A stretch of 64,000 nt of DNA, from contig OY781964.1 in the NCBI GenBank assembly GCA_963677485.1, forward strand, positions 1,088,001 through 1,152,000, in the 5' to 3' direction. The number at the start of each line of letters is the position of its first letter. Position 1 is the stretch's first letter. Under the pieces are notes generated by a model that saw nothing but the letters and a program-made list of their open reading frames with translations, ran no database searches and had not been told where the DNA came from. Shown here piece by piece: positions 1 through 64,000 of this stretch. The translations under genes were made by a program, and so were the position numbers. This DNA is from Armatimonadota bacterium. GTDB taxonomy: Bacteria; Armatimonadota; HRBIN16.

Positions 1-207
1 TTGAGATGTGACCATGACACCTACTACCGGTGTATAGTGACGAATATCACCTGGGATGGCCACGAATTGCTGGACACCATCCGCGATGACGGTGTTTGGA
101 AGAAGACGAAGGAGCGGCTGGCACCGGTGGGGTCGGTGGGCATTGAGGTGCTGAAGGCTGTGGCGGTGAGTGTGGCAAAGGGGATGCTAGGGCTGGGGGG
201 AGGTTAG
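1..207 (+). CDS. DUF2513-like protein, 3' part (runs off the window start)
   Basis: ITWDGHELLDTIRDDGVWKKTK matches the LTWxGHEFLDxIRxxxVW pattern of DUF2513. Confidence 0.7.
   Translation: MRCDHDTYYRCIVTNITWDGHELLDTIRDDGVWKKTKERLAPVGSVGIEVLKAVAVSVAKGMLGLGGG
140..198 (+). repeat. 59-bp direct repeat, copy 1 (3' end of the DUF2513 gene)
   Basis: gcattgaggtg...gggatgctagggctgggg recurs at 2362-2420 with 3 mismatches. Confidence 0.9.
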
Positions 208-470
208 GGAGGAGTCAGGAGAGCAGGAGATAGGAGTTAGGAGGGGTGAGGAGCGGCTCTGAACAGTTATCCGGCCGTTTTGATATCTCTGTAAGAACAC
301 GAGCAAGTTTAGCAGTTGACTTTAGGAAACAATATGTGCATAATTTAAACATACTACCGGTAGCGCATGTCTATCGTTCATAGTCATGTGCCGGCATTAT
401 CTTGCATCGTGCAAGATATTTTGATTTACGGCTGCAAATAGATTGTTGCAGCGAAAAGAAGGACACAACA

Positions 471-773
471 ATGTGCACCATTCTTGAAGCCGACCACATC
501 TTAGCCATTATTTTCAAAGCAGGATCCGATACTGTATCTATTGATCAGTTAAAGACCTTGCGTCGAAAAATAGAAGGCAGTTGTACTGGCCTGTTTCTGG
601 ATATCGATACTGATTCACTAATGTATGCAGTCGAAAAGTGGTCTGACTATTTCGAATGGCATGACGATGGCAGTGATTGCTTCATTAAACGCCGCAAAAT
701 GATTACATCTGACGACATGAAAACAAATTGGTATAAGGAAATTCCGAAACCATTTGCTGAAGTTTTGCAGTGA
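471..773 (+). CDS. small hypothetical protein (100 aa) upstream of the HD protein
   Basis: ATG at 471 after AAGGA; AT-rich ORF; stop is 18 nt before the HD gene start. Confidence 0.65.
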   Translation: MCTILEADHILAIIFKAGSDTVSIDQLKTLRRKIEGSCTGLFLDIDTDSLMYAVEKWSDYFEWHDDGSDCFIKRRKMITSDDMKTNWYKEIPKPFAEVLQ

Positions 774-791
774 TTACAAGCTGCTTCCGAA

Positions 792-2220
792 ATGTCGACC
801 CAAGATAAAATCCTGCGCGACTCGGTACATGGATACATCCATGTACCGAGTCGATTTTTGTCGTGAGTTTATTGATACCCCAATATTCCAGCGACTGCGG
901 TATATCGAGCAGACTTCAATGCGATGCCTTTTCCCATCTGCCCGGCACGATCGATTTATCCATTCGCTAGGCGTTTACCATCTGGGTAAACAGGCCGTGC
1001 ATAATCTTCTGAATAATTCATCTGATTCCCTCAACCAGATAGGCATAAGTCAAGATGCAATCGATAATACTACTCGATCATTTGAAATGGCGTGCCTGCT
1101 CCATGACTGCGCTCATGCGCCATTCTCCCATACGTTCGAGCGATATTACAAAGCCTCAATACTGGAATATGAACTTGCTCAGTTGATGGCACCAGGCTAC
1201 GATGATGATTATAAAAATGTGACACCTGCTACACATGAACTCGCAAGTGCGATCATTGCTATTAGGGAATATGGAGAGGCGATCATCCGGCTCGGTGGAG
1301 AGCCAGAGCTGGTCGCCCGTATGATCATCGGATGCAGTTTCAAAGGGGAAAGAGGAAAAACACCTGAAAACCAGTTTAACAATGCTCTTATCGCATTACT
1401 AAACGGCAAGGCTATTGATGTAGATAAGCTGGATTACATAATACGCGACACATGGGCATCGGGAGTGAAAAACTTCGCAATTGATGTCGACCGTTTATTA
1501 TCATCGGTTGTATTGTGCCGGGAAATATCGAAAAGCCGATATATCATAGGATTCACTGAGACAGCTATCAGCGTCATACAAAGTGTTGTAGATGCCAGGA
1601 ACTATCTGTTCAAGTGGATATATGCCCACCATAAAGTAAAGTACACAAACTTCCTTATGGAGCAATCTGTCTCCAATATGGCCAAAAGACTAGATAAAGA
1701 CACCAATCCCGATGAATGCCTAGCCAAGGTGTTCAACATACAGAATCTTTATAATCCGATGGAAGTTGCTGGTCATAAGCTTTACCTGGTTTCTGATCCT
1801 GATATCGTTCATTATGTAAAGAATACAATGGAGTATACAAGCGATGATCCCGGTTACGAATGGTTGACACGGCAATATCAACGGATCGCAATCTGGAAAT
1901 CTAAAGAGGCATTTTATGATATCTTTAGCCACCCATCTTCGCTGGAGTGTAATCAGATGGCGTCGCAGTTTGTCACTGTTCAACAACAATTCGAATTAAC
2001 CGACAGTGACCTGTTGAAGATCGATGTCAAGGCTAAGGAAATACTAATCGAACGAAATGCCATCTATGTTCATATCAACGACAAGGATGTTCCATATAAT
2101 GAACTATTTTCTGGCAGTTCGACTGGTATTCTCGACGAATTCTTCTACGTGTACAAACACCGAAATTGCAGGATTGATGACGACAGCATAGTCGATGCGT
2201 TATCTGATTTCAAAAACTGA
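792..2220 (+). pseudogene. HD-domain phosphohydrolase of the SAMHD1/YwfO-like dNTP triphosphohydrolase type, with a +1 frameshift at about 855-859
   Basis: Motifs FQRLRYIEQ, RHDRFIHSLG, LLHDCAHAPFSH and DVDKLDYIIRD are in the long frame. The conserved N-terminus MSTQDKILRDSVHGYI is in another frame (792-866) and joins at a TTTTT run. Confidence 0.8.
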
Positions 2221-2361
2221 CATCATCGATTGTTTGACCAATATTTATTACAAAGACAGATTCAATGGGTTTGCGAGTCGCAGCAATAGCGCAACCACCA
2301 TATGTCATCTATCAAGTGATCCTCTACCAACTACGTCCAATGGCCATACCACCTTCGGAGA

Positions 2362-2420
2362 GCATTGAGGTGTTGAAGGTCGTGGCGGTGAGTGTGGCAA
2401 AGGGGATGCTAGGGCTGGGG
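2362..2420 (+). repeat. 59-bp direct repeat, copy 2 (orphan DUF2513 3' end)
   Basis: 56/59 identical to 140-198. Confidence 0.9.
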
Positions 2421-2757
2421 TGAAGGGCTATCTCACGCGACACCACAGGTGACGACGCGGAGGGCGCAGAGGTAGGGACATGGCGTGCCGTGTCCATGGT
2501 GTCGCGCAGGGGCACCCCCCTGTGGGTGCCCTTGTTCGGGGCAAGTATGGGGGCACTGTCCCTACACGTCAGACCGCCCCGAACATAGCCAAATGGTGCA
2601 TCTGTAACAGGCTGACCGCCAGACCGCGCCGGAAATGGGCTGCATGGCGACTGCTAGCTTACTGAGAAACCGGCGCGGTCATTACCCCTCTGCGCACTCC
2701 GCGTCTCCGCGTGAGAAAGTTCCCTCCATGCCACCCGATCTGCTTCCGTCTCAGAAG

Positions 2758-3291
2758 CTAGTGGTATTTCACGACTTCAGCTAGCGGTTTCCTGACCCGC
2801 GCATCGCGGGCTGGTTTTGTGTATGCCTCGAAGTCGACCACTTCACCTAGCGCAATGCAGCACATTGGGACGTATTTATCTTCAATTTCCAGCCACTTTT
2901 TCAGGGCTGCTTCATCCCATCCCCCCATGGGGCAACTGGCTAACTGCTGCGCGGTGGCTGCAATCATCAGGTTCTGGGCCGCTAGCCCGGCATCGAAGTA
3001 CATCGTGCGTTCATTTTCAGGCTGACCCTCGACTTCGTGTTTCACAGCGCAAACTACCACCACCGCTCCGCATTCGGCCGTCCATGCGTTACCGGGGGCA
3101 GCGATGTTTTGCCCGAAATACTGCAGGTTCTCGCGACCGGTAATGACCCAGAATTTCCATGGTTGATGGTTCCACGATGATGGCGCCAAGTGAGCGGCCT
3201 GTATCAGCGGACGTAAATGGTCACGGCTAAGCGGCTCCGAGACGATCTGCCTTACTGCGGCACGCTTGGAAATCACATTCACTATATCCAT
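2758..3291 (-). CDS. nitroreductase family protein
   Basis: APSSWNHQPWKF and DAGLAAQNLMIAATAQQLASCPMGG motifs; ATG at 3291 with GGAGG. Confidence 0.9.
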   Translation of the reverse strand: MDIVNVISKRAAVRQIVSEPLSRDHLRPLIQAAHLAPSSWNHQPWKFWVITGRENLQYFGQNIAAPGNAWTAECGAVVVVCAVKHEVEGQPENERTMYFDAGLAAQNLMIAATAQQLASCPMGGWDEAALKKWLEIEDKYVPMCCIALGEVVDFEAYTKPARDARVRKPLAEVVKYH

Positions 3292-3455
3292 TGCCTTGCC
3301 TCCTGTGTGGGTTCGGTATCTGGCTTGATTATGGCATATATTGTATGGCATTCGGTTGCCATAGGCGCACAAATAATACCTAATACGAGTGAAAAGATGC
3401 ATTACCGCTAAGTGTTGTGGTGCAGCTGGTGACGATGTAGAGTGATCTATTCAGG

Positions 3456-3938
3456 CTAGCGATTTTTGAGGCAGGGGCGAGAGATCAGGCCGTTCTTCTT
3501 ATCATAGATCCAGCCTCCGCACATGCCGGTTCCCTCGCAGGCTCGGCAAGGTATTATATAGCCACGCCCATCTGGCAACTTACCTTTACCACCGCACATG
3601 GAACAGGTACCTGTGCCATGACAGCATGGGGGGTCTTTACGTGAAAATCTTAGCTTGCCAGTGCCTTTGCACAGCTTACATTGGATACTGGTTATTGAAT
3701 TACCACCGGCGTCTTGTGTATACCCTTTACCATCGCATTTTGGACATGTGATCTCAATGTTAGCAGCCGTTCTTTCCTTAGCCCGTTCTGAAGTGAAGGA
3801 CGTAAAGCTATGTCCGGGCGAACCAATGATATCTTCACCCCGATTCACACCCATCACCATCAAAGAAAGAAGCAGGGTGACCAGTACGCAGAACAATACC
3901 ATTATTTTAGGAGATACGCGTCTAGGCCGTTGATCCAT
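3456..3938 (-). CDS. membrane-anchored protein with DnaJ-type CxxCxGxG zinc-finger repeats, no J domain
   Basis: N-terminal hydrophobic helix; CPKCDGKG, CKLCKGTG, CSMCGGKG, CRACEGTG. Confidence 0.7.
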   Translation of the reverse strand: MDQRPRRVSPKIMVLFCVLVTLLLSLMVMGVNRGEDIIGSPGHSFTSFTSERAKERTAANIEITCPKCDGKGYTQDAGGNSITSIQCKLCKGTGKLRFSRKDPPCCHGTGTCSMCGGKGKLPDGRGYIIPCRACEGTGMCGGWIYDKKNGLISRPCLKNR

Positions 3939-4153
3939 ATGATTTGTCCACGAAAAAAGTATAGATAAAGTCAACGGGCAGACGACATCCTGGTGATGCA
4001 TCCATCCCGTGTGATTATTTTACCCCAATTTTTCGCACAATCGTGTTAAAAGTTACCAATAGACGGGTATTTTCTATTATTTCGTTCATATCCATAGAAA
4101 TTTAACGTTTCCCGATTATGAATATTAAACCATACCCCTCGATGGGCATACTC

Positions 4154-4996
4154 CTACACACCCGAATAGCTGCTGAATCCACCATCGATGGCGACCATGC
4201 TGCCGGTCACGAACCGCGAGGCATCAGTCAACAGCCAGTGAATCGCACCCCAAAGATCGGCACTCTCCCCAAAACGTGCCATCGGGGTATGAGCGATCAC
4301 CTTCTGACCACGCGGGCTGTATTCACCCGTCACCGCATCGGTCAGCAGGAACCTGTTCTGTTCGGTGATGAAAAAACCAGGCGAAATGGCGTTGACCCTG
4401 ACGCCCACAGGAGCTAGATGAACAGCCATCCATTGGGTGAGGTTCAGCACCGCCGATTTCGCGGCGGAGTAAGCAGGTATCTTGGTGAGCGGGCGAATAG
4501 CGTTCATACTGGCAATATTCACAATGCTGCCGGCATGCTGCTTCACCATCACCTGGCTGAACACTTGCGATGGTAGCAGTGTGCCCACCAGGTTAAGATC
4601 AAAAACCTGACCAAACGCCTCTTGCGGCAGTTGAAAGAAGCTGTTATCCGCCATCAAATCATCAACACTGGCCGTCTCGCTGGGCGTGGTGGCTTTGGGG
4701 TTGTTCCCGCCAGCGGCGTTGATCAGCCCATCAAGCTTTCCATACCGTTGCATAATGGTCTCGCGGCAACTCTCAAGCACGGATCGGTCCAGCACGTTGC
4801 AGCTCAGGGCAACCGCCTTCCCGCCTTCATCGCAGATGCTGCTGGCGAGTGCCTGGGCATTATCTACCATCCTGTCCAGAATGATCACTGTGGCCCCGTT
4901 CTGAGCCAAGTATCGGCATGTGGGGCCAAACAGCCCCCCGCTGCCACCGGTCACAGCCACCACACTATTATCTAAACTAAATATCTTCTGACTCAT
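4154..4996 (-). CDS. SDR oxidoreductase, probable D-mannonate/fructuronate oxidoreductase
   Basis: TGGSGGL, NAAGGN, YSAAK and AISPGFF motifs; overlaps the uxaE stop (ATGA). Confidence 0.8.
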   Translation of the reverse strand: MSQKIFSLDNSVVAVTGGSGGLFGPTCRYLAQNGATVIILDRMVDNAQALASSICDEGGKAVALSCNVLDRSVLESCRETIMQRYGKLDGLINAAGGNNPKATTPSETASVDDLMADNSFFQLPQEAFGQVFDLNLVGTLLPSQVFSQVMVKQHAGSIVNIASMNAIRPLTKIPAYSAAKSAVLNLTQWMAVHLAPVGVRVNAISPGFFITEQNRFLLTDAVTGEYSPRGQKVIAHTPMARFGESADLWGAIHWLLTDASRFVTGSMVAIDGGFSSYSGV

Positions 4997-6456
4997 TTCT
5001 GATCTCCTCCAAATACCGATAGAAGGTGCTTGGTGATGTGGTCTCTCACCAACACATAATGCAGCTCCTCGTTCGCATTCAATGCCGCCATGATCTGTTC
5101 GCCATACGTATCCAAAAGCACACCGTATGAGATATGCAGTAGTTGCCTTACATCCAGGCGTGTGAAGAAGCTGACGGGGTCACCTGCGGGCACCGTATCG
5201 GGGAACTGCTCCGGTACGATGGCCACCACATAGGACTTCTTGCTTTCCGGCAGACTAGACAGGCTCTTTTCATACAGCTTGTTGAACAATTCAGGCTGAG
5301 AGACCGCAATCATCTTCACGGCTTGCAGCCAGCTTGTGCCGCTGGTTTTAAGGTGGAAATGCCCATCGGCAATCTCTCGGAACTTACCGTAGATGCTGAA
5401 TTTATCGCTACCGGAGTGCAGGCTTAACCGGTATCCGCCAATCAGCCGCGCGACCTCTGCATGAAGGCTTAGGTTCTCACTAAATTCGTCCATATCGCCA
5501 ACATAATCGACACCTTTTTGGAAGGCACCGGGGAATTTCGGGGCCAGTGAGGTGAACCCCACGCCCTGCCTGTGCAGATATTCCGCCACATACACGTGGT
5601 CTTCAATGGTCGTCTGACGGGCACCCTCGTCGATGCTGATTTCAAGGTCGTATTTCGGAATGCTGGAGCCAATGATCTGGGCAAAGTGATTAACTTGTTG
5701 TATCGCCTTTTCATAGATGAGAGCCGACTTCGTGAGCTCGTCTGCTGTGAGCTGATATTCATAACCCTGCGGGCTCTTAACGATCTGGCCGGTAAAGTAG
5801 CTGACAATACTCTGGCTTATCGGCGTTAATAGCTCAAAACAGGCCGCCAGGCCTTCTTCGCAAAGGCTGGTGATGTCTTGAAGCCAGTCACCGCAGTCGA
5901 TGGTGTACATGCTGTAACCCGCATCGATGGCGGCGCGCAGATTGTCTTCATCTTTAATATGATCTGCATCTGCCCCAAAAGGCCCTTCATAGCCTGTCTC
6001 AAGAAGCCCCATGACCGCGTCAAGTAATACGGACTCAAAAGTGCGATGGCACTTCTCCAGCTCACGAGGCGACTGCTGCGCCACCACTGGAAATGCCGGA
6101 TAGTCGACCAGAGCTGATATATGGGCCGCAGTGACCATTCCCAGCCGGTCACCACATCCGAAGCTCATGGGCAGATGACACGGTTTGGGGGTAACATCGG
6201 CCATAGCCTGTAGACGCTCGTAGTTCGCCCAATGCCACGGGTATAAGTTGGCGGTCAAGCTCACGGTGACTTGCACATCATCTTCGAACAACGGATCGAG
6301 TAGCTTGAAACGGCCATTACCTGACACGATACCAACATACTTCTGACAATTTCGTTTAGCAATGAACAGGCCAGAGCCATCACATAATGGTATGCATGAT
6401 TTTGGATAGACGCTAAATCCTAATCCCTCCATCACTGGAATGATATACTGTGTCAA
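4993..6456 (-). CDS. uxaE: tagaturonate/fructuronate epimerase
   Basis: SFGCGDRLG, QQSPREL, GADADH, QKGVDY, SLHSGSDKF and HLKTSGTSWL motifs; probable TTG start at 6456 after GAGGAGG. Confidence 0.85.
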   Translation of the reverse strand: MTQYIIPVMEGLGFSVYPKSCIPLCDGSGLFIAKRNCQKYVGIVSGNGRFKLLDPLFEDDVQVTVSLTANLYPWHWANYERLQAMADVTPKPCHLPMSFGCGDRLGMVTAAHISALVDYPAFPVVAQQSPRELEKCHRTFESVLLDAVMGLLETGYEGPFGADADHIKDEDNLRAAIDAGYSMYTIDCGDWLQDITSLCEEGLAACFELLTPISQSIVSYFTGQIVKSPQGYEYQLTADELTKSALIYEKAIQQVNHFAQIIGSSIPKYDLEISIDEGARQTTIEDHVYVAEYLHRQGVGFTSLAPKFPGAFQKGVDYVGDMDEFSENLSLHAEVARLIGGYRLSLHSGSDKFSIYGKFREIADGHFHLKTSGTSWLQAVKMIAVSQPELFNKLYEKSLSSLPESKKSYVVAIVPEQFPDTVPAGDPVSFFTRLDVRQLLHISYGVLLDTYGEQIMAALNANEELHYVLVRDHITKHLLSVFGGDQK

Positions 6457-6683
6457 GTTAATCCCATCCTCCTCAGGCAATGAATCGTATATACCGGTTG
6501 CTTGGCGGCCATAGTGCGACCAGAACACCGTATCTCACGCGACTGCCTCTGTTGATAAGTATAACGCCGATCTGCTATAAACCACCACAGCCAAAGCACT
6601 GCATCACAGGCACATAACAACGGAAAGAGGGCAGACCGTCTCCAGTCTGCCCTCCTCATAGAAGCTCTCCTGCTGTGCAGAAG

Positions 6684-7673
6684 TTACTTCATCACGGTCA
6701 AGCCAACGAACAGGCTGTGCCCACGACCAAGCAGGTCTTGAGCGGTTGGGATCGCACCATCCGAGTAGTCCAACTGCACGATGCCGTTGCGGGTGATCCA
6801 GTTCATATGGAAGTTAGGGCGCCCATCATGGCTGTTCACAGTTGCATTGATATTGGGTGTAAGCAAATACTTCACACCTGCGATAGTGACGTTGGACTCA
6901 CGCTTCTGGAATACCGAACCGGTGTCCAGAATATCCCACTCCGTCAGGTAGAGCGTTGTTTTAGGGTTACACTGCCAGCTTGCACCGTAGCTGATGCATC
7001 GCTGTAGGAACTTCTCTGTCTGAGTGATGTCCACAGGACCGTGGGTATAGGCTTTGTACATGGTCGCTTCGGTGTCGAACTCCTGGTAGCTGTAATCCAC
7101 ACCCAGTTTGACACCATGCGGCAATCGCTGAGTGACCCCTAGACGTGCGCCTGTATTACTGCGTGTCCAGCCTTTGATAAGGGTGGTAGCCCCACTCGTT
7201 GCGTGCAGTGCGGTGTTATCTTTAGGTATGATACTCAGACCCACGGCGGTATTTCCAAAGCGTTGTGCATAGGAGAGTTCATACGCCTCGCCGTCAAGCT
7301 TTACCGGCAAACCAGGCAGTCCAGCTAATGGATGCATATTGCTCTCGAAACTCTTTCGGGCAATCCGAGCTACACCTGGGCCAACATCCACCAATACAGA
7401 CTGTGTATTCGTGTCTACATTAAACCCGCCAAATTCAAATGTGCCGTTGTAGAATTCAATGGCGGTCTGCTTTCCACGGTCCTTCAAAACCACAGTTTGC
7501 GCTGCGTATTTTGAGAGAGTGTCGGCGGTGGTCTCACTACCGCTTGTTGATATCCATCCGAATGCCATATTTCCAAGTTTTGTTAATGCCGTAGGAGATG
7601 GGGCAGCGTAAATAGCAGCCGGAGCTAATATAACTATGCCAAGGAGAAGAGATAAGAAGGGGCGTCGTGTCAT
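6684..7673 (-). CDS. exported hypothetical protein, possibly an outer-membrane beta-barrel
   Basis: Signal peptide (MTRRPFLSLLLGIVILAPAAIYA); alternating beta-strand patterns such as GVKLGVDYSY. Confidence 0.55.
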   Translation of the reverse strand: MTRRPFLSLLLGIVILAPAAIYAAPSPTALTKLGNMAFGWISTSGSETTADTLSKYAAQTVVLKDRGKQTAIEFYNGTFEFGGFNVDTNTQSVLVDVGPGVARIARKSFESNMHPLAGLPGLPVKLDGEAYELSYAQRFGNTAVGLSIIPKDNTALHATSGATTLIKGWTRSNTGARLGVTQRLPHGVKLGVDYSYQEFDTEATMYKAYTHGPVDITQTEKFLQRCISYGASWQCNPKTTLYLTEWDILDTGSVFQKRESNVTIAGVKYLLTPNINATVNSHDGRPNFHMNWITRNGIVQLDYSDGAIPTAQDLLGRGHSLFVGLTVMK

Positions 7674-7807
7674 GGGGTGTCCTTTCAAAATCGACAGATA
7701 ATTCGTCACCATTTTGACACTCTACCAGCAACACATAGCTCATAGATAGTGATTTTTAACTAATACATCAATTTATGCAATTAGAACATTCGACTGCATA
7801 TGTACAA

Positions 7808-7848
7808 ATACCAGTAAAATGACACATATACTGTCATTTTACTGGTAT
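7808..7848. repeat. perfect 17-bp inverted repeat with 7-nt loop (terminator or operator)
   Basis: ataccagtaaaatgaca-catatac-tgtcattttactggtat, lying between hemH and the next gene. Confidence 0.7.
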
Positions 7849-7888
7849 GATACACGGTGCTGTTCAACTGATGGTTCAATTATTGCAA

Positions 7889-8788
7889 CTACACCGATAT
7901 TTTGGCGGATACCAAGCCCATCAAGGCATTAAGGAAATCGGGCGATGCATTTAGTGAAGCTGTACGAAGGTATTTAAGACCCAACTCCTCAGCACATGAG
8001 CGTGCCTCTATATCAAGGTCGTATAAAACCTCAAGATGGTCACAAACAAACCCGATGGGGCAAACCACCACGCAGTTGACACCTTGCTCATCGGCCATCT
8101 CGGTGATCACTTCCGTCACCGACGGCCCAATCCACGGTTCATTGGTTCTGGCGGCACTTTGCCACGCCACTGTGTAGTCGGTAATGCCGCAGAGTTGTGC
8201 CACCGCGTCTGCAGATGCTTGAACCTGCTCTTCATAACTGTCGTGCCAGCTTCGGATCCGCGCAGGAAGACTGTGAGCACTGAATATCACCATGGTTTCA
8301 TCGGCCACCAGACCGAACATCGCATCCTTCACGCGACTGGCGACGGCGTCCAGAAACACAGGGTCATCCCCCCACTGCGGAATCGAGGTCAGTTCAATGC
8401 CCTGTTTCGCTGCAGCCTCCGAGGCACGAACGAAGTAACGGTCAGCACCCAGCCGACAGCTATGGGGCGCGAGGGCGAGGGCGACAGCATGAGTGACGCC
8501 TTCCCTACCCATCTGCTCCACCGTCTCTTCGATGAAGGGGTGCCAATGCAGATAACCCACATGCACCCTGGATGGTCCCACCTTCTGGGAAAGCAACCGC
8601 TGCAGCCCCTCAGCCTGTGACCTGGTGATGGAGGCCAGCGGTGAAGGTCCACCAAGTACCTCATACAGACCAAGCAGCCTGGCGAGGGCCTCCTCCGGTA
8701 GAGGCTGCCCACCGCGGATGTGCTGGTAATACTCCGGTAGATCACTTAACTCTTCAGGCGCACCATGTGCCATCAGTAGGATATCCAT
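7889..8788 (-). CDS. hemH: ferrochelatase (proto- or coproporphyrin)
   Basis: LLMAHGAP, GGPSPL, FSAHSLP, WQS..EPWIGP and PIGFVCDHLEVLYDLD motifs. Confidence 0.95.
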   Translation of the reverse strand: MDILLMAHGAPEELSDLPEYYQHIRGGQPLPEEALARLLGLYEVLGGPSPLASITRSQAEGLQRLLSQKVGPSRVHVGYLHWHPFIEETVEQMGREGVTHAVALALAPHSCRLGADRYFVRASEAAAKQGIELTSIPQWGDDPVFLDAVASRVKDAMFGLVADETMVIFSAHSLPARIRSWHDSYEEQVQASADAVAQLCGITDYTVAWQSAARTNEPWIGPSVTEVITEMADEQGVNCVVVCPIGFVCDHLEVLYDLDIEARSCAEELGLKYLRTASLNASPDFLNALMGLVSAKISV

Positions 8789-8809
8789 GAGCTTCCTCCT
8801 AAAAACAGG

Positions 8810-8838
8810 TATCGGGGTGCCAAAAAGGCACCCCGATC
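8810..8838. terminator. GC-rich hairpin between cydB and hemH
   Basis: atcggggtgcc-aaaaa-ggcaccccgat. Confidence 0.5.
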
Positions 8839-8850
8839 ATTAGTGATGCT

Positions 8851-9873
8851 CTAGTAATGCAGCTCATCGGATACGCTACCCCGAAAAGTCCGGTGTATCC
8901 ATATCGTATAAGCCAGCACGATCGGAAGCATGATAGCAGTGATGATGGTCATCACCTTCAGGGTCAGCTCGGAGCTTGAGGCGTTGGCCGCACTCAAACT
9001 GAACTCAGGATTGTTGACTGCGTAGACCATATTGGGGAAGAGCATCAACCCCATACAGACAAACAGCAGCAAGATACTGAGGCTTGAGCAGGTAAAGGCA
9101 CTGCGCAGATGCTGGTATTTGATAGCGACGCCCACAGCCAGTGTCAGGCCGAACGCCAACACAGGGAATATATACAGCATCGGCGTATCGTGATAGCTAG
9201 CCATCAGAGGGTTGCGAGCTGCGGTGATGCCCACATAGGCGGCCAATAACACCGCAAACAACCCCCATGCTCCCTGAGCACCCGTCAGTATCCGTTTCTT
9301 CAACTCGCCAGTAGTGCGCAGCGAACCGAATAGCCCGGCATGCATCACCATGAAGGCCACACTCACCACACCCGAAAACAGGCCAATCGGGTTGAGCAGT
9401 GTTAGTAGCGTGCCCGTGAAGTCTCCCCCAGCGTTCATGGGGATACCCCACAGCAGATTGCCCGCGGCCACACCAAACAGTAGCGAAGCCAGCAGGCTGC
9501 TGATGCCAAACACCTGTCCCCAGTTGTTCTGCCATTTGGCACTTGGCAACTGGTGGCGGAACTCGATGGAGATCGCACGCATGATCAGCGCGAACAACAC
9601 CAGCATCATAGCCAGATAAAACCCGCTAAACACCGTGGCGTAAACAGGCGGAAATGCGGCGAAAAGAGCTCCACCGGCGGTGATCAACCAGACTTCATTG
9701 CCATCCCAGTAAGGCATGATGGCATTCATCAGGCTGTTGCGCTCTTTTTCGTCCTTCGTGGTGAGCATCCACCAGCCCATACCCAGGTCGAAGCCGTCCA
9801 GCAAGGTGTATCCAGCAATAAGGATGCCGATCAGCCAGAACCAGGTGGATTGCAGAATCGTGGGCTCCATCAT
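8851..9873 (-). CDS. cydB: cytochrome bd ubiquinol oxidase subunit II
   Basis: LDGFDLG, WDGNEVWLITAGGALFAAFP. Confidence 0.95.
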   Translation of the reverse strand: MMEPTILQSTWFWLIGILIAGYTLLDGFDLGMGWWMLTTKDEKERNSLMNAIMPYWDGNEVWLITAGGALFAAFPPVYATVFSGFYLAMMLVLFALIMRAISIEFRHQLPSAKWQNNWGQVFGISSLLASLLFGVAAGNLLWGIPMNAGGDFTGTLLTLLNPIGLFSGVVSVAFMVMHAGLFGSLRTTGELKKRILTGAQGAWGLFAVLLAAYVGITAARNPLMASYHDTPMLYIFPVLAFGLTLAVGVAIKYQHLRSAFTCSSLSILLLFVCMGLMLFPNMVYAVNNPEFSLSAANASSSELTLKVMTIITAIMLPIVLAYTIWIHRTFRGSVSDELHY

Positions 9874-11237
9874 GCTGGCTCACCTCCCTCTGGGCCCTTC
9901 GCAATTTGCTTGCGTATGGTCATTAACCACAGGCCGAATATCGCTGCATACACCACCAAGAAGAGTATGATGGTGAACAGCACCTGCCAGGCCGGCACAT
10001 TCACACTGACGGAATCCACCGTCAGCAGCATGTTTTGAACCGTCCACGGCTGGCGTCCCATTTCGGTCACTGCCCAGCCCAGGTTGTTAGCGATCCAGGG
10101 CAGAGGCATCATCCACATTGCGATCTTCAGGTAGAGCCTGTTCGTGGCGATGCTGCCCTTCCACGAAAGCCAGGCACCGATCAGCACCAGCAGTGCCATC
10201 AGCATGCCGAGACCAACCATCGCCCGGAACCCGAAAAACAGGACCAGGATAGAGGGCCAGACATCTTGAACTTTGGTGACCTTTGGGTTGTCGATGCCCT
10301 TCAATATCGCAGGGTCATTCAAACCCATCACTTTGCATTTAGGCGTGCCAGATATCATCCAGCTTAGCATGGCGGGCATGCGTATGGCATAATCTGTCCT
10401 GCCCAGATCAGGCCGAGGCCATCCGATCAGGGTCATCGCAGCCGGGCACTCTGTGTCAAACAGAGCCTCATACGCCGCCAGCTTGACTGGCTGGTTGTGC
10501 GCGGTGTTGACCGCATGCCAGTGACCAATCAAAGGCTGGGCACAGGTGCTGATCACCGCCCAGATGATGGCGGTTTTGAGTGAGACTGTGGCGAACACCA
10601 CGTTCTTGCCCTTCAGCAAATACCAGGCACTCACACCGATCACGAAGAAAGAGCCGGTCATGATGGCCCCATCGATGGTGTGAAAGAACCGGGGCAGCAT
10701 GCTAGGGTTGAAGACGGCGCCCCAGAAGTTATCAAGAACAGGCCGGCCAGCACTCATCTTGAATCCTGCGGGGGTCTGCTGCCAGCTATTGGCGATCAGT
10801 ATCCAAAAGCCGGATATGGTCGATCCAAACGCCACCAAAAAGGCGGAGAGCTTCAGCATATCCGCTGAGACCTTATTCCAGCCCAGTAAAAGCACAGCCA
10901 TGAAAGTCGATTCAAGGAAAAACGCGGTCAGCGCCTCGGCGGCCAGAAGTGAGCCGAACACATCGCCGACGAAGCGGCTGTAGCTGGCCCAGTTGGTTCC
11001 AAACTGGAACTCCATGGCGATGCCGGTGGAGACACCCACGGCGAAACTGATACCGAATAGCTTGATCCAGAACCTGGCCATCGCGCGATCTGCTGCAGAT
11101 TTCGTCTTGGCATATCGGCTGACCATGCCGAAAATAATCCAGGACAGGCCGATAGTTAAAGGAGGAAAAAGAAAATGGAAAGCGATGGTGAGCCCGAACT
11201 GGATTCTGGCGAGAAGAACAGCATCCAAACTTGGCAC
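9870..11237 (-). CDS. cydA: cytochrome bd ubiquinol oxidase subunit I
   Basis: FHFLFPPLTIG, MEFQFGTNW, QPVKLAAYE, EMGRQPW. Confidence 0.95.
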   Translation of the reverse strand: MPSLDAVLLARIQFGLTIAFHFLFPPLTIGLSWIIFGMVSRYAKTKSAADRAMARFWIKLFGISFAVGVSTGIAMEFQFGTNWASYSRFVGDVFGSLLAAEALTAFFLESTFMAVLLLGWNKVSADMLKLSAFLVAFGSTISGFWILIANSWQQTPAGFKMSAGRPVLDNFWGAVFNPSMLPRFFHTIDGAIMTGSFFVIGVSAWYLLKGKNVVFATVSLKTAIIWAVISTCAQPLIGHWHAVNTAHNQPVKLAAYEALFDTECPAAMTLIGWPRPDLGRTDYAIRMPAMLSWMISGTPKCKVMGLNDPAILKGIDNPKVTKVQDVWPSILVLFFGFRAMVGLGMLMALLVLIGAWLSWKGSIATNRLYLKIAMWMMPLPWIANNLGWAVTEMGRQPWTVQNMLLTVDSVSVNVPAWQVLFTIILFLVVYAAIFGLWLMTIRKQIAKGPEGGEPA

Positions 11238-12599
11238 CTCCGTGTCAGTCGTAGTACTAGTTCAGTTATACCCGAAATGTGCCAGCAGGCGTTAAGATGC
11301 CCATAAATGGCTGGGGATATCCACAGATGAGGCAGTTTGTCGTAACCACGAATGGACACGAACGGACACGAATGGGAAGGATCCATCCACAGATTACACA
11401 GGTTACGCAGATTAGGTGAGGAGTTGCTGCCAATGTCCGGGGCGGTTTTCCCCAACCGCGCCGGTCTTTCTCCAAGGCAGACAGCAATCGGCACGAAGGG
11501 AAAGATCTCACGCCGAGATCACGGAGGGGGTCATGACCACACAGGTTTGATGGAGTGCCGACACCAGTGGTACTCCCACCGCGACATCAATGTCTCGGCT
11601 ATTGGCAAGAAAGACTGCTGAAGCAGCCTGAAGTCGTCGTACGGCCTCCGGGCACCCACGGAGTGGGTAAGATTCTTATAGCCAGGGGTGAGCGAAGCGA
11701 TACCCCTGGAAATGGCCGCGGTACCCCTACCCCGAAGTGGGTCGTCCAATGACGATGTGGCTGATCACCTCCGATACAAGCCACCAGCCACGCTACGACG
11801 GGTTCCATCGCCCCGTAAACGGGGCTCCATCACCCATCGCTGATCAGTTTGCAGCCCGCAAGCGGGCGCAGCGGAAGGTCATCGCAACCCAATTGCCTTA
11901 GTCCGGGGCGGTTTTCCCTAACCGCGCCGGTCTTTCTCCAAGGTAGACAGCAATCGGCATGAAGGGAACGATCTCACGCGGAGATCACGGAGGGGTCATG
12001 ACCACGTCGGTTTGGTGGAGCGCCTACTACACCAGCGGTCCTTCCGCCGCGACATCAATGTTTCGGCTATTGACAAATAAGACTGCTGAAGCAGCCTGAA
12101 GTCGTGGCGCGGCCTCCGGGCACCCACGGAGTGGGTATGATTCCTTATAGCCAGGGGTGAGCGAAGCGATACCCCTGGAAAAGGCCGCGGAAAACGTAAC
12201 CCCGAAGTGGGTCGTCCGCTGACGCATCGGCAGATCACCTCCGATACAAGCCACTAGCCCTGCTACGACGGGTTCCATCGCCCCGTGAACGGGCTCCGTC
12301 ACCCATCGCTGATCAGTTTGCAGCCCGCAAGCGGGCGCAGCGGAAGGCCATCGCAACCCAATTGCCTTAGTCCGGGGCGGTTTTCCCTAACCGCGCCGGT
12401 CTTTCTCCAGGGCAGACAGCGATCGGCACGAAGGGAACGATCTCACGCCGAGATCACGGAGGGGTCATGACCGCGCAGGATTGATGGAGTGCCTACACCA
12501 GCAGCCCTCCCACCGCGACATCAATGTCTCGGCTATTGAAAAACAAGCATCCGCCCGTGCCTACCCGGCAGCCCATACTGTAACTGATGCGTTTCAGGT

Positions 12600-12790
12600 A
12601 CATTTATAGCACACATCTCTTGACAGCATCCCCGGACAGTCTTTGGTGCATAATAGCCCGTTAACAAGCATGGGGCGGAAAGGTGGCTGATCAGCCAGAT
12701 GGTGTAGTGCTCGGTGGCGAACCCGAGTGAACCCGATTACAAGATTTCACGCATATGCCTTTCCGGCTCGAGATGTGTTCATATTTCTAA
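12600..12790 (+). ncRNA. candidate IS110 bridge RNA in the non-coding left end
   Basis: Stem cggaaagg (12676-83)/cctttccg (12758-65); hairpins tggctgatcagcca and ctcgg..ccgag; short matches to donor (TTACAAG) and target (CAGTCTT). Boundaries approximate. Confidence 0.5.
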
Positions 12791-12806
12791 GTGTGAGGAT
12801 CAAACA

Positions 12807-14246
12807 ATGGCACAGCACTCTCGAAAAGACAACTCGCCTGTAGAGGCCAAGCCTCCTTCCCACTCCCTGTTGTCGCGCCGTGTACCGGCCCCTCGGTTCG
12901 TAGCTCATTATCCAAAAGAGGATCTCCAGGTGATCCACCGCAATGCAGCGGGCATTGACCTAGCAGGGCGCGGCGCTCACTTCATCGCTCTGGAGATCAG
13001 TGAAACAGAGCTTGAGGTCATAGAGGTGGGGGGAATGACCCCGGATCTGACGGTGTGGGTTGAGTATCTGAAATCGCATGCCGTGACTACGGTGGCGATG
13101 GAGGCGACCGGTGTCTACTGGATTCCGGTGTACGATGCTCTGGAGAAGGCCGGCATCGAAGTATTTCTGGTGAACCCAAGCCATGCTAAGAATGTTCCTG
13201 GACGCCCGAAAGATGACAAGCTAGACGCACGTTGGTTACAGAAGCTGCATAAATTCGGCTTGCTTTCAGCCTCGTTTCGCCCGAGCGAAGACATTCGCCC
13301 GTTGCTAGAATTCTGGCACCAACGAAGTAAACAAGTGGAATTCTGCGGTGATGCGGTCCGTCGCCAGCAGAGGGCTCTGGATATGATGAATCTGCGCCCG
13401 CACCAGGTAATAAGCGACCTGGATGGAGTGACTGGTCAGCGTATCGTGGACGCGATCGTGAATGGAGAGCGTGATCCAGTCAAACTGGCGTCATATCGCG
13501 ATCATCGATGTCACTGCACCGATGAAGAGCTTTATGCGGCTTTGACAGGGTATTACCAACCCCACCTGGTGTTTGCTCTCAAGATAGCCCGAAACGACCA
13601 TCTTTTCCATCAGGCTCAAATCGCTCAGATCGATGCTCAGATATTACAGCATCTTACTGCGATCATGCCTGAGAATGATGATCAGATCACGGAAGCTGTT
13701 AGCTTGGAAACCCACCCAGTCAACCAGGGAAAACATCCACCGCCATTTAATGCTGGTGCGATGGTGACACTGTTTCTGGGTGTAGACCCAACCCAGCTAC
13801 CAGGAATCGGCGGTCTCACAGCTCTGGGCCTTCTGTCTATGTTAGGCTACGACATGGATAAGTGGAAAACGGATCGACATTTCGGGTCATACCTTGGTCT
13901 TGCGCCGGTTCAGAAGATCAGCGGAGGTAAACGGCTATCGAGCCGTACCCGGCCTGGCATACATCCTGCGGCCGTTCTGTTTCTGCAGTCGGCCGTTGCG
14001 ACTATACGTTCTGATAATGCTTACGGTGCTTTCTAAAGACGCTTAGCGGCTCGCATCAGTAAGCCTAAAGCTCTCTATGCCACCGCATACAAAATCGCCA
14101 GGATGTACTACCATCTGCTAAAAGACGGCCAGCAATACGTTGATCTTGGGGTTCAGGATTACGAAGCGAGGTATCAGTCTCATCAAGTTGCAGCCATGAG
14201 AAAGAGGGCCAAGAAGTTAGGTTTCGATCTGATCGAAGCCGTCTGA
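12807..14246 (+). pseudogene. IS110 DEDD/Tnp recombinase with premature TAA at 14034-14036
   Basis: AGIDLA, AMEATGVYW, KDDKLDARWL and ISGG motifs. Past the stop the frame continues RRLAARISKPKALYATAYKIARMYYHLLK...KKLGFDLIEAV to TGA at 14246. Confidence 0.9.
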
Positions 14247-15396
14247 CCATTTGATTTTCGATGCTTTCAAGCACAATTTTATCGGAGAAGTGCATAGGCA
14301 GCTCCGACAGGCATTCTATACCCAATAGGTGGTATGATCGCCGTATAAAGGTTACTTACAAGACTGCTGAAGCAGCCTGAAGTCGTCGCGCGGCCTCCGG
14401 GCACCCACGGAGTGGGTAAGATTCCTTATAGCCAGGGGTGAGCGTAGCGATACCCCTGGTAAAGGCCGCGGTACCCTACCCCCGGACGGGGGTCGTCCGA
14501 TGACGATGTGGCTGATCACCTCCGATACAAGCCACCAGCCCCGCTACGACGGGTTCCATCGCCCCGTGAACGGGGCTCCATCACCCATCGCTGATCAGTT
14601 TGCAGCCCGCAAGCGGGCGCAGCGGAAGGCCACCGCAGCCCAAATGCCGAAGTCCGGGGCGGTTTTCCCTAACCGCGCCGGTCTTTCTCCAGGGCAGACG
14701 GCGATCGGCACGAAGGGAAAGATCTCACGCGGAGACGCGGAGATCACGGAGGGGTCATGACCGCGCAGGTTTGATGGAGTGCCTACACCAGCGGTCCTCC
14801 CGCCGCGACATAAATGTCTCGGCTATTGACAAAAAAGACTGCTGAAGCAGCCTGAAGTCGTCGTACGGCCTCCGGGCACCCACGGAGTGGGTAAGATTCC
14901 TTATAGCCAGGGGTGAGCGAAGCGATACCCCTGGAAAAGGCCGCGGTACCCTACCCCCGGACGGGGGTCGTCCGCTGACGATGTGGTTGATCACCTCCGA
15001 TACAAGCCACCAGCCCCGCTACGACGGGTTCCATCGCCCCGTGAACGGGGCTCCATCACCCATCGCTGATCAGTTTGCAGCCCGCAAGCGGGCGCAGCGG
15101 AAGGCCACCGTAGCTCAAATGCCACAGTCCGGGGCGGTTTTCCCTAACCGCGCCGGTCTTTCTCCAAGGCAGACGGCAATCGGCACGAAAGGAAGACAGT
15201 CCACAGATCGCACATATTGTCTGAACCACGAATATACACGAATGGACACGAATGGCTATAAACACAACGCAAAGTCGCAAAGAAGCAAGGACGCAAAGGT
15301 TGGCGGAGGCGATTCACCATCCGTGTCATCCGTGGTTCAGACGATAACGCAGCATGGACACGAACACCGTATCACAACATAATGCCCCATCCGCCG

Positions 15397-15432
15397 CACA
15401 AAAAAAGGCGCGGACATTCCTGTCCGCGCCTG
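15397..15432 (-). terminator. intrinsic terminator downstream of nfnB
   Basis: ggcgcggaca..tgtccgcgcc stem followed by a T run on the minus strand. Confidence 0.7.
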
Positions 15433-15445
15433 AGATGCAGATGGC

Positions 15446-16846
15446 CTACGCTCCCTGGCTCTCCAGGAAGCTCTTGATGTTATGCGCGATGTCTTTCCCG
15501 TCGCCCATGGCCAGGATGACCGTGGCGGCGCCGCGCACGATGTCGCCTCCGGCGAACACGCCAGGAATGCTGGTCATGCCCTTCTCATCGGTGATGATGT
15601 TGCCGCGGCGGTCGAGTGCCAGATCGGGGCAGGTGCTGGTGAGCAGCGGGTTCGCTTTGCTGCCGATGGCCACTACCACGCTGTCGCACGGGATCTCGAA
15701 CTCGCTGCCCTCGATGGGAACGGGGCGGGATCGGCCCGATGCGTCTGGTTCACCTGCTGCCATGCGGATGCACTTCAGGCCGGTGACCCATCGTTTCTCG
15801 TTGCCCAGCACTTCCACAGGCGCGGTGAATATTTCAAGCTGCACACCCTCTTGTTCAGCGTGGTGTACCTCTTCCACACGGGCGGGCATGTCCTCTTTGC
15901 TGCGGCGGTAGACGATAATCGCCTCCTCAGCACCCAGGCGGCGAGCGGTGCGCACGGCATCCATGGCCACATTGCCGCCGCCAATCACACACACGCGCTT
16001 CCCCTTCAATATGGGGGTGTTGCTGATCGGGAAGTCGTAGGCTTTCATCAGGTTCACGCGGGTCAGGTACTCGTTCGCTCCATACACGCCCTTGAAGTTC
16101 TCGCCCGGCACGTTCATGAAGATGGGCAGACCGGCCCCCACAGCGATGAACACCGCGCCGAACTGCTGCAGCAGCTCTGGGATGGTGATGGTGTTGCCCA
16201 CAATGACGTTGGGCTCAAGAACCACCCCCATCTTCTCCAGCCTCTGCACTTCGCTGCGCACGATGGCCTTGGGAAGCCGGAACTCCGGGATACCGTAACT
16301 GAGAACACCGCCGGCCTTGTGGAAGGCCTCAAAAACCGTGACCTTGAAGCCCAGTCGCGCCAGCTCACCCGCCGCGGTCAGACCACCGGGTCCAGCCCCA
16401 ACTACCGCCACGCTTTTGGCCTCTGGTGTGATCTCGGGCTTGGCCACGGGCAGGTTCTCGCGTGCCCAGTCGGCCACAAAACGCTCAAGGTATCCGATCG
16501 CCACGGGCAGGCTCTTCACGCCGCGAACACACCGCACTTCGCACTGAGTCTCCTGCGGACAGACACGGCCTGTGATAGAGGGCAGCGCGTTATCGGTTAG
16601 CAGCGAGGTGGCGGCTCCTGCCAGATCGCGTTCCGCCAGCAAGGTGATGAATTTCGGGATATTCACCCCAACAGGGCAGCCTTCGATGCACTTTGCGTTC
16701 TTGCAGTTCAAGCAGCGATGGGCTTCCAGGATGGCGGTCTCCAGTTCGTAGCCCTGGTTCACCTCCTGGAAGTTGCCAGACCTCTGCTGTGCGTCCTGCT
16801 CCCGCATCGGCTGGCGGGTGATGCTCATTTTCTGTTTTGCGTCCAT
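15446..16846 (-). CDS. nfnB: NADH-dependent ferredoxin:NADP+ oxidoreductase large subunit (GltD/SudA-like)
   Basis: RCLNC..CIEGCP, GRVCPQETQCE..C, GAGPGG, GGGNVAMD and FAGGD motifs; paired with nfnA. Confidence 0.85.
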   Translation of the reverse strand: MDAKQKMSITRQPMREQDAQQRSGNFQEVNQGYELETAILEAHRCLNCKNAKCIEGCPVGVNIPKFITLLAERDLAGAATSLLTDNALPSITGRVCPQETQCEVRCVRGVKSLPVAIGYLERFVADWARENLPVAKPEITPEAKSVAVVGAGPGGLTAAGELARLGFKVTVFEAFHKAGGVLSYGIPEFRLPKAIVRSEVQRLEKMGVVLEPNVIVGNTITIPELLQQFGAVFIAVGAGLPIFMNVPGENFKGVYGANEYLTRVNLMKAYDFPISNTPILKGKRVCVIGGGNVAMDAVRTARRLGAEEAIIVYRRSKEDMPARVEEVHHAEQEGVQLEIFTAPVEVLGNEKRWVTGLKCIRMAAGEPDASGRSRPVPIEGSEFEIPCDSVVVAIGSKANPLLTSTCPDLALDRRGNIITDEKGMTSIPGVFAGGDIVRGAATVILAMGDGKDIAHNIKSFLESQGA

Positions 16847-16848
16847 TA

Positions 16849-17682
16849 CTATTTATCCAATCCGATTTTACATGCGTGGTGCGCTTCGGCCTCTTGTTCC
16901 ATCTCTTTATATGTGCCCAGCCGGTCTTGAATCTCATCAAAGTCGACCAAATGCCCATCGAATTCGGGGCCATCCACACAAGCAAACTTAACTTGGCCAT
17001 CCACCATTACCCTGCAACCGCCGCACATACCGGTGCCGTCCACCATCACGGGGTTCAGCGAGACCATGGTCTTCACGCCAAACGGACGCGTCAACTCGGC
17101 GATCGCCCGCATCATGGGCATGGGGCCAGCCGTATAGACGATGTCGATGCCGCCCTCTTCAAGCACGCCCTGCAGCGCTTGCGTGACGAAGCCTTTCACG
17201 CCCAGACTGCCGTCATCGGTGCAGATGATCACACGGCCGCATTCGCCCAGCTCTTTTTCCAGAATGACCCACTCCGAAGTGCGCCCCCCTGTGATGCTGA
17301 TGACCTCTACGCCATTCGCCTGCAGTGCCGTGGCGATGGGCCAGACGACTGCTGTGCCCACTCCGCCGCCCACCAGAACGGCGCGGCCGCTGGTGATCAC
17401 CTCAGTGGGGTGACCCAGCGGACCGGCGATGTCGGTGATCGACTCGCCCACCTCCAGCGCGCAGAGCTCTTTGGTACTGAGGCCGATTGCCTTGATGACC
17501 AGCGTGATGCTGCCCTTCTCGATGTTGACATCCGCGATGGTCAGGGGGATTCGCTCTGATCCCTCACCCTTGCGCACGATCACAAATTGGCCAGGCCGCC
17601 TCTTAGCGGCGATTCGGGGAGCTTCGAAACTGATTTGAAACACATCCGGTGCCAGTTGGTTTTTGGCAATTATACGATGCAT
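16849..17682 (-). CDS. nfnA: NADH-dependent ferredoxin:NADP+ oxidoreductase small subunit (SudB-like)
   Basis: PGQFVI, ERIPLTI, GPLG, MVDGTGMCGGCRV..FACVDGPEFD. Confidence 0.9.
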   Translation of the reverse strand: MHRIIAKNQLAPDVFQISFEAPRIAAKRRPGQFVIVRKGEGSERIPLTIADVNIEKGSITLVIKAIGLSTKELCALEVGESITDIAGPLGHPTEVITSGRAVLVGGGVGTAVVWPIATALQANGVEVISITGGRTSEWVILEKELGECGRVIICTDDGSLGVKGFVTQALQGVLEEGGIDIVYTAGPMPMMRAIAELTRPFGVKTMVSLNPVMVDGTGMCGGCRVMVDGQVKFACVDGPEFDGHLVDFDEIQDRLGTYKEMEQEAEAHHACKIGLDK

Positions 17683-17711
17683 GTAGGATTTACTTCACTT
17701 TCCTGGGCCTG

Positions 17712-18143
17712 TTAAAAAAAAGCCCGTGAGTTCTGTTGGTATTCTGCATAGTCTGGAAACTTTTGTAATAAGAACCGTTCCTCATACCGCGCCTTAAGGG
17801 CGAGCCAGATGCAGAGGGCGAAGCTGATCGCCATAGCTGTGAGGCTCCCTGTGTACGCGGCAGCACTGATGGCGAGTAGCATAAATCCGCCGTAAATGGG
17901 GTGCCTCACTTTCGCGAAGGCCCCATGCCGGATGAGAGGACTATTGGGCTGCACCGCCGGTAATGGATAGAGGTAACGTCCGAGTGTTACCAATCCAAAT
18001 AGTATTTTCATAATACCGAAAAAACTGAGTAATAGAGGAATCCAAAGCCACTGGTCAGGCATTTTGAGCAACTGGTCTGGTTTCAACCAGCAAGCGAGTG
18101 TCACAAAGAACAGCAGCAGCATTTGGACGACAAAGTAGATCAC
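17712..18143 (-). CDS. isoprenylcysteine carboxylmethyltransferase (ICMT/PEMT) family membrane protein
   Basis: VRHPIYGG and EERFLLQKFPDYAEY; GTG start after GGAGG. Confidence 0.85.
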   Translation of the reverse strand: MIYFVVQMLLLFFVTLACWLKPDQLLKMPDQWLWIPLLLSFFGIMKILFGLVTLGRYLYPLPAVQPNSPLIRHGAFAKVRHPIYGGFMLLAISAAAYTGSLTAMAISFALCIWLALKARYEERFLLQKFPDYAEYQQNSRAFF

Positions 18144-18427
18144 GATGTGTACCTCCCAAGCCAGGCGTGTATCTACATTATGGCAGAGTGCTGGCGGATG
18201 GTTGTTTGGCGGTGGGTGGGACCGACCGGACCGGTCTCGTTTCACGCGAAGACGCGAAGACGCGAAGGTGATTTGAACCGCGGATTGGACGGATCGGACA
18301 GATCGGACTTATTGTGTATATTCTCGTGCATTCGTGTGTTTTCGTGGTTACAATGCCTTTACCACGGCGGGCATTGTCTGAACCACGGATTACGCGGATG
18401 GAAAGGATGGGAAGGTGCCTTCCCGCC

Positions 18428-18506
18428 GCGCCCGCTTGCGGGCAGCTATCTGATCAGCGATGGGTGATGGAGCCCCGTTCACGGGGCGATGGAACCCGTC
18501 GCATCG
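18428..18506 (-). repeat. isolated inverted copy of one module of the composite repeat
   Basis: Reverse complement of gacgggttccatcgccccgtgaacggggctccatcacccatcgctgatcag..cccgcaagcgggcgc. Confidence 0.9.
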
Positions 18507-18555
18507 CGGCCGACAAGCTTGCGAATCCACGACCTGCCACCTGGTGCCGCAAACG

Positions 18556-18993
18556 CTAACTGCCGGAGGGCTTCTCTTCCTTAGCAGCCATCACCTGGCG
18601 CGGCGAAAACCGGCACAGCCAATAAAACATGGCCGCAGGCACCATCACGCACACGAACACGAAGGCGAATGCCTTCCAGTCCTTGGTGATGTGCTGCAGG
18701 GTAGACTCACCCGCAGTATATGGAATCCAGACCAGCAATAGATACAGAAAAAAGCTCCAGATGGCCAACAGGGCCAGCATAACAATCGGCCAGTAATGCC
18801 GTGTGAAGGAGGCGATACCCAGCACTGAGGTGTAGATCACCAGCGCATAGACAGAATAATCGGTGATATTGCGAATGGTGACTTGACCGCTCGCCGTGTC
18901 TAACTGCGCCAATCCCATCCAGATCCCAAACGCCACCGACGTAACCAGCCAGAGCGGATACATAAAGGTATCAAATGGAGTGTGCCGTTTCAT
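18556..18993 (-). CDS. 4-TM membrane protein, paralog 1
   Basis: Hydrophobic segments; RHYWP..WIPYTAGESTLQH resembles the protein at 20605-21066. Confidence 0.7.
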   Translation of the reverse strand: MKRHTPFDTFMYPLWLVTSVAFGIWMGLAQLDTASGQVTIRNITDYSVYALVIYTSVLGIASFTRHYWPIVMLALLAIWSFFLYLLLVWIPYTAGESTLQHITKDWKAFAFVFVCVMVPAAMFYWLCRFSPRQVMAAKEEKPSGS

Positions 18994-19075
18994 TTTCGAT
19001 GCCCCCTGTCAGTTTATTCCACATGAACCATCAGCCGTCATCACCACTGATGCTTCTCGATAGGCTGATACATGA

Positions 19076-19104
19076 ATTATGGTATGAATATCTAAGCATG
19101 TCAA
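19076..19104 (-). promoter_or_regulatory. sigma70-type promoter, copy 1
   Basis: TTGACA-N17-CATAAT on the minus strand. Confidence 0.75.
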
Positions 19105-19205
19105 GTGGTTTACATCGGCAAAATGATAAACTGGCATATTTGACAGGTGAGATGGCTGAAGGAACCAGCCCACACCGGACGAACCGGTTCACCACTAGGC
19201 TATGG

Positions 19206-19871
19206 TTACTCATGACCGGGGTTTTCCAGCGTCGTATCAGGTACCATCATGACCGTGTTCCACGATAGAATGGTCCCTCTTTTCCCATCTGCCGATGGAG
19301 CACCATGGTTAGTGACAGCAGCGTGCCCATCCGCAAATGCAATTAGTGTTCTGTCAGGGATACTCCATCTCCACCTGGGTACCTCAGGCTTCATCACGTT
19401 AAAATAGTAATCCCTCGGGTCTTCGGAATGTAGCGGTGCAGGTATTCCCTGACTACCGTGGAAGATGTCTGCCAGATATCTATGACATTCACATTCATAG
19501 AAACTCTCAAGGGACTGTTGAGACGCAGGCATCCAGGTGGGCACCGACCGTGTATACACATAGGAACCAATCATCGGCAGGCCGTATTCCTCGGTGCATC
19601 CTTTTGTCCACTCCTTATCGTTCTTGCAGCAGGTAGGAGTCTTCTTCAACAGAAGCTTGGCCATCGAATCACTTGGGGGTACATGCGTCCCATAATCGTC
19701 CATATACATACGCAGTGCTATGACACACTGACGAAGATTGGAGAGGCATGTTGTCTGATGGGCGCGCTTTTGCCCCTGAGCTAACGTGGGATACATTATG
19801 CTGGCAAGTATCGCGATAATACCCAGCGCCAGCAGCAGTTCAAGTAGTGTGAAACCTCGTCTAATACCCAT
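19206..19871 (-). CDS. prepilin-type N-terminal cleavage/methylation protein (DUF1559/H-X9-DG-like), paralog 1
   Basis: RRGFTLLELL..IIAILASIMYP, CLSNLRQ, AFADGHA. Confidence 0.85.
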   Translation of the reverse strand: MGIRRGFTLLELLLALGIIAILASIMYPTLAQGQKRAHQTTCLSNLRQCVIALRMYMDDYGTHVPPSDSMAKLLLKKTPTCCKNDKEWTKGCTEEYGLPMIGSYVYTRSVPTWMPASQQSLESFYECECHRYLADIFHGSQGIPAPLHSEDPRDYYFNVMKPEVPRWRWSIPDRTLIAFADGHAAVTNHGAPSADGKRGTILSWNTVMMVPDTTLENPGHE

Positions 19872-19958
19872 TTCTACCTCCACTTTTCTCATCTACATCC
19901 GCGCGATCCGAGGTTCAGACAACTCCTGGGGCGGTCTGGCCTGAGCTGCCGGCGGTAA

Positions 19959-20603
19959 TCACTTGGCCTCCGGCACACCCAGAACCGAACCCCAGCAAAA
20001 TATTGTTCTTCGTTTGCCATCTGCCGATGGTGCATCGTGGTTAGTGACAGCAGCGTGCCCATCCGCAAATGCAAATAGCGTTTTGTCAGGGATACTGCAT
20101 CTCCACGAAGGAACCCCTAGCTTCATTTGGTTCTTGTAGTAGTCCATCGGATCCTCGGTATGTAGCGGAGCCGGCACCCCTTCACTGCCATGAAAAATGT
20201 CGGCCAGGAAAGCTTGGCATTCACACTCGTAGAATGATTGAACCTGATCATATGGTGCATCTATCCAAACTGGAACCGACCGTGTATAGGCATATGAGCC
20301 GATAAGTGGTATACCAAATGGTTGAGTACAACCATTAGTCCATTCCTTGTCGTTTGGGCAACAGGTCGGCATTTTCTTAAGTAACTCGCGTGCTACTGCA
20401 TCATCGGGTGGTACATGGGTCTCGTAGTCATCCATATATATACGGAGTGCCACGACACACTGATGCAAGTTGGATAGGCATGAGGCTTGATTGGCTCTTT
20501 TGCGTCCTGATGCCAGAACGGGATACATAACTCCGGCCAATATCGCGATTATACACATTACGACCAATAGCTCTATTACCGTGAAACCTCGTTTACTACC
20601 CAT
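19959..20603 (-). CDS. prepilin-type N-terminal cleavage/methylation protein, paralog 2
   Basis: KRGFTVIELL, CLSNLHQ, AFADGHA; colinear with paralog 1. Confidence 0.85.
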   Translation of the reverse strand: MGSKRGFTVIELLVVMCIIAILAGVMYPVLASGRKRANQASCLSNLHQCVVALRIYMDDYETHVPPDDAVARELLKKMPTCCPNDKEWTNGCTQPFGIPLIGSYAYTRSVPVWIDAPYDQVQSFYECECQAFLADIFHGSEGVPAPLHTEDPMDYYKNQMKLGVPSWRCSIPDKTLFAFADGHAAVTNHDAPSADGKRRTIFCWGSVLGVPEAK

Positions 20604-20604
20604 T

Positions 20605-21066
20605 TCAGCCTCCACTTGTCTGATCCTCAGACTGAGCACGGCATACCCATTCGCAGTATTGCTGGAAAAATGCCGCAGGTATGACATAGACTACGACTGT
20701 TCCAAGAAACGAACTCATGGAATTCCAAACGTGCTGTAGGACTGAAATACCTGCAGGTTTTGGCATCCATGCCAACACGACAAATAGTGAATATGCCATG
20801 ACAATACAAATCATGATCGATAATGGCATCCAGTACCGACGTACAAGAGAACACCAGACCAGAATGGGGACTACGCAAACAAATGCTACACCGAACATAG
20901 AGCTTATACGTTTGGGTGTGATCAGACTACCATCAAAAAAAGTGCCCAGTAATGACAATGCCACTGAAAGCAACCATGCCAGAAGCAATCCTGCGATGTA
21001 TTTTACTAGGTCATACGGAAATCGATGTTTTATCACAGTCTCCTTATCTGCATAATCATTGCCCAT
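20605..21066 (-). CDS. 4-TM membrane protein, paralog 2
   Basis: RRYWMP..WMPKPAGISVLQH; start uncertain. Confidence 0.7.
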   Translation of the reverse strand: MGNDYADKETVIKHRFPYDLVKYIAGLLLAWLLSVALSLLGTFFDGSLITPKRISSMFGVAFVCVVPILVWCSLVRRYWMPLSIMICIVMAYSLFVVLAWMPKPAGISVLQHVWNSMSSFLGTVVVYVIPAAFFQQYCEWVCRAQSEDQTSGG

Positions 21067-21118
21067 TTTACTGGTACGTCCAGGTAAACCTAGGTATCCT
21101 GAGTTATGCATTGAATTA

Positions 21119-21147
21119 ATTATGATATGAATATCAATGCATGTCAA
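21119..21147 (-). promoter_or_regulatory. sigma70-type promoter, copy 2
   Basis: TTGACA-N17-CATAAT; the surrounding ~70 bp resembles 19076-19150. Confidence 0.75.
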
Positions 21148-21258
21148 GTGGTTTACACGCAGATACCTTAAAACTAGCATATTTAACAGGGATTACAGAC
21201 GGCGGGAGGGCATTTGGCAGTATAATATGGAAAACGCACCAACAGTAGGGAGCAAGCC

Positions 21259-21603
21259 ATGAGCGATGAATGCGATCCTCAGCCAGAAGATGAACTGGAT
21301 GAGGAATCACAAGCGGAGTTGGGTCCAGACACCGAGCCGTCCGGACCTCTAACATGTCTGATCTGCATGGCAGACAACGACGAAGTGATGCGCCGCGCGG
21401 TGCAGCATAACCGATGCTGGAAGTGCGGTTATGCCATCATCCAGGATGTCCGTGTCCCAAACGGCAACGCTCACGTCGATGACCTGTTCAGCGATCACAG
21501 CCCACTCGCCCGATCGTATAAACACGGTCTGGTGATGCTGCTGTTAGCCCTCATCGCATACATCTGGTATCTCATACACCTTTATCAGTCACCACAGAGA
21601 TAA
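21259..21603 (+). CDS. small protein with CxxC..CxxC motif and C-terminal TM helix
   Basis: CLIC..CWKC; ATG after GGGAG. Confidence 0.6.
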   Translation: MSDECDPQPEDELDEESQAELGPDTEPSGPLTCLICMADNDEVMRRAVQHNRCWKCGYAIIQDVRVPNGNAHVDDLFSDHSPLARSYKHGLVMLLLALIAYIWYLIHLYQSPQR

Positions 21604-21615
21604 GGTGGTGATACC

Positions 21616-22686
21616 CTACCCGATCTGTATGGCCCGCTTCAGCGTCTTAAGGTAGTCTTGGTAAACGGCGTAGCTCATGCCAGGGTGCACACTGTGGTCA
21701 CAGCTTGGTATATACCCGCCGGTCTGCTTCAGGAAGTTCACCTTGCCCTCCACCTCTTGCCGCATGATATCGCCGCCTTTTTCCACCACCAACTTATCGA
21801 TGCCGCCTATCATCTGCAGGCGCGGGTACTGCTTGCGCAGCTCCACCGGGTTGACCCCAGCCATGCCCTCCATGGGCAATATGCCTGCGATCCCACCCTC
21901 AAGGAAGCAGGGGATGATGCTGCGCATGTCGCCGTCGGAATCGACGATGATGTTCTGGCATCCATGCGACTTGATGAAGTCGGTGAGTATCTTGTAGCGC
22001 GGTGTTATGAAACGGCGCACCATCGATGGTGAGATCATGGGGCCGTTCTTGTAGGCCATGTCCTCGCCCAGAAGCACAAAGTCCACCTCGCACTCGCTCA
22101 ACACGCGACCCCACAGCTTCATGAGGAAGTCCAGATGGAAGTCCATCATCTCCTCTATCCACTCAGGCTCTTCAGCGAAGGCCACCGCCATGTCCTGGAA
22201 GTCCATGAAGTCGCGTTCAAACGCCAGGAAACCGCGGCACACCAGACCCATCGGGAACTCGCGGTCGGCGACGGAGGCCTTATACCCCTCCCAGTCGGCG
22301 GGGTATCGCGCCGGATCGGTGGCGTCCAGCCGTTTGGCGATGTCCAGAAAGTCCTGGCGGTTCTTGATGGGGAACTCGATGTAGTGAGGCATCGCACTGC
22401 CGTATTTGAACTCACGCTTGACCACTCCGCTTTCGTCACGCACGATGCGGCTGTCGGCATCCTCCTCCAGCACTTCGCGCACGAAAGCCGGACGGAAGCC
22501 AAAGTCGACGGGGAACCAGCCGAAGGGGTCATATCCAAAATGGGAGTAGACATCAACGTCACGAGATAGCCCCTCTGTATAGAAGCGGTCCAGTGTTTCC
22601 GGCCAGAACTGCATGAACTCCATAAACGGCAGTCTGTCTACGGGCTGGAAATTCATCACGGCATTGAAGCGCTCGCGTGGGTTCAT
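21616..22686 (-). CDS. uroporphyrinogen decarboxylase/MtaA-like family protein
   Basis: MNPRERF..PVDRLP, EDMAYKNGPMISP, DSDGD, GGIDK and GGYIPSCDH motifs. Confidence 0.85.
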   Translation of the reverse strand: MNPRERFNAVMNFQPVDRLPFMEFMQFWPETLDRFYTEGLSRDVDVYSHFGYDPFGWFPVDFGFRPAFVREVLEEDADSRIVRDESGVVKREFKYGSAMPHYIEFPIKNRQDFLDIAKRLDATDPARYPADWEGYKASVADREFPMGLVCRGFLAFERDFMDFQDMAVAFAEEPEWIEEMMDFHLDFLMKLWGRVLSECEVDFVLLGEDMAYKNGPMISPSMVRRFITPRYKILTDFIKSHGCQNIIVDSDGDMRSIIPCFLEGGIAGILPMEGMAGVNPVELRKQYPRLQMIGGIDKLVVEKGGDIMRQEVEGKVNFLKQTGGYIPSCDHSVHPGMSYAVYQDYLKTLKRAIQIG

Positions 22687-22884
22687 TAAGGTGACCTCCT
22701 GGTGGTATCTACATAACATATGTATCACCAAGCGGGAACTCCGTCGAAAAGTGTGTTGGGGTAATGCGGTATTGGCACAGTTAGGGGGTTGCTGGTGTGT
22801 CCGCCGCTGTTGCCGCGAGATAAATGTCGCGGCAACGGTGATCAACAGGCCCGCAGGCAAAGACCGGTATCCAAAGGCTCGCGC

Positions 22885-23331
22885 CTATTCCCCCACAACC
22901 GTGACCTTAACCGCATTGGCGAGGGCACGGTCAATGGCGATCTGAGTATAGCCGATCTGCAGCACATAGGCGGGATATTTTTGCACCAGCTTCACATGCA
23001 CCGCGGGCAGCAGTCCCAGTGACATCAGTTTACGCAGAAGCGTCTGGTCGTTGATCATCAAGCTGTGGATGAACCCCGCTTCGCCGATGGCCAGTGCGCT
23101 GAGCGGCAGAACTCCGTCGGCATTGACTGGCTGGTTGAGGTCTGCTTGAGCACGCATATGTCGGTGGTGCATCTGCTTACGAAACCACTTGACCACACCC
23201 GGCTCCCGTGGCTGCTCATAGCCGCAGTGAGGGCACTTCAACAGATGGCAGCCGCCAAACATCCCGCAGCTCTGGCAGCCTTTGGCGGATTCCTCCTCAG
23301 AAAACTCTTTTCGGCAATGCACGCAAATCAT
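22885..23331 (-). CDS. feoA: FeoA protein with Cys-rich N-terminal extension
   Basis: KLMSLGLLP..IAID FeoA core; N-terminal CVHC, CQSC..GC, CPHC. Confidence 0.8.
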   Translation of the reverse strand: MICVHCRKEFSEEESAKGCQSCGMFGGCHLLKCPHCGYEQPREPGVVKWFRKQMHHRHMRAQADLNQPVNADGVLPLSALAIGEAGFIHSLMINDQTLLRKLMSLGLLPAVHVKLVQKYPAYVLQIGYTQIAIDRALANAVKVTVVGE

Positions 23332-24770
23332 AAACTCACCCCTAAGCTCCGCAGCACCCAGTTCAACAGCGTGCCGACCCCGATGGATAACGGCAAGATG
23401 ATGGCTGCGATGCCCAGAGCCGTCTTCGTGCCACGCTCCTTGCGCATCATCATGAACTGCGCAAAGCAGGGCAGGAACAGCGTCAGCGTCACGGCGATCA
23501 CCAGCACCTGCACACCATCCAGCAGGTTCTTTTGGTGCATATGGTACAGACCGGCAGCACCGAAGTCGCGTCGGAAGAAGCCAAAGATCATGATGTCAGC
23601 CGCCGCAGCCGGCAGACCCAGCAGATGCATCACGGGCTGCAGCATGTGCGCCACCTTCTGGAAAATGTGAGCCAGCTCTGCCAGCCATATCACCACACTG
23701 GCGATGAAGAACAACGGCAGCACCTCAAGGAAGTACCAGTACATACGAGAGTATGTCTTCGCAAGGATATTGCCGATGGAGGGCCACCGCATGGAGGGCA
23801 GCTCCATGTGGAAGCTGCTGGCTTCGCCCGGCACCACTTTGCTGGCGAGCCAGCCGGTGAACAGGAACACGCAGACCAGTATCAAGCTCCACAGCAGCAG
23901 CGCGCCCGGATGGGTGCTCAAAACCGCCACAAAAACCCCCATCTGCGCTGAACACGGGATGGCAAGCGCTAACAGGAAGGTGGCAATCAGCCGCTCACGG
24001 GGGGTTTCCAGAACGCGGGTGACCATGGTGGCCATCGTGTCACATCCAAACCCGAGGATGATGGGGATCACCGATCGGCCGTTCAAGCCCACCCGCTTAA
24101 ACAGGCGGTCAATGAGCATGGCCAAACGCGGCAGATACCCGCTGTCCTCCAGGATGGAAAACATGAAGAAGAAGGTACCCACGATCGGCATGATCAACGC
24201 GATGGAATAGGTCAGCGCCAAGGGTATGAGGCCATACTCGCTGGTGAACAGGCTTTGCAGCCATGGCCAGGGGATCACGTGGTTGATCCAGCCGTTCAAG
24301 ACCGGGTTGATGTGCTGGCCGAACAGCTTGTTCTCCAGCAAATCCACTAGATACCCACCACCGAACACACCCACAAACTTATACAGTCCAAAATACAGCA
24401 CGATCAACATGATGGGTATACCGGTCAGCGGTTGGTTACACAGTCGCCCGATTCGCCCACTCCATCCAGAGCGAGTGTCCTGCGGAAGAGTCATCACGTC
24501 GGCACATATCTTGCTGGCCATCTGCTGCCTGGTGCGCATCACGCTCATCATCAATGGCTCTGGCAGTTTATGGCTGGCCTGGTGGATGATCTCCCGTATC
24601 TGCTCCGCTCTCTCGCTGCCCTGGATGTGCCGCACCCTCTCCAGCATCTGCTCATCACCCTGCACCAGTAGAAGCGCAATGGAACGGGGGGTGATGCAAT
24701 AAATGTCTTCCAGCAGCGAACAGATGTCGGTCAGTGTCTGCTCCACCGCGGGGCTATAGTCTATCTTCAT
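23328..24770 (-). CDS. feoB: ferrous iron transporter B, membrane domain
   Basis: LEDSGYLPRLA, ILGFGC, IPCSAQ, FHMELP, LFLPCFA. Confidence 0.9.
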   Translation of the reverse strand: MKIDYSPAVEQTLTDICSLLEDIYCITPRSIALLLVQGDEQMLERVRHIQGSERAEQIREIIHQASHKLPEPLMMSVMRTRQQMASKICADVMTLPQDTRSGWSGRIGRLCNQPLTGIPIMLIVLYFGLYKFVGVFGGGYLVDLLENKLFGQHINPVLNGWINHVIPWPWLQSLFTSEYGLIPLALTYSIALIMPIVGTFFFMFSILEDSGYLPRLAMLIDRLFKRVGLNGRSVIPIILGFGCDTMATMVTRVLETPRERLIATFLLALAIPCSAQMGVFVAVLSTHPGALLLWSLILVCVFLFTGWLASKVVPGEASSFHMELPSMRWPSIGNILAKTYSRMYWYFLEVLPLFFIASVVIWLAELAHIFQKVAHMLQPVMHLLGLPAAAADIMIFGFFRRDFGAAGLYHMHQKNLLDGVQVLVIAVTLTLFLPCFAQFMMMRKERGTKTALGIAAIILPLSIGVGTLLNWVLRSLGVSL

Positions 24771-25297
24771 TTCTGCACCGCCGCTGTCACCACGCGCTTC
24801 AGGCTGTCCACGCCCCTGTTCTTCAGGAACGCCGCTTCGATGACAGGTATCCCCAGCCGCTCCGAGAGCAGCGCTGAGCGAAGCTCCAAGCCCAGCTTCG
24901 CGGCTTCATCCATCATGTTCAGCACGAGGATCATGTTCAGACCCGCCTCGATGAGCTGCAGCGTGAGCGGTAACTGGCGTTCGAGGTTTTTTGCGTCCGC
25001 CACATGCACCACCAGATCGGCTTGTTCGTCGATCAGCAGGTCACGCGCCACCCGCTCCTCTTCAGTGATGCTGGCAAAGGAATACATTCCGGGGGTGTCG
25101 ACGACCTCCCATTGGCGGCCATCGATCAGGCACGAACCGCGGCTCACTTCCACCGTGGTGCCCGGGTAGTTGGATACCGTGACGTAACGCCCAGTCAACC
25201 GGTTGAACAGTAAACTCTTGCCCACGTTGGGGTTGCCAACCAGGGCCAGTTTGAAGTGCGGTGCTGGTGCGTTGTCGGAATGTTTGCGGTCACTCAT
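24767..25297 (-). CDS. feoB: FeoB GTPase domain as a separate ORF
   Basis: GNPNVGKS, SNYPGTT, DTPG, NMMD; ATGA overlap with the membrane-domain ORF. Confidence 0.9.
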   Translation of the reverse strand: MSDRKHSDNAPAPHFKLALVGNPNVGKSLLFNRLTGRYVTVSNYPGTTVEVSRGSCLIDGRQWEVVDTPGMYSFASITEEERVARDLLIDEQADLVVHVADAKNLERQLPLTLQLIEAGLNMILVLNMMDEAAKLGLELRSALLSERLGIPVIEAAFLKNRGVDSLKRVVTAAVQK

Positions 25298-25580
25298 GTT
25301 TTTAGTCTACACTAACTTTTCAAGAAAGGGAAGGGGGTATTTCTGGTGGTTTCGTAACCACAAATGGACACGAATGGGAGGTAATATCCACAGATTGCGC
25401 AGACGGCGCAGATTAGGTGGTGATAAGCTGGGAGGCGTCCGGGGCGGTCTTCGAGATCCAACCACAAATGAACACGAATGGACACGAATGCGGCATTGTC
25501 TCACGCGAAGACGCGAAGACGCGAAGGATAATGCAGACACCCTTCATCCGAGAATCTGTGTCGTCTTGGAGTCCGGCAAG

Positions 25581-26823
25581 GGCACCGTGGCTGGTCACCC
25601 CCGAATCAAACCACCAGCCCCGCCGCGACGGGTTCCATCGCCCCGTGAACGGGGCTCCATCACCCATCGCTAACGATCTAGCAGCCCGCAAGCGGGCGCA
25701 TGGGGAGGCCCACCGCATCCCGAATGCCTGAGTCCGGGGCGGTTTTCCCTAACCGCGCCGGTCTTGCGGATAGCCTACTCAAGCGGTCCTCCCGCCGTGA
25801 CATAAATGTCTCGGTTGTTGACCACCACGACTGCTGAAGCAATCTGAGGCGCCGCAAGGCCGTCCGGACACCCACGAAGTGGGTATGATTCCTTATAGCC
25901 AGGGGTGAGCGAAGCGATACCCCTGGAAAAGGCCGCATAACCCTACCCCCAGACGGGGGTCGAACGTGACCGCAGCCCTGCCCATCCGGGTCCTCTGTGG
26001 TCCTGACAACACCCGTGCCAAACGCCAGCCGGCGAGGCTCAAGACCGGCGCGGTCTTGAGCCAGCTGCAGCCGCTATGTATCCGCCAGACCGCCCCGGAC
26101 ATAGCCAATGTGGTTTCGTGGGAAGGCCCATCCGTAAAATCCGCGGTTCAGACGCGTGTCCGTCGCATCGCGGCACCCCCGCGCCCGCTTGCGGGCAGCT
26201 AGCCAATTAGACGCGCGGTGAGGGAACCCCATTCATGGGGTGACTAAACCCGCGGCACCGCGGCCGGTCACCCCCGAATCAAACCACCAGCCACGCTGCG
26301 ACGGGTTCCATCGCCCCGTGAACGGGGCTCCATCACCCGTCGCTAACGATGTAGCAGCCCGCAAGCGGGCGAGCTGGGCGGCCACCGGAGCGGCCCATAG
26401 GCCTATGTCCGCAGCCGTCCGGACACCCACGAAGTGGGTAAGATTCCTATAGCCAGGGGGGAGCGAAGCGATACCCCTGGAAAAGGCCGCATAACCCTAC
26501 CCCCGGACGGGGGTCGACGTTATCGTAAGCCGGCACACCCGTGTCATTTGTGGTCCTGACATCACCCGTGCCAAACGCCAGCTGGCGACGCAAAAGACCA
26601 GCGCGGTCTTGAGCCATCTGCAGCCGCTATGTATCCGCCAGACCGCCCCGGACTTAGCCAATATGGTCGCCGCGAGAAGGCCCATCCGTGTCATCCGTGG
26701 TTCAGATGAATGTCGTCCGCATCGCTGAACCGCCGCGCCCGCTTGCGGGCAGCCAGCCATCTAGACGCGCGGTGAGAGAACCCCATTTATGGGGTGACTA
26801 AACCCGCGGCACCGTGGCTGGTC
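25581..26823 (+). repeat. second composite REP-like repeat cluster: two imperfect tandem units (~673 and ~554 bp) with reshuffled modules
   Basis: ggcaccg(t/c)ggc(t/c)ggtc at 25581, 26254 and 26808; same hairpin modules as 11435-15192 in a different order and orientation. Confidence 0.9.
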
Positions 26824-26884
26824 GTTGATTTACCGTCTGACCAGCCCCACAGCGACGGCGGAGGGCCCTTCCGCGCAATCCGCA

Positions 26885-29632
26885 TCACCCTACCCTCACC
26901 CGCCGGTTCTTGAACCGCAGCCACATTGAGCCATCGTTCTTCGGCAGAAGCTGCCTGTATGGTGCCATCGCTTCAGGCGTAAACTCGCTCATGACCACCC
27001 AGCACCCCTTGCCTTCGGGTATACGCTCGGAGAGGTCGTGGCCCAACTGCTGTATCCGTAATGGTGCCAGGTGCTGGCTGATGAAGCACACGGCGCCTGC
27101 TTTGACACAACTCTGCAAGGCACCCATGGTTTGTTCTGACAGCTCGACACCACAGGCAAAAATCACGCCCACACCCTTCAGATGCTTCATCCCCACATTG
27201 TGGTCGAAAACCGCCACTGCCGGACTGGGTATGGTGAACCGCCAGATCTGATAGGCATGCGGCGGTGATACGGGCTCGCCGTTGAAGTTCACAGCACGGC
27301 CGTTAAGCACCCCATCGGTCAAAAGCGACCATACCTGCATATGCTCCCGGGTTTTCGGGCTGGAGTGCAAATTCATCGCACCATACAGGCAGTCCCAATA
27401 TTGGCAGCTTGCCTGTCCCCAGTCACTGTCAGGGAAGCGCACGATGGCCACCTCCGGCTGATAGTCGCGGTAGCTATACCCGCGCGGATGCGCCGGGATC
27501 CACTGCGCGATGTGCTCTTTCAACACGCGTCCGTGGCGAGTGAGGGTGTAGCTGCTGCCGTTCTGCGAATACATCTTGGTCGCCGATTCCACGTAGCAAG
27601 TGTCCACACCAGCCAGATGACAGCACCGCATCGCCATCTGCATGTAGCGGGCACTGTGTCCAGGGAGATCAGCATAATACCAAAGATCGGGACTGAACCA
27701 TAACTGTACGTTGTGCTGTATGGCCGCGCCCAGGGCTTCTGCCAGCACCACAGGATGCACATCCTCCTTCAGCAGCTTCGGCGCGAGGGTCATGCCGGAC
27801 TCCGCCATCGGAGGCCACAGCGCAGGAAACACGCTCTCGACCAGCATCTTGGCCCCATACTGCAGGTTACGCTTCACAAGACGGCCCACCGCCTGCTTGA
27901 ATGTAGAGTAAGCATCGTGCAAAGATAACCCCGTCGTCTCCACATAGAACGGCTTGCGGTTGGGCTCCGGAAGCTGGCTATAGCCGTTCCGACTAAGCTG
28001 CATGTGCTCCGATTCGTCGTAAGTGACGCCTTCGAAAACCCTTGTGGCGGCGGCTTTGCGGAGGGTATCCGGGTCCACATCCCAGCGGAAGCAGCCGTCG
28101 GCGGCCTCAAAGCTGTTCTTGCCATTGGTGCTGTTGCTGACCGGGGTGTAGTTCGGCATCTCCACGTTGAATGTGAAGTGGGTGCCGGTCGCCTTGCAGT
28201 AAGCACAGAGGTCATCGGTGATACCCGTCTGTGTCTCCAAGGGCGTGATATGCGCCACCCACAGGTTCAAATCCATCTCGCGATAGCTCCAGAGTATAGC
28301 GGGGTGACGCACCGTCCAGGCGTAGTCGGTCGCGCCAAGCAACTGCTTCCTGCGAGTGTATGGCTTGAGTTTCGGCAGAAGCGAGGAGATGGAGCTTTGG
28401 CCTTTGGGCACGACCGCAAACGCGGCGGTCGCCACGAGGCTTCCCTGATGAGCGGTCGCACGGTATAGCCCCTCCGCGAGCTGCGGCAAGGTAGCTTCCG
28501 CTTGCATCTGGCCCTCTCCGCTGGGCTGACACCGCACGGAGGGCACGGTCACCCGAGCACCGTTCCACTCCTCGATTTCAATCCGAACCCGGTTGTCATC
28601 TAGTGCCTCGAACCCGTGAATTGCGACCGTCAGACCAATCTGCTGACCCTGTTCATACAGCTCACTTCGCCCAGAGGTTTGCAGGCTCAGCAGCTTGCGG
28701 GAAGGCGCAACACCTTCGTCCAGCATATCGTTGACCCGCGCAGGCAGATAGGCCATCCATTCCGGGAATAGAGTAGATTTCGCCAGACGAGGCGTTCCAT
28801 GATCGGTGATGGTCTTCTCGTCACTGGCGGTCTGAGCGAGTTTGACACCCTGTTTGTCTGCGACCGCCAGCTCGCACAACATGCTGCACTCTGGCAGTGA
28901 GTTGAAGTGATAGCTCAACTGCAGTTCTTCTGAGCTCGAATGTAGCTTCGAGGCCACCGATCCCTGCCCGGGAATCACCGACCAGCCCGTCAGCTCCATC
29001 GGCGCGCCGTTGACGCGCACATCCGAAAGGATAAGCCCGCCTTTCGAGCTGACCATGACATCCTTCTGGTCAATGCGCAGTCGGATTTTGCTGACCCTTT
29101 GCCAGTCGAAAGCCTTATTGGGAGCGAACTGCTTTTCGGTGCGGGGGTGAATGCGAAATGACCTCGGCGCACCTGAGGTATCAAACCCAAGATCACTGTG
29201 TCCAGACTCCGGGCAGATATAGCCGCTCAGCCGACCCTCGGCATCGATGAACTGCACATAGACCCACTCAGAGAACCGGATATCGCGCACCGAGAAATCC
29301 AACTGCGTCAGCGATGTGGATGCGGGCAGCGCTTTATCGAGGTAGAGCCAGCAGTTGGCCGTATTGGTCTTCCGGGCATGAACCTCCACCTCAACCGTGT
29401 TCAGGCCAGGCTTCGCGAACTCCATCACCCGCCAGTTGACTCCTTGCCAGTCCTCACTGATGCCCACCGGCTGCCCGTTCAACCACACTCGGTACAGATC
29501 GCTGGCCACCACGCGGAGCATGGCGATATCAAAAGCTGACGGCAGTGGGCCGCTCAGACGGTAGCGAACGCGGGTGATTTCAGGGCGTTCAGCCTGGGTA
29601 GTGACCCACTGCGCCAGCTTTTCATACTGCAT
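26885..29632 (-). CDS. large hypothetical protein, possibly carbohydrate-active
   Basis: 915-aa ORF with normal codon usage, last gene of a sugar cluster; beta-sandwich-like N-terminus. Confidence 0.65.
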   Translation of the reverse strand: MQYEKLAQWVTTQAERPEITRVRYRLSGPLPSAFDIAMLRVVASDLYRVWLNGQPVGISEDWQGVNWRVMEFAKPGLNTVEVEVHARKTNTANCWLYLDKALPASTSLTQLDFSVRDIRFSEWVYVQFIDAEGRLSGYICPESGHSDLGFDTSGAPRSFRIHPRTEKQFAPNKAFDWQRVSKIRLRIDQKDVMVSSKGGLILSDVRVNGAPMELTGWSVIPGQGSVASKLHSSSEELQLSYHFNSLPECSMLCELAVADKQGVKLAQTASDEKTITDHGTPRLAKSTLFPEWMAYLPARVNDMLDEGVAPSRKLLSLQTSGRSELYEQGQQIGLTVAIHGFEALDDNRVRIEIEEWNGARVTVPSVRCQPSGEGQMQAEATLPQLAEGLYRATAHQGSLVATAAFAVVPKGQSSISSLLPKLKPYTRRKQLLGATDYAWTVRHPAILWSYREMDLNLWVAHITPLETQTGITDDLCAYCKATGTHFTFNVEMPNYTPVSNSTNGKNSFEAADGCFRWDVDPDTLRKAAATRVFEGVTYDESEHMQLSRNGYSQLPEPNRKPFYVETTGLSLHDAYSTFKQAVGRLVKRNLQYGAKMLVESVFPALWPPMAESGMTLAPKLLKEDVHPVVLAEALGAAIQHNVQLWFSPDLWYYADLPGHSARYMQMAMRCCHLAGVDTCYVESATKMYSQNGSSYTLTRHGRVLKEHIAQWIPAHPRGYSYRDYQPEVAIVRFPDSDWGQASCQYWDCLYGAMNLHSSPKTREHMQVWSLLTDGVLNGRAVNFNGEPVSPPHAYQIWRFTIPSPAVAVFDHNVGMKHLKGVGVIFACGVELSEQTMGALQSCVKAGAVCFISQHLAPLRIQQLGHDLSERIPEGKGCWVVMSEFTPEAMAPYRQLLPKNDGSMWLRFKNRRVRVG

Positions 29633-29646
29633 CGGTTATCAGCCGC

Positions 29647-30435
29647 TCACAACGAGATCAGCCGCTGGGCATTGCGTTGGAAGATATTACGCCGGTCCTC
29701 ATCCGTGATATCGGCGTTCAGCACCGCGCCGATGTAATACCACTCGCTGAACCAGGGGAAGTCGGTGCCATACACAACCTTCTTTGATCCCGCCCCATGC
29801 ACTAAATGATCGAGCACAGAGGATTCGTCCAGCACCGCGGTCAGCTCCATATACACGTTCGGGAACTCATTGGCCAGGCTGATCGCGGTATCCCAGGCAC
29901 CATGCAGCGAGTGGCCCATCAGAATGTTCAGGTTGGGGTATTTCGCCGCCGTCTGGGCAATCAACTCCGCCGTGCTGTAGATATCGGGCGTCCATGTATG
30001 CATGAGCACCGGCAGCCCGCGCGCATTCGCAAATTCGAGCACCGGACGGTAGCGCTCATCATCCAGCCGCACCGCATGATAGGCAGACAGGAACTTGAAG
30101 CCCACGAACACATCCGAATACTGATCGTAGCGCTCAAGATCACGGGCGACCGCTTCCGGGTAGTTGGGGTTGATGCCGCAATAGCAGCGTATCCGCTCGG
30201 GATACTTCCGTGCGATCTCGATATTGGGTGCATTGCCGGTATCTGGACTGAACAGGCTGGTATGGTGACACATCACCAGCAGCTTCACACCAGATCGGTT
30301 CAGGTAGTCCACAGCGGGCTGCTCCTCGGCCATGGGCATGTGCAGCCCGTATTCGGGCCCCCAATGGCCATGCAGGTCGTAGATCGGGCAGTCCTCCACC
30401 GCGGCGTTATCTCGGAATTGCTGCAACAGGCTCAT
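29647..30435 (-). CDS. amidohydrolase_2 family protein with intact metal ligands
   Basis: DLHGH, VLMHT, LMGH, YGTDFP. Confidence 0.9.
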   Translation of the reverse strand: MSLLQQFRDNAAVEDCPIYDLHGHWGPEYGLHMPMAEEQPAVDYLNRSGVKLLVMCHHTSLFSPDTGNAPNIEIARKYPERIRCYCGINPNYPEAVARDLERYDQYSDVFVGFKFLSAYHAVRLDDERYRPVLEFANARGLPVLMHTWTPDIYSTAELIAQTAAKYPNLNILMGHSLHGAWDTAISLANEFPNVYMELTAVLDESSVLDHLVHGAGSKKVVYGTDFPWFSEWYYIGAVLNADITDEDRRNIFQRNAQRLISL

Positions 30436-31181
30436 AACTGCTCCTCCTCTATCACGCGCTGCATGTTTCCGTAAGCGATGAGTTGCCGGTCAGTCTCAGT
30501 GATAGCGGAGTGCCGCAGGTCCAGCGAAGCCGCCTCGGGATATCGGGCCGGATAACCGCTGCCGAACACAAACCGCTGAGCCCCATACCGCTTCACTCCG
30601 TCTTCAATGGCGGAGGCGGTGATGGAATACATACTGGTGTCCACCATCACGCGAGGATATTTTTCTAGCAGCGGGTAGATGAAGCGGCTTTGGCTCCACA
30701 CCCCTGTGTCACACACGATGCAGGTGAGCTCGGGGTAATCGGCCATCAACGTGTAGACGGTGTTCCAACTTGAGCCGTAGGCCAACGAGATCATCAGAGG
30801 AATCCCACGCTGAGAGAGCTCGTCGAGGAACCCGCCAAATACCACGCGGTTCAATAGATAGAAGTGCTGTTCCGGCATGGCGCGTAGGGCCACTATACGC
30901 TCCGCGGCCATCTTCTCAAAAAAGCGGTCGCAGATCACCTCGTCGGTCTGTGGCGGCAGGATGCTCCAACAGCCCAGCAGACGGTCACAACCGGCGAGCG
31001 CCTCGCTGATCAGCGCGTTCCCCGCCTGCGTGGAGCTGTCGTGCTGGGCGATATGCCATGCCAGCCCCTTCTCGATACCGGCATCATCCATCATATGCAG
31101 AATGTCTTCGCGGCTGATGCCTGGCTCAGGCAGCCCCCGGACCGGTTTGCCAAGACAGATATTCACATCGAACAGTTTCAA
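30432..31181 (-). CDS. amidohydrolase_2-like protein with degenerate metal ligands
   Basis: FDVNICLG (no HxH), FVFGSGYP (no Asp), IAYGN. Confidence 0.8.
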   Translation of the reverse strand: MKLFDVNICLGKPVRGLPEPGISREDILHMMDDAGIEKGLAWHIAQHDSSTQAGNALISEALAGCDRLLGCWSILPPQTDEVICDRFFEKMAAERIVALRAMPEQHFYLLNRVVFGGFLDELSQRGIPLMISLAYGSSWNTVYTLMADYPELTCIVCDTGVWSQSRFIYPLLEKYPRVMVDTSMYSITASAIEDGVKRYGAQRFVFGSGYPARYPEAASLDLRHSAITETDRQLIAYGNMQRVIEEEQL

Positions 31182-31219
31182 TGGTTCGCCTCCATGGCTA
31201 GATAATCTATGAGTTTCGG

Positions 31220-34039
31220 TTATTCAATTAGTGCGGCCTGGTCTGTGAGCATCCTCACAAGCAGATCCTCGTTCAGCCTGTAGGCCGGATGGAAGTCGCT
31301 GCCCGCCACATATGCCAGCAGGCTATGACGAAGCTGCCTGGCGGCAGGGCGGCGCTCCGCATCTGTCTCCAGATCCATGGCACACACCAGTAGCTGTCCC
31401 GCACCCACACGGGTTTCGAAGATCACACCAAGCTTTGAGTTTCGGTCGTAGTTGTCAATCACCTGCGCAATCGGGCGGTAGTCTGGCGGTGTTTCGTCCA
31501 GTATGACAGCTTTGGACCGGTTGGCCACATCACCTGCGCCACGTTCCCAGGTCTCGTATACCGATGGCGGCGCACCCGCGACACGGAAGGAGTCGGCAGC
31601 CGAGAACCGCCCCAGCAAGTCGGCCCACTGCCAGTCGCTGTGGGATTCGGTGGGGAACTGCGCCAGGGCCGGGTGTTTTGGGTTACAGAGTATGCCCAGG
31701 GTGCCGGTCTGGTTGAACAGGCGCAGGTTCCAGAAAGTCGGCATGAAGCTGCCCGGAACCGCGTTCCTACCGGGTGCCACTGGCTGAAATCGACGCATCG
31801 AATCGGGACCAAGCATCGCCTGAACCGGCTTGATCACACCTTCTCGCGGGGAGGAGAACAGCAGCACCCGTTCACCTGCTGCCAAAGCCTGACGGGTCGC
31901 GGCGTCATAGGCATACGCGACCCGAACCCCGGTTGGCGGTGCGGGTAAGAGCTTGGGATAGACCCAGATGTTCCACGAATTCGATGTTCCTGCCAGCCTA
32001 ACGGTAACTATCAACCTCGAGGGGCTCTCGATGGAATCAAAGGATGCCGATATCTCGCCCAAGGTTGTCACACGGCCTGTCTTGATTAGCATCTCAGGCC
32101 AGCTTCCATGAGCGATCAGCTTGCCATCGGGCCGCTTGATTGTCCACTCCGCGTGCGTTCGAATATCCTTAGGGGCGTAATGGGCGATTTCTGCAGTAGC
32201 GGTGAATTTCTGATCTGTGCTCAGCACACGCTTCGGCATACGCAACAGACACACAGTCGGAGCGCAGAACCGGCGGAACTGTTCTGGCGTAACCAAACCT
32301 TTGGAATCCCAGAAGGCATCTAGCCAGCCCACAATGGCTGTTCCCTGCCCCGGGTAGTCACGTGCTTCCAGTATCTGCAATCCACCGTATGGCCAGGTGC
32401 GCAGACTTGCTTCGATTTCGTCCTTATACAACTCGACGCTCAACGCCCCACTGGCCTGATGGAACGCTTTGGCCTGATCGAGCATGTGATGTTGGGCCAG
32501 CATCTCACGGTAGCTCTCGAAGTTATGAGCGCGTAAAGTGCCCGTGTATTTCCGTATCTCATCAAAATCGGGATACATCGACCACTGGCCAACCTCATGG
32601 GCGAAGGTCGGAACGGTCACCCCCGAAGAGCGTGGCTTCTGTTCTCCACCCGCGATCCAGTCAGGGGCGTCTGACCAGCGGTCCCAGTCCGTCCGAGCTC
32701 CGATGACTCCGCGCTGTCCGGTTTCGAAATAATCACCGTTCGCCTCCGTCGCTCCGCCTTCGCAACGGTATAGCAGCCGCGGGTCCTTCTGACGACTCTC
32801 CTTCACCAGCGTGTCAAGCGACCCAGCCGATTCGTTCCCCATCGCCATGAAGCCGAATGACGGATGGTTACCGTAGGCTTCCAGAATCAGATTCAGTTCG
32901 TCGCGAATCCACTGGTCCCGCGCCGGATGATCGCCGTAGTGAGGGGCATCCATTGTCCACAAGGGCAGTTCAATCTGGTATAGAAAGCCCATCTCATCGG
33001 CAGCCTCGAACGCGGCCTCAGGTGGGCACCACGAATGGAACCTCATGAAGTTGAAGCCGTAGGACTTGCATGTCTTCAGCACTCTGAGCCAGGCCGCCTT
33101 ATCCATAGGCGGATACCCGGTCAGCGGATACACGCATTCGTCAACGGCACCTCGCAGGAATATTGGGCGGCCATTCATCAAGAACTGCCGGTCCTTCGTC
33201 GTGATCTCACGGCGGCCATAACTTACCCGTTTCACTTCACTGTAGATGCCAGATTTTAGTGATACATCCACTGTTCGAATGGAAGGGGCAAACTCATCCC
33301 ACGCCGCATGATGGTCATGGAATGGCACATCCACCATACCGCCATCGGCTGGTATGACGTGCTGTTGTGCTTGAATCTGCACATCCGCAGCCTGGCCGGT
33401 TTGGTTGCCAACCTCCACCTTCAGCAGATCAGGGTAGACCTGCACCGACTTGATCCACACCGGATTCGTCGCCCGGAGCTCGATTTGGCCGATAATCCCA
33501 TTCCAGTTGCCCTGGGTATCCTCGGTGATGGCGCTTGACCACGTGCCGATCGGGATCTTGTAAGTGTTGTCTATGCACACCGTCAGGGTATGATGGCCAG
33601 GCGCGAGCACGCCCAGCTCATGCAGGTGTGGAACACTCAGGCTGTTTTTTATGTCGACAGGACGATCATCGACCCAGACCGTGCTCTCCCAATGGCAGCG
33701 CTCCAGGAAAAGCTCCACACGCTTTCCCTTCCAGCTCGCCGGGATGTTGATATCCCGCTGATACCAGGCGCGTCCTTCATACTTGATGATGCGGGTCAGC
33801 TTGCCGATGGCCGGTGCTTCGGACTTGACACCATAACCGCTCTGCTCCGTTGATCCGGGAAGCTTGATTAAATCTGGCAGCACTTTTGTGTGCCACGCCT
33901 CACTCAGGCCCCTGTTCTGAGCATCAAGCTGAAACCGCCACTGCCCGGATAACGGCATGGTGTGGCTTGTGGCTGCGCTACTGATGGTGTTGGTGCCAGC
34001 CAGAAGAGCCGTTGTCAGGGCAATACATTTGTTATTCAT
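31220..34039 (-). CDS. secreted glycoside hydrolase family 2
   Basis: Signal peptide; LSGQWRF, NGRPIFLRG, RFHSWCPP, NHPSF..MGNE, AHEVGQ. Confidence 0.9.
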   Translation of the reverse strand: MNNKCIALTTALLAGTNTISSAATSHTMPLSGQWRFQLDAQNRGLSEAWHTKVLPDLIKLPGSTEQSGYGVKSEAPAIGKLTRIIKYEGRAWYQRDINIPASWKGKRVELFLERCHWESTVWVDDRPVDIKNSLSVPHLHELGVLAPGHHTLTVCIDNTYKIPIGTWSSAITEDTQGNWNGIIGQIELRATNPVWIKSVQVYPDLLKVEVGNQTGQAADVQIQAQQHVIPADGGMVDVPFHDHHAAWDEFAPSIRTVDVSLKSGIYSEVKRVSYGRREITTKDRQFLMNGRPIFLRGAVDECVYPLTGYPPMDKAAWLRVLKTCKSYGFNFMRFHSWCPPEAAFEAADEMGFLYQIELPLWTMDAPHYGDHPARDQWIRDELNLILEAYGNHPSFGFMAMGNESAGSLDTLVKESRQKDPRLLYRCEGGATEANGDYFETGQRGVIGARTDWDRWSDAPDWIAGGEQKPRSSGVTVPTFAHEVGQWSMYPDFDEIRKYTGTLRAHNFESYREMLAQHHMLDQAKAFHQASGALSVELYKDEIEASLRTWPYGGLQILEARDYPGQGTAIVGWLDAFWDSKGLVTPEQFRRFCAPTVCLLRMPKRVLSTDQKFTATAEIAHYAPKDIRTHAEWTIKRPDGKLIAHGSWPEMLIKTGRVTTLGEISASFDSIESPSRLIVTVRLAGTSNSWNIWVYPKLLPAPPTGVRVAYAYDAATRQALAAGERVLLFSSPREGVIKPVQAMLGPDSMRRFQPVAPGRNAVPGSFMPTFWNLRLFNQTGTLGILCNPKHPALAQFPTESHSDWQWADLLGRFSAADSFRVAGAPPSVYETWERGAGDVANRSKAVILDETPPDYRPIAQVIDNYDRNSKLGVIFETRVGAGQLLVCAMDLETDAERRPAARQLRHSLLAYVAGSDFHPAYRLNEDLLVRMLTDQAALIE

Positions 34040-34062
34040 TCTAGACTCCTGCGGTAAGCCTG

Positions 34063-35256
34063 TTATGCCAGTGTCGTTCCAGCCGCAGCCCGCAGCGCGG
34101 ATATGGTGGTATCAACCTGCTGCTCTGCCCAGTCAGGGTTGACCGGTATATACACGGTGCGCCGCAGCAGCTCCAGCGTCTTCGGACAGACATCCGCGGA
34201 GTAATCCGCGCGCAGCCCCTTGTTCGCTTCGAATAGGAACGGGTTCATGGCGGGATGATGCATGATTCGCTTCTCAACCAGCGGCGTCCACTCGGTGAAG
34301 ATGTGCTTGCCATGGTCGATACCCACGTAGCCGCCAAGACCGGATGCGGAGAGGAACCCTCTAGCCGCCGATTCGTTAGGCAGCCGGTAAGCCACCACCA
34401 CACCGCAGTCACCGTCGATGTCGTTGTTGGGCGCCACTTTCAACCCTGACACGCCCTCTGTCTCCGCTTCGATCCGTCGGGCGATGCGACGCAGATCTGC
34501 CAGGATGCCATCCAGCCTCTGCGCCTGCATGCGGATGATCGCTCCCATGATCTCATCGGCCCGATACTGCTGCGCCACGAAGATCGGAATATCCAGTTCC
34601 GCCGCATGCGGACGAAACGCGGTGCCCGAATCGGCATACGCGATGGCGGTTTCGTAGAGCTTGCGGTCGCTGGTGACCATGCAGCCGCCCTCACCGCTGG
34701 AGATGATCTTGAAGTGGTTGAAGCTGAACGCCCCCGCGTCGCCCCAGCTTCCGGTTCGCTTGCCTTTGTAACTTCCGCCGTTCATCTGGCAGGAGTCCTC
34801 TATCACCTTCAGACCATGTTTGCGGGCGATCTCCAGAATGCGTTCCATGTTCGCGGCCCGACCCAGCATATGTACGGGTATTACCGCTTTGGTGTTGGGG
34901 CCAATCCTGCGCTCGAACTCATCAGGATCGAGGGCCATCGTCTCATCCACTTCGGCCAAGACCGGGATGGCACCCACGGTCAGCACCGAGGTGGCGGTGG
35001 ACATCCAGGTATAGGCGGGCACGATCACCTCATCGCCTGGGCCAATACCCAGCCCGGCTAGTGCGCAGACCAGCGCAGCAGTACCACCCCCGCACATCAG
35101 CAGCGCATACTTGGTGCCAATTCGGCCTGCCCATTCCTTCTCAAAACGGTCGCACTCACCCAGGTGACCTGCTTCCGGACTACCCACCCGGAAAAGTTGG
35201 CCCGATTCGATGACTTTAGTCACTTCGTCGATCTCTGCTTGGCCTATTCTATACAT
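34063..35256 (-). CDS. DegT/DnrJ/EryC1/StrS family PLP aminotransferase
   Basis: GPGDEVIVP, IEDSCQ, FSFNHFKIISSGEGG. Confidence 0.9.
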   Translation of the reverse strand: MYRIGQAEIDEVTKVIESGQLFRVGSPEAGHLGECDRFEKEWAGRIGTKYALLMCGGGTAALVCALAGLGIGPGDEVIVPAYTWMSTATSVLTVGAIPVLAEVDETMALDPDEFERRIGPNTKAVIPVHMLGRAANMERILEIARKHGLKVIEDSCQMNGGSYKGKRTGSWGDAGAFSFNHFKIISSGEGGCMVTSDRKLYETAIAYADSGTAFRPHAAELDIPIFVAQQYRADEIMGAIIRMQAQRLDGILADLRRIARRIEAETEGVSGLKVAPNNDIDGDCGVVVAYRLPNESAARGFLSASGLGGYVGIDHGKHIFTEWTPLVEKRIMHHPAMNPFLFEANKGLRADYSADVCPKTLELLRRTVYIPVNPDWAEQQVDTTISALRAAAGTTLA

Positions 35257-35266
35257 ATCTGTCTCC

Positions 35267-35881
35267 TTACTCGTACCACTTCTTGTTCAATCGCTGGTCG
35301 CGTTCCTGCTTGGTGCTCCAGACCACATCGTCAAATGCGATCTTGGCGGGTTTGGCTCCCCGGGCGAACCAGAAGGTGATGCGCATCTGATTCACCGTGT
35401 CCATCGTCGGCTTGCCTGCCCCTGCAGCCATCGTTTCGGTAGAGATCAGCACCCGCTGCCACCCTTTGACGTTGGCGATTATGCCAAACTTGGCGTAATG
35501 GTTGGCCCAAGTGGCATCCCCGATATGGATGCCCGACTGCACGACGTCCTGAGGGTTATCCATGTAGACCCAGAAGTTGACCTGCTTGACCAGCCTCATA
35601 GGCATTTCGGGGTAGATATCCAAGTCGAGGCGCGGGGCACCATCTGGACTGACTGCCGGCATGGATACCAGCAACGCCTTCTTGCCACTTTTCACGGTAG
35701 AGGTGCTCAGCTTCACCTCAGGCGCCTTTGGGAACCCAGATGTTTTAACTGACCATTTGGCCTGCATCTCGGTCATGCTTTTGTATTCGAAGCTGTCTGT
35801 AATCTTGTCCGCTGAACACGCCAGCGATGAGAAGAGGGCAGTGAGCGCCAAGCCTGCGTATACGAAACGTGTGTATTTCAT
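35267..35881 (-). CDS. secreted carbohydrate-binding-module-like protein
   Basis: Signal peptide; jelly-roll-like pattern (DSFE..KSGKKAL..FWVY..GWQRV..FDDV). Confidence 0.6.
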   Translation of the reverse strand: MKYTRFVYAGLALTALFSSLACSADKITDSFEYKSMTEMQAKWSVKTSGFPKAPEVKLSTSTVKSGKKALLVSMPAVSPDGAPRLDLDIYPEMPMRLVKQVNFWVYMDNPQDVVQSGIHIGDATWANHYAKFGIIANVKGWQRVLISTETMAAGAGKPTMDTVNQMRITFWFARGAKPAKIAFDDVVWSTKQERDQRLNKKWYE

Positions 35882-35884
35882 GAT

Positions 35885-38035
35885 TTACTCCTGTGCCGCC
35901 GAAATTGAGATGGCAAAGACGGCTAGCGACATCCCTGAGCTGTTCTGCGACTCAATGCTGATGTTCTTGATGCTCTTCCCGGGGTGTGGGTTTACCCAGT
36001 CCGTACGGATCAGTTGGATTCGACTGCCCGATTCCGTTTCGGCGGTGACGGCGATTCGCCCATCGAATACCCCGAATTTGCTGTTCCAATCCGTCACATT
36101 CCACCGATATCGGAACTCCAGATCAGCACTAGTGCCGTCGGTATATTCCAACCGGGCCTTCGCCACCAGCGGGTGAGAGGTGACCCTGCTCCAGTGAGCC
36201 AGGCTGTCTCGATCCAGCGGCAGGTTGCAGGTGATTAACAAGGCCAACCGTGAGGCCTTCTTGTTGAGCGCGATAGTAACAGGTCCTTTGGGCAGAGCAT
36301 CGTCTGGCTCAGCCGACAGCAGGATCACATTTTTCGCGGCGTCCTGACCAGCCAGCCGGAACCTCACCTGCCCGCTCTGGATATCACTGCCCAGCACTTT
36401 GTGAACTGCATTCTCTGCGCCGTATTTCGGCCAGGAATCCGCGCTGTTCGTGATGCGGTAGTTGTAGTATTTCGCTAGTGGCACACTGCTCCAGTCCGTC
36501 GGTTCTTTGTCAGGTCGAATGATTTTAGAGATTTGGTAAATAGGGTCATACCGTATCTCAGAGAGTTTGGGCGCAGCGGGGTTCCAGGCGTACTGCCCGG
36601 TCAGAAGCACCGCCGACCATGCCTCCGGTGCCACGTCCTGCGGGAGAGCCCACGAACCGACATATGACCAGAGGGTGTCGAATAGCCCCAGAGATGCCGG
36701 CTCCTTCGCGAGTGCCTGAGCAAAGCCCTGGATGGCCACCGGTGAGTAGAAGGTGGCACCGACCACCGGGAACCCCTTGTCTGTGAAGTACCTCAGACGC
36801 TTCTGCGATTCCGCGGTGTAGATTTCGTAATCCCAGTCCACCATCAAGATATCTTTAGGAAGCTTGTCGATGATCTCCCACCCTCGGGCTTTATCGGTCG
36901 TGCCGACCATATACTGGCCAGTTGGCAGCAGCGTGTCGTGCCACATCATGGTCTTCACGCCTTTGCTCGCGTTGATGTCGTACATCCGTTTAATGCTGCG
37001 ATACAGCAACTCCGAGGGGTTTTGTGTTTTGCATCGCTCACACATCGCATAAGGCCCGTAGTTGATCTCATCCATGCAGATATGCACATATTTGGGCTCG
37101 AAAATCTCGATGGTCTCTTCAAGAACATCCTTTACTAGTGCATCCACGCCGGGATGTGATGGGCACCAGTTTGTGGACCAGCCGTTGTCGTGCTCCGGGT
37201 CCTCCAGCAGAGGGAAGTTGGCCGGATTGGAGAGTATCCACACGCTATGGCTCAGCATCTGAAGGGCTGGGATCACCTCAAAGTGCAGCGACTTGGCGTA
37301 GTTCACCAGCTCTTTGGCCTGAGCTTTTGACAGAGCTTGATGCTCCATCGCCGGGAACTTCTGGCGGTCATAGATGATGTTGTCCGACAGTTCGAAAAAC
37401 AGCGTGTTCATCTTCAGGGCCGCGAAGCTGTTGATGAGGTTCTTCATCGACTGCATCGACTCCGGGCTGCGGTTGATGCTGCGCAGGTTGAGATACACCC
37501 CTCGCCAGGCCATGGCTGGCTCATCGGTGACCTGGCAGCCTTTGGCCAACAACTCGACACCGTGCTGAGATAGCAGTTGTTTTAGCGTCTGGATGCCGTA
37601 GAACACGCCTACCAAACCTCTGGAGGCCAGTGTGACGCCATTGTTGTTCACCGTCAGCGTGTACCCGTCGGTTTTTTGGGGCAATGCCTTGCCGGTCTTC
37701 GCTATATGCAGCGAAATTTGGTTTTTCGCCGTGGACGAACCAGCTTTCGTGATTTTGCATTCCAGTTGGTATAAACGCCGCAGCTCCGACTGAAGATACT
37801 CCGCATTGGCCAGGTTCGCTTCGTCGTAGCTGATGATGGTGCTGGTGTTGATCGGGAAGCTCTGCTTGTTGTAGCTTACCTGTTTGGGCTGCGGGATGAG
37901 CACGCCATCCGCCACATTGTTGATGACGCCTGGGCGTAGCGCCGCACTCACAGGCATGGTGCAGAACGCTGTCACCAGTGCTAACGCGACTATGAACGGA
38001 TGGCTAGCATTTCTACTAGTATGCGATAGGCTCAA
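35885..38035 (-). CDS. beta-N-acetylhexosaminidase, GH20 family
   Basis: LIPQPK, FYGIQTLKQL, DEPAMAWRG and catalytic HICMDE; probable TTG start at 38035 after GGAGG. Confidence 0.85.
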   Translation of the reverse strand: MSLSHTSRNASHPFIVALALVTAFCTMPVSAALRPGVINNVADGVLIPQPKQVSYNKQSFPINTSTIISYDEANLANAEYLQSELRRLYQLECKITKAGSSTAKNQISLHIAKTGKALPQKTDGYTLTVNNNGVTLASRGLVGVFYGIQTLKQLLSQHGVELLAKGCQVTDEPAMAWRGVYLNLRSINRSPESMQSMKNLINSFAALKMNTLFFELSDNIIYDRQKFPAMEHQALSKAQAKELVNYAKSLHFEVIPALQMLSHSVWILSNPANFPLLEDPEHDNGWSTNWCPSHPGVDALVKDVLEETIEIFEPKYVHICMDEINYGPYAMCERCKTQNPSELLYRSIKRMYDINASKGVKTMMWHDTLLPTGQYMVGTTDKARGWEIIDKLPKDILMVDWDYEIYTAESQKRLRYFTDKGFPVVGATFYSPVAIQGFAQALAKEPASLGLFDTLWSYVGSWALPQDVAPEAWSAVLLTGQYAWNPAAPKLSEIRYDPIYQISKIIRPDKEPTDWSSVPLAKYYNYRITNSADSWPKYGAENAVHKVLGSDIQSGQVRFRLAGQDAAKNVILLSAEPDDALPKGPVTIALNKKASRLALLITCNLPLDRDSLAHWSRVTSHPLVAKARLEYTDGTSADLEFRYRWNVTDWNSKFGVFDGRIAVTAETESGSRIQLIRTDWVNPHPGKSIKNISIESQNSSGMSLAVFAISISAAQE

Positions 38036-38179
38036 TGATATATACCTCCGGTAATGCTGAATCGTCGGTTCGTGGCTCCCATGCCACGCGCATGTGAACA
38101 TGGCTATGACCCATAAATGTTGCAAGGCCAGTAGGTCACCGATTCCGCGACATAAATGTCTCGGCCATTGAACACCAAG

Positions 38180-38324
38180 CACCTGCACGTGCTGAAACGG
38201 CAGCCCATACTGTAACTGATACGGTCGTAGGGGCCACCCTTATGGTGGCCCTAAACGTTGCTTATTCGATTGTTTTCGATTAGGGCGCCCACAAGAGGCG
38301 CCCCTACGACCAGCTACTTACGAG
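38180..38324 (+). mobile_element. 145-bp non-autonomous IS110-derived element carrying a GTAG-type REP doublet
   Basis: Left end shares cggcagcccatactgtaactgat with the IS110 left end at the same offset. Right end tacttacgAG matches IS tacttacaAG. Inserted at the same position of the same repeat module. Confidence 0.85.
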
Positions 38325-38642
38325 CCTGCTGAAGCAGGCTACAGGGCTTCGTCCTGTAAGCACGGTGGATGCAGACGGCTTTAGCCGGCTTTCGGATAAT
38401 AAGCCGTGTCCTTCAGGGCGCGGCGGTGAGTTTTTTAATTTGATGGGTAATAGACTGGGCCGTTCGGCTCGCGACCCAATCGGTCTTCTATCAACCGTCT
38501 GCTGGGCTTTGACTCTCGTATTAGTATTCGGGACCAGACCGTTTTATTCCTGCAACACGCCCATCGGCAAGCTGAATTCGCCACCGGTTCCGTATGGCGG
38601 AGTGGCAGTTCCTAAAAGAAGCGTTACAATATAAGATGGTAG

Positions 38643-39971
<1,329 letters not shown>

Positions 39972-40010
39972 TCTTCCACCAGGTATAACGGCATCAGCCG
40001 TTTCCGCCTT

Positions 40011-40042
40011 CACCCCCGCCTCCAGCGGGGGTGTTTTTTTTT
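40011..40042 (+). terminator. intrinsic terminator after eno
   Basis: cacccccgc-ctcca-gcgggggtg followed by a T run. Confidence 0.85.
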
Positions 40043-40179
40043 GGGGGGGGGCATCTGCAGTATGTCTTACTCGTCCTACTCATCCTACGCGTCCTCGGCT
40101 TTTCATAGGACATGTCAGACGATTAGGACAATATAACACTACCCAGGGCCGCAACCCCAATACTTTGCTGTATACTACA

Positions 40180-40350
40180 TCTGGTGCCTGGCTACGACCG
40201 ATGGCACCATATACGCACCATTCGGGGAAGATCCGGTGAGAACCCGGCACTGTGCCGCAACGGTGATGCCTTGCACGCCAAGGACAAGTCCGATTACCGA
40301 TGGTGATGTCACATCGCTCCCGCGATGGCCCTTCGAGCAAAGGGCGGCAG
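40180..40350 (+). promoter_or_regulatory. cobalamin riboswitch
   Basis: GGGAA..CCGGTGAGAACCCGGCACTGTGCCGCAACGGTGA and B12-box-like AAGTCCGATTACCG upstream of cobO; boundaries approximate. Confidence 0.85.
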
Positions 40351-40419
40351 AGACCTCCCCAACCCTGTGTTGGCCATCTCACCGCTGCCCATAATAGGTA
40401 AGAATGAGGAGGCCCCGTA

Positions 40420-40938
40420 ATGGATCGTGGCTACGTTCAGGTTTATACAGGAAATGGTAAAGGCAAAACCACCGCGGCTCTCGGATTGGCACTGCGTGCC
40501 ATCGGCGCAGGTATGAAAGTGTTCATCGGGCAGTTCGCCAAAGGCCAACCCTACAGCGAGCTGAACAGCATCGCCCAACACCCACAACAGATCACACTGC
40601 GGCAATATGGCACCGAGCGGTTCATAGACGGCCAGGCGAGCAGTGAGGACATCCTCGCAGCCCTTTCCGGCTGGCAAGAGGTGCAGGCGGCTGTGAGCGG
40701 TGGAATCTACGACTTGGTGGTGCTGGATGAGATCAACATCGCGGTGTTGTATGGACTGGTGACGGTCGAAGAGCTTCTTATGCTGATGCGCAACAAGCCA
40801 GCGCATATCGAGCTGGTGCTCACCGGCCGCTACGCCCACCCGGAGATCACCATGGCAGCCGACCTGGTGACCGAAATGCGCGAAGTGAAGCACTACTATC
40901 ACCAGAGCGTCATGGCCAGAGTGGGGATCGAGAACTAG
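40420..40938 (+). CDS. cobO: cob(I)yrinic acid a,c-diamide adenosyltransferase
   Basis: YTGNGKGKTTAALG, LVVLDEI, ELVLTGR, ADLVTEM. Confidence 0.95.
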   Translation: MDRGYVQVYTGNGKGKTTAALGLALRAIGAGMKVFIGQFAKGQPYSELNSIAQHPQQITLRQYGTERFIDGQASSEDILAALSGWQEVQAAVSGGIYDLVVLDEINIAVLYGLVTVEELLMLMRNKPAHIELVLTGRYAHPEITMAADLVTEMREVKHYYHQSVMARVGIEN

Positions 40939-41240
40939 TTGTTGTGTGGCTGGTAGGGGCCGCCCCCAGTGGCGGCCCTCATTCCTGTGGCCGCCCATTC
41001 ATGTCTGAACCACGGATTACGCGGATGAAACGGATGGGGAGGATGGGAAGGGGCATGCATGCCGGAACCGCAGACAATGCGGAGGGTATACCGTCATATG
41101 CGCCAAATAACGACCACCCCTACCGGTAACGCCAGTACCTGATGGGTCCCACTCCCTCTCTATCCGTGTCATCCGCGGTTCAGAAAATTGCCCGGTGCGG
41201 TTGTTCGACAGCACCCGGTCAACCACATAGCAAGAAGGCA

Positions 41241-41280
41241 TAAAAACAGAAAGACCACGCTAAGCGTGGTCTTTCTGGTG
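41241..41280 (-). terminator. terminator downstream of the PEP-CTERM gene
   Basis: cagaaagaccacgc-taa-gcgtggtctttctg with a T run on the minus strand. Confidence 0.7.
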
Positions 41281-41302
41281 CAAAGGGATGAATACGGATT
41301 AC

Positions 41303-42037
41303 TTAAGCCTTGCGGCGTCGAGCGAAGCCGACTAGACCGACTAAACCGGTGGCTAGTGCGACCATTGAACCAGGCTCAGGAACAGCATTAATGTTAACCG
41401 TGTAAGTACCAGGTCGAACAGTATTGTATGTGTTCGTTGTGCCATTCCATGAAATATAGTTGAAGACTGTGGTGTCCTGAGTGCCGGAACCGACGTCTAT
41501 CAACGATACTCTTGCACTCTCACCAGCACCCAGGGTGCTGTTTAAATGCAAGGTCATCACCTGTAGGTTCGTCCATACATCAGCTGCTGAGGGCTCCATT
41601 GTAGGATGAATCACTTTGCCTGTTTTTTTGCTGATGATGTTGTACGGGTTTTGGGTCTCGATGACTGAGGTGCCCCAAGCCATACGGCCGGTAAGTGCAT
41701 ATCCTGCTTGGGGTGTCCCTGCCTCTTTGGCTTTTAGGTCAGCGTCGCCGCTATCTGCGGGTTGGTTGAATTCGACAGCTGTGAAAAAATCACCAGCATA
41801 GCTGAGCTTAGAGTCAAGTGCCCAGCGGACCTCTAACAAGTTAACTGGTTTGTCAGTACTCATCCACACGGCGAGATCAATTGTGCTTCCTGGGGTGTAG
41901 TTGAGAGAAGTAATAGGGGTGCCTGTGGCATCGCTGGCTAAAGCGAGCCATACATCATAAGATGCCGCAGCGTTAGACGCTACTGAGAAGAGAGCGCCTA
42001 GAGCCACTAGGCCAGTTAATAAACCGGCTTTTTTCAT
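41303..42037 (-). CDS. PEP-CTERM sorting domain protein
   Basis: Signal peptide MKKAGLL..; C-terminal VPEPGS, TM helix, RRRKA; ATG at 42037 after AGGAGG. Confidence 0.9.
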   Translation of the reverse strand: MKKAGLLTGLVALGALFSVASNAAASYDVWLALASDATGTPITSLNYTPGSTIDLAVWMSTDKPVNLLEVRWALDSKLSYAGDFFTAVEFNQPADSGDADLKAKEAGTPQAGYALTGRMAWGTSVIETQNPYNIISKKTGKVIHPTMEPSAADVWTNLQVMTLHLNSTLGAGESARVSLIDVGSGTQDTTVFNYISWNGTTNTYNTVRPGTYTVNINAVPEPGSMVALATGLVGLVGFARRRKA

Positions 42038-42462
42038 TGTGTTGCACGTGCCTCCTGTTAAGGTGGTTGTGGAGATTATAGTTAAGGGAGCGACCCTTAA
42101 CCGAAACACGACGGCAGTAATCGGCCGTCTTGGGCCAAGCAGCCTAAGCCACCCGACGTAATGCGAATACGTTTTCTTGCTATACACTCAATAGCAATAG
42201 GCCTTCGACCCGTATAGTGAAGCTGACAGCAACCTATAATAGCTAGATAAACAGGTCTACGCTTATCTAAAGTTTAGCATTCGCATACGAGCATGTCAAT
42301 ATGTTACCTCGATATTTCGGATATTTTCATGCTATTTAGTTGTTTATACCATAATGTACTGATAACAGGGAACAAATAACGGAATTCGGGGTTTGTCTCC
42401 TGACATCTGCTCCTGTCTCCTGCCTCCTGCCTCCACCGAAATAACAACAATAGGATATGTGA

Positions 42463-43110
42463 ATGCCGAAACCTAGACTTCGCATCCTTGTGGTCCGACA
42501 CGGGGAAACCGATTGGAACAAAAAACGGGTGTTTCAAGGCCAAACAGATACCCAGCTTAACCACGCTGGCCGAACTCAGGCCATCGCAGTGCAACAAGCA
42601 CTATCATCCCTCCAGCTTGCGGCCGTATATAGCAGCGACTTGAGCAGAGCCAGGGAAACCGCTGAGATCATCGCTCAACCGCATCACTTGGAAGTGCAGA
42701 CCGATCTGCGGCTTCGAGAGATAGGCTTTGGGGTCTTTGAGGGCAAATCTCATGAGCAGCTAATGGTCTCAGAATGGGCTGATCATTTCGCAAAATACAA
42801 ACAGGACCCCTTACGAAACCGTCCTCCGCAGGGAGAGCGGCCGGAGGAGGTGCTGGAGCGGGTGTCCACCTTTTATCGTGACCTCTGCACAAAACATCAA
42901 GCTGGTGAAACTGTGCTGGTAGCGGCGCATGGCGGGAGCTGTCGTATGTTGATATGTGCCGCCATGGAGGCTGCTGCCGAGTTAAACCGCCACATCCGGC
43001 TTGACAACTGCAGCATCAGCGAGCTTGAATATCACGATGGGTTCACCTGGGTCAATAGATTGAATGATACCCACCATCTGACCACCAGCCATGTCGCACC
43101 GGTGATCTAG
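42463..43110 (+). CDS. histidine phosphatase family protein (CobC/GpmB-like)
   Basis: RHGETDWN, SSDLSRA, LREIGFG, AHGG, NDTHHL. Confidence 0.9.
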   Translation: MPKPRLRILVVRHGETDWNKKRVFQGQTDTQLNHAGRTQAIAVQQALSSLQLAAVYSSDLSRARETAEIIAQPHHLEVQTDLRLREIGFGVFEGKSHEQLMVSEWADHFAKYKQDPLRNRPPQGERPEEVLERVSTFYRDLCTKHQAGETVLVAAHGGSCRMLICAAMEAAAELNRHIRLDNCSISELEYHDGFTWVNRLNDTHHLTTSHVAPVI

Positions 43111-43556
43111 GACGCGGGTATGTGCCTTCGCGTCTTCGCGTGACACATCCGGAGGGAGGCCAACCGGGAGATGGACGTTCCCAGGGTGTCCATTCGTGTC
43201 CATTTGTGTCCATTCGTGGTTGCTTAAATTGTCCATATCTGTGCCATCTGTGTAATCTGTGGATGAACCCTCCCCCTCCGCGTCCTCCGCGTCCTCCGCG
43301 TCTCCGCGTGACACATCCGGACGGGAGGCCAATCGGGAGATTGGCGTTCCCAGGGTGTCCATTCGTGGTTGCATTAAAATGACCCAATCTGCGTAATCTG
43401 TGTAATCTGTGTAATCTGTGGATAAACACTCCCTATTCGGCCCGATAAAACACCCGCGCGAACGGGTGAATGACATTCATCGTGCATCGTCGGGTATCCT
43501 TACTATATATGTGTCTCCGATATACCCATCAAACCCCATGAAGTGAGGTCTGTACA

Positions 43557-45005
43557 ATGTTTTTCACTGTCTGCCTGCCCGCTCTAGTAATCTGCCTGCC
43601 TGGTCTCGTGATAGCCGCAATCGCTGTCCGCAAAGATGGTCTTTCACGTGTGCTGCCTCACGGCTGGATCATCAGTGAATCTGCTGTGGCTCTGCTCATT
43701 GTGCTCTCACTGGCCACCAAAGGACCGGCATCCCCGGGCCAGGGACTTTGGGCTCCGCTGCTTCTGGGTGCGTTAGTGGGACGATTGATCACAAAACTGG
43801 CTCTCAATCTGAAGTCACCCAGCGTAGCCGCGAGCGCCATGTTGACTCTCCCAACCTTCGCTCTAGCCGCCCTTTGCCTGCTTCGGCCGGGCTACCCCAC
43901 GCCGGTGGTGCTGGGCTTCACCCTCGGTGCCCTGATCTGCATGGTGCCGATCGGTCTGCATACCGCCCCTGAAAGCTGGGAGCGGCGGCGCATCGAGATA
44001 TCGGCGATGGCATTGGTGCTTGGAGCCGCGGGCGTTTTACTGGGCATGGCCTACCACCCAAAACTGATTCCCGGTGATCCCGCCAGCCTTTTCTGGGGCT
44101 GGCCACTCATGCTGATCGCGCTTGGCGGAATGGCCATGCTGTTCAGCGACTCCCTGAAGGGGATGATCAGATGGAGTGCGGGGGTCACCCTGGTGGCCAC
44201 AGTGGCCTTCCAGCTAGTCAAAGGCAGTACGCTATCGCTCGCTGTTGGCATCGCGACCGCTCTGTTACCCATGCTTCTGTATTGCTGGCTCAATGAGGCT
44301 CAGAAGGGCCTCAGCCCGCGGCCGGTTCGCATCGACACCCCGGCTTTAGCGGGTGGACTGCTGGCGCTCGCTCTGGCTGCCATGGGATTCCGCGATGCCC
44401 GAGGGTATGGGCAGGTGATCGCGGCGGTTCCGCTGCTGATCGTGGCCACCCCCCTGCTGGCACGCTCCATCTCGGGAGCAGCCTTATTACAGCGTCTGCT
44501 TCACAGCATGGTTCTTGTGGTGGTGGCCTTAGCACTGATACGGGTGCCTTTACAGCAGATGCTGCTCTCAGAAAAGATGAACATGCAGTATTTCAATGAC
44601 CTGATCAGCCTGCTGATCGGCACATTCCTGATCACCGCGATGCCTGCCATCGACCTGGAACGCTGGGCGGAATCGGCGTTCGTCAGCCTGGTCACGGTGA
44701 CCATCTATCTCGCCACCCCGTTGGCGCTCATGCTGATCTGGGGTGACCGCGCGATGGTGGCCCTTCTTTCGGGCATGATCGTGGGTATGAGCTTCCGTGC
44801 GATGAAGCTGGAGTCGCTGGGCACATCGGTCGCCGTCTTCCTGGCCATCTTCAGTGCCGCGCTGTTTGGGCCCGTGCTCAGCTACCTGCCAGTCTCTCGA
44901 GGGGTCCAAATCGGATTGGTTGTGGCTATGGCGGTATGCCTGCTTGTGGCCCTTTGGCGCAGCCTGAGGGTGCCAGGAACAATCGGTGAGGAGGCTGCAA
45001 GATGA
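43557..45005 (+). CDS. polytopic membrane protein of unknown function
   Basis: Many hydrophobic segments; ATGA overlap with the A2M gene. Confidence 0.75.
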   Translation: MFFTVCLPALVICLPGLVIAAIAVRKDGLSRVLPHGWIISESAVALLIVLSLATKGPASPGQGLWAPLLLGALVGRLITKLALNLKSPSVAASAMLTLPTFALAALCLLRPGYPTPVVLGFTLGALICMVPIGLHTAPESWERRRIEISAMALVLGAAGVLLGMAYHPKLIPGDPASLFWGWPLMLIALGGMAMLFSDSLKGMIRWSAGVTLVATVAFQLVKGSTLSLAVGIATALLPMLLYCWLNEAQKGLSPRPVRIDTPALAGGLLALALAAMGFRDARGYGQVIAAVPLLIVATPLLARSISGAALLQRLLHSMVLVVVALALIRVPLQQMLLSEKMNMQYFNDLISLLIGTFLITAMPAIDLERWAESAFVSLVTVTIYLATPLALMLIWGDRAMVALLSGMIVGMSFRAMKLESLGTSVAVFLAIFSAALFGPVLSYLPVSRGVQIGLVVAMAVCLLVALWRSLRVPGTIGEEAAR

Positions 45006-48000
45006 ACCTTAGCCCCCTTGGCAAGCTACTCAGTCTGCTGCTGCTCATCTCATTCGCTGTCATCATGGCGGTGCTGGTGCAGAGTGAGCCCTCGCGCGGC
45101 AATCTAGACATCACCTTAATAGCCAGGGATACGAACGAACCGCTGGCTGATGCCAAGCTGATCATCTATTCCTCCAAAGACTACAGGCGTTTGGCCGCGA
45201 CCACCGACCAGCATGGCTGCTGCCGGTTCATCCGTATGTTACCCGACGACTATACGATGAATTTCGATGTCCAGGCAGGGTATGATGCTCCGACAGAGAA
45301 AGTCATTATTGAATCGGGCACAGAGAAGAGTTATACCTTCACCTTGAAACCGACGCAGCCAAACCTTTCTATCAGCAGTCCCAATGAGTGCTTCCTGCCG
45401 GACAAGAAGTTGCAACTGCGTATCAGCGGCATCACCGCAAAGCCTAAGGGCGAAATGGTGCTTTACCAACTGCAAGGCGATCTCCTGTACCAGTATTTGA
45501 AGCAAGGTCAGCGCATGAGCAATGTGCTGACAGAAGCGGCCAGGGGCTCTGACCCCTCCGCATCACCGTCATTAAAGGAGATCAGGCGCAGCAAGTTGCT
45601 TCTACACCAGCGAAGGGGTTCCGGAGCCGTCAACCAACGCCTGCCCATCGATGCTCTGGGTGCGGGCGTTTACCTGGTAGTGGCTAAAACGCCAGATGCC
45701 CGCAGCGCATTCATGATCACCGTGACACGCCTGGGCCTCGTCATGAAGCACGCACGCAACAGCCTGGTAGTATATTGCGTCGATCTGCAGAATGGCAAGC
45801 CTCTGCGTGATGTGGACATAGAGGTGCTGGACAACGGAAGCACACCCCCGCCCCATCTGCAGCCTATTGAGGGCACATCGAGGTCGGAGTTCGTCACCCC
45901 TCAGGACGTGCCGGTCGTCGCCTCTGGACAGAGTGACCGCAACGGGCTGTTTACAAAGTATTTGGCCCCGAGCAGCGAGCCCCGACGTTTTACCGTCAAC
46001 GCGTTTTATGAAGATCAGTTGGCGGTATGTACTCCCGATACCAGCATGGATGCCCCGCATGTCGATCCCACATTGCGTGGAAATGTGGTGTTTGACCGTC
46101 CCGTGTATCGGCCCGGTCAAAGGGTCTATTACAAGATGTTTGCGCGGCGAGTGGCGGATGGCCGCGGCACGTCCCCCGGCTCGCAGCCTGTCACGGTCAA
46201 AATCAGCGACTCGAACGATATGGAGATATGGAGCGGAACGAAAACACTGAGTGACTGGGGTACTCTGTCTGGCGATTTCGTGCTGCCAGAGTGGGCTCAG
46301 GCTGGAACTTACACCGTGGAGGTGCGGATGCGCGACGGCAGCTTCTCCAGCTCAATCGCAGTGTCCGAATACCGCAAACCGGAGATGACGGTGGCCTTGA
46401 TCCCACAGACGGAACGCGCGATTCAAGGGCAGCCGCTGACGGTGAAAGCTCAAGTGCGCAGCTTCTATGGCACTCCGATAGCCGGGGCAAAGGTGGATCT
46501 GTCATACAATGTGGAGCGTCAGGGGTTCTATGAGTTTGACAGGAACTCAAGCCTGTATCCAAGCGGCAATGATGGGTTGAATGAGACTCTCACCACCGAC
46601 GCCTCAGGTGACGCAGTTTTCAAGATAAGCACCGATGTCAGCTCCTTCTATTCATCAGGCACGCCTCCGAAGGCTGACTACGAGATGAGGCTTGGTGCCA
46701 GCGTGACCCAGGGTAACCAGATGGAGTTCGCCAGCAGCTCGGTGATGCTGGCCCAGGGCGAGTTTGATCTGCATGTAAATTGTGATCGGCTGTTCTGCGC
46801 CCGCAACGAGCCCATGGCTGCAGAAATCTCCGCACTGACACCGGATGGGAAGCCGATACTGGCTATGTCTGGTCAGGCCGAAATCATTCTCAACGAACTC
46901 ACAAATGACGGCCAGTCCCAGCCGAAGCTGCTTAATACGGTCAAGTGGGCGGCAGACAGCCGCGGTAAGGCGCAAATCAGCATCCCCACCAATAAACCGG
47001 GTGACATCATGCTGCGGGTCACCACCACAGATACCGAAGGTCGGCAAATCACATCCGAGCAGTGGCTTTATGTGCTGTCAAACGATGAAAACCTCTATGA
47101 ACCGTCTGTCACCCAACTTGAGGTGATGCTGGACAAACAGAAATACCTGCCTGGCGACACTGCCAGGGTGTTGGTGAAGGCCGCACCGTCCTGCCAGTAT
47201 GTGATGGCCACAGTCGAAGGGCGTGAGGTGAGTGACCCGCGCGTGATCGAGATGCATAACGGCGTCGGGAGCTTCACCCTGCCTGTCACCGCGGAGATGC
47301 TGCCCGGAGTGGTGATCGGTGCTGTGACGGTCGACAAGCAGCAGCTCATGCAGTCAAGCCAAAACCTGGTGGTTGACCGAAAGCAACAGACGATGCAGGT
47401 GACCGTCACCCCCACCAAGCCCGTCATGGCTCCTGGGGAGATGGCCAGCGTCCTGTTGCGGACAACGAACGCACAGGGTCAGCCGGTGCCGGCTGAGGTG
47501 TGCATCGGTGCCGTTGATGAGGCGATTTACAGCATCAGCGAAGACTACACCACTCCGATGGAGCAGGTGCTGTTCCCTGATGTCTACAGCGAGGTGAGCA
47601 CGACAAGCTCCTTCGACACCTACTACTACTCTGGTGACGGTAAGAGTGACCCCAACCGCCTTCGCCAGCGGTTCCGTGACACCGCCTACTGGAACCCGGC
47701 GGTGATGACAGACGAAAAAGGTGAGGCCACCATCAGCTTCCGGCTTCCCGATAACCTCACCACCTGGCGGCTGACCGCACGGGCCCTGTCTTACGACGCA
47801 CTGAGCGGACAAGGCGTGGGCCGGATCGAGGTGACTAAGAGCCTCATTACACGCCTGGACGCCCCTCGCTTTATGGTGCAGGGCGACACCGCGCGGCTGA
47901 TGGCTGTGGTTCAGAACAACAGTAAAGCGGCCATCAAGGCGAATCTGCGGGTGAATATCACCGGAGCCGCCAGCTATAGCAAGGATACCGAACTGTCCAT

Positions 48001-49642
48001 CAAGGCGGGTGAGGTGGGCATGATGCCAGTGGAACTGCGAGCTGACCGCAGCGGAGAACTCCGCATGGAGATATCGGCCACCGCCGGTGCCCATCATGAC
48101 GGCGTTCTGACCAGACTTGAGGTGATCCCTCGCGCGGTTTCCGAAGTTCAAGGCTTCAACCTTGGCCAAGGCAGCGCTGACCAGGTGACGCTCAAGCCGC
48201 CAGCGGGTTCCATTCTGCCTGACCATGCGCTCACTCTGAGGGTCAGCCCCAGCCTGGCAGGCAGCCTTACAGGTGGGCTTGAGTTCTTGAAAAACTATCC
48301 GTATGGGTGTGTGGAGCAGACCACCAGCTCCTTCCTGCCGGCTCTGGTGAGCCGCGATCTACAGCAAAAGATGGGTCTGCCTGAGGACCCGGAGCTAAAG
48401 CGCATCGGCATGATGGGGGTATCACGGCTCACCTCCCAAACCAGCGACTACACCTGGGGCTGGTGGGAATACGGCAGCAAGGATCCCTGGATGACGGCTT
48501 ATGCGCTGTTTGGGTTGATGGAGACCTACAAAGCCGGTTGGCATTTCAGTCGGCAAAACCCCACCGAATGGGGCGACGGACTGGTACAGCTCACAAATGA
48601 AAAAGGCTACGATGCCCGCGAAACACTGGTGGCGTATGTGCTGGCTTGTACCACCACCCACCGTGACCGCGCCAGGGAATTGCTTGATAAGCTGCCCTCG
48701 CTGAAGAAGCCACTGCCCGATGCCTCGCAGTGGGCCATCGCCTGCCTGGCTTACCTTGAACTGGGAGATAAGGCTAGAGCCCAGCAGGCTTTCGATTCGG
48801 CCAACAAGGCGTTACGGCGCGGCACGGACTGGAGCGGAAGCCGTGTGGAGGAGCTGGGCTGTATGCTCTGGGCTGGAAGCAATCTAGGCTTGCCGGTCAG
48901 CCAGATGCGGCCACTGCTTGATCAGCTCGCCATCGCGCGCAGAGGCGAGGGATGGTACAGCACCCGTGATACCGCCTTCGCGCTGATCGGGATCAGCCGA
49001 TACATGACGACCTATGAAGAGCTATCTGAGAACCGGGAAGCCACGATCAAGCTCAACGGGAAACAACTGTTCCAGAAGAGCTTCGGTCAGCAGGACCTCT
49101 TCCGTCCAGAGACGGTGTTCCAACCTGAGTCGCTCCGCTTAGCGGATGGTGTTGTAAAGCTGCAAGTGCAGCGGAAGGGCTCGGTTCACATCAGCGGATC
49201 GTTGAAGTATCTCAATACGCAGATGCAGCCCGAATCTATACCCGGCTTGAGCATCAAACGCAGCATCAAGCCCGTACAGGGTCAATCACTGCCTGGTGGA
49301 GTGTTGAAGCAGGGGCAGGTCTATCGCGTGACTATCCGCCTGACGGCGACAAAGACATTCCGCAACCTGATGGTGCAGTGTCCGGTGCCAGCCGGTTTGG
49401 AGCCAATAGACCGTGGGAAAATCACTAGCTGGGAGTGGGACAACTGGTGGGACACGCAGGTCACCGGTGAACGCGAGGTGGCGATGGCGGTTCGCTGGCT
49501 TGATAAGGGCACCCGCGAGATGAGCTTTGTGATGAAGGCCTCTACCTCCGGGCATTTCGACGCCTTGCCTGTGGTCGTCACCGATATGTATGAGCCGCAG
49601 ATACGGGCCACCACACCGGCCGATTGGGTGACCATCCGGTGA
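45002..49642 (+). CDS. alpha-2-macroglobulin family protein with intact thioester motif
   Basis: DRPVYRPG, EYRKPE, LRQRFRDTAYW..LPDNLTTW, YPYGCVEQ. Confidence 0.95.
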   Translation: MNLSPLGKLLSLLLLISFAVIMAVLVQSEPSRGNLDITLIARDTNEPLADAKLIIYSSKDYRRLAATTDQHGCCRFIRMLPDDYTMNFDVQAGYDAPTEKVIIESGTEKSYTFTLKPTQPNLSISSPNECFLPDKKLQLRISGITAKPKGEMVLYQLQGDLLYQYLKQGQRMSNVLTEAARGSDPSASPSLKEIRRSKLLLHQRRGSGAVNQRLPIDALGAGVYLVVAKTPDARSAFMITVTRLGLVMKHARNSLVVYCVDLQNGKPLRDVDIEVLDNGSTPPPHLQPIEGTSRSEFVTPQDVPVVASGQSDRNGLFTKYLAPSSEPRRFTVNAFYEDQLAVCTPDTSMDAPHVDPTLRGNVVFDRPVYRPGQRVYYKMFARRVADGRGTSPGSQPVTVKISDSNDMEIWSGTKTLSDWGTLSGDFVLPEWAQAGTYTVEVRMRDGSFSSSIAVSEYRKPEMTVALIPQTERAIQGQPLTVKAQVRSFYGTPIAGAKVDLSYNVERQGFYEFDRNSSLYPSGNDGLNETLTTDASGDAVFKISTDVSSFYSSGTPPKADYEMRLGASVTQGNQMEFASSSVMLAQGEFDLHVNCDRLFCARNEPMAAEISALTPDGKPILAMSGQAEIILNELTNDGQSQPKLLNTVKWAADSRGKAQISIPTNKPGDIMLRVTTTDTEGRQITSEQWLYVLSNDENLYEPSVTQLEVMLDKQKYLPGDTARVLVKAAPSCQYVMATVEGREVSDPRVIEMHNGVGSFTLPVTAEMLPGVVIGAVTVDKQQLMQSSQNLVVDRKQQTMQVTVTPTKPVMAPGEMASVLLRTTNAQGQPVPAEVCIGAVDEAIYSISEDYTTPMEQVLFPDVYSEVSTTSSFDTYYYSGDGKSDPNRLRQRFRDTAYWNPAVMTDEKGEATISFRLPDNLTTWRLTARALSYDALSGQGVGRIEVTKSLITRLDAPRFMVQGDTARLMAVVQNNSKAAIKANLRVNITGAASYSKDTELSIKAGEVGMMPVELRADRSGELRMEISATAGAHHDGVLTRLEVIPRAVSEVQGFNLGQGSADQVTLKPPAGSILPDHALTLRVSPSLAGSLTGGLEFLKNYPYGCVEQTTSSFLPALVSRDLQQKMGLPEDPELKRIGMMGVSRLTSQTSDYTWGWWEYGSKDPWMTAYALFGLMETYKAGWHFSRQNPTEWGDGLVQLTNEKGYDARETLVAYVLACTTTHRDRARELLDKLPSLKKPLPDASQWAIACLAYLELGDKARAQQAFDSANKALRRGTDWSGSRVEELGCMLWAGSNLGLPVSQMRPLLDQLAIARRGEGWYSTRDTAFALIGISRYMTTYEELSENREATIKLNGKQLFQKSFGQQDLFRPETVFQPESLRLADGVVKLQVQRKGSVHISGSLKYLNTQMQPESIPGLSIKRSIKPVQGQSLPGGVLKQGQVYRVTIRLTATKTFRNLMVQCPVPAGLEPIDRGKITSWEWDNWWDTQVTGEREVAMAVRWLDKGTREMSFVMKASTSGHFDALPVVVTDMYEPQIRATTPADWVTIR

Positions 49643-50415
49643 AATACCAAATTCCGATGGTGCTATCGGGCCTGTTGCTGGCGGGTGCATTGCTGGGCTG
49701 GGTGCTACATCCTGAGCCAGCAGCACCCACAGCCAGCGTGCTGGGGCAGTATTACACGCCGTTAACACAACGCACCGCAGGCCAGCGACTCAACTGCGTC
49801 AGGGCTGCCTCTGCACTGGAGGGCAAGCTGATACAACCGGGCGGCACGCTCTCCTTCAATCACACGGTGGGGCAATGGACGGCCTCACGCGGCTACGTTC
49901 AAGCCCCGGTAAGCTACGATGGGCAGATGGAGATCGACTGGGGAGGCGGCGTGTGCCAGACCAGCAGTGCGCTGTATAACGCCGCGCTGATAGCGGGTCT
50001 GGACATCGTGCAGCGGCACCCTCATAACTGGGCACCAACCTACGCACCGGTCGGCAGAGACGCGGCAGTGGCCCAACCCGGCGTCGACCTGGTGCTGCAT
50101 AACCCCCACCCTTACCCCGTGCGACTGCACTGCACCCAGCAACGCGATGGGCTGGTGATGCAGATACTTGGCAGGGAAGCCGGGCCGATGGCCAGTGTCA
50201 GCAGCGATGTGAGTGCCTGGGCCCAACCCAGCACGGTTCTTCGGTATAACCGGCACATCGCCACTGGCAGCCGGAAGGTGGTCAACAAAGGGATGCCCGG
50301 CCTGCGCGCATTTACCACGCGACGCTTCATCAAAGGCCCGCGGGCGGGCCAGACCGAGCGGCTGGGCCTGAGTGTGTACCCTGTCATGAACCGGCTGGTA
50401 CTTGAGGGTCGATAA
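49639..50415 (+). CDS. VanW family protein with C-terminal G5-like segment
   Basis: SFNHTVG, GGGVCQTSSALYNA, RHPH..YAPVGRDAAV; GTGA overlap with the A2M stop. Confidence 0.85.
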   Translation: MKYQIPMVLSGLLLAGALLGWVLHPEPAAPTASVLGQYYTPLTQRTAGQRLNCVRAASALEGKLIQPGGTLSFNHTVGQWTASRGYVQAPVSYDGQMEIDWGGGVCQTSSALYNAALIAGLDIVQRHPHNWAPTYAPVGRDAAVAQPGVDLVLHNPHPYPVRLHCTQQRDGLVMQILGREAGPMASVSSDVSAWAQPSTVLRYNRHIATGSRKVVNKGMPGLRAFTTRRFIKGPRAGQTERLGLSVYPVMNRLVLEGR

Positions 50416-50661
50416 GGGGTTTTTTTTCTCACGCGGAGACGCGGAGGTCGCGGAGGGGATTCAAACGCAAAGGGGTATCTCCTGGGCACGCCAATCGCCT
50501 GATTGGCCTCCCTTCCCATCCGAGCCCATCCGTGTCATCCGTGAAATCCGTGGTTCAGACAAATGACCGGTATATTCACATATCTTTGCTCTTTGCGTTG
50601 AATCCTATCCACCTACCCGTGGTTCAGATCTATAGCCCGCGCCGGTTCTGGGTGCCGGGGC

Positions 50662-51804
50662 CTACTTCACCTTCATCACCGCCGGTGTGGTGGTGATGTC
50701 CAGCCGGTTCAGCTTCGGGTCGTAGCTGCACTTCACGCTCGGCAGCGACTTCAACGCCTGCCAGGGCAGATAGAGTGTGCCCGCCTTCGCCACCACCTTC
50801 GCAGGCAGGGCGATCCGCTTGCCGTCCATAATGAAGGCCTTCTCGCCCGCCGTCGCGCTGAGTTTGTGGGTTTTCGTCAGCGCCTTTAACCAGCCGATGG
50901 GCACATCAGTGCTCTGTCCTGTGCGCAGCATTTGTCCGTCACACATCACGCGCAATCCCACTTGTTTGCCAAACGCCGGTTTCGATTCCCCAGTGCCTCC
51001 AAGCCATTGATCACGATCGTCAAACACGCTGCCGTCTACCGCGTTGACATAGACGTTATACCCTTCACCCCATTGGTCCTCCGGGTTAGCGGCCACTGTT
51101 TGCACCTCATAGAAGAACTTCCATACCGGCTGCCAAACACCAAAATTATCTGGTTGCTGAATGAGTAATTGGTTTTGGTAAATCGTAGAAAGCGAATAAG
51201 TGATGGGTTCAGAGTAAAGCCCTGTCAGGTAGTTCTGGGCGATTGACAGAGCTTGTTTCTTGGCGATTGACGTGCTGCCTGTGTAGGCCGGGGTGGCAAT
51301 CTTCATTCTGTGGAAAATATGAGGTATTCCGTCAGAATTTACTATAACCTCTATGGTGTTGTAGTAATCCAGGAGCTCACTTGTTTGTTTACGGTAATAC
51401 CAGCCAGGCGCAATCTTCTGATACTGGGTAAGCAATGGTGTTAAGGCATGGTTGTTCAGAAACTGGCTAACAACCGACTCATACTGCGGTTTTGTTGGTA
51501 ACATCATGTCCATATTTTTCGTTCGCGGGGATCTCCAGATGACGGTATTATCAACTGCATCAACTCTATAGTTTACTCCGCCTTGTGTCGTGTATTCATG
51601 ATACGGATTAGCTACGCAACCGCCAATTGAATCAAGTAACCTGTGATCAGTTACTGTCTCAACGAATTGCAGCTCAAGTGTTGGGTCCTTCTCAAATGCT
51701 CGGATGGCACGCTCTGCACCGGGAAATGGGGCACATAATCCACAAACGCCTATGACGGTCAGACATGATATGGTGAGCAATAGCTTTATGATCTTCATTC
51801 CCAT
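50662..51804 (-). CDS. secreted protein with a PepSY-like segment and a C-terminal stalk-like (copper amine oxidase N) domain
   Basis: Signal peptide; IAKKQALSIA..PVW..VYVNAVDGSV; LYLP..CSYDPKLNRLDIT. Confidence 0.6.
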   Translation of the reverse strand: MGMKIIKLLLTISCLTVIGVCGLCAPFPGAERAIRAFEKDPTLELQFVETVTDHRLLDSIGGCVANPYHEYTTQGGVNYRVDAVDNTVIWRSPRTKNMDMMLPTKPQYESVVSQFLNNHALTPLLTQYQKIAPGWYYRKQTSELLDYYNTIEVIVNSDGIPHIFHRMKIATPAYTGSTSIAKKQALSIAQNYLTGLYSEPITYSLSTIYQNQLLIQQPDNFGVWQPVWKFFYEVQTVAANPEDQWGEGYNVYVNAVDGSVFDDRDQWLGGTGESKPAFGKQVGLRVMCDGQMLRTGQSTDVPIGWLKALTKTHKLSATAGEKAFIMDGKRIALPAKVVAKAGTLYLPWQALKSLPSVKCSYDPKLNRLDITTTPAVMKVK

Positions 51805-52327
51805 TCCTCCTCGATTTAACCGGCTACCTGGCTTCAGATGCTGTCCATCACAGCTTGAAAACGCCCGCTATGTGCTCAGTGTACCCGATACGTTTTGCGA
51901 TTCAAGAGGTTTTGGGGACGAATTCTTGAAACGGATCTGGTTTTCTGGGTTTGGTGGGTGGGGGGATTCCAACGCAAAGGCGCAAGGGTGCAAAGACGCA
52001 AAGGGGGGAGCCGGTCCGGGAATGCCAATCGCATGATTGACCTCCCTCCCATCCGAACCCATCCATGTCATCCGTGGTTCAGACAAACCGGTGGAGCATG
52101 AACCTTAGCGCCATTGCCCCTTTGCGTCTTTGCGTTGGATCCCTCTGTGTCATCCGTGGTTCAAGCAACTACCGTGTCAAGTGACAACCACCGAAAAAAA
52201 GACCGGCGCGGTCTTGAGACATCCGCAGACGCTAACGTACCGCCAGACCGCCCCGGACATAGCCGATCAAGTTGTGAAGCGGTCAAGAACCCTTCGCGCC
52301 TTCGCGTCTTCGCGTGAGACTCCCCCC

Positions 52328-53719
52328 CTACGTCAGCTTCCAGCCTAGCTGGAGCTGGTCGGCCGCCCAAGGGCTGTCGACCGTGGGCTCCTTGCGCTCG
52401 CGCAGATGGCGCAGCAGCTCTATGCGCAGCTCCTTCAGCACAGCCTCATGCGCCGGGTCGGCCACCAGGTTTTCCATCTCCCACGGGTCGGACGGCAGGT
52501 GGTATAGCTCGTCCACGTCGGTCAGGTTCCACACATATTTCCACTCGTGGTTGCACACCATGCGCTGGGTGAACAACCCAAATTGCTGGCCGTTGTAGGT
52601 GCCGTATGCGTATTTCCGCCAGTCATCGGGGGTCTCACCGTTGAATAGCGGCCGCAGGGAACGGCCATGCATCAACTCAGGCTCCGGCACACCTGACCAG
52701 TCGCACAGGCTGGCGGAGAGGTCCAGTGCATGCATCACGAACTGATCGCACACGCTGCCTGGCTTGGTGACCCCGGGCCAGCGGATGAGCAACGGCACAT
52801 GAACCAGCTCTTGATACTGCGTGTAGTGCTTGTCGATCATGCCATGGCTGCCGGCGGCGTCGCCGTGGTCTGTGCTATAGATCACAATGGTGTTCTCTGC
52901 TTCACCGCTGGCCTCCAAAGCTTGCAGCACCGTGCCGACGGCGTCATCGACCTGGCTGAGCATCGCGAAGTAGCGACGTAAATACCGCTGCCAGTCCGAC
53001 CACTGCATCTCCGTCAATCCCCAGGAAGCCAACTGCTGGCGATGGATATACGGCTTACCCGCGAAGCTGTCCGGGAAGTTGCCCCACTGCTCGATATCCT
53101 CCGCGTTATACATGTCCAGGAAATGCTGCGATGGCACGCACGGCAGATGCGGCTCGCTGAAGTCCAGACGCAGGTGCCAGGGCTGGTCGCCTTGCACATA
53201 CTGCTCCATTAGGCCGATCGCCTGACGGGCACGCCAGTGGGTCAGCGTCTGCTCTGGGGCAGCGGGGTCCTCGCCGCCGAACCACGCGTAGGCGTCCATG
53301 GTCGGCTCGCCCACGTTCTGCGATGCTCGGTAGGCGGCATAGCCTCCCTGGCCGATGGCATCCACGAAACCGCAATCCTGCGGCGTGGCGGGTGCCACTC
53401 CCCACTTGCCCACATGGCCCTGTCGGTAGCCGCTTTCGGCCATCAATGCGGTCACGGTCGGCGCGTCGAAACCCTTCGGTGGTATGCATCCGCCGGGGTT
53501 CCAGGTTCCGCCGTGGGTTTCGGGCCACAAGCCGCACAACAGGCTCTGGCGCGTGGGGCTGCACACGGGGCAAGGCGTATACGCGCTGCTGAAGCGTGTG
53601 CCCGATGCGGCCAGCTTATCGAGGTTCGGTGTGCGCACCATCGGATGACCGGTGTAGCCGTTGCAGTCGTATCGGTGTTGATCTGCCATGATGAACAGTA
53701 TATTAGGGCGACGAGACAT
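52328..53719 (-). CDS. formylglycine-dependent sulfatase
   Basis: PNILFIMADQ, CSPTR (CxPxR), GKW, STDHG, ELY..DPWEMENL. Confidence 0.95.
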   Translation of the reverse strand: MSRRPNILFIMADQHRYDCNGYTGHPMVRTPNLDKLAASGTRFSSAYTPCPVCSPTRQSLLCGLWPETHGGTWNPGGCIPPKGFDAPTVTALMAESGYRQGHVGKWGVAPATPQDCGFVDAIGQGGYAAYRASQNVGEPTMDAYAWFGGEDPAAPEQTLTHWRARQAIGLMEQYVQGDQPWHLRLDFSEPHLPCVPSQHFLDMYNAEDIEQWGNFPDSFAGKPYIHRQQLASWGLTEMQWSDWQRYLRRYFAMLSQVDDAVGTVLQALEASGEAENTIVIYSTDHGDAAGSHGMIDKHYTQYQELVHVPLLIRWPGVTKPGSVCDQFVMHALDLSASLCDWSGVPEPELMHGRSLRPLFNGETPDDWRKYAYGTYNGQQFGLFTQRMVCNHEWKYVWNLTDVDELYHLPSDPWEMENLVADPAHEAVLKELRIELLRHLRERKEPTVDSPWAADQLQLGWKLT

Positions 53720-53753
53720 GAATGAGACCTCCGGGTAAGCTATTGAAACCAGA

Positions 53754-54785
53754 TTAACTGCCGGCACCTGTCAACCGGCAAAACAATCCATGCGGGTTCG
53801 GCTTCGCGATGGCCCAGCCGATGACCGCAGATATCCCAAGACAGAGTATCACGAATACGGCGATTTTGAGATACGGCCATTGGCCATACCAGCCCAGGGA
53901 TTGGCTTATCTGCCCCAAACGATGCAAAACAAACGCGTGGGTCAGGTAGGCGAAAAAGCTGTTGCGGCCTAACCAGACCAGCCAGCGCGGGGCTGTTTCC
54001 AGCCACTCTTTGTGCTGCATCAGCCACCAGATCAGGCAGTAACTATACAGGGCGCTGTCCCAACGCAGGCTGGAGGTGCTGAGCACAAACATGCCTTGAT
54101 TCCAACACTGCAAGGATATGACGCTGCTGATCAAGACAGCAACCACAGTTCCTAGCAGCGACAGTTGACGGCTCCAGTGGAATTGCGGAACCCCGTGCCG
54201 ACGCCACACCACTCCCAGCACGAAGAACATCAGCCAGCTCCCAGCCATCACCATATACCACCATGGCGGGGTGACCTGCCAATAGTATCCCCATAACCCT
54301 CCGCTGATCAGCAGCGCCGAGGCGAGACTCAGCCATCGCCATCGGTTCAGCCACGCCCACACCGGCAGACTGATATAGAGTTGCATGATCATGGGCACAA
54401 AATAGAATGGCACCATCATTTGGCCATACAACAGAGCATGGGTCAGCTCCATGCGCTCCCATGACCTGCCGTGCGCTGTGTCGATCCCCACCGCGACCAA
54501 GCTCCAAAAAAGGTAGGGAGGGATCAGACGGAGTATCCGCTTGCGGAGGAACCGAGCATAGTCCGCCCAGCACTGGAAATCATGCCGGCCCAGCAGGTAA
54601 CCGGACAGAAACACAAATAACGGCACCGCAAATCCAAAAATCTGGCGGGTGACCAGATAGGGTATCAGCACACTGGAATCCTCTTTCGGGTTCCAGGCGA
54701 AGCCGCAGGAGTGAATCACACCCACGGCGATAATCGCCAACCCGCGCATCGTGTCATAAGCTCGAACCCGTGTGCTGCCCGGCAT
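53754..54785 (-). CDS. acyltransferase family 3 membrane protein
   Basis: DTMRGLAI..VIH, FAVPLFVFLSG, RILRLIPPY, GRNSFFAYLTH. Confidence 0.9.
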   Translation of the reverse strand: MPGSTRVRAYDTMRGLAIIAVGVIHSCGFAWNPKEDSSVLIPYLVTRQIFGFAVPLFVFLSGYLLGRHDFQCWADYARFLRKRILRLIPPYLFWSLVAVGIDTAHGRSWERMELTHALLYGQMMVPFYFVPMIMQLYISLPVWAWLNRWRWLSLASALLISGGLWGYYWQVTPPWWYMVMAGSWLMFFVLGVVWRRHGVPQFHWSRQLSLLGTVVAVLISSVISLQCWNQGMFVLSTSSLRWDSALYSYCLIWWLMQHKEWLETAPRWLVWLGRNSFFAYLTHAFVLHRLGQISQSLGWYGQWPYLKIAVFVILCLGISAVIGWAIAKPNPHGLFCRLTGAGS

Positions 54786-54787
54786 CG

Positions 54788-56812
54788 CTACAGGGCTTTC
54801 GCCAGGTTCTCATACCGAACCGTCCAACTGCCATCCGCAGGGAACCCAGGCGCGTGGCCTTCAGGGGCGCCATCCCAGCCGGCTGCCATCATCGCCACGG
54901 CATAGAGAAGGCCCCCATTGCCAGGAAGGTAGAGGCACGGTCCGCCGGTATTTACACCAATTTCGTTGAACTGGTTGCGTGCGGAATCACGCAGCAGAGC
55001 GTCGACCGCCATCTGAGGTTCGCCCACCCTGGCGGCTGCCATCGCAAACCAGGGGCAGTCCCAACCCCAGCAGTTGTTCCAGTCCCATTTGGCACCGATC
55101 GCCTTCACGGTTCGGTGCGCCGTCTCAAAATCCACACCTGGCAGCTCAGGCAGCATCCCAAAAACGCCCACCGGGTCGGGGTGTTCAAAGGCGCGCTTAC
55201 TATAAGTCTGCTCAGCCCATTCTGGGGAATGCACATACAGCCCATCGTGCGTCGGCAGCGGAGCGAGCTTATCCAGCACCACTTTCCACTTGCCCGGGGT
55301 GGAGATGCCCATCCGCTTGCACCAGTTCGAGGCGGTGATCAGCCCAAAACGCCAGTAGGCTAGATCAAACACCGTATCGTATGTGATCCCCTGCTCGCTG
55401 GGAGGCATGATCGGGTCCAACGAAAGACGGTCAGAGCCATCCCTATGCGTGGGGAAATCCGCCAGGTAGTGCGCGCTCTCGATCACGATGGTGCCCCACT
55501 TCTTGAGGGTGTCCGCCGTGGGTTTCAGCCGATATTCCAGCTCCGCAAAGAAGATGGGGTGCGGCTGCTGCCACTGCAGCACAAAGCTCCCCACCCAGGG
55601 TGCGGTACGGCCTTCCGGGCCCATCATCTTGCCCCACTTCGCCCCCTCGTAGCCAAACTGGTGCGCCAACTGCTTCGCCAAAGGCAGATCGCGGTCATAA
55701 CAAGCAAGTGCGGGCTGAGCCATGTTCCAGCGGCCCCACAGCGCATAGTGGGCCATATGCCACCAGGTCATCTCCATGTGCCACTGCCCGCGCCAGGGGT
55801 CGGTGCCCATCAAGCCCACTTCGGCGGGCGGATAGCTTCCGGCGCTGTTCACAGCCATGAGGTATTGCGACAACACCACGCGCCGTTCCAGCTCATGCGC
55901 CCGAGGATCGGTGCTGCCTGCGAACTCTATCGCCCCGCCCGACGACCAGAACTGCTTCCAGTGCCGTCGACAGGCGTTCTCGCAAGCCGCGAACGCGGGT
56001 GCTGGCCGAGTGTTGCGATGCGGTGTCAGCCAGATGGTGAACACCATCTCGGAGCTGCCGTCTGCTGCGATCACCACACTGTGCGGCCGACTGCCAAGCG
56101 ACATCTTGCCGTGTTCGCACAGCAGATGGAGTTCATATTTCGTGTCGCCAAGCTCACGCACCAGCCTGAGCTGGTGTGAATCCTGCTTGAGCACAGTTGT
56201 TCGATGGGAGTCAGGCTGGTTCCCGTCGCCCACGACCGGCGTGTTATTCAAAGAGGGGTATGGAAACTCCACGCTGACTTGCAGTTTCGACATCCGTAAA
56301 GCTGGTGAGCTGATATGCACCGCGACTACGTCCATATCGGGATGCACGCAGGTTCGCACCTTCACCGGAGTTCCATCCAGCTCAAACTGGCTGTCCAACA
56401 TCCCTTTATATAAATCCAAATCGCGTTGGCATGATTTGATCTCTTCGGGTTGGACTGCCGATCCGTCACCCCGGGTCAGCTTGATGTTCATCAGGTTCAG
56501 TATGTGCGGGTTGTCAAACATCCATTCGCGCAGCTCCGGCTTGGCGGCAGCCTGTTTCATGCCGCCGGTCAGCCGCCCTGTGTCGATGGTGCCCGTGGCG
56601 GGCACATCGGATGGCTGGCATCCGGCGGGCAGCGGGAAGGAGTGCCATCCCCAGTGCGCCATCGTGTTACCCGAGAAGCTCTGCAGGCCTGTGCCGTCCG
56701 CAGTGAAGGCGAACTCGCCATTTCCGAGGGGCAGTATGGAGCTGACGTCGCTGCTGATGATATTGTGGCGGGTGACCAGTGCTTTACGGTCTATGGCTGC
56801 TTGGGTGGGCAT
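54788..56812 (-). CDS. (alpha/alpha)6-barrel glycoside hydrolase (GH65/GH95-like)
   Basis: IDRKALVTRHN, LGNGEFAFTADGTGLQ, ELERRVVLSQYL, WGWD, YLPGNGGLL. Confidence 0.75.
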   Translation of the reverse strand: MPTQAAIDRKALVTRHNIISSDVSSILPLGNGEFAFTADGTGLQSFSGNTMAHWGWHSFPLPAGCQPSDVPATGTIDTGRLTGGMKQAAAKPELREWMFDNPHILNLMNIKLTRGDGSAVQPEEIKSCQRDLDLYKGMLDSQFELDGTPVKVRTCVHPDMDVVAVHISSPALRMSKLQVSVEFPYPSLNNTPVVGDGNQPDSHRTTVLKQDSHQLRLVRELGDTKYELHLLCEHGKMSLGSRPHSVVIAADGSSEMVFTIWLTPHRNTRPAPAFAACENACRRHWKQFWSSGGAIEFAGSTDPRAHELERRVVLSQYLMAVNSAGSYPPAEVGLMGTDPWRGQWHMEMTWWHMAHYALWGRWNMAQPALACYDRDLPLAKQLAHQFGYEGAKWGKMMGPEGRTAPWVGSFVLQWQQPHPIFFAELEYRLKPTADTLKKWGTIVIESAHYLADFPTHRDGSDRLSLDPIMPPSEQGITYDTVFDLAYWRFGLITASNWCKRMGISTPGKWKVVLDKLAPLPTHDGLYVHSPEWAEQTYSKRAFEHPDPVGVFGMLPELPGVDFETAHRTVKAIGAKWDWNNCWGWDCPWFAMAAARVGEPQMAVDALLRDSARNQFNEIGVNTGGPCLYLPGNGGLLYAVAMMAAGWDGAPEGHAPGFPADGSWTVRYENLAKAL

Positions 56813-57145
56813 GTGTGCGTTCTCCTGTGTTGTCGCCTGCTGGAATGACGCGGATGAGGCGATTTTGCAGACAAATACATGTTAACATGTTAGGCCATCA
56901 CCCCCCGGGGCGGACGGCGGTTGACACATAGGGAAATCTCAATCCACAGATTACACAGATTACGCAGATGAGGTTCCGTTGTCTCTCCATCCGATCCCAT
57001 CCGTGTCATCCGCGTAATCCGTGGTTCAGACAATCCAGGGCACGGCACGCCATGCCCCTTCGGACGCCTCCTGTTCTCCTGCTCTTCTATCTCCTCCTCT
57101 CCCTCCATACAAGCAACAAAGCTAAAATCATCTTATAATAAAGGC

Positions 57146-57853
57146 ATGAAACAACTCACGCTGCTCCTGTGCATATTTATGCTGGCCGGATGCGCCAAGT
57201 TCCCGGACACCCCCGTTGCGGGTGGAAAACGGCTGATCGTGGAGTTCACCGTGGCGGGGAACATCCGATCTGACTACCTCTACTTTTTGTGCATCAACAA
57301 CTCTGGCGATACTATCGGCAGTAACGGCCCGATACCGGTGTTGACACCTCCATGGGGCAACGGCTACGCCGCCGGCCGATTCACGCATGTGGCGGAATAT
57401 GCAGTGGGGCAGACCTACGGCGTGTCGACGCTATACCAAATCATCGACCCGGCTAACCCCATTAACCGGCGCCCCATCGGTACCCCATTAGCCACCGAGC
57501 TCAGCGCGAATGGCAAAACCCTGCGCTTTACCATCGATATGAGCACCATTCTCAATGTCGGGCAAACGCTGGATGACATCAAGGCGCTGCAGCTCAACAT
57601 CATCGCCACCAACCGCGCCCCGCTAAATCCCAACGACAACAACTCAAAATTCTGGGATGCTCTCGGTGACGGTAATGACAGCACCACCATCAACGCCTAC
57701 CTGAACATCCGCACCGAGCAAGACGGCACCTGGCAAAACCAGTCTGGCTCCCTTAACTACGAGCCTCAAGGCGACGTGCTGGACCGCGACCGTCCCGCCG
57801 CCGTAGACCCCGATCTGGACATCGTCGACTGGCGAGTAGATGTGCGCAGTTAG
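57146..57853 (+). CDS. lipoprotein of unknown function
   Basis: Lipobox LAGC after a hydrophobic leader. Confidence 0.75.
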   Translation: MKQLTLLLCIFMLAGCAKFPDTPVAGGKRLIVEFTVAGNIRSDYLYFLCINNSGDTIGSNGPIPVLTPPWGNGYAAGRFTHVAEYAVGQTYGVSTLYQIIDPANPINRRPIGTPLATELSANGKTLRFTIDMSTILNVGQTLDDIKALQLNIIATNRAPLNPNDNNSKFWDALGDGNDSTTINAYLNIRTEQDGTWQNQSGSLNYEPQGDVLDRDRPAAVDPDLDIVDWRVDVRS

Positions 57854-58022
57854 CCGAATCATCACCACAACTAGCCGGATTATGCTGTAATACGGGCGGA
57901 AACTCTGCTATCTTTGTAGTGTGACAGATGCTGTCGTAGGGGCCACCCTTGTGGTGGCCCTTGGGCGACCGCCGGTCGCATCTAGTACGACCAGTTATTT
58001 ATAAATGACCGACAGGAGGCAG

Positions 58023-59144
58023 ATGATGCAGCAGTGGGTGAAAGAGGCCCTGGACCAGATTGATGAGTTATACCCGCCGGAGCGGCTGCAGAAGAGCATC
58101 ACCCGCTATGAAGCGTTGTGGAACCCAGACGACTACCCCGCGGAGTATCCGCTGCAGCTCAGCGCCTGCACGGTAGACTACTACAATGGTGTCCACACGC
58201 CTGAGCAAAGACTGCGCAAATGCATGGATGAATGCATCCTGCATGGCATGATCGGCGATGATTTCCTTCCTAGCCTGTTCCCAGGATGCCGGCAGTCCAC
58301 CATCCCGAATATGTTCGGCGCGCCAGAGATCATCGCCGGTGAGGACACCACCTGCAACCCGCTGGTGTTTCAGCCTGAGGATGTGTTCCGCCTGCCTGAG
58401 CCCTGCATCGCCTCTGACAGCGTGGCGCAGCAGTAGTTGAACATGCAGAGCTACTTGATGAACGAGACAGATGGCCGCATCCCCATTCACGTGGCCGATA
58501 TGCAGGGGCCGATGGATGTATGCGGGAAGCTCTGGGGTTATGACGGCATGCTGGCGGCGGCTTACGAGGATCCCGAGGCGTTTGAGCGAATTCTCGGGCT
58601 GGCCACACAGGCGTTTATTCTGCTGTGGAAGGCCCAAAAAGAGCTGCTTGGTGAGCTGTTTGTGCCAACCCACCTTTATGGATGGAGCTACGCACCCAAA
58701 CACATGGGCGCCACCGTTTCTGTAGACAGTCTGGTGATGATCAGCCCCAGCTTTTACAAAAAGTATTTCCGGCCATCGCTGGAGACCATCGGCCGCGAGC
58801 TAGGCCCCACCGCGATTCACAGTTGCGGCGACTGGAGTGCGGTGGTCGCTGAGGTCTGCCAGACCGAGGGTGTGATCGGCTTGAACGTCAGCCAGATGGA
58901 GCTTCAGCAACTGGTGGAGGCGGGGATGCCGCAACATATCGTGGCCACCGAGAACGTATGGTCGCACCAGTTGGCCGATCAAGCCGATATCATCAAACGG
59001 CACAGGCTTCGCGCTGAAGTCAACATTATTGACCCTCCGACAGCCCCCTTCTACAACCAGCCGAAGGAGAACTGGCCGGACGAGAACATCTGCCAGCTCC
59101 GCGAGAACATGCTGCGCTACCGCGAGCTATTCGCGGCGAAGTGA
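58023..59144 (+). pseudogene. UroD/MtaA-like family protein interrupted by an in-frame TAG (58434-58436)
   Basis: Two ORFs abut in the same frame (..VAQQ*LNMQ..); motifs DMQGPMD, MISP and IHSCG; AGGAGG before 58023. Confidence 0.75.
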
Positions 59145-59207
59145 GTATCGGCGGGGGGTGGGTAGCAATTACCCACAGTAATAATGTAAGTTCGTGCACC
59201 TGGCATG

Positions 59208-59410
59208 CCGCGACATAAATGTCTCGGCTGCTGATCAACAAGCCCGGTAAACCGGGTTGCGGAGCTCCTTGCCGATAAAGATAACGTTAATAAAGACTGC
59301 TTCAGCAGTCTTGGTGTTCAGTAGCCGAGACATTTATGTCGCGGAATCGGTGACCTACTGGCCACGCGATATTTATGGGTAATAAACTGACATAAATGTC
59401 TCGGAATCAG
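59208..59410. repeat. inverted pair of REP-like modules containing empty IS110 target sites
   Basis: ccgcgacataaatgtctcgg forward at 59208 and inverted at about 59325-59344. Reverse complement of 59310-59363 is 52/54 identical to 38126-38179. Confidence 0.9.
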
Positions 59411-59443
59411 ATTCATGCAGGTATCTACATTACCCACCCCGCC

Positions 59444-60577
59444 TTAAAACTGCTGGGCGAGCCGCACCATGGTGCTGTAGTTCGCCAGTGTCAGCGGCGT
59501 GACCTCACGACCGTAAACCGCCGATGAAGGCATCAGTACAAACCCACGGCCCTCGCCTTGAGTGCCATCGGCCAGCGACTTCGCCACGACCTTCTCAAAC
59601 TGCGAAGGCTCCATGTTCTCAATGTCGCGGATCTCGATATTGCCGAACAGCACCAGCTTGTCGCCGTATTCACGCCGCATGTCAGCCAGCTCCACATCGC
59701 CAAGCGGTGGGGGCTCAATCGGGTCAATCGCATCAGCTCCCATCTCGATGATGTAGGGCAGCGAGCTTTTGATGCGTCCATGACTGTGGATGCGGGCGAA
59801 CCCGCCGTGCGCGTGGATCATATCGACCATCGGCTTGGTGTATCCCACCACATACTCGTTATACAGTGAAGGCGGCAGATAGGGCTCGGTGGCGTATTCC
59901 GGCCCGTAGATGCGCCACAAATGGCCAGGAAACAGCTCTGAGGTCTTCGTGGTGTATCTGTGCAGCCAGCGTGATATCTGAGCTAACAACTCGTGAAACA
60001 GCTCCCGCTCGGTGAAGGCCATCACAGTGTAATCTTCCATCGAAAACAGCGAAGCGGCCATGCAGATCGGGTCGGCGGTGTCCACCATCACGATGCCGGC
60101 ATCACCAAGCTCCTGTTCGGCAGTGACCATCGGGGTGACGTCCTGATCGTAGTCAAACACCTCATCCGGAAGCTGCAGGTAGGCCTTCATGTCATCCGCG
60201 TCCTTCAGCAGATGCTCGATATTCCAGATCGTGGCCACATCGGGGTCCTGCCGTGTCAGAGAGCTGAGGGTGCGGCCAGCCACCTGAATGGTGGTCCGAC
60301 TGAAACGCGAACCGTTCTCGATGTAGCTCTCGCCCTTGATGTAGGATGACGCGCGGTTGCTGCGACTCGGCGTCATCGCGGGAGCCACAAAGCGGATGAT
60401 ATCGGTCTGCTCATACGCCAGCTCCAGCAGAGGCTGCCAGGAGGGTGAGGTATACACGTTGAAGGGGTCGTTGAGGTCGCTGTTCGGTGTAAACCCGCCC
60501 AGTTCGTAGAAGCTGACGGCGGGACGGTCGACCTTTTCTCCGCGGATGGTGGCATTGAGGCGTTCGCGTCTGTTCAT
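59444..60577 (-). CDS. uroporphyrinogen decarboxylase/MtaA-like family protein
   Basis: MNRRERL..KVDRP, RIHSHG, IDPIEPPP, LFGNIE, GFVLMPS. Confidence 0.85.
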   Translation of the reverse strand: MNRRERLNATIRGEKVDRPAVSFYELGGFTPNSDLNDPFNVYTSPSWQPLLELAYEQTDIIRFVAPAMTPSRSNRASSYIKGESYIENGSRFSRTTIQVAGRTLSSLTRQDPDVATIWNIEHLLKDADDMKAYLQLPDEVFDYDQDVTPMVTAEQELGDAGIVMVDTADPICMAASLFSMEDYTVMAFTERELFHELLAQISRWLHRYTTKTSELFPGHLWRIYGPEYATEPYLPPSLYNEYVVGYTKPMVDMIHAHGGFARIHSHGRIKSSLPYIIEMGADAIDPIEPPPLGDVELADMRREYGDKLVLFGNIEIRDIENMEPSQFEKVVAKSLADGTQGEGRGFVLMPSSAVYGREVTPLTLANYSTMVRLAQQF

Positions 60578-60736
60578 CTGTGGTGTCTCCTGGGATGCTG
60601 GTTTGGCTTATTTTACCACGTACCGGCTACAGGCGGGGGTCATCCTGCCATGCCACACGCTAAAGCCTTGCAGGAATCCCCCTTCCGGGAAGTGAACCTG
60701 AACTCAAAGCACCATCATCACACGAGGTCTGCCACA

Positions 60737-63061
60737 ATGCCTGAATTCCCGCTGAAGGGGCTCACCGAAAAGCCCAGATACGAGCAACTGCCCAGCTTCG
60801 CGACCGGTAATGCGCGGCGCGACTCCTTTCTGAACGAATACTTTATGCGCCACCTTTCGGTAGACGGTCACGGCATCTACTGGGAACTTGGGCCTATCCC
60901 CGGCACGACCCCGTTTACCTGGGTGCTGCAGTGGGATACGCTCTGCCTGGCCCCCATTGACCGCTCCGCGATGGGCCATCGCCGCTGGCAAGGCGTGACC
61001 GAAGATTCACTCATGCGCTTCTTCGGGTTACTGCCGGTCGACCGCTTCGGCTACGTCTGGGGCGGACCCGTTCGTGTGGAAGCCACCGACCAGTGGGCGG
61101 GCTCCATCCAGCCCCACATCGGATGGCCCTGGCCGTTCTACATGCACAACCGCGAGGCCAAGACCGCCGTGGCCTGGGAGTTCAACCACAAGCCAGGCGA
61201 GGTTTCAGCAGAACGCGATAGCTGGAGTGCAGAGGGCATCACGCTGGAGCCCAACTGCGTGGACAACAGCCTGGCGGGCACCGTCAGCTCCGAAACCGGC
61301 GGCTTCATCGCACCCAAGATGTATACACCAGCTTTTCAGACCCCAATATTGGATGTGGACATCTGCTTTAAATGCGACGAAAAACTGGACGCCTCGCAGA
61401 TGATCCACGGCACGCGCATCTACTGGACCACCGACAAGCAGCCGGAGTGGAGCGAGGCCAACTCGGTCGACGCCTCCTTCGCGCTGATGCCGCCGAAGGA
61501 GCTGCCGGACTACTTCCTGCCATCCATCAGTCCGGTCTACGCCCGGTACGTGCTCTTCCTGCCGATGTATATGCACCCTGGCTGGGGCAAGAGCGATGAC
61601 ACCATCATCACCGGCCTGAAGATCGTGCCGGGAGCAAAGGCGAAGGGCGCGCAGGTGTTGCTTGACCACGTGCGCACCGCCTATGACACGCGCTGCATCG
61701 ACACCAACGCGACTCTCATCAACGGCACCGCCGACACACTACTGTGGAATTACGATGCGGAGTTCTTGAAATACATGCTGCCCCATCTGCGAAGATCCTG
61801 GATTTTCCTGAAGGTGCATATGCAGCTCGAAAAATACGGCATCCCCTGCACCGACTGGATGGTGGGCAAAGACGGCATCGGCAACAAAACCGGACACGGT
61901 GTGCTGGGCAGCTACTGGGATCTGATGCCTTGCGGACGGTTCTGCCTGGAGAGCTCCATCGGAGCCTTTCAAGCCGCCACCAAGCTGGCGATCATCGAGG
62001 AGATGGCAGCCAAAGAGGGCATACACGTGCCGGATGTCAGCGTGGACGGACCCGACGGCAAAACACCGGTCGGCTACCACGAGACCCCTGCCACACTGCG
62101 TGCCGCCGCGAAGCGCGTGAAGTCGACCGTTGAGAAGCGGTTCTGGGTAGCCGATAAGGGCCGGTTCGCTCGCAACATTGACATCAATGGAAAACTTATC
62201 GACTACGGCTTCCTGCACTTCAACCTGTGGGCTCTCGCTGTGGGCATCGGAACACCCGCACAGCGCAAGTCGGTGCTCTCCTGGTGCGATGGCCGGGTGA
62301 TTCCCGGCGATACCTCCATCGGCCCAGATATCTATAAATGGCGGTTTGGACCCCGAATCACCACCAAACGCAACGGCGACTGGTATTACTGGCCCTGGCA
62401 GGAGTTGATGGACAAGGATCCTGAGAACCCGCAGTTTACCTGGGGCAACCAGATGCAGGACGGCGGTGCGGTGCCCTTCACTAACCTGTTCGACATCATG
62501 ACCCGTGTGGAAGAGAACACGCCTCAACAGCGTCGCCGTGTGGCACAACGCATACAGGAAATGATGGCCTGGTTTGAGGATGTGAAGTCTGCAGGCGGTG
62601 ATGGCTCCTATTTCTATCGGAAGTATTACGACGGTCATCCCGAACGCGGCCGGCAGCAAGGTGGCGGTCCTGCAGGCGGATTAGGACTGGACCGCGAGTT
62701 CCTTGGCGATGCCGCTTCGGGAACATTTGTGCCGATCTGGGCACTGATGGGCCTAAAACCTGAGAAGTATAGGGAGCTGACCGTTCGTCCCTTCCTGCCT
62801 GACGGCTGGCCCTTCGTCGAAGTGAACAACATCTACTGGCATGGCAACCACATCTCACTTAAAGCAGACAAAAACAGCTTGGTTGTCGATGGTAACCTGC
62901 CAAACACCAAGGGCATGACACTAAAGGTGGTGCTTCGCGAGCTGCCACAGCTGCCCACCATCAGCTTCAACGGTAAACCGGTACGAACCACGCGAGACAG
63001 CAAGGGGTTAACGTGCCATATACCATTGAAGGCCGGCACGCTCACCTGGAGTGCGAGCTAA
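60737..63061 (+). CDS. large hypothetical protein, possibly a six-hairpin glycosidase
   Basis: Long ORF; YWD, RFW and YGF pattern in a helical C-terminal half; TAATG overlap with the next gene. Confidence 0.6.
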   Translation: MPEFPLKGLTEKPRYEQLPSFATGNARRDSFLNEYFMRHLSVDGHGIYWELGPIPGTTPFTWVLQWDTLCLAPIDRSAMGHRRWQGVTEDSLMRFFGLLPVDRFGYVWGGPVRVEATDQWAGSIQPHIGWPWPFYMHNREAKTAVAWEFNHKPGEVSAERDSWSAEGITLEPNCVDNSLAGTVSSETGGFIAPKMYTPAFQTPILDVDICFKCDEKLDASQMIHGTRIYWTTDKQPEWSEANSVDASFALMPPKELPDYFLPSISPVYARYVLFLPMYMHPGWGKSDDTIITGLKIVPGAKAKGAQVLLDHVRTAYDTRCIDTNATLINGTADTLLWNYDAEFLKYMLPHLRRSWIFLKVHMQLEKYGIPCTDWMVGKDGIGNKTGHGVLGSYWDLMPCGRFCLESSIGAFQAATKLAIIEEMAAKEGIHVPDVSVDGPDGKTPVGYHETPATLRAAAKRVKSTVEKRFWVADKGRFARNIDINGKLIDYGFLHFNLWALAVGIGTPAQRKSVLSWCDGRVIPGDTSIGPDIYKWRFGPRITTKRNGDWYYWPWQELMDKDPENPQFTWGNQMQDGGAVPFTNLFDIMTRVEENTPQQRRRVAQRIQEMMAWFEDVKSAGGDGSYFYRKYYDGHPERGRQQGGGPAGGLGLDREFLGDAASGTFVPIWALMGLKPEKYRELTVRPFLPDGWPFVEVNNIYWHGNHISLKADKNSLVVDGNLPNTKGMTLKVVLRELPQLPTISFNGKPVRTTRDSKGLTCHIPLKAGTLTWSAS

Positions 63062-64000
63062 TGACAATGAAACTGGCTGCATTGATAGGTGTCGCTTGCT
63101 TATCATCGGCACCCTTATTTGCGCAAACAGCACTCTCCGTGAGAGCGGTCGCCAACCGACCCTCGCTGCTGTTCACCGAAGGCGAGCAGCTGAGGGTATC
63201 CGCCCGCGTGGAGGGTGGCGATGGGGCCGCTCTGGTCGATTATGCTGTGCAGGAAACAGCGGGTGCTTTGAGCCTCAAAGGAAGCATCACCGTCAAGCGC
63301 AAGGGCAGCGAAGCTGCCTCGGTCGCACTCCCTCTAGCCATCTCGGCGCGCGGCCACTACACGCTGAAACTCACCGCCCGCTGCGGCCAGCAAACCGCAG
63401 AGCACAATACGACGCTGGCGATTGTGATGAAGCCGCTGCCCACGGACATCAACTCGCCTTGGGGCATGTTTTGGATACCCACTGGAGCACCTGGCTCATC
63501 GCCAGACAAGGTCCCCACTGAGATGGCCCAGAACATGCGCATGCTGGGTGCCTCCTGGGTGCGGTTCAACTTCTGGGAGAGCGTGTATAAAGCCTCGGGG
63601 GAGCGCGGAAAAGTCTGGCTGGACATCCGCGATATGAAGCGGCAGGCCGCCGCGTTCCACAAAGCGGGGCTGCACATCTACGGTGAGTTTGCGCAGATGC
63701 CCAAAGCTCTCTCCTCCTCAACCAGCACCGCCGAAACAGGCGATGCCGGCCCGTTCTACAGCCGCGTGAAACCCAAGGACTACTCCCTGTGGGACCAGAT
63801 GGTGGAGCAGATCGCCCGCGAGTTCAGGAACGAAATCGGCGTGTGGGAAGTCTGGAACGAGGTCGATATGACCAATATCTACTGGTCAGGAACTCCAGAG
63901 GAGTATGTCGATCTGGTGGAACACACCGCCCGCGCCATCAAGAAAGGCAACCCGAACGCGCTGGTCGCCGCAGGCGGATTCACCTCCATGGCACTGGTCA
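63061..64000 (+). CDS. secreted clan GH-A glycoside hydrolase (GH39/GH5-like), truncated by the window end
   Basis: Open frame from ATG 63061 (MTMKLAALIG..), not listed in the ORF track; LGASWVR, WEVWNE. Confidence 0.8.
   Translation, partial: MTMKLAALIGVACLSSAPLFAQTALSVRAVANRPSLLFTEGEQLRVSARVEGGDGAALVDYAVQETAGALSLKGSITVKRKGSEAASVALPLAISARGHYTLKLTARCGQQTAEHNTTLAIVMKPLPTDINSPWGMFWIPTGAPGSSPDKVPTEMAQNMRMLGASWVRFNFWESVYKASGERGKVWLDIRDMKRQAAAFHKAGLHIYGEFAQMPKALSSSTSTAETGDAGPFYSRVKPKDYSLWDQMVEQIAREFRNEIGVWEVWNEVDMTNIYWSGTPEEYVDLVEHTARAIKKGNPNALVAAGGFTSMALV

What the first reader, a model, noticed from the sequence alone, without database searches (positions are those of the whole stretch)
12543..14362. 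IS110 inserted at single-base precision in a repeat hairpin foot, with filled and empty sites side by side
Seen: unit 3 reads ...aaaACAAG|IS|actgctgaagcagcc. Empty equivalents read gaaAG (unit 1), ataAG (unit 2), aaaAG (unit 4), cacCACG (near 25830) and accaAG (59310, minus strand). Both occupied sites have CAAG on the left. Comparison with the mini-element (left caAG, right cgAG) narrows the likely core to AG. Known: IS110 members such as IS621 target REP sequences via bridge RNA. The window alone defines target, donor junction (tacttacaAGcatccg) and core.
Basis: partly seen in the sequence, partly recalled or inferred. Interest (0 to 1): 0.7.

Follow-up and report, generated by a model that had tools for sequence, protein, structure and literature searches.

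The report
RNA-guided IS110 element in repeat hairpin
This is an ordinary-in-kind but unusually well documented IS110-family insertion sequence that sits exactly at an AG at the foot of a repeat hairpin, carries its own guide RNA matching that site, and shares its ends with dozens of gene-less mini-elements.

Summary
Window 12548-14362 is a 1815-bp IS110-family element. Removing it gives a site colinear with the three empty units beside it. All 3 of 3 genomic copies have the same flanks. The transposase has both IS110 Pfam domains and passes NCBIfam NF033542.

The left end encodes a 168-nt structured RNA at 12611-12778. One loop strand is the reverse complement of AAG|ACTG (core plus right flank). 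The other strand repeats AACAAG (left flank plus core). A sister genome and a 72% relative carry matching changes in guide and flank. The RNA is found upstream of the transposase in 42 of 84 distant loci, with strong pair covariation.

AG as the core is supported by 48 mini-elements that share the element's ends.

- The window copy and its identical twin carry an in-frame TAA; only the third copy is intact.
- The guide strand order is the reverse of IS621.
- The ends carry an asymmetric 5-bp inverted repeat.

Circle junctions could not be tested. This is a new member of a known kind.

The parts
12517..12545 (+). Left target. Repeat module GACATCAATGTCTCGGCTATTGA (12517-12539, contains the palindrome GACAT..ATGTC) followed by the left-target bases AAAACA (12540-12545).
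   Evidence: the module occurs 136 times in the genome. The same module flanks all 3 IS copies.
12546..12547 (+). Left copy of the AG core (crossover dinucleotide).
   Evidence: AG is the only part of the junction that is constant on both sides of 48 mini-elements.
12548..12584 (+). Left-end donor module. It holds RD CATCCGCCCG, a small hairpin (CCGT..ACGG type), the segment CAGCC (12569-12573) that the donor-loop 5' strand repeats, and the sub-terminal repeat arm GTAAC (12580-12584).
   Evidence: conserved in about 90 mini-element left ends. GTAAC is the reverse complement of the right-end GTTAC; the loop strand matches this segment in the same sense.
12611..12778 (+). Bridge (seek) RNA. It has a closing stem, a target-binding loop and a donor-binding loop.
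   Evidence: the model finds it upstream of the transposase in 42 of 84 relatives' loci. 92.6% of 1800 cells are paired, and 41 of 43 pairs show changes on both sides.
12635..12643 (+). Target loop, 5' strand (right target guide) GACAGUCUU. Its reverse complement is AAGACTGTC, which pairs with the top strand at AAG|ACTG.
   Evidence: The sister-genome copies read AUCGGUCUU and sit at AAG|ACCG or AAG|CCCG. The 72% relative reads GUCCCUCCU and sits at AG|GAGG.
12661..12670 (+). Target loop, 3' strand UUAACAAG+CA. It has the same sense as left target plus AG (so it pairs with the bottom strand), then 2 bases equal to the first 2 bases of the left end (handshake-like).
   Evidence: Own guide versus own flank has at most 1 mismatch in 25 of 40 loci, against 32 of 1488 cross pairs. 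Copy C has UUAGCAAG next to the flank ccAGCAAG.
12685..12700 (+). Donor loop, 5' strand GGCUGAUCAGCCAGAU. Its CAGCC repeats left-end bases 12569-12573 in the same sense.
   Evidence: a common substring of 6 or more in 14 of 33 own pairs against 91 of 1014 cross pairs. There is no signal for the reverse complement.
12736..12743 (+). Donor loop, 3' strand (left donor guide) AUUACAAG. It has the same sense as the right end CTTACAAG.
   Evidence: the last 7 bases are found exactly, 1240-1973 bases downstream of the RNA, in 34 of 43 non-redundant loci.
12807..14246 (+). IS110-family transposase reading frame, 479 codons, interrupted by TAA at 14034-14036 (codon 410).
   Evidence: Copy C (G000:C1:3874336-3876155) has TAT at this codon and is open.
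14351..14362 (+). Right end: sub-terminal repeat arm GTTAC (14351-14355), left donor TTACA (14356-14360) and the right copy of the AG core (14361-14362).
   Evidence: The family consensus is GTTTCTTAGGAG.
14363..14377 (+). Right target: hairpin ACTGCTGAAGCAGCC. Its first 4 bases are the guide-matched right target.
   Evidence: RT is ACTG at 3 of 3 IS copies and at 37 of 115 empty sites.
38180..38324 (+). 145-bp mini-element with the same left-end module and right end (..CTACTTACG-AG). It has no RNA and no gene, and sits in the same kind of target.
11612..11613 (+). Empty target, unit 1 (AG). Further empty sites are at 12080-12081 and 14836-14837, at 59310-59311 on the minus strand, and at 25828-25829 (a CG variant).

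Best explanation
Window 12548-14362 is one copy of an IS110-family (DEDD/serine) insertion sequence. It inserts by RNA-guided, conservative site-specific recombination at an AG dinucleotide. That AG lies between a repeated left module (...TCGGCTATTGAnnnnCA) and the first bases of a short hairpin (ACTGCTGAAGCAG).

The 168-nt RNA in the left end has two internal loops.
- In the first loop, the 5' strand pairs with the top strand across AAG plus ACTG. The 3' strand pairs with the bottom strand across AACA plus AG, and then reads two bases of the element's own left end.
[quoted passage not shown] The 5' strand repeats a left-end segment that lies just before a 5-bp sub-terminal inverted repeat.

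Shown here: family membership, precise junctions, the same target for all copies, the conserved structured RNA, and co-variation of the target guides and the left donor guide with the flanks.

Inferred:
- that a circle with the junction ...TTACAAGCATCC... is the donor;
- that the window copy, with a TAA at codon 410, depends on the one intact copy in trans, as must the mini-elements;
- how the left end is read.
For: Family:
- Pfam PF01548 (E 1.7e-17) and PF02371 (E 2.4e-12).
- NCBIfam NF033542 'IS110 family RNA-guided transposase', 192.5 bits against a cut-off of 140.
- IS621 structure 8wt6, E 4.8e-11.

Junctions:
- 3 of 3 copies share the same flanks.
- The filled unit is colinear with the empty units.

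Guides in this genus:
- This genome: reverse complement of the guide AAGACTG, site AAG|ACTG.
- Sister genome: AAGACCG, sites AAG|ACCG (1 copy) and AAG|CCCG (2 copies). Its other strand UCAACAAG matches the flank TCAACAAG 8 of 8.
- Copy C: UUAGCAAG, flank AGCAAG.
- 72% relative: AGGAGG with site AG|GAGG, and AGAUAG with flank AGATAG.

Guides across the family:
- Left guide: at most 1 mismatch in 25 of 40 own pairs against 32 of 1488 cross pairs.
- Right guide: 2.03 of 4 bases matched in 30 loci outside this genus, permutation p = 5e-5.
- Left donor guide 7-mer found exactly in 34 of 43 loci.
- Sub-terminal repeat present in 29 of 33 loci, with six compensating variants.

RNA structure: 92.6% of cells paired, 41 of 43 pairs changed on both sides, 0 of 500 shuffles as high, slid controls 34-50%.

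Core:.
Against: - No transcript, circle junction or excision product was seen. Only assembled contigs were on hand.
- Rfam has no match.
- In distant relatives the right guide matches on average only about 2 of 4 flank bases.
- No guide complementary to the core-proximal left end (CATCCG...) was found. The same-sense match of the donor loop to a segment 22-26 bases inside the left end is only 5 bases in this element and has no precedent in the passages I read.
- Mini-elements sit next to many different right flanks, often unrelated hairpins. The present guides do not explain this.
- The CM alignment used for several tests is fitted to the model, and many relatives are kin, so the statistics overstate independence.
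Confidence: 0.85

Rival explanations
1. Target choice is mainly structural. The recombinase recognises a DNA hairpin immediately to the right of AG (and perhaps the GACAT..ATGTC palindrome on the left). The RNA matches are secondary or only add a second check, as proposed for ISPpu10.
For: The right flank begins a hairpin at all IS copies. It also does so at many mini-elements whose hairpins differ in sequence, for example cccgctaaaccggg, ccggttgaaaccgg, cctaagcatattagg and gggcacgccatgccc. The ISPpu10 preprint reports a requirement for both RNA match and a target stem-loop (abstract and section 6).
Against: Guide and flank change together within the genus (A to G in the guide with T to C in the flank) and across 40 loci. 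The 72% relative sits in a GGAG-rich non-hairpin target that matches its own guides. As the sole mechanism this is unlikely. As an added layer it stays open.
Confidence: 0.1
2. The conserved ends belong to a pre-existing mini-element family. An IS110 element with other, internal boundaries merely landed inside one such mini-element and was then copied together with it.
For: The first 46-50 bases and last 12 bases of the IS are shared with about 90 short elements.
Against: Relatives at 35-43% protein identity in other phyla have the same end architecture: right end GTTTCTTAGGAG, a left end with a hairpin, and the matching inverted pentamer 31-38 bases in (29 of 33 loci). Their RNA carries a strand equal to their own right end (34 of 43). 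So the ends belong to the IS family.
Confidence: 0.03
3. The three copies spread by homologous recombination or segmental duplication between repeat units, not by transposition.
For: The targets are repeats, and the window copy lies in a 469-bp tandem array.
Against: Sequence outside the roughly 45-bp repeat modules differs between the three loci. The sister genome has copies at other loci and at sites with a different right hairpin. The junctions are exact to the base.
Confidence: 0.03

Closest known systems
IS621 (IS110 group; bridge RNA; Durrant et al. 2024, PMC11208160; Hiraizumi et al. 2024, PMC11208158)
   Same: It has a DEDD plus Tnp (serine) recombinase, with sequence match E 4.8e-11 to 8wt6. 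The non-coding RNA lies upstream of the gene in the left end, with a target loop followed by a donor loop. The core is 2 bp, it targets repeat palindromes, each guide covers the core, and there are handshake-like bases (passages read).
   Different: The core is AG, not CT. The protein is 479 aa against 326-328. In IS621 the 5' strand of each loop pairs with the bottom strand and the 3' strand with the top; here the order is the reverse. The right end pentamer has its inverted partner 31-38 bases inside the left end. No guide for the core-proximal left end was found.
IS1111-type elements and their seekRNA (ISEc11, ISPa11, ISKpn4; Siddiquee et al. 2024, PMC11187229)
   Same: [quoted passage not shown] There are sub-terminal inverted repeats. 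Natural reprogramming occurs between relatives (abstract and passages).
   Different: There the non-coding region is downstream of the transposase gene; here it is upstream (265 bases before the ATG, against 116 bases after the stop). The repeat here is only 5 bp and is placed asymmetrically.
ISPpu10 of Pseudomonas putida (preprint 10.64898/2026.03.19.712850)
   Same: It is an IS110-family element with a near-exclusive preference for repeat palindromes, often in convergent pairs. A target hairpin lies next to the crossover (abstract and section 6). Convergent pairs about 104 bp apart are also common here.
   Different: There the core is CT and the hairpin is on the 5' side, formed with the left target. 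Here the guide-matched right target is the first arm of a hairpin. A hairpin requirement is not tested here. The Pseudomonas relatives fetched were not hit by this RNA model.
ISPpu9 modular transposition (PMC12288879; only the abstract start in the search listings was seen)
   Same: It is an IS110-family element in repeat palindromes with separately mobile modules.
   Different: Here the short elements lack any RNA gene and keep only the two ends.

Membership tests
IS110 family (ISfinder sense; RNA-guided DEDD transposases) | N-terminal DEDD (RuvC-like) domain | tested here: met
   PF01548, E 1.7e-17, residues 48-193.
IS110 family (ISfinder sense; RNA-guided DEDD transposases) | C-terminal Tnp domain (Transposase_20) with the catalytic serine | tested here: met
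   PF02371, E 2.4e-12, residues 330-404. It aligns to IS621 residues 202-317, with ISGGK opposite ESGSS. Naming the serine as the catalytic residue rests on the IS621 papers. The window copy is cut by TAA after residue 409.
IS110 family (ISfinder sense; RNA-guided DEDD transposases) | Whole-protein curated model | tested here: met
   NF033542, 192.5 bits against a cut-off of 140.
IS110 family (ISfinder sense; RNA-guided DEDD transposases) | No terminal inverted repeats, no target duplication beyond the shared core, and a specific target | tested here: met
IS110 family (ISfinder sense; RNA-guided DEDD transposases) | Element-encoded RNA with loops matching target and donor | tested here: met
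   The target loop and left donor guide are met. The right donor guide is inconclusive.
IS110 family (ISfinder sense; RNA-guided DEDD transposases) | Circular intermediate with abutted ends | not testable with these tools
   Only Logan contigs were served. No RE-to-LE joint was listed.
IS110 group proper (IS621/ISEc21 type) | Non-coding region upstream of the gene | tested here: met
   264 bases lie between the core (12547) and the ATG (12807). The RNA is at 12611-12778.
IS110 group proper (IS621/ISEc21 type) | Bottom-strand match lies 5' of the top-strand match in the target loop | tested here: not met
   Here the top-strand complement (12635-12643) lies 5' of the bottom-strand match (12661-12668).
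IS1111 group | Non-coding region and RNA downstream of the gene | tested here: not met
   The RNA model hits upstream only. The right non-coding end is 116 bases.
IS1111 group | Sub-terminal inverted repeats of 7-17 bp | tested here: inconclusive
   A co-varying 5-bp inverted repeat is present in 29 of 33 loci, but it is shorter and asymmetric.
IS1111 group | [quoted passage not shown] | tested here: met

The most novel reading that the evidence does not exclude
This clade, found from this genus to Acidobacteriota, cyanobacteria and an enterobacterial plasmid, is a third architecture of bridge-RNA transposon. The RNA lies upstream as in IS621, but the strand order is that of IS1111, and there is an asymmetric 5-bp sub-terminal repeat. 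Both donor-loop strands read the same (bottom) DNA strand while skipping a left-end hairpin. That would fit a folded single-stranded circle as the donor. Because donor recognition needs only about 46 plus 12 bases, the element has seeded a swarm of RNA-less, gene-less mini-elements, and a nonsense copy that still multiplied, all moved in trans by one intact copy.
Probability: 0.3. Interest if true: 0.7.

Novelty: new member of a known kind. Interest (0 to 1): 0.5.

Why it matters
The locus is a natural, self-contained demonstration of RNA-guided insertion. It offers filled and empty sites side by side, three copies with one target, and sister-genome copies whose guide and target changed together.

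It also points to a widespread sub-family whose guide RNA is wired differently from the two studied models, and whose donor ends alone suffice to make mobile mini-elements. Both points bear on how bridge recombinases recognise donors, and on how much sequence a cargo needs.

The kind of element itself is already well known, so the gain is in detail, not in principle.

Tried and rejected
- Rfam found nothing at gathering scores in the whole window. A permissive scan of 12400-14500 gave only chance-level hits.
- The sigma-70 consensus scan found no promoter in 12400-14500. A TAnnnT hexamer within 14 bases upstream of the RNA is present in 27 of 40 relatives against 6.8% background, but it is weak in this element.
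- Folding the whole left end alone gave z = 0.43, which is uninformative. Only the comparative fold was useful.
- Circle junction and excision: 23 runs were listed, all kept as contigs. Four runs were laid. Contigs that 'skip' 1814-1821 bases have short sides (22-58 letters) and match the many empty paralogous sites elsewhere, so they say nothing about this locus. No joint from 14362 back to 12548 was listed. I draw no conclusion from this.
- Orthologous locus in the sister genome: the intergenic region between the same two genes holds other repeats and no such target, so no filled/empty comparison was possible. The region around the mini-element is also rearranged.
- A right donor guide complementary to the core-proximal left end was sought by eye and by substring tests. 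The reverse-complement test showed no enrichment (4 of 33 own pairs against 58 of 1014 cross pairs at 6 or more).
- One literature search for IS110-derived mini-elements (terms IS110, miniature inverted-repeat, non-autonomous) found 434 papers with 2 or more terms. Of the 12 listed, none has a title or abstract start describing such elements apart from ISPpu9 modules. This is one search, not proof of absence.
- Supplementary files and figures of the bridge-RNA papers could not be seen. Durrant et al.'s Fig. 6d, Extended Data Fig. 10c and Supplementary Table 5 may already show this sub-family's RNA.
- ISfinder could not be queried, so the element has no name here.
Full report
**1. What is in the sequence**

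The window is G000:C1:1088001-1152000. Between a cytochrome bd subunit gene (9870-11237, minus strand) and a glutamate-synthase-like gene (15446-16846, minus strand) lies a tandem array of 469-bp composite repeat units.

Each unit contains the module CCGCGACAT(C/A)AATGTCTCGGCTATTGA, then about 6 variable bases, AG, and the hairpin ACTGCTGAAGCAGCC.

In unit 3 the string reads ...GGCTATTGAAAAACAAG (to 12547). It is followed by CATCCGCCCG... and, 1815 bases later, by ...GGTTACTTACAAG (to 14362), and then by ACTGCTGAAGCAGCC.

Removing 12548-14362 restores the empty form with no base gained or lost.

**2. Copies and target**

BLAST of the element against the whole genome finds three full copies:
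- the window copy;
- an identical one at C1:137573-139392 (minus strand);
- a 96.6% copy at C1:3874336-3876155, with 62 differences.

All three have the same left module and the same right hairpin, but different sequence further out.

A census of the left module (up to 3 mismatches in 23 bases) finds 136 copies:
- 115 are empty with an AG.
- 14 are followed by the element's left end (3 IS and 11 mini-elements).
- 7 lack an AG at the expected place, and 2 of these also carry a left-end-like sequence.

Among the empty sites the four bases after AG are ACTG at 37, CCCG at 33 and CCTG at 29. All three IS copies sit at ACTG.

**3. The gene**

The frame from ATG 12807 encodes a protein with PF01548 (DEDD_Tnp_IS110) and PF02371 (Transposase_20). 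The intact allele scores 192.5 bits on NCBIfam NF033542, 'IS110 family RNA-guided transposase', against a cut-off of 140. It also matches the IS621 structure 8wt6.

In the window copy and its identical twin, codon 410 is TAA (14034-14036); copy C has TAT. The lost 70 residues include the stretch that aligns to IS621 residues of about 285-317, so these two copies are probably defective.

Because the two are identical over 1820 bases yet lie in different surroundings, the nonsense allele must have been copied after the mutation. I infer this happened with the protein of copy C supplied in trans. tblastn finds no other IS110-type gene in the genome.

**4. The RNA**

Short matches between the left end and the target and donor were seen first.

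A sister genome (G001, same genus) holds two copies at 93% protein identity, a broken one, and a relative at 72%. Aligning their left ends gives a common fold:
- a closing stem (CACAUCUC/GAGAUGUG; 12 compensated pairs in the 72% relative);
- a first domain with stem CCCCG/UGGGG, an internal loop and a conserved apex UGGUGC...GCCCG;
- a second domain with stem CGGAAAGGU/GCCUUUCCG and another loop.

A covariance model built from these four sequences gives 43 matches at E up to 0.052 in 42 of 84 loci of distant relatives (35-43% protein identity, several phyla). Every match lies on the gene's strand. 40 of the 43 lie just upstream of the matched transposase gene; the other three (L040 4708-4880, L077, L052) lie downstream of it, the L040 one upstream of a second IS copy in that locus. 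A 43.6% relative on an enterobacterial plasmid also matches.

On the alignment of 47 matches:
- 92.6% of 1800 cells are paired;
- 41 of 43 pairs show changes on both sides;
- no shuffle of 500 reaches this;
- sliding the partners gives 34-50% paired.

The alignment is fitted to the model, which favours the structure, but the margin is large.

**5. Guides**

The 5' strand of the first loop and the site it occupies:

| Element | 5' strand | Reverse complement | Site |
|---|---|---|---|
| This element | GACAGUCUU | AAGACTGTC | AAG\|ACTG |
| G001 copies | AUCGGUCUU | AAGACCGAT | AAG\|ACCG (1 copy), AAG\|CCCG (2 copies) |
| 72% relative | GUCCCUCCU | AGGAGGGAC | AG\|GAGG |

The 3' strand of the first loop and the left flank:

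| Element | 3' strand | Left flank |
|---|---|---|
| This element | UUAACAAG+CA | AAAACAAG |
| G001 copies | UCAACAAG | TCAACAAG (8 of 8) |
| Copy C of this genome | UUAGCAAG | CCAGCAAG |
| 72% relative | AAAGAUAG | GGAGATAG |

Across the distant relatives:
- The 8-mer of the 3' strand is found 55-125 bases upstream of the RNA with at most one mismatch in 25 of 40 loci. This compares with 32 of 1488 pairings of a locus with another locus's guide.
- The two bases after AG in that strand equal the first two bases of the left end in 14 of 24 loci, against 20% for cross pairs. This resembles the handshake guides of IS621.
- The 3' strand of the second loop carries the right end plus AG. Its last 7 bases occur exactly, 1240-1973 bases downstream of the RNA, in 34 of 43 non-redundant loci. 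That also defines the right junction.
- With that junction fixed, the four bases beyond AG match the 5' strand of the first loop at 2.03 of 4 positions in 30 loci outside this genus. The permutation p is 5e-5. The signal is real but partial.

So the first loop reads the target, and the second loop reads at least the right end of the element.

**6. Strand order and ends**

In IS621 the 5' strand of each loop pairs with the bottom strand and the 3' strand with the top. Siddiquee et al. state that IS110-type RNAs (upstream) have the bottom match first, and IS1111-type RNAs (downstream) have the top complement first. Here the RNA is upstream but the top complement comes first.

The right end is strongly conserved in the family (GTTTCTTAGGAG; here GTTACTTACAAG). 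The reverse complement of its pentamer at -12 to -8 is found 31-38 bases inside the left end in 29 of 33 loci. It occurs with compensating variants: GTTTC/GAAAC, GTTAC/GTAAC, GTTCC/GGAAC, GTTAG/CTAAC, GTTCA/TGAAC and TGTCA/TGACA.

The 5' strand of the second loop shares same-sense substrings of 6 or more with the left-end segment just before that pentamer in 14 of 33 loci, against 91 of 1014 cross pairs. The reverse complement shows no enrichment. In this element the shared string is only CAGCC.

I read this as donor recognition that skips a left-end hairpin and uses one DNA strand. This is inference.

**7. Mini-elements and the core**

About 90 places in the genome carry the first 46-50 bases of the element. 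48 of them also have the right-end motif 60-560 bases downstream. The size classes are near 145 bp (19 elements), 287 bp (12), 238 bp (5) and 75 bp (4). One lies in the window at 38180-38324. None has the RNA or a gene.

Comparing the five bases at their left and right junctions:

| Position | Left junction | Right junction |
|---|---|---|
| A at -2 | 48 of 48 | 48 of 48 |
| G at -1 | 45 of 48 | 47 of 48 |
| C at -4 | 31 of 48 | 47 of 48 |
| A at -5 | 34 of 48 | 41 of 48 |

So the bases before AG belong to the element on the right and to the target on the left, and the core is AG (possibly AAG).

Some mini-elements and one G001 IS copy abut the right end of another element. This is expected, because the right end (..TTACAAG) resembles the preferred left target (..AACAAG).

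Many mini-elements lie outside the repeat target, next to unrelated short hairpins. The present guides do not explain this. Older guide variants, or a structural component as reported for ISPpu10, are possible.

**8. Comparison and verdict**

The element is a member of the IS110 family by every protein criterion tested, and by its precise, duplication-free, site-specific junctions. Targeting of repeat palindromes by such elements, guide RNAs and natural reprogramming are all in print.

The element itself has no close relative outside its genus: the best is 42-44% protein identity among 185,579 species genomes and 72,556 plasmids.

Its RNA sub-family combines features of the two described groups. 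I could not check figures or supplements to see whether this combination has been described.

I rate it a new member of a known kind, of moderate interest. It makes a good natural system for testing donor recognition and trans-mobilisation.

Noticed in passing
window 14034-14036; G000:C1:137573-139392: The window copy and its 100% identical twin both carry TAA where the third copy has TAT (Tyr410). A defective allele therefore spread to a second site.
   Followed up: partly
window 11435-15200: There is a tandem array of 469-bp composite units built from several different palindromic modules, between the cytochrome bd gene and the glutamate-synthase-like gene. The same intergenic region in the sister genome holds quite different repeats and no array.
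   Followed up: partly
window 59206-59345 and about 60 other places in the genome: The left target module occurs mostly as convergent pairs about 104 bp apart that enclose two different hairpins. Together they form an inverted-repeat element of about 150 bp that looks mobile in its own right.
   Followed up: no
L082 (G001:C1:5160805-5165031), locus position 1236: One sister-genome IS copy starts directly after the right end of a mini-element (..gctagttactt|ACAAG). In G000 two mini-elements are followed directly by another left end (C1:1991029 and C1:4110600). These are head-to-tail arrangements that share one AG.
   Followed up: partly
L091 (G001:C1:78858-83048), 1204-3018: A 72% relative of the transposase has the same right end but another left end and other guides. 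It is inserted in a GGAG-rich repeat (gagtcaggagatAG|...|gaggcaggagatagg). Similar GGAG-rich repeats occur in G000 near C1:863095.
   Followed up: partly
L094 (NZ_CP154589.1 74226-77921): A 43.6% relative on enterobacterial plasmids has a weak hit of the same RNA model (15.2 bits) and the AGAAAC/GTTTCT repeat. It appears to sit inside another transposase gene next to an IS66-family gene.
   Followed up: partly
window 43186-43420 and 11347-11375: There are short tandem repeats with periods of 9-10 bp (GTGTCCATTC, CCTCCGCGT, AATCTGTGT, CACGAATGGA) of unknown meaning.
   Followed up: no
G000 genome-wide, e.g. C1:1630868, 1762969, 3265721: A further repeat module (...gaccgcgccggtctggcggatagcc...gtgtcaggaACAAG) is the left neighbour of about a dozen mini-elements. 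A module CGnnAGCGCAACCCGTGG is the right neighbour of several. The repeats of this genome are mosaics of a few modules.
   Followed up: no

Follow-up and report, generated by a model that had tools for sequence, protein, structure and literature searches.

A 145-bp element and its IS110-family partner

The window, i.e. the whole 64,000-nt stretch of DNA that was analysed, contains a gene-less 145-bp element lodged between a repeat module and a hairpin, and both ends of this element match those of an IS110-family insertion sequence (IS) of lineage IS-A found in the same window (Table 1). The initial annotation had described a MITE-like element without terminal inverted repeats, bounded by IS110-family termini, and this description stands; its span of 38126-38340 encloses the element, but also takes in flanking DNA, 54 nt on the left and 16 nt on the right, while its sequence statements (on the 23-mer, the ends, the hairpin, the doublet and the 52/54 empty site at 59310-59363) all held on re-reading.

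Table 1. Features of the 145-bp element, of its target and of the partner IS (positions in the window).
Feature	Position	Strand	Sequence or remark	Basis
IS110-family IS, lineage IS-A, 1815 bp	12548..14362	+	defective copy, carries the same ends	
IS left end, 41 nt	12548..12588	+		
Candidate guide (bridge/seek-type) RNA	12611..12778	+		long closing stem with compensatory changes
Candidate target-binding loop	12630..12675	+	stem CCCCG/UGGGG	
Transposase gene	12807..14246	+	in-frame TAA at 14034-14036 (409/479 codons open)	Pfam
IS right end	14351..14362	+	gttacttacaag, then target hairpin actgctgaagcag	
Left half of target: repeat module	38126..38179	+	ending ..ctcggccattgaacaccAAG	
Class A non-autonomous element, 145 bp	38180..38324	+	left end, inverted doublet cargo, right end	genome listing +1126180
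Element left end (LE), 41 nt	38180..38220	+	cacctgcacgtgctgaaa+cggcagcccatactgtaactgat; positions 19-41 equal the IS 23-mer exactly	
First arm of GTAGGGGC.. inverted doublet (cargo)	38227..38253	+	GTAGGGGCC..CCCTA	
Second arm of doublet	38281..38307	+	..GCCCCTAC; TAGGGCG..CCCCTAC	
Element right end (RE)	38310..38324	+	ccagctacttacgag	comparison with IS and RE logo over 68 copies
Right half of target: hairpin	38325..38339	+	cctgctgaagcaggc	
Paralogous unoccupied target module and hairpin	59295..59363	-	..gaacaccaag then actgctgaagcagtc	

[quoted passage not shown] At the other side the element terminates in ..CTACTTACGAG, to which the IS terminus corresponds: positions 38313-38324 read gctacttacgag as against the IS right end given in Table 1, with 2 of 12 bases differing and the stretch GTTACTTACAAG in common. 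Even when up to 3 mismatches were tolerated, the 23-mer occurred at two places only in the window (12566 and 38198), and none of 100 shuffles matched it. LE and RE show no sequence relationship to each other, and what the target has in common with the element is the core alone; neither the terminal inverted repeats nor the target-site duplication by which classical MITEs are recognised were found in the 145-bp element or in the family described below. The same holds for the IS, whose ends (CATCCGCC.. and ..TTACAAG) do not form inverted repeats and whose insertion is site-specific without a real target duplication.

An unoccupied counterpart of the target is provided by the paralogous module on the minus strand, where 52 of 54 positions (59363-59310) match the 54-nt left flank of the element and are followed directly by the hairpin sequence. 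About 136 such modules exist in the genome, the empty ones running on into ACTGCTGAAGCAG, CCTGCTGAAGCAG or CCCGCTAAACCGG. Loose ends of isolate contigs at 38179/38180 that continue with ACTGCTGAAGCAG were rejected as evidence on this copy, since they belong to empty paralogous modules elsewhere. Joints in metagenomes across 38165-38445 were likewise set aside, being supported by repeat sequence and short sides.

The transposase of the IS comprises an N-terminal, RuvC-like DEDD_Tnp_IS110 domain (PF01548, 2.2e-17) and a C-terminal Transposase_20 domain (PF02371, 2.3e-12). Three IS-A copies are present in the genome, each within repeat clusters: the IS in the window is identical to the copy at C1:139387 (minus strand) and differs at 61 nt from that at C1:3874341, which encodes an intact 479-aa transposase scoring 192.5 bits (cut-off 140) against NF033542, 'IS110 family RNA-guided transposase'. 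The two defective copies, identical over 1815 bp and with the nonsense codon in common, would most simply be explained if a defective IS had been copied by the enzyme of another copy. All three IS-A copies in this genome (G000) are preceded by the left flank ..TTGAnnnnCAAG, as are two of the three examined in the congeneric genome G001, where the third lies after the RE of another element. A scan for sigma-70 promoters gave no promoter-like site in the IS region. In a scan of genome contigs, outside which nearer genomes possibly lie, the best relatives of the transposase were 34-44% identical (34-36% for those in named Pseudomonas records), and in a distant blastn search of a plasmid collection the best 10 of 18 records covered 6-10% of the IS at ~70-75% identity, 4 of the 18 falling in the 80-90% band.

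A family of mini-elements in the genus

Genome-wide, the 23-mer was found at 83 places with up to 4 mismatches, and a profile of the LE gave 126 matches at E<=1, of which 105 were near full length; 18 of these 105 are located at the target module of Table 1. With a complete unit defined as an LE with an RE-like 15-mer (>=11/15) within 340 bp, 68 of the 105 copies were complete, measuring 75-80 bp (3), 138-149 bp (28), 183-197 bp (2), 225-239 bp (10) or 276-300 bp (25). The further mini-elements that the initial annotation had proposed to look for thus exist, in many copies and at independent sites. The size classes of ~75, 145, 238 and 288 bp carry different cargo, amounting to at least four classes, and since these are mutually unrelated the LE and RE are the sole common parts; the RE follows the consensus (g)ACCAGTTACTTACAAG (logo, 68 copies). 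The idea that the 23-mer marks a minimal cis requirement is supported in part only: its middle varies (CCCATACTG versus CCCAGGCTG) and it is the whole 41-nt LE that is shared. By these comparisons, the mini-elements are IS110 termini (a 41-nt LE and an RE of ~12-17 nt ending in TTACAAG) around short non-coding cargo, which replaces the candidate guide-RNA region and the transposase gene.

The left flanks of the 68 copies, at sites unlinked to the IS, point to an AG core (A44 C39 A50 A67 G59). When left flank and RE were compared base by base, there was no correlation past the consensus, so that the length of the core is not derivable from this comparison. Searches with Rfam at gathering thresholds returned no family in the window, nor in two loci where elements of classes B, C and D lie. 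The cargo of class B gives a stable fold on either strand (z = -3.8 and -4.0) and is read for this reason as a DNA palindrome, not as an RNA gene.

Among the relatives, G001 has 46 matches and its own 205-211-bp subfamily and G002 has 2, while three genomes of other genera and the reversed-pattern controls gave none; by these counts, the family is large and genus-restricted. Orthologous empty sites, precise to the base, were found for four elements at unique sites: in G001 for three G000 elements, the 288-bp one at C1:3016573, the 144-bp one at 3027219 and the 146-bp one at 4298090, and in G000 for a 122-bp element of G001 (L093). Their limits coincide with LE position 1 and with the AAG of the RE, not with the doublet. 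The three G000 cases came from nine G000 elements compared with G001, the others being four intervals without LE but with other repeats and two that were not comparable; on the G001 side, 6 of 28 elements were inspected at base level. Differences in cargo at the same site also occur between species, and homologous recombination, rather than transposition, could be their source.

Class A copies at unrelated loci are 99.3% and 98.6% identical, which speaks for recent spread, and one such near-identical copy is absent from the sister species. The copy at 38180-38324, whose nearest family member is 84.8% identical, is an old and diverged one that may have lost its movability. It was present and unchanged in the isolate runs X1 and X2, and circle junctions, excision products or insertion polymorphism were not seen in the reads for any copy, the isolate contigs breaking in repeats; nor does it have an orthologous empty site in G001 or G002, whose intergenic DNA at this place is unrelated.

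A candidate guide RNA and its targets

The IS left non-coding region encodes a candidate guide RNA, the long closing stem of which (alignment columns 64-72/223-231) displays both-sided changes at pairs 64/231, 66/229 and 67/228; the minimum-energy fold of the IS non-coding region was no more stable than shuffles (z = +0.76). In the candidate target-binding loop, the 5' side cagtctt (12637-12643) is complementary to AAG|ACTG and the 3' side aacaag (12663-12668) equals the left target. Moreover, in four IS variants one or both loop segments change together with the flanking target: the loop CAGTCTT/AACAAG goes with the target AACAAG|ACTG, the loop AGCAAG of the intact copy with a left flank AGCAAG, the loop CGGTCTT/TCAACAAG of the G001 IS with TCAACAAG|ACCG, and the loop CCTCCT/AGATAG with AGATAG|GAGG in IS-B, a second IS lineage (71% nucleotide identity) with its own LE variant, an unchanged RE and a left flank ending in AGATAG. 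The predicted IS RNA has one mark of the bridge/seek RNAs, an internal loop whose sides would pair with opposite target strands around the core, and the RNA-guided IS110 partner postulated at the outset is supported by this co-variation. Because the loop-matched flanks sit outside LE and RE, the recombination site lies outside the shared ends, with the crossover point where LE and RE border on the flanks and both of these ends within the mobile unit.

Stretches of the predicted RNA that might pair with the donor are UUACAAG, which repeats the terminus of the RE, GGGCGGA, which complements LE +3..+9, and AUGCCUU/GUGCCUU, in an ambiguous geometry. Six G000 mini-elements have the IS-B variant of the LE, and their left flank ends in AGATAG in one case and AGACAG in two; a CAGCCC..CTGTAACTG block in the 41-nt left end is common to both IS lineages. 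On the right-hand side, ACTG follows at 1, ACCG at 4 and CCCG at 6 of the 68 sites. Most mini-element sites hence fit the left guide only, and the present IS guide RNAs leave most insertions unexplained as they stand.

Movement in trans, its alternatives and precedents

The mini-elements share their ends with the IS, form a family with exact boundaries given by empty sites, and coexist with an intact transposase gene and with an RNA loop that co-varies with its target. They are best read as non-autonomous IS110-end elements moved in trans by recombinase and guide RNA, a reading to which we assign a probability of about 0.77; we infer, as its parts, that circles form, that the enzyme acts in trans and that the system is active today. 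The DEDD recombinase of the intact IS copy (C1:3874341), loaded with guide RNA from the left non-coding region of the IS, would join the two element-flank junctions into a small circle, whose RE-LE joint would be the donor site; this joint would then recombine with an (A)ACAAG target, producing no duplication besides the shared core. Copies within the cognate target (module ..TTGAnnAACAAG|ACTG/ACCG hairpin) would be re-excisable and could act as sources, and those at ACAAG sites of looser fit would probably be dead ends.

It is possible, if rather unlikely, that the family is a fossil of past IS110-type transposition and that no copy, the one at 38180-38324 included, is mobile now. The divergence of this copy, the lack of polymorphism at its locus in the reads, the defects in two of three IS copies and the few sites that extant right-hand guides fit would all agree with such a history, whereas the one intact transposase gene and the 98.6-99.3% identical copies at different loci, one of them missing in the sister species, argue against it.

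We regard it as improbable that the repeats are REP/REPIN sequences which owe their spread to a Y1 transposase of the RAYT/IS200-like kind, or else to duplication with gene conversion, the likeness to IS ends being secondary. RAYT-associated REPs start with GTAG, as does the cargo doublet, three PF01797 (Y1) genes lie above cut-off in the genome, and the same-site cargo differences between species fit recombination. Against this, the 1.5 kb to either side of each Y1 gene contain no GTAGGGGC unit, and the sole Y1 gene with flanks examined (C1:376078) is bordered by a different inverted repeat, GGCACCCACGAAGTGGGTA... The ~238- and ~288-bp classes have the same LE and RE without the doublet, the precise empty sites coincide with LE and RE, and 44 of the 63 doublets in the genome directly adjoin an LE, most of the other 19 retaining end remnants. 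Of the proposal that one REP family had been moved into another, the inverted doublet cargo remains, but by these counts the doublet is not an independent REP family. Tentatively, and with less confidence than we place in movement in trans as such, the IS110 recombinase rather than a RAYT might be what spreads REP-like doublets and other intergenic repeats in this genus, the ~100 LE/RE shells being exchangeable cassettes; in this view, same-site cargo swaps and head-to-tail arrays suggest that circles may integrate at the junctions of resident elements and exit with a different partner. IS110 systems would then be able to fill the DNA between genes with REP-like repeats, which is normally ascribed to RAYTs.

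Very improbable is an older repeat shell, in which the 41-nt LE and the TTACAAG RE are target remnants and the IS merely inserted inside. Insertion of IS110-family elements into repeats is known (PMC12288879 and, for IS1111 in QMITE2, PMC10969869), and all three IS copies lie within repeat clusters; nevertheless, the IS loop segments co-vary with sequence outside LE and RE, each of the two IS lineages has its own LE variant, no cargo remnant is found between LE and IS body, and at empty sites LE and RE come and go with the unit. Finally, a single internal-deletion derivative of an IS already inserted at 38180-38324, to which the retained exact IS-type 23-mer might point, is refuted by the census, as the family is multi-copy at independent sites, the doublet cargo is missing from the IS, and four other members have orthologous empty sites.

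Movement in trans of IS110-end passengers has precedents. The report on MITEPpu9/ISPpu9 of Pseudomonas putida KT2440 (PMC12288879, NAR 2025) describes a natural gene-less element between two IS110-family boxes, 'A' (43 bp) on the left and 'B' on the right, with a crossover at AG, insertion into REP/BIME repeats and a palindrome after AG in left box and target. Registered as MITE-like, it has 8 copies with a single cargo (the ssr9 sRNA gene), usually beside the IS, and gives passenger-only (ssr9-only) circles that require the transposase (same source). Akin to MITEPpu9, the elements described here have IS left and right boxes flanking non-transposase cargo and copies unlinked to the IS at an AG-core crossover. 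Unlike it, they number ~100, with at least four unrelated cargo classes in which no RNA gene was recognised, numerous insertions at unique sites, and two subfamilies of the LE that correspond to the two IS lineages. Our literature search for natural IS110/IS1111-derived non-autonomous elements found PMC12288879 alone, and in a 2024 MITE review IS1111 appears solely as inserting into QMITE2.

Engineered counterparts, presented in 2024, are a mini-IS of ISEc21 (29-bp LE and 16-bp RE) that moves if transposase and seekRNA are provided in trans (PMC11187229) and, for IS621, a 22-bp donor that suffices with bridge RNA in trans (PMC11208160). The concept of IS110-end hitch-hikers is therefore not new, being preceded by MITEPpu9 with its circle evidence (2025) and by the engineered mini-IS (2024), and the 'undescribed system' of the initial annotation has to be given up. 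As in the engineered mini-IS and short donors (ISEc11, ISEc21, IS621), cargo lies between short IS ends, and recombinase and guide RNA are proposed to act in trans; in contrast to these laboratory constructs, the natural conserved left end is longer (41 nt), and with its CAGCCC..CTGTAACTG block it hints at a further cis site, unneeded or untried in constructs.

As in IS621/ISPpu10-type IS110 elements, the full IS enters a repeated palindromic module at one fixed position, and its target would be set by an RNA loop whose coding sequence precedes the recombinase gene, the long IS-A transposase (479 aa) being a difference. In the loop found here, the segment that complements the top strand comes first, 5' of the one that matches the bottom strand; by our reading of the published accounts, this order is reported for IS1111-family seekRNAs and the opposite one for ISEc21 and IS621. 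With classical bacterial MITEs (IS630-, IS5- or IS200/605-derived, Correia, RUP) the mini-elements have in common that they are short, gene-less, multi-copy and intergenic, with the enzyme in trans; they differ in their asymmetric ends without terminal inverted repeats, in the absence of a target-site duplication past the shared core, and in an enzyme that is a DEDD recombinase with an RNA guide, not a DDE or HUH transposase. The likeness to REPIN/RAYT systems is confined to a GC-rich palindromic unit that starts with GTAG and forms inverted doublets in tens of copies, since the doublets are embedded between IS110 ends and none lies near a Y1 gene.

Bridge/seek-RNA recombinases are in development as genome-writing tools, and their effects on native genomes are little known. 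This genome offers a natural data set of ~100 donor-bearing mini-elements with several cargo types and two enzyme lineages with matched end variants, in which guide-target co-variation is visible inside one genus, insertions obeying half of the guide bear on off-target rules, and the conserved 41-nt left end (versus 22-29 bp in constructs) gives testable hints on cis requirements. On the more tentative reading given above, in which the IS110 recombinase spreads such repeats, the mini-elements at left-half-guide (ACAAG) sites would exemplify half-guide targeting in nature and point to a cis site of 41 nt that extends past the RNA-paired donor bases. We note that IS492 duplicates CTTGT, the complement of ACAAG.

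The insert and the ends that it shares with an IS110-family IS

The insert and its partner IS, an IS110-family element of the lineage that we call IS-A, have a left end of 41 nt (LE) and a right end (RE, ending TTACAAG) in common. Their first 41 nt align without gaps and are identical over positions 19-41, a 23-mer found in the window at these two places only (at ≤3 mismatches; 0/100 shuffles matched), and the last 12 nt of the insert, gctacttacgag, agree with the IS terminus, gttacttacaag, at 10/12 positions. To its left lies a repeat module with the terminus ..gaacaccaag and to its right the hairpin cctgctgaagcaggc; module and hairpin also occur uninterrupted on the minus strand at 59363-59295, where 52/54 bases of the left flank are identical. 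The cargo is a 27-nt GTAGGGGC.. unit present as an inverted doublet. The initial annotation was correct in its description of the sequence: LE, RE, module, hairpin, empty copy and doublet were all re-found.

Features, loop words and flanks (^, position of the element)
Feature	Position in window	Structure	5' loop word	3' loop word	Flanks
145-bp insert	38180-38324	LE, doublet cargo, RE			
Partner IS	12548-14362	1815 bp, without inverted ends			
Allele of window IS (source genome)			CAGTCTT	AACAAG	AACAAG^ACTG
Intact allele (source genome)				AGCAAG	AGCAAG (left)
Sister-species (G001) allele			CGGTCTT	TCAACAAG	TCAACAAG^ACCG at one copy; ^CCCG at two others
IS-B (second lineage)			CCTCCT	AGATAG	AGATAG^GAGG

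The genome-wide search for the 23-mer that had been proposed returned 83 places at ≤4 mismatches in the source genome (G000). A profile of the 41-nt LE gave 126 matches there at E≤1, and an RE-like 15-mer (≥11/15 match, ≤340 bp from the LE) accompanied 68 of the 105 near-full-length matches, which disposes of the reading of the insert as a single copy left by internal deletion of an IS. The remaining 37 include three IS copies, the rest presumably being truncated or interrupted. The complete elements measure 75-80 bp (n = 3), 138-149 bp (n = 28), 183-197 bp (n = 2), 225-239 bp (n = 10) and 276-300 bp (n = 25); the cargoes of these classes are unrelated to each other, and beyond the 41-nt LE and approximately GTTACTTACAAG the classes and the IS have nothing in common. 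LE matches numbered 46 in G001, the sister species of the same genus (5.3 Mb), 2 in G002, a 3.8-Mb congener, and 0 in three genomes that represent two further genera within the same family, with 0 in reversed-pattern controls. G001 has a subfamily of its own (205-211 bp), which includes a head-to-tail triple of 205-207-bp elements (L098-L100, G001 C1:2103575-2104009); each RE adjoins the next LE, so that the chromosome holds ready-made RE-LE donor joints.

Empty sites and a probable source of transposase

For four elements at unique sites the sister species has an empty site that is exact to the base: the 122-bp G001 element L093, empty in G000 (..gatatggtaaag^aaccaac..), and the G000 elements at C1:3016573 (288 bp), 3027219 (144 bp) and 4298090 (146 bp), empty in G001. 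The missing block ran in all four from LE position 1 through the final G of the RE. Nine G000 elements were compared with G001; three gave these precise empties, four sites held other repeats but without an LE, and two were not comparable, namely the window insert (its intergenic DNA is unrelated in G001 and G002) and C1:1577167 (flanks not collinear). Conversely, 28 G001 loci were blasted to G000 and six inspected at base level: one was precisely empty, at one the element was missing together with the rest of a 511-bp composite, at two it was missing without base-precise boundaries, and at two the same site in G000 was filled by a different cargo class. Class A copies, the ~145-bp mini-elements with doublet cargo, are up to 99.3% (C1:1577167 vs 3299443) and 98.6% (3027219) identical at unrelated loci, the latter copy being one of those absent from G001. 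At two orthologous sites the cargo differs between G000 and G001: a 237-bp nested-palindrome element at G000 C1:960661-960897 has flanks identical to those of L109, a 146-bp element of the doublet class, and C1:1558810 and L115 carry the same unusual LE variant with different cargo. Such same-site differences could reflect repeated insertion, exchange via tandem intermediates or homologous recombination.

In the partner IS a left non-coding region of 259 nt is followed by a gene of 479 codons, whose product has DEDD_Tnp_IS110 and Transposase_20 domains. Among the three copies in G000 (5.22 Mb, one contig), that in the window has an in-frame TAA at 14034-14036 and is identical over 1815/1815 bp, nonsense codon included, to the copy at C1:137573-139387 (-). 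The third copy, at C1:3874341, has 61 differences from these and an uninterrupted reading frame of 479 codons; its protein scores 192.5 bits against NCBIfam NF033542, 'IS110 family RNA-guided transposase'. Two identical defective copies are most simply explained if the enzyme came from another copy, the defective IS having apparently been copied; that the truncated transposase is inactive is our assumption. The intact transposase (P0001, C1:3874600-3876039; 479 aa, with ~47 residues ahead of the DEDD domain) exceeds the family range of 315-455 aa given in PMC11187229.

A candidate guide RNA and the target sites

When their left regions are aligned, the two alleles of G000, that of G001 (93% protein identity) and a second lineage of G001, IS-B (71% nucleotide identity), keep a common frame in which certain words vary. 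RNAalifold predicted an outer stem (columns 64-72/223-231, three both-sided changes) and a loop that is closed by CCCCG/UGGGG and has a small hairpin between its 5' and 3' sides. Over core and right flank the top strand is complementary to the 5' side; over left flank and core its sequence is that of the 3' side. Set beside the flanks at which the IS copies stand, the loop words show four concerted changes across the IS variants. The DNA that the loop words match lies beyond LE and RE, which places the crossover at the outer edge of these ends; the same match removes the alternative of an IS simply lodged in an older, pre-existing shell. IS-B combines an LE variant of its own, CACCGCTCTTGAGTTCAAG..CAGCCCGTACTGTAACTG, with an unchanged RE; this variant occurs in six G000 mini-elements, with left flanks that end in AGATAG (one), AGACAG (two) or otherwise (three). 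Candidates for a putative donor-binding loop are UUACAAG, GGGCGGA and A/GUGCCUU. In the candidate target-binding loop (window 12630-12675; L118, L165) the top-strand-complementary segment stands 5' of the bottom-strand-matching one, despite a non-coding region upstream of the gene; on our reading of PMC11187229 and PMC11208160, this is the order of IS1111-family seekRNAs and the opposite of that in ISEc21 and IS621.

Among the 68 complete copies the left-flank base counts are A44 C39 A50 A67 G59, and the first base on the right is C in 40. Eighteen of the 105 LE copies lie in the ..ATGTCTCGGC..TTGAnnnnCAAG module (~136 copies in the genome), 15 occupy one and the same position (..GGAACAAG^ACCGG, an exact fit to the G001-type guide words) inside the nested-palindrome module, and at most 8 come after another element's RE, the remainder occupying varied sites. 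Right-hand guide words are seldom satisfied (of 68: ACTG 1, ACCG 4, CCCG 6). Mini-elements may thus be less choosy than IS copies, or they may have been placed by guide variants since lost. Because excision requires flanks that match the guide, according to PMC11187229 and PMC13626964, copies in cognate modules may act as sources and those elsewhere may be dead ends.

The site of the window insert, ACACCAAG^CCTG, is one base off the guide words AACAAG^ACTG on each side and hence near-cognate. The insert differs from the IS at 3/10 of the first LE bases and 2/12 RE bases, its nearest family relative is only 84.8% identical, and in isolate read runs it is present and unchanged. The most fitting description is that of an old member of the family, itself of unproven mobility.

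Described relatives and cargo classes

The insert had been put forward as the best candidate in the window for an undescribed system, a claim overtaken by three precedents. The nearest is MITEPpu9 of ISPpu9, in which a 43-bp A box and a B box are common to the IS and a passenger with an sRNA gene, the crossover is AG, the targets are REPs, and passenger-only circles depend on transposase (PMC12288879); in addition, a mini-IS with 29-bp and 16-bp ends is mobile given transposase and seekRNA in trans (PMC11187229), and a 22-bp donor suffices for IS621 with bridge RNA in trans (PMC11208160). The kind of element is therefore already known. New in the G000 family are its size, the presence of several cargo classes, the carriage of doublets between the ends, two matched IS/end lineages, loose targeting and conservation of the left end over 41 nt. 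We found no further natural example in the literature covered, to which subscription journals mostly do not belong.

The cargo is the GTAGGGGC doublet in one class and a nested-palindrome module or a 230-nt palindrome in others. Doublets directly adjoin an LE in 44/63 cases, and most of the other 19 retain an RE, a truncated LE or an IS-B-type LE; the three Y1-transposase genes have no doublet within 1.5 kb. The initial annotation had one REP family moving into another; the doublet is not a free-standing REP family. The Y1 (IS200/RAYT-like) gene whose flanks were examined (L162:1277-2349; G000 C1:375854-376926) is bordered by a different inverted repeat, GGCACCCACGAAGTGGGTA..TATAGCCACGGGTGAGCG, which resembles a repeat immediately to the right of the window IS (~14390-14460). 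The palindrome of the 288-bp class (L121:1074-1361; G000 C1:3016573-3016860) spans ~230 nt; it matched no Rfam family, and whichever strand is taken its fold is much better than that of shuffled sequences (z = -3.8, -4.0). The nested-palindrome module of ~180 bp (GCCTATGTCCGGGGCGGTCTG .. CAGACCGCCCCGGACATAGC; for example, G000 C1:3386056-3386240) yields 300-400 BLAST segments genome-wide.
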